The notes below the pieces were generated by a model. It ran no database searches and had not been told where the DNA came from. It saw nothing but the letters and a program-made list of their open reading frames with translations. A DNA stretch of 6,145 nt from a virus, in IMG/VR virus record IMGVR_UViG_3300045988_001610, positions 1 to 6,145 of that record. One strand, written 5' to 3'. A program made the position numbers and the translations under genes. Numbering within the stretch: position 1 is the stretch's first letter; each line of letters begins with the position of its first letter. Shown in pieces: positions 1-6,145 of the stretch.

Positions 1-55
1 GAACACCGCCAGCACCTGTATTATAAATAGGAGCGACACCACCAACTTCGATAGA
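1..55. repeat. Terminal direct repeat (copy 1), a circular-contig overlap
   Basis: Bases 1-55 (gaacaccgccagcacctgtattataaataggagcgacaccaccaacttcgataga) are identical to 6091-6145. The VP1 reading frame is continuous across the join. Confidence 0.98.
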
Positions 56-859
56 CGGAAGACTGACAGAAAGTTTACCGGAAGAACCAACAGGAACAAA
101 AGCTACATCACCAAACTGAGTGTTAGGCATAGCACCCATATAAAGATCTTTATTCCAATTGGCATAACGAAGCTCAAAAACTGAATCGTTCGGATTAGCA
201 TCAAAAAGATCTTTTGAAAAAGCTACAGGTGTAGAATCCTCACCGTTCCAAAAGTCGCAGTTATAAGTCCAAGGCTTATTTACTTCCCATTGAGAATGCC
301 GATAGTAATCATTATAAATCTTTTGATAGGCATAGAACGGGAAAGCAGATAGACGAAGATTAGCAAGCGTCTTAGACGGGTCAGTTTCACCTACACCTAA
401 ATAATTAAACAACTTGTAAAAACCACTTGAACGAGCAAAACCAAACATATTATTATGATATGTAGAAGCCTTAACATTGTCAACAGCTTTGTTTAAAGTC
501 GCAAGATCAACCCAAGGAAGTTTACGATTGAAAGTAATACTTTGAGTACCTGATGCAGCATAGTTAGGTTGATTCTCCATAGACATAATAGCCTCGTTTG
601 AATTCCTATACATCAAATGAAGAGGTACAAAGAACCATTCATAATACTCACGAATACGAGTAAATGCAGAAGTGTCAACAGGTTGTGTACGTGTAAACCA
701 TTCTTGCGAAACCTGAAATTTATCACCCGGGAGGCAAAATTTCCAATAAACAGGCAATAGTTCACCGACCTTAGCGGTAAAAGCATTTTTATTACCTAAA
801 TCAAATCCTGAACGGCGAGGTTTATTTTTAATATCGCCGTAAGAAAAAAGACCAGCCAT
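1..859 (-). CDS. VP1: Major capsid protein VP1 (phiX F-like), N-terminal part; the CDS wraps across the circular junction and continues at 6090 down to 5111
   Basis: ATG at 859-857. Hand translation gives MAGLFSYGDIKNKPRRSGFDLGNKNAFTAKVGELLPVYWKFCLPGDKFQVSQEWFTRTQPVDTSAFTRIREYYEWFFVPLHLMYRN...RYANWNKDLYMGAMPNTQFGDVA..., which I recognise as a Microviridae (Alpavirinae-like) capsid N-terminus. The frame stays open to base 1 and is in phase with 5111-6090: 859 + 980 = 1839 nt = 612 codons plus stop. The ORF track misses this part because it runs off the window edge. Confidence 0.95.
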   Translation of the reverse strand, partial: MAGLFSYGDIKNKPRRSGFDLGNKNAFTAKVGELLPVYWKFCLPGDKFQVSQEWFTRTQPVDTSAFTRIREYYEWFFVPLHLMYRNSNEAIMSMENQPNYAASGTQSITFNRKLPWVDLATLNKAVDNVKASTYHNNMFGFARSSGFYKLFNYLGVGETDPSKTLANLRLSAFPFYAYQKIYNDYYRHSQWEVNKPWTYNCDFWNGEDSTPVAFSKDLFDANPNDSVFELRYANWNKDLYMGAMPNTQFGDVAFVPVGSSGKLSVSLPSIEVGGVAPIYNTGAGGV

Positions 860-864
860 AAAAA

Positions 865-1074
865 TTAATCTTTAAAATTAAACTTAAGTTGAATTATCTC
901 CGTTTCCGAAAGAGCGTCAAGAGGTCTAACAGAAACATCAGTATTTTGCGAAATATGTCTATACTCAATTTCATATAAGTACTGTTTAAAATAATGAACA
1001 TAACTTTCAGGTATCCCGTCTAATGTATCATTATGAATAGACGGGAAACTCTCAATATCAATACCGTAAGCCAT
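865..1074 (-). CDS. Hypothetical small acidic protein (69 aa), function unknown
   Basis: The ATG at 1074-1072 shares one base with the peptidase TGA (TGATG). The stop lies 5 nt upstream of the VP1 ATG, so the ORF exactly fills the gap between two well-supported genes on the same strand. No motif recognised; net acidic. Confidence 0.6.
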   Translation of the reverse strand: MAYGIDIESFPSIHNDTLDGIPESYVHYFKQYLYEIEYRHISQNTDVSVRPLDALSETEIIQLKFNFKD

Positions 1075-1469
1075 CAGTTATCCCTTACAATAACTTCATG
1101 CCGATAAGCAGGAGAATAGGACACATGAACGAACTTCTTCTTCTGATAATAGATCAATTGATCAAAAGGAAGATCAGATTCAGCGATAAGATCAAAGAGT
1201 GCTTTCGGGTTATCACAACGAAGATCAGCAGCCAAACCTTGCATGTGCTGCGAAGTAGAAACACCACCAACTAAGCGGTTAAGGAACGGACTACGGAAAC
1301 CTGAAGTAACAACAATAGGTTTACCATACATTTCACGAACAGGATCAAGTATCCAACGGCAAAGCTCAAGCAGACGATTAATATCGTCCCAGTCGGGAAG
1401 ATTATTTTCCTGAGCAGTAGACGCCGTAAGAATCATCTCAGTGAAAGAAAAATACTTGGGTCTGTACAT
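1074..1469 (-). CDS. Zinc D-Ala-D-Ala carboxypeptidase-like peptidase, M15 / LAS family (probable endolysin)
   Basis: The sequence SGFRSPFLNRLVGGVSTSQHMQGLAADL contains the SGxRS...N...GG..S.H..G.A.D signature with H-x6-D (His codon 1245-1247, Asp codon 1224-1226). A downstream FVHVS (third His) fits Peptidase_M15_3 / phage T5-type L-alanoyl-D-glutamate peptidases. I prefer the ATG at 1469 (MYRPKYFSFTEM...). The ORF track's start at 1505 is a GTG that overlaps the VP4 3' end by 14 nt and remains possible. Confidence 0.85.
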   Translation of the reverse strand: MYRPKYFSFTEMILTASTAQENNLPDWDDINRLLELCRWILDPVREMYGKPIVVTSGFRSPFLNRLVGGVSTSQHMQGLAADLRCDNPKALFDLIAESDLPFDQLIYYQKKKFVHVSYSPAYRHEVIVRDN

Positions 1470-1491
1470 AGCTACAATGTTTAATAATGAA

Positions 1492-3102
1492 TCAATGTTT
1501 ATCACATTCGGCGATCAATGCGCAGTTCAAATCATTAAGATATTTGTGCTTTATACGCTGTCGATTATCTGCAGCAACCTCTGCATAGGCAGCTCGACAA
1601 AACGGAGATAAAGCCAGCACTTCACGATAAGAATTACGCATCAACTCGCCGTCAGTAAGTGGATAAAAATATCTAAAATCAACCTGAGTAGACAGGTAAT
1701 TGTTTTGAGACCAAGACTCAACCTTTAAAAGCTGATCATGAAGATGTTTAGCGTCCATATAGCTATAAAAGGAATAAATCGTTCGAAACGCTTTACGTAA
1801 TTGACCATAAAAAGCAATATGATTGGACGGAACAGTTATCCAATGATCACAAAGATTGCGATAAGCCAAAAGCAAGCGATACACAGCAGAACATCCCTCT
1901 AATTCGCTAAAATTGAGATACAAAGATAAACGACAAGCATTATAGATGAAACGAAGCGTTTCGGGGGCATTGTCCAAACTGTGATCAACTTGCAAATATT
2001 TTTTAATAACAAAGAAAGTACGCTTAGCCTGCTCAAACAAAGTCACTTCATCAAGGAACCCATATCTTGAGAGGACTTGAGGTATTTTAGAGACAAAGAG
2101 CGCAGTTCTAACGTTAGAATCAACATCCGATACAGAAGAGCGGTCAAGAATGGGGTATAGTCGATTGATAAGCGACCGCTTAGGGAGGCAAAGTGTAGGC
2201 TTACCACCGAGAGAGAGGTAAATTCCATCAACGAACTTATCGAATATTTCCGTGTTTTCTTCGGGCTTAAAAGCTTCGATAAACGAGCGTTCCGCAAAAT
2301 GCTGTGAAAAACGTCCGAATGGCGCGATTTTTCTATTACATCTATAAAACTCGGGAAGACAGTGAGAACTATTAAGATATCCCGCAACGTACGATGAAGC
2401 GGAAGACCATACACGTTGCGTATCTGAATTACCAAAGCGCCATGCCTTATCCACAAGCTGTCCAAATACCTGGGCGAGCCGTTCCGAGTCAAAGAAAAAT
2501 AAGATATGGAAATGCGGACGGAATGTTTTAGGACCGTATTCTCCGACAGTGTACGTATAAATCTTTTCATCTGTATATTTTTTTATTTGTTGATTAATTC
2601 TTTTATGAAATAGTTGAACATCTCGGTAATTAAGGTAGGGTAACAAATCGCCCATATTAGGATATTTAACAACAGAACGACCATCAGGATAAACAGTCCT
2701 ATCAAGATGCGTTTTAGCCAAGAGACCGGTAACAGCTTCATCACTGAGATTAGTTGGATAATCAAATTCTTCATCACAAAAAGACATTTTACGATTATAT
2801 CCTTGAGATGTAACATACGTGTAAACATGATCACGAGGTACACAACAAAAATGGTAAGAATCATTAAATTTATAAAACCTTGCAACAGGTATATGCTCTG
2901 TGGAATAAGTCAAAGTTACAAAGAAACAACAACGAGAAGATACAAGCTGAATGTTACAACGAAGTTCCTTCTGAATAGCTTTATTGGAAAGACACACCTC
3001 ACATTTACCACATTCAATATATATGGGATCACCTGTATATCTGTTTTTAATAATAACAGGATGCAAACAAGAGCAATATGGTTTAACTACTGGATTAATC
3101 AT
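1492..3102 (-). CDS. VP4: Replication initiation protein VP4 (rolling-circle HUH endonuclease, phiX gpA-like)
   Basis: RCR motif 1 is FFVTLTY. The HUH motif is RPHFHILFFF (HFHIL = 2500-2514). The double-tyrosine motif is SSYVAGYLN (YVAGY = 2377-2391; compare YVAKY in phiX174 A protein). The N-terminus has a Cys cluster, CSCLHP...CGKCEVC. The track's start at 3141 is a TTG; the ATG at 3102 (MINPVVKPYCSC...) is more likely. Confidence 0.95.
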   Translation of the reverse strand: MINPVVKPYCSCLHPVIIKNRYTGDPIYIECGKCEVCLSNKAIQKELRCNIQLVSSRCCFFVTLTYSTEHIPVARFYKFNDSYHFCCVPRDHVYTYVTSQGYNRKMSFCDEEFDYPTNLSDEAVTGLLAKTHLDRTVYPDGRSVVKYPNMGDLLPYLNYRDVQLFHKRINQQIKKYTDEKIYTYTVGEYGPKTFRPHFHILFFFDSERLAQVFGQLVDKAWRFGNSDTQRVWSSASSYVAGYLNSSHCLPEFYRCNRKIAPFGRFSQHFAERSFIEAFKPEENTEIFDKFVDGIYLSLGGKPTLCLPKRSLINRLYPILDRSSVSDVDSNVRTALFVSKIPQVLSRYGFLDEVTLFEQAKRTFFVIKKYLQVDHSLDNAPETLRFIYNACRLSLYLNFSELEGCSAVYRLLLAYRNLCDHWITVPSNHIAFYGQLRKAFRTIYSFYSYMDAKHLHDQLLKVESWSQNNYLSTQVDFRYFYPLTDGELMRNSYREVLALSPFCRAAYAEVAADNRQRIKHKYLNDLNCALIAECDKH

Positions 3103-3105
3103 GTA

Positions 3106-3142
3106 CAAAGATAAACGATAAAAATTGAAATGTGCAAGCAAA
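3106..3142 (-). promoter_or_regulatory. Possible Bacteroidota-type promoter upstream of VP4
   Basis: The minus strand reads TTTG (3142-3139)...TATCTTTG (3113-3106), which matches the Bacteroides -33 TTTG / -7 TAnnTTTG consensus. The -7 box ends 3 nt before the ATG at 3102, which would imply a near-leaderless mRNA. The spacing is only approximate. Confidence 0.2.
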
Positions 3143-3230
3143 CGTTTTTTTTTTAACTATAAATTAACATTAAAAACATACCTATATATATAGTGATGTC
3201 ACTTTTGCTAATCATGAACAAGGAGGTTTG

Positions 3231-3256
3231 AATCGGAAATAACAGTTAATCCGATT
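3231..3256. other. Perfect 7-bp stem / 12-nt loop hairpin in the AT-rich intergenic region
   Basis: aatcgga (3231-3237) pairs with tccgatt (3250-3256) around the loop aataacagttaa. It is nested within an 8-bp inverted repeat, cacttttg (3200-3207) / caaaagtg (3266-3273). Confidence 0.4.
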
Positions 3257-3290
3257 TGCTTCGCACAAAAGTGTTAGAACTTCGTACCAT

Positions 3291-3312
3291 TTATTAACAT
3301 AACTTTATGATG
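3291..3312 (-). promoter_or_regulatory. dif / XerD-arm-like AT-rich palindrome (candidate attP or Rep recognition site)
   Basis: The minus strand reads CATAA-AG-TTATGTTAATAA. TTATGTTAA matches the first 9 nt of the E. coli dif XerD arm (TTATGTTAAAT), and CATAA matches the inner end of the XerC arm (GGTGCGCATAA). The spacer is 2 nt rather than 6, and the outer XerC arm matches poorly. Confidence 0.25.
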
Positions 3313-3510
3313 CCTCCGGCGGCCACGGCTGCGGCCCGTGGACAACCGACGTTTTTTTCATTCTTCGCTCCCGCTCGACATAGAGATTTAGGGAGCGTGC
3401 CTGCTCCCCCCAGAGGGACCCCCCATGCGCTGGACGGAAAGAGGGGACAGGTAGAATAGTGAAGCAGGAGAGCCAAACGGCTAAGGGCTGACTCATCACG
3501 AGCCAGCCGA
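3311..3510. other. GC-rich, hairpin-dense island in the VP2-VP4 intergenic region (unassigned: candidate complementary-strand origin, structured RNA or acquired segment)
   Basis: Hand count gives 123/200 G+C here, against 45/160 in 3141-3300 and 42/100 in 3541-3640. Stem-loops: 3478-3482+3486-3489 pair with 3501-3504+3505-3509 (9 bp, 3-nt bulge). 3391-3396 pairs with 3403-3408. 3366-3372 pairs with 3391-3397. 3317-3328 pairs with 3336-3351. 3400-3405 pairs with 3463-3468. C6 runs lie at 3406-3411 and 3419-3424, opposite G blocks. Confidence 0.7.
3317..3358 (+). terminator. Intrinsic-terminator-like GC hairpin followed by T7, oriented on the plus (non-coding) strand
   Basis: Inner stem ccacgg (3323-3328) pairs with ccgtgg (3336-3341), with the 7-nt loop ctgcggc. 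Outer stem cggcgg (3317-3322) pairs with ccgacg (3346-3351), with one mismatch and a 4-nt bulge. TTTTTTT at 3352-3358 follows immediately. On the minus strand the run precedes the hairpin as A7, so the element is not a terminator for the phage genes. Confidence 0.45.
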
Positions 3511-3537
3511 TAGTAATTAACCAACAAAATAAACACA

Positions 3538-4602
3538 CTACCTACGATAGCGTTGACGAGTAGAAGAATAACCCTGATTATCGTCAAATTGTTCTATCAC
3601 AGAACGACCTTCACGACGGAAAGAACCGAACTTCAACAATGAACCAACGGCATTAGAAAGACCATCAATAAACTTGCCTGCGTTATTGATACCTCTATCC
3701 CAACGTGCTTTAACGGGGTCCTGAGACCAACGATCCATCTTACCTGTACGAAAACCAATATCATTGGAAAATTGAGAATAACCACGGTTAAAAGCAGCTT
3801 CATTCTCTTTAGCTGTACGGGTAGCATCTATCACGGCATCAGCAGTAGAACGAGCGATCTTATTGGAAATATGTTGACCTTGTGTACGTGCTTCAATTTC
3901 CAAGCGAGAAGCAATCAGATTCTTTGCTTGTTCTTCGGAAATAACACCCTCACGAATCATATTCCAATATTGTGCACCATTCATTTGCAACTGTATGCGC
4001 TTTTCCTCAGGAAGATACATATTCAGAACTTCCTGTGCATCATTGCGAAGAAGAAGATTAGCTCTCTGTGCAATCGCAACATCCGCTTGTCTCTGAGTAA
4101 AATAAGTATCTGCCATAGTCTTTCCAATCTGAGATTCATAAGTAGGAACACCATACTTATCAAGTAAATCAGACTCGGTGCTAGTTTTACGAGCATCAGA
4201 CATAGATTTCATGGCAGAGGCATAAGAAGCAACATCACCAATCATATTAGTAGGCGTAAACTGATAAGGCGAACCACCTGAACCAGAAGCACCTGAAACA
4301 GTATTAGCAGAAGTAGAAGAAGCTGTACCAGCAGAACCACCGCTCATCATCAAATAAGGATTTAAACCAGCAGCTTCTAAGCGTGCACGCTGATTTTTAG
4401 CGGAGTTCCACTCATTAGTAGCATCAAACATTGACCGAGCAAAGTCACGTGACTTTTGAGATTCAGAACTCGCCCATTCGTTCTGAATTCCCTGCATTTC
4501 AAGCTGATGTTTCCTATTCTTATCTCCTTGCTTATTATTGCCAATTTGATTAACGATGCCACCAGCTAAAGAACCAGCAGCACCGATTGCAGCACCAATC
4601 AT
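3538..4602 (-). CDS. VP2: Minor capsid / DNA pilot protein VP2 (phiX H-like)
   Basis: 354 aa. It has a Gly/Ala-rich N-terminus (MIGAAIGAAGSLAGG), the conserved-looking NQRARLEAAGLNPYLMM segment, a Gly/Ser/Thr low-complexity linker and a coiled, charged C-terminal half. These features and its position after VP1 are typical of Microviridae VP2. The ATG overlaps the upstream stop as ATGA. Confidence 0.9.
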   Translation of the reverse strand: MIGAAIGAAGSLAGGIVNQIGNNKQGDKNRKHQLEMQGIQNEWASSESQKSRDFARSMFDATNEWNSAKNQRARLEAAGLNPYLMMSGGSAGTASSTSANTVSGASGSGGSPYQFTPTNMIGDVASYASAMKSMSDARKTSTESDLLDKYGVPTYESQIGKTMADTYFTQRQADVAIAQRANLLLRNDAQEVLNMYLPEEKRIQLQMNGAQYWNMIREGVISEEQAKNLIASRLEIEARTQGQHISNKIARSTADAVIDATRTAKENEAAFNRGYSQFSNDIGFRTGKMDRWSQDPVKARWDRGINNAGKFIDGLSNAVGSLLKFGSFRREGRSVIEQFDDNQGYSSTRQRYRR

Positions 4603-5099
4603 TCCGTAGACGATTGGGCGACAGATTGAGTAGACTGAGTAGGCTCAACAACAGGAGCCGACAAAGAAGAAGCATAAGCCTGCAAATCAGATTCTAAAAA
4701 TTGACCCTCAGAAAGAAGATGATCAAGCCAAGAAGCCATTTCAGTAGCCGACTGTATATTGCGATCCTTACAATAATCAAGCAAGAAATCATCATTGTAG
4801 TTACGTGTATAATTCGAAGAGCGAGGAACAAGGCTATTCATATAACGGCGTAACTGAGTCTGATTCATATTGTCAATAGCTTTTTGACCAAACAAAATGC
4901 CATAATCAGAACAGAACGTAACAGAACCATCTGCATTATGATCAAAAAGAAAATCACCAACGGGATTAGGTTCAGGTAAAATCCCCTGAGCAAGCATTTC
5001 AGAGGTCACAACACACCGACAACTCTGCGAGTGATCGGAAATATCAGAGTTAAGCGAATATTTCACAAAACCTCTTAAGGGAGTATTTTTTTCAGACAT
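4599..5099 (-). CDS. Hypothetical protein (166 aa); possible internal scaffolding protein, by position only
   Basis: The ATG at 5099 lies 11 nt after the VP1 stop, and the TGA overlaps the VP2 ATG (ATGA, 4599-4602). The ORF fills the VP1-VP2 gap on the coding strand. No motif recognised. The scaffold assignment rests only on analogy with microvirus gene order. Confidence 0.75.
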   Translation of the reverse strand: MSEKNTPLRGFVKYSLNSDISDHSQSCRCVVTSEMLAQGILPEPNPVGDFLFDHNADGSVTFCSDYGILFGQKAIDNMNQTQLRRYMNSLVPRSSNYTRNYNDDFLLDYCKDRNIQSATEMASWLDHLLSEGQFLESDLQAYASSLSAPVVEPTQSTQSVAQSSTE

Positions 5100-5110
5100 A
5101 ACGATAAATA

Positions 5111-6145
5111 TTAATAAGGTAAACCATCGTAAGACAAATTGCGAGCTACACGGACATCAAAATCACAATTGACAAGCAATTGATCAGTATTCCATGAACC
5201 ATCAGCAACAACACCGAAAATAGGATTGACAACAGACGGATTTATTTTAAACCACGTATAGAAGCCAAAATGCGCACCACCTGGAACATTGTTATTATCA
5301 AAATAAATCTTAAGATAATCCTGTCCAATAGGAGCAGTCCAAGATTTTAAAGTGTCAATAAAAGCACCTCGAACAACATCAACAGACGTTTTCCAACTGA
5401 TATAGCGAGGAACATAACCGAAAGGTCTAGGCTCTTTAATCGGCTGAACATCAGAAGTATTCAATAATGGATAAGATGGGAGTTCTTCAAAACCAATTGA
5501 ATCCAATTCAGGAACAGGCCACGAATCACCATCAACAGTAGTCATGAACTGAAGATCAGGACCCGTTGGGGCATAATCCAACAAAGGAACTGCGTGATAA
5601 ATACACATCAGAATACCATGCTCGGTAGTTTTAAATGTTTCAGGTTTATTTACACGATAACCACCAATACCTTTACCGCGGATAATAGCTTCATCAGAAG
5701 AAAGGTTAGTATTTTCAACAGCGGAAATATCAATCGAACCATCAAAACCACAAATACGAGTAGAACGATGGGAAGTGATCGGATTTGGAGAAACACCAAA
5801 GTGAGCTTTAACCTGTGCAGCATAATTTTGTCCATTCGCCTGAGCAATCTCTTTCCACTTCTGTAAACACTCAGCTGCACGAAGTTGAAGAACATCAAAC
5901 TTAGAAGAAAACTCGTAAGGAACTTGGATAGTCTTAGCATTGGTTTTCAGATTGGCAACAGAGGCATCAGAAACAGCATAAAAATAAGGACGTAAGGCGT
6001 CTGTTTTATTAGCACCATAAGCCGTAACAGTCTGTCCATTCGAAGGAGCACCTTCAATAGCGCCACGAACACCGATCTGAGCATCAGGATGAACACCGCC
6101 AGCACCTGTATTATAAATAGGAGCGACACCACCAACTTCGATAGA
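5111..6145 (-). CDS. VP1: Major capsid protein VP1, C-terminal part (6091-6145 duplicates 1-55)
   Basis: Hand translation from 6145 downward is open with no stop: SIEVGGVAPIYNTGAGGVHPDAQIGVRGAIEGAPSNGQTVTAYGANKTDALRPYFYAVSDASVANLKTNAKTIQVPYEFSSKFDVLQLRAAECLQKW... This runs into the listed 165-aa ORF (MCIYHAVPLLDY...SYDGLPY, stop at 5111-5113). The listed ORF begins at 5608 only because that is the first Met in the frame. The peptide SIEVGGVAPIYNTGAGGV is read from both window ends, which confirms continuity. Confidence 0.95.
   Translation of the reverse strand, partial: SIEVGGVAPIYNTGAGGVHPDAQIGVRGAIEGAPSNGQTVTAYGANKTDALRPYFYAVSDASVANLKTNAKTIQVPYEFSSKFDVLQLRAAECLQKWKEIAQANGQNYAAQVKAHFGVSPNPITSHRSTRICGFDGSIDISAVENTNLSSDEAIIRGKGIGGYRVNKPETFKTTEHGILMCIYHAVPLLDYAPTGPDLQFMTTVDGDSWPVPELDSIGFEELPSYPLLNTSDVQPIKEPRPFGYVPRYISWKTSVDVVRGAFIDTLKSWTAPIGQDYLKIYFDNNNVPGGAHFGFYTWFKINPSVVNPIFGVVADGSWNTDQLLVNCDFDVRVARNLSYDGLPY
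6091..6145. repeat. Terminal direct repeat (copy 2), a circular-contig overlap
   Basis: Exact 55-nt copy of 1-55. It implies a 6090-nt circular unit. Confidence 0.98.

Follow-up and report, generated by a model that had tools for sequence, protein, structure and literature searches.

A GC-rich hairpin cassette between the pilot and Rep genes of a Bacteroidota microvirus, a candidate accessory module for single-strand initiation

Introduction

Few viruses of the human gut are commoner than microviruses. The first conversion of the single strand into duplex DNA is known only for a few E. coli phages, namely phiX174, G4 and the filamentous phages, and to our knowledge nothing has been described on the replication origins of Bacteroidota microviruses.

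The DnaG-dependent complementary-strand origins (oric) of G4, St-1, phiK and alpha3 are intergenic and consist of several adjacent hairpins on the packaged strand. In G4, three hairpins are found in about 136 nt of the F-G spacer, which is GC-rich (0.58, against 0.46 for the genome), and GCGAAAGC lies inside the annotated primer. At origins of this type, primase begins the RNA primer at a fixed CTG beside hairpin I on ssDNA coated with SSB. The phiX174 primosome site (n'/PriA) is likewise made of intergenic viral-strand hairpins and its F-G spacer contains GCGAAGC, but this spacer is not GC-rich (0.43 vs 0.45). On rolling-circle plasmids, the sso elements are found apart from the Rep-linked origin, can be exchanged between relatives and are often non-essential, a cassette behaviour reportedly described by Kramer, Khan and Espinosa. 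The ssoA, ssoT, ssoU and ssoW elements and sso1 of ICEBs1 are non-coding, heavily folded and strand-specific sequences of 150-300 nt, an sso being defined by an orientation-specific activity that reduces ssDNA accumulation (PMC4595007). Finally, ssiA and ssiB of RSF1010 and the hairpin promoters of phage N4 are ssDNA hairpins capped by C-GAA-G or C-GGA-G, and are recognised by enzymes that these elements encode (RepB' and N4 vRNAP). A mini-hairpin motif of the DNA family GCGNAGC/GCGNNAGC marks the site where primase starts on the complementary-strand origins of G4, St-1 and alpha3, and also occurs in RSF1010 ssiA; members of this family melt at 70-76 C as DNA, whereas r(GCGAAAGC) melts at only 39 C (PMC13037366). 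One mini-hairpin fragment that was tested bound SSB poorly.

The locus described here, a GC-rich island (0.61 vs 0.39 for the genome) in the spacer between the pilot and Rep genes of a microvirus, resembles the G4-type origins in its intergenic position, in its several adjacent hairpins on the packaged strand and in the presence of the GCGNNAGC motif (as GCGGGAGC, with GCGAAGC nearby). It differs from G4 in having about eight hairpins and a separate core, in belonging to a phage of another host phylum, in its location in the pilot-Rep spacer instead of the F-G site and in being dispensable in relatives. A profile of the element searched with nhmmer against the G4 and phiX174 genomes (E <= 10) gave zero matches, so that there is neither sequence similarity to G4 nor homology to the phiX174 spacer, although the GCGAAGC of the latter is identical to hairpin P4 of our locus. 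The sso elements are carried by plasmids and ICEs of Firmicutes, whereas the island belongs to a Bacteroidota phage, and unlike RSF1010 and N4 this 6-kb phage encodes no primase or polymerase. From the comparative analysis below, we consider the chances about even that the island represents an accessory module for single-strand initiation, comparable to an sso and acting on the viral strand.

Results

The GC-rich island and its borders

The window, that is, the whole stretch of DNA analysed (6,145 nt), represents the circular genome, of 6090 nt, of a gut Bacteroides microvirus, with a mean G+C content of 0.394 (sd 0.05). Its genes are on the minus strand, and the island lies in the spacer 3103-3537 that separates the pilot and Rep genes. 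Positions 3311-3510 contain 123/200 G+C (0.615), the maximum among the 200-nt windows of the genome; outside the island the highest value is 0.485. The flanking DNA is at 45/160 (0.281) for 3141-3300 and at 42/100 (0.42) for 3541-3640. These three counts had been made by hand in the initial annotation and proved exact on recount. C-runs are located at 3406-3411 and 3419-3424, and, with regard to a G-quadruplex, the island has only two G-runs. The main features surrounding the island are as follows.

3100-3102, minus strand: Rep start codon, read from the sequence.
3106-3113, minus strand: TATCTTTG, a Bacteroides-type -7 box that precedes the Rep start.
3190..3289, minus strand: block 1, a conserved structured core adjoining the island, with P0, P1, P3, P4 and a joiner.
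3290..3311, minus strand: AT-rich variable linker, left border of the insert.
3486..3508, minus strand: terminator-like hairpin that closely follows the stop codon of the pilot gene (3538-3540) and lies outside the insert; viral-strand letters GGCTGGCTC-GTGAT-GAGTCAGCC.

The 200 nt had been regarded as a single unit. The GC-rich block itself stands, but its right end, 3486-3508, is a separate, older hairpin. Its homologue in relatives that lack the island is the hairpin found immediately after block 1 (GACTCATCACGAGCC), and since these relatives also carry the pilot-gene terminator-like hairpin, it can be placed outside the insert. Its stems vary by lineage. By this comparison the inserted module proper is taken to extend from 3311 to about 3478, between the conserved structured core (3190-3290) and the terminator hairpin of the pilot gene.

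The protein encoded downstream was identified as Rep by Pfam (REP_ORF2-G2P). The octamer TATCTTTG, which we take to be a Bacteroides -7 box from the consensus of Bayley et al. 2000, has the same layout before Rep in relatives; a sigma-70 promoter scan of the window is uninformative for Bacteroides. Being located between a sense-strand terminator-like hairpin and the Rep promoter, the island is probably little transcribed. This bears on the idea that it acts as a structured RNA on the sense transcript, either stabilising the 3' UTR or forming a terminator cluster downstream of the pilot gene, or serving as a long structured leader or attenuator upstream of Rep, which we consider unlikely. Read-through is plausible in the window, where the 3486-3508 hairpin has no good U-tract. 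However, the L005-type counterpart of this hairpin has 12 pairs and a T-run and is called as a terminator on the sense strand, and most relatives carry a strong intrinsic terminator ahead of the island. The -7 box of Rep is moreover downstream of the island, beside the ATG.

The island occurs in only some of the related lineages

Another 22 independent genomes or assemblies have the same element at the corresponding position, among them that of the cultured Bacteroides fragilis phage phiHBP1, whose genome has been confirmed by PCR and Sanger sequencing. A chimeric assembly, considered in the initial annotation, is thereby ruled out: since the element occupies one place in 22 other independent assemblies, the island can be taken as a genuine part of the genome. 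Two further candidates, L006 and L015, were excluded from the relatives as chance pattern matches. The elements of the window and of phiHBP1 (there at about 2440-2620) are 77-85% identical, with indels of 1 nt and 3 nt; at the protein level, identity is 60% for Rep and 74% for the pilot protein. Among the phages searched by blastn, phiHBP1 gave the sole match, and all metagenome matches were to microvirus-sized contigs or fragments. In every genome having it, the element occupies one locus in one orientation.

The island is missing from relatives of the L049 and L043 types; as such relatives exist, it cannot be a sole or essential origin. In L027-L033 the same site is filled by a different hairpin island with C-GAA-G triloops, which showed no similarity to the present one on direct comparison. 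The linker near 3290-3311 also occurs as two alternative modules among relatives, the long one adding an extra GCGAAGC or GCGGAGC on the viral strand, and phages with 94%-identical Rep can have differing linker modules. Modular presence and absence is thus a property of this spacer, and the island appears as an accessory cassette that is exchangeable among lineages.

The proposal that the island is a captured segment receives part of its support from this distribution by lineage; the other part, a donor, did not appear in our searches. Two exact motifs (21-22 specified bases) had no copy among 185,579 reference genomes, a search that a diverged donor would escape, and blastn of the element returned nothing from plasmids or from other phage groups. 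These data also concern the reading of the island as a selfish or neutral hairpin-rich insert (MITE, REP or PATE-like), mobile or recombined and functionless for the phage. Its sharp borders, deviant G+C content, mosaic linkers and presence or absence among relatives would fit such an insert, as would the unrelated island that L027-L033 carry at this site. However, the blank searches in reference genomes, plasmids and other phages, the restriction to microvirus-sized contigs at a single locus and orientation, the lack of terminal inverted repeats or target duplications in the island, and the compensatory changes and strand-specific wobble that maintain its hairpins (see below) make it quite improbable. 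A dif/Xer-like site was not found either: the island has no 28-bp dif-like palindrome, and its exact motifs are absent from the reference genomes.

The island does not encode a protein or a known RNA

Minus-strand ORFs of 77 and 97 aa are present in the window, as well as an 18-aa ORF (MKKTS) starting from 3361, and a 136-aa CDS is annotated at the element in the phiHBP1 record. A small protein gene, suggested earlier for the 77-aa ORF, could therefore be considered. However, no frame is preserved in the 21 relatives: frames shift repeatedly among them, in-frame stops occur in L016, L008, L018, L010, L003 and L001, the short ORF is interrupted by TAG in L002, L016 and L013, and the island ORFs gave zero Pfam matches. 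Variation in the island tracks base pairing, not codon position. The island is non-coding; we rejected the gene, to which we give almost no probability, and the phiHBP1 CDS at the element is probably spurious.

A scan of 3100-3700 against Rfam (cmscan, E <= 10) produced only a chance snoRNA match outside the island, a scan of eight related genomes (E <= 1) found nothing in the spacer, and ARAGORN detected no tRNA and no tmRNA. The earlier suggestion of a structured ncRNA or ribozyme is left unsupported by these scans, which also count against a sense RNA, and by the loops, which are of the DNA type rather than the RNA type.

Conserved hairpins on the viral strand

The folding energy of the minus strand is only modestly better than that of shuffled sequences (z = -2.3 as RNA and -2.4 as DNA; -1.85 for the plus strand), and the case for structure consequently rests on comparison with relatives. 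The features deduced for the island are the following.

3459..3474, minus strand: pyrimidine-rich tract, viral strand GGCTCTCC-TGCTTCAC, including the invariant CTGCTTCAC.
3467-3474 with 3417-3424, minus strand: helix X, formed by the 5' half of the pyrimidine tract and a G-run.
3423..3433, minus strand: hairpin H6, viral strand CCA-GCGCA-TGG, without covariation.
3409-3417, minus strand: hairpin H5, CCC-TCT-GGG, 98% paired.
3391-3408, minus strand: hairpin H4b, GGGAGC-loop-GCTCCC, with invariant arms, 100% paired.
3374..3385, minus strand: hairpin H3, CTC-TATGTC-GAG, a weakly supported RNAalifold prediction.
3367..3374, minus strand: mini-hairpin Hm, viral strand GCGGGAGC, an exact GCGNNAGC motif.
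3352..3358, minus strand: A7 tract (T7 on the plus strand), invariant in all 23 elements.
3332-3348, minus strand: hairpin H2, CGGTT-GTCCACG-GGCCG, overlapping H1' and mutually exclusive with it.
3323-3341, minus strand: hairpin H1', CCACGGGC-CGCA-GCCGTGG, overlapping H2 and mutually exclusive with it.
3312..3320, minus strand: mini-hairpin H0, viral strand GCC-GGA-GGC.

The initial annotation had noted multiple stem-loops, some of them mutually exclusive, and this is borne out, with H1 overlapping H2, and helix X overlapping H5 and H6. The 21 aligned sequences contain 7 compensatory pairs and give a covariation score of 0.118, compared with 0.050 after shuffling and <=0.047 after sliding. These sequences are fairly close and most island helices are invariant among them; double compensatory changes affect only three base pairs of the island (two in H0, one in H2), in addition to the stem switches of Hm. 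H0 exists with three stems (GCC/GGC, CCC/GGG and CTC/GAG), two pairs being compensatory, and a GGA or GGAA loop. The compensatory pair of H2 is seen in L001 and L022. In relatives, Hm becomes GAC-GGGA-GTC, GC-GGTA-GC or GAC-GGTA-GTC, so that both sides of the stem change while the loop keeps its G..A. The compensatory changes support H0, Hm and H2 as predicted helices.

Among the other hairpins, the arms of H1' are invariant and complementary (read directly from alignment A2), its bulge is filled by an extra base in L010, and its loop is CGNA with all four N, or GGAA (GCGGAAGC) in L001 and L022. H4b has a loop of 3 or 6 nt with four different sequences and is adjacent to H5, the G-run 3406-3411 being common to both. 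The H6 loop differs in length and sequence (CGCA, CTGCA, CCAGC) between kept arms, with 95% of cells paired, and H3 is paired in 94% of cells with zero compensatory changes. The pyrimidine-rich tract is invariant in 21/21 sequences, including the CTG within CTGCTTCAC (3459-3467, viral strand). A long-range helix between GCTCCC (3367-3372) and GGGAGC (3391-3396) was dropped because the 'mismatch' A of five relatives is a loop base of Hm; GGGAGC pairs with the invariant GCTCCC downstream.

Strand polarity

Microviridae package the gene-sense strand, which is the minus strand here. All one-sided changes in H2, helix X, P1 (L007) and H1' (L011) leave a G:T pair on the minus strand, where the plus strand would have A:C. 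In H2, six cells are G:T wobbles that are paired solely on the viral strand, and in helix X all one-sided changes are C to T, which keeps G:T on the viral strand (7 cells). Together with the loop asymmetry reported below, this wobble points to the minus, gene-sense (packaged) strand as the one that folds. A sense RNA has the same polarity, and the wobble data fit it equally well.

The polarity does not favour an antisense small RNA gene on the plus strand, which would begin close to 3190, include block 1, H0 and H1 and end at H2 and T7 (3352-3358). The plus-strand H1 has a C(UNCG)G loop with all four N, H2 and the invariant T7 are called as an intrinsic terminator in L005, and -7-like boxes occur in the AT-rich DNA upstream of 3190 in some relatives. 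However, H2 pairing accounts for the constancy of C and G in the 'UNCG' loop, and the plus-strand H2 is degenerate in the window (3 bp), L004, L018 and L025, where the other strand stays paired. H2 and T7 received no terminator call in the window, the putative promoter is not conserved, block 1 is followed by no terminator on the plus strand in relatives lacking the island, and 3359-3478 would be left unexplained. The antisense genes known in Microviridae amount to one unconfirmed ORF (PMC3394797). We thus regard such a gene as rather improbable.

DNA-type mini-hairpin loops

In 21 elements, hairpins capped by C-G(N)NA-G number 94 on the viral strand and 13 on the complement. In the window there are four on the viral strand and none on the complement, against 1.26 expected from shuffles (P = 0.017). 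The exact GCG(N)NAGC motif occurs only twice on the viral strand of the window, both times in the pilot-Rep spacer, and is absent from the complementary strand; over 15 island genomes, 29/38 viral-strand copies fall in the element. Four such hairpins are conserved with covarying stems, two in the island (GCGGGAGC at 3367-3374 and GCC-GGA-GGC at 3312-3320) and two in block 1 (GCGAAGC at 3258-3264 and ACGAAGT at 3279-3285).

Among relatives, the loops switch between GAA and GAAA, GGA and GGAA, or GGGA and GGTA. This variation fits the DNA family GCGNAGC/GCGNNAGC, not RNA GNRA loops, even though half of the loop variants (GAAA, GGAA, GGGA) are good GNRA tetraloops too and as such agree with a sense RNA. 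Many of the loops have three bases (GAA, GGA, GTA, GCA) or are tetraloops outside the GNRA type (GGTA, GATA), and switching between 3 and 4 nt in one hairpin is a habit of DNA mini-hairpins that would be destabilising in RNA.

A more widely conserved core adjoins the island

The idea of an origin on the packaged strand had been attached to the island; it is retained for the island as an accessory part, and the adjoining core 3190-3290, which is more widely conserved, had not been singled out. Block 1 contains the following elements.

3279-3285, minus strand: P0, ACGAAGT.
3200-3207 with 3266-3273, minus strand: P1, a helix.
3257-3265, minus strand: P4, TGC-GAA-GCA, containing GCGAAGC (3258-3264).
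3231-3237 with 3250-3256, minus strand: P3, with a 12-nt loop.
3208-3230, minus strand: conserved pyrimidine-rich joiner.

About 30 further microviruses, with Rep proteins just 28-44% identical, also carry block 1 upstream of the Rep gene. Across 49 sequences its pairing reaches 98%, 8 pairs show compensatory changes, and the covariation score is 0.316, compared with 0.107 after shuffling. The P4 loop is G(N)NA in 50/52 recovered sequences and uses all four N.

The island could alternatively be part of the viral-strand (Rep) origin, its hairpins binding or positioning Rep and so aiding nicking and termination at a site in block 1. It is immediately upstream of the Rep gene and beside block 1, the P3 loop varies between Rep lineages on a covarying stem as a specificity loop would, and HUH nucleases often bind ssDNA hairpins. 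Yet relatives keep block 1 and Rep without the island, 94%-identical Rep proteins go with different linker modules, and gpA of phiX174 works without such a hairpin array. A role of this kind therefore has, in our opinion, little probability.

Discussion

Of the three hypotheses of the initial annotation, a complementary-strand origin on the packaged strand is the best supported, through the wobble, the DNA-type loops and the precedent of G4 and phiX174; its function is deduced from these. The island would be a non-coding module working as ssDNA on the packaged viral strand (minus strand of the window). After ejection, this strand would be coated by host SSB save where it is folded. The segment 3311-3478 and the core 3190-3290 would form a series of short hairpins rich in G+C, of which several end in C-G(N)NA-G loops that are exceptionally stable in DNA, and the host priming machinery would recognise this naked, structured patch. 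The enzyme recruited, for which the candidates are primase acting directly (the G4 case), the PriA primosome (the phiX174 case) or RNA polymerase (the case of plasmid ssoA and the M13 origin), would then lay an RNA primer for complementary-strand (SS to RF) synthesis. It is from the hairpins and their loops that we infer SSB exclusion, priming and the enzyme involved. The island cassette would add about eight hairpins to the core, and relatives manage with the core alone, much as with sso cassettes.

With regard to the hallmarks of ssoA (a long imperfect palindrome, RSB and the CS-6 sequence TAGCGT), the window has many short hairpins and no long single palindrome, no RSB or CS-6 motif was noticed, and TAGCGA occurs only in the long-linker variants of relatives. 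The initiation model offers no explanation for the invariant A7 tract and CTGCTTCAC motif. A role unrelated to priming seems unlikely to us. The island would then be a new phage-borne structured nucleic acid, either a transcribed ncRNA or an ssDNA decoy or shield array, whose cassettes are swapped between lineages. An ncRNA, whether antisense and ending at H2 and T7 or sense, would be without precedent in Microviridae; in the other case, the hairpin array would act against host ssDNA-binding, nuclease or defence proteins.

The preferred reading, a single-strand initiation module, provides a concrete and conserved candidate, made of a core common to a broad lineage and of exchangeable GC-rich hairpin cassettes, both with DNA mini-hairpin motifs. 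As phiHBP1, the only cultured Bacteroides microvirus, has the element, the idea is directly testable. Exchange of cassettes in the pilot-Rep spacer could, we suggest, tune replication efficiency or host range.

Genomic setting of the element

The window represents a circular microvirus genome, 6090 nt long, with all of its genes on the minus strand. The packaged strand of Microviridae has mRNA sense, which makes the window minus strand the viral strand; viral strands in Microviridae are T-rich, and the A>T skew of the plus strand fits this pattern. Positions 1-55 and 6091-6145 are identical, and this 55-nt direct repeat represents the assembly overlap of the circular genome.

Genes of the window
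Minus strand, capsid protein (Pfam Phage_F)
Minus strand, 166-aa protein
3538-4602, minus strand, pilot-like protein, 354 aa
1492-3102, minus strand, Rep (Pfam REP_ORF2-G2P)
1074-1505, minus strand, M15 peptidase, 143-aa ORF (Peptidase_M15_3, E = 2e-21)
Minus strand, 69-aa protein

The Peptidase_M15_3 protein corresponds to the lysis-type peptidase known from some gut microviruses. The sole large spacer, 3103-3537, contains the GC-rich island (3311-3510). The base counts of the initial annotation proved exact (G+C 123/200 in the island, 45/160 and 42/100 in the flanks), and the C-blocks, G-blocks and competing stem-loops that it described are present; the G+C of every other 200-nt window is at most 0.485. 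Folding was modestly better than that of dinucleotide shuffles (z -1.85 to -2.4 for either strand, whether folded as RNA or as DNA), so that energy alone proves little.

In most relatives, a T-run follows the post-pilot hairpin, which is scored as an intrinsic terminator on the sense strand. Upstream of Rep, the box TAnnTTTG, the Bacteroides -7 promoter consensus, was found 3-4 nt from the start codon in the window and its relatives. As the box lies 3 nt from the ATG in the window and the arrangement is repeated in relatives, a leaderless or near-leaderless Rep mRNA is suggested. The element therefore sits between a terminator and the Rep promoter, where a replication signal would naturally be expected.

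Relatives, coding capacity and known RNAs

The only relative that blastn revealed among 50,697 phage records was phiHBP1 (PV598014; L001 in our series of related genomes and contigs), a cultured phage of Bacteroides fragilis, which is 77% identical to the window spacer with 1-nt indels. PCR and Sanger sequencing had confirmed its genome, which carries the same element, thus excluding a chimeric assembly. Motif scans added 8 genomes from IMG/VR and 13 contigs from metagenomes, each either the size of a microvirus genome or a fragment of one, giving 23 independent copies at the same locus. No copy was detected in two exact-motif scans of one genome per species for 185,579 species, nor any blastn match in 72,556 plasmids. 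The Rfam scan proposed earlier (4227 models) gave no match for the element, nor did ARAGORN.

A small gene in the island was rejected and is scarcely credible: no reading frame is conserved across the element, the 77-aa frame of the window is broken at several points in relatives and interrupted by in-frame stops in many of them, a short MKKTS ORF carries TAG in 3 genomes, and Pfam has no match for the 77-aa ORF or for the annotated phiHBP1 CDS. The latter, a 136-aa "hypothetical protein" at 2326-2736, sits on the non-coding element; since no frame is conserved in relatives and Pfam gives no match, the annotation is probably an artefact of GC-rich, stop-poor DNA.

Structure and strand of the element

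Features of the spacer, viral strand 5' to 3' (coordinates descending)
3508-3486, viral strand, terminator-like hairpin
Between this hairpin and H6, viral strand, pyrimidine tract containing invariant CTGCTTCAC
3433-3423, viral strand, helix H6
3417-3391, viral strand, helices H5 and H4b
3385-3374, viral strand, helix H3
3374-3367, viral strand, mini-hairpin Hm, GCGGGAGC
3358-3352, viral strand, invariant A7 tract
3348-3332, viral strand, helix H2, overlapping H1'
3341-3323, viral strand, helix H1', overlapping H2
3320-3312, viral strand, mini-hairpin H0, GCC-GGA-GGC
Between H0 and block 1, viral strand, AT-rich linker
3289-3190, viral strand, block 1, with P0 (ACGAAGT), P1, P4 (GCGAAGC) and P3
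After block 1, viral strand, Rep promoter and start codon
3100-3113, minus strand, perfect Bacteroides -7 box TATCTTTG, 3 nt upstream of the Rep ATG

The C-runs 3406-3411 and 3419-3424 (viral-strand G-runs) vary jointly in length among relatives (5/5, 6/6, 7/7). An alignment of 21 viral-strand sequences, scored against the curated structure, contained compensatory double changes at 7 pairs, a number reached by 0/500 shuffles, and gave a covariation score of 0.118, against 0.050 when shuffled and at most 0.047 with slid partners. Compensatory changes within the island proper are limited. The H0 stem exists in three versions, H2 switches from G-C to C-G in phiHBP1 and L022, and the Hm stem alternates between GC/GC and GAC/GTC; support for H1' comes from an L010 insertion pairing the bulged base, and for H4b from invariant arms around a loop of 3 to 6 nt. 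The other island helices are invariant and uninformative either way. Block 1, in 49 sequences, had 98% of cells paired and 8 compensatory pairs (score 0.316 vs 0.107). Judged from these alignments, the structural case is moderate within the island and strong for block 1.

One-sided substitutions in supported helices were all G:T wobbles on the viral strand, which on the plus strand would be A:C mismatches (H2 in the window, L004, L018 and L025; helix X, pairing 3467-3474 with 3417-3424, in seven cells; P1 in L007; H1' in L011). An antisense sRNA that would terminate at H2 plus T7 seems distinctly improbable.

Loop signature and proposed function

On the question of DNA versus RNA, most is learned from the hairpin caps. 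In 21 elements, C-G-closed, G(N)NA-capped hairpins numbered 94 on the viral strand versus 13 on the complement, with 4-6 fixed positions in each element; the window has 4 versus 0, where shuffles predict 1.26 (P = 0.017). Its viral strand carries just two exact GCG(N)NAGC motifs, both in the 3103-3537 spacer, and the complementary strand of the whole genome carries none; in 15 island genomes, 29/38 viral-strand motifs fall within the element. Loops at a fixed position alternate between triloop and tetraloop and accept any N: GAA, GAAA, GGA, GTA, GCA, GATA and GGTA for P4 (52 block-1 sequences recovered), GGA or GGAA for H0, GGGA or GGTA for Hm. These variants match the family of DNA mini-hairpins GCGNAGC/GCGNNAGC described by Hirao and colleagues. 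A sense-strand RNA element is unlikely, as RNA GNRA loops would account for only some of the variants.

Members of this family have a Tm of 70-76 C as DNA, whereas r(GCGAAAGC) melts at 39 C, and SSB binds poorly to a fragment in which one such mini-hairpin is present twice (PMC13037366). Primase starts primers at the motif GCGAAAGC on G4 ssDNA and at GCGTTAGC on St-1 and alpha3; further occurrences of the motif are known from RSF1010 ssiA (CCGAAGG) and the hairpin promoters of phage N4 (PMC13037366). We checked directly that the G4 F-G spacer is likewise a GC-rich island (0.58 vs a genome value of 0.46), that GCGAAAGC falls within the feature annotated there as "RNA primer of replication", and that the phiX174 F-G spacer contains GCGAAGC, as does P4 of the window.

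Of the readings first offered, the complementary-strand origin is the best supported, the small gene fails, and the captured segment holds in part, as an insert with no copy in the reference genomes and plasmids scanned. The mechanism that we favour, with about even confidence, is that an accessory module for single-strand initiation (sso- or oric-like) lies on the packaged strand, where a host enzyme would recognise it. By analogy, the element would work like known complementary-strand origins; by sequence, in a profile search of G4 and phiX174, it belongs to none of them.

A conserved core and exchangeable cassettes

An element profile search detected block 1 without the island upstream of Rep in ~30 further microviruses, with Rep 28-44% identical. 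Genomes of the L049 and L043 types have, after block 1, ~25 AT-rich bases and then a terminator hairpin (loop GACTCATCACGAGCC), the same one that closes the 3311-3510 island. Between block 1 and Rep start, L049-type loci carry a perfect palindrome, ATGTTATA/TATAACAT, absent from the window and a candidate operator or Xer/dif-like site. The L027-L033 lineage has, at the same site as the window island, between block 1 and the pilot gene, a different GC-rich multi-hairpin island of ~400 nt (e.g. the L030 spacer; G+C 0.5-0.68), with several C-GAA-G triloop and C-GAAT-G capped hairpins on the viral strand, no sequence similarity to the window island and no Rfam match. That the window island is a selfish or neutral insert is given little probability.

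The 12-nt loop of P3 in block 1 differs between Rep lineages while its stem covaries, and for this reason it may hold the Rep nick or recognition site (viral-strand origin). That the island is a Rep-related origin accessory is quite doubtful.

Two alternative linker modules occur in the island clade (window 3290-3322; equivalents in L001-L004, L008, L013, L018 and L022), the long one distinguished by an additional viral-strand GCGAAGC or GCGGAGC. The modules are mosaic relative to the flanking genes, the window and L002 differing in module despite 94% Rep identity, so that recombination within the spacer is implied. For very small microviruses, spacer hairpins that are conserved and show compensatory changes have been proposed as candidate negative-strand initiation sites (PMC9865509). 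Because the island is absent or replaced in some relatives and the linkers are mosaic, the spacer consists of a conserved core and exchangeable hairpin cassettes, recalling the layout of rolling-circle plasmids, in which a Rep-linked double-strand origin is combined with swappable single-strand origins.
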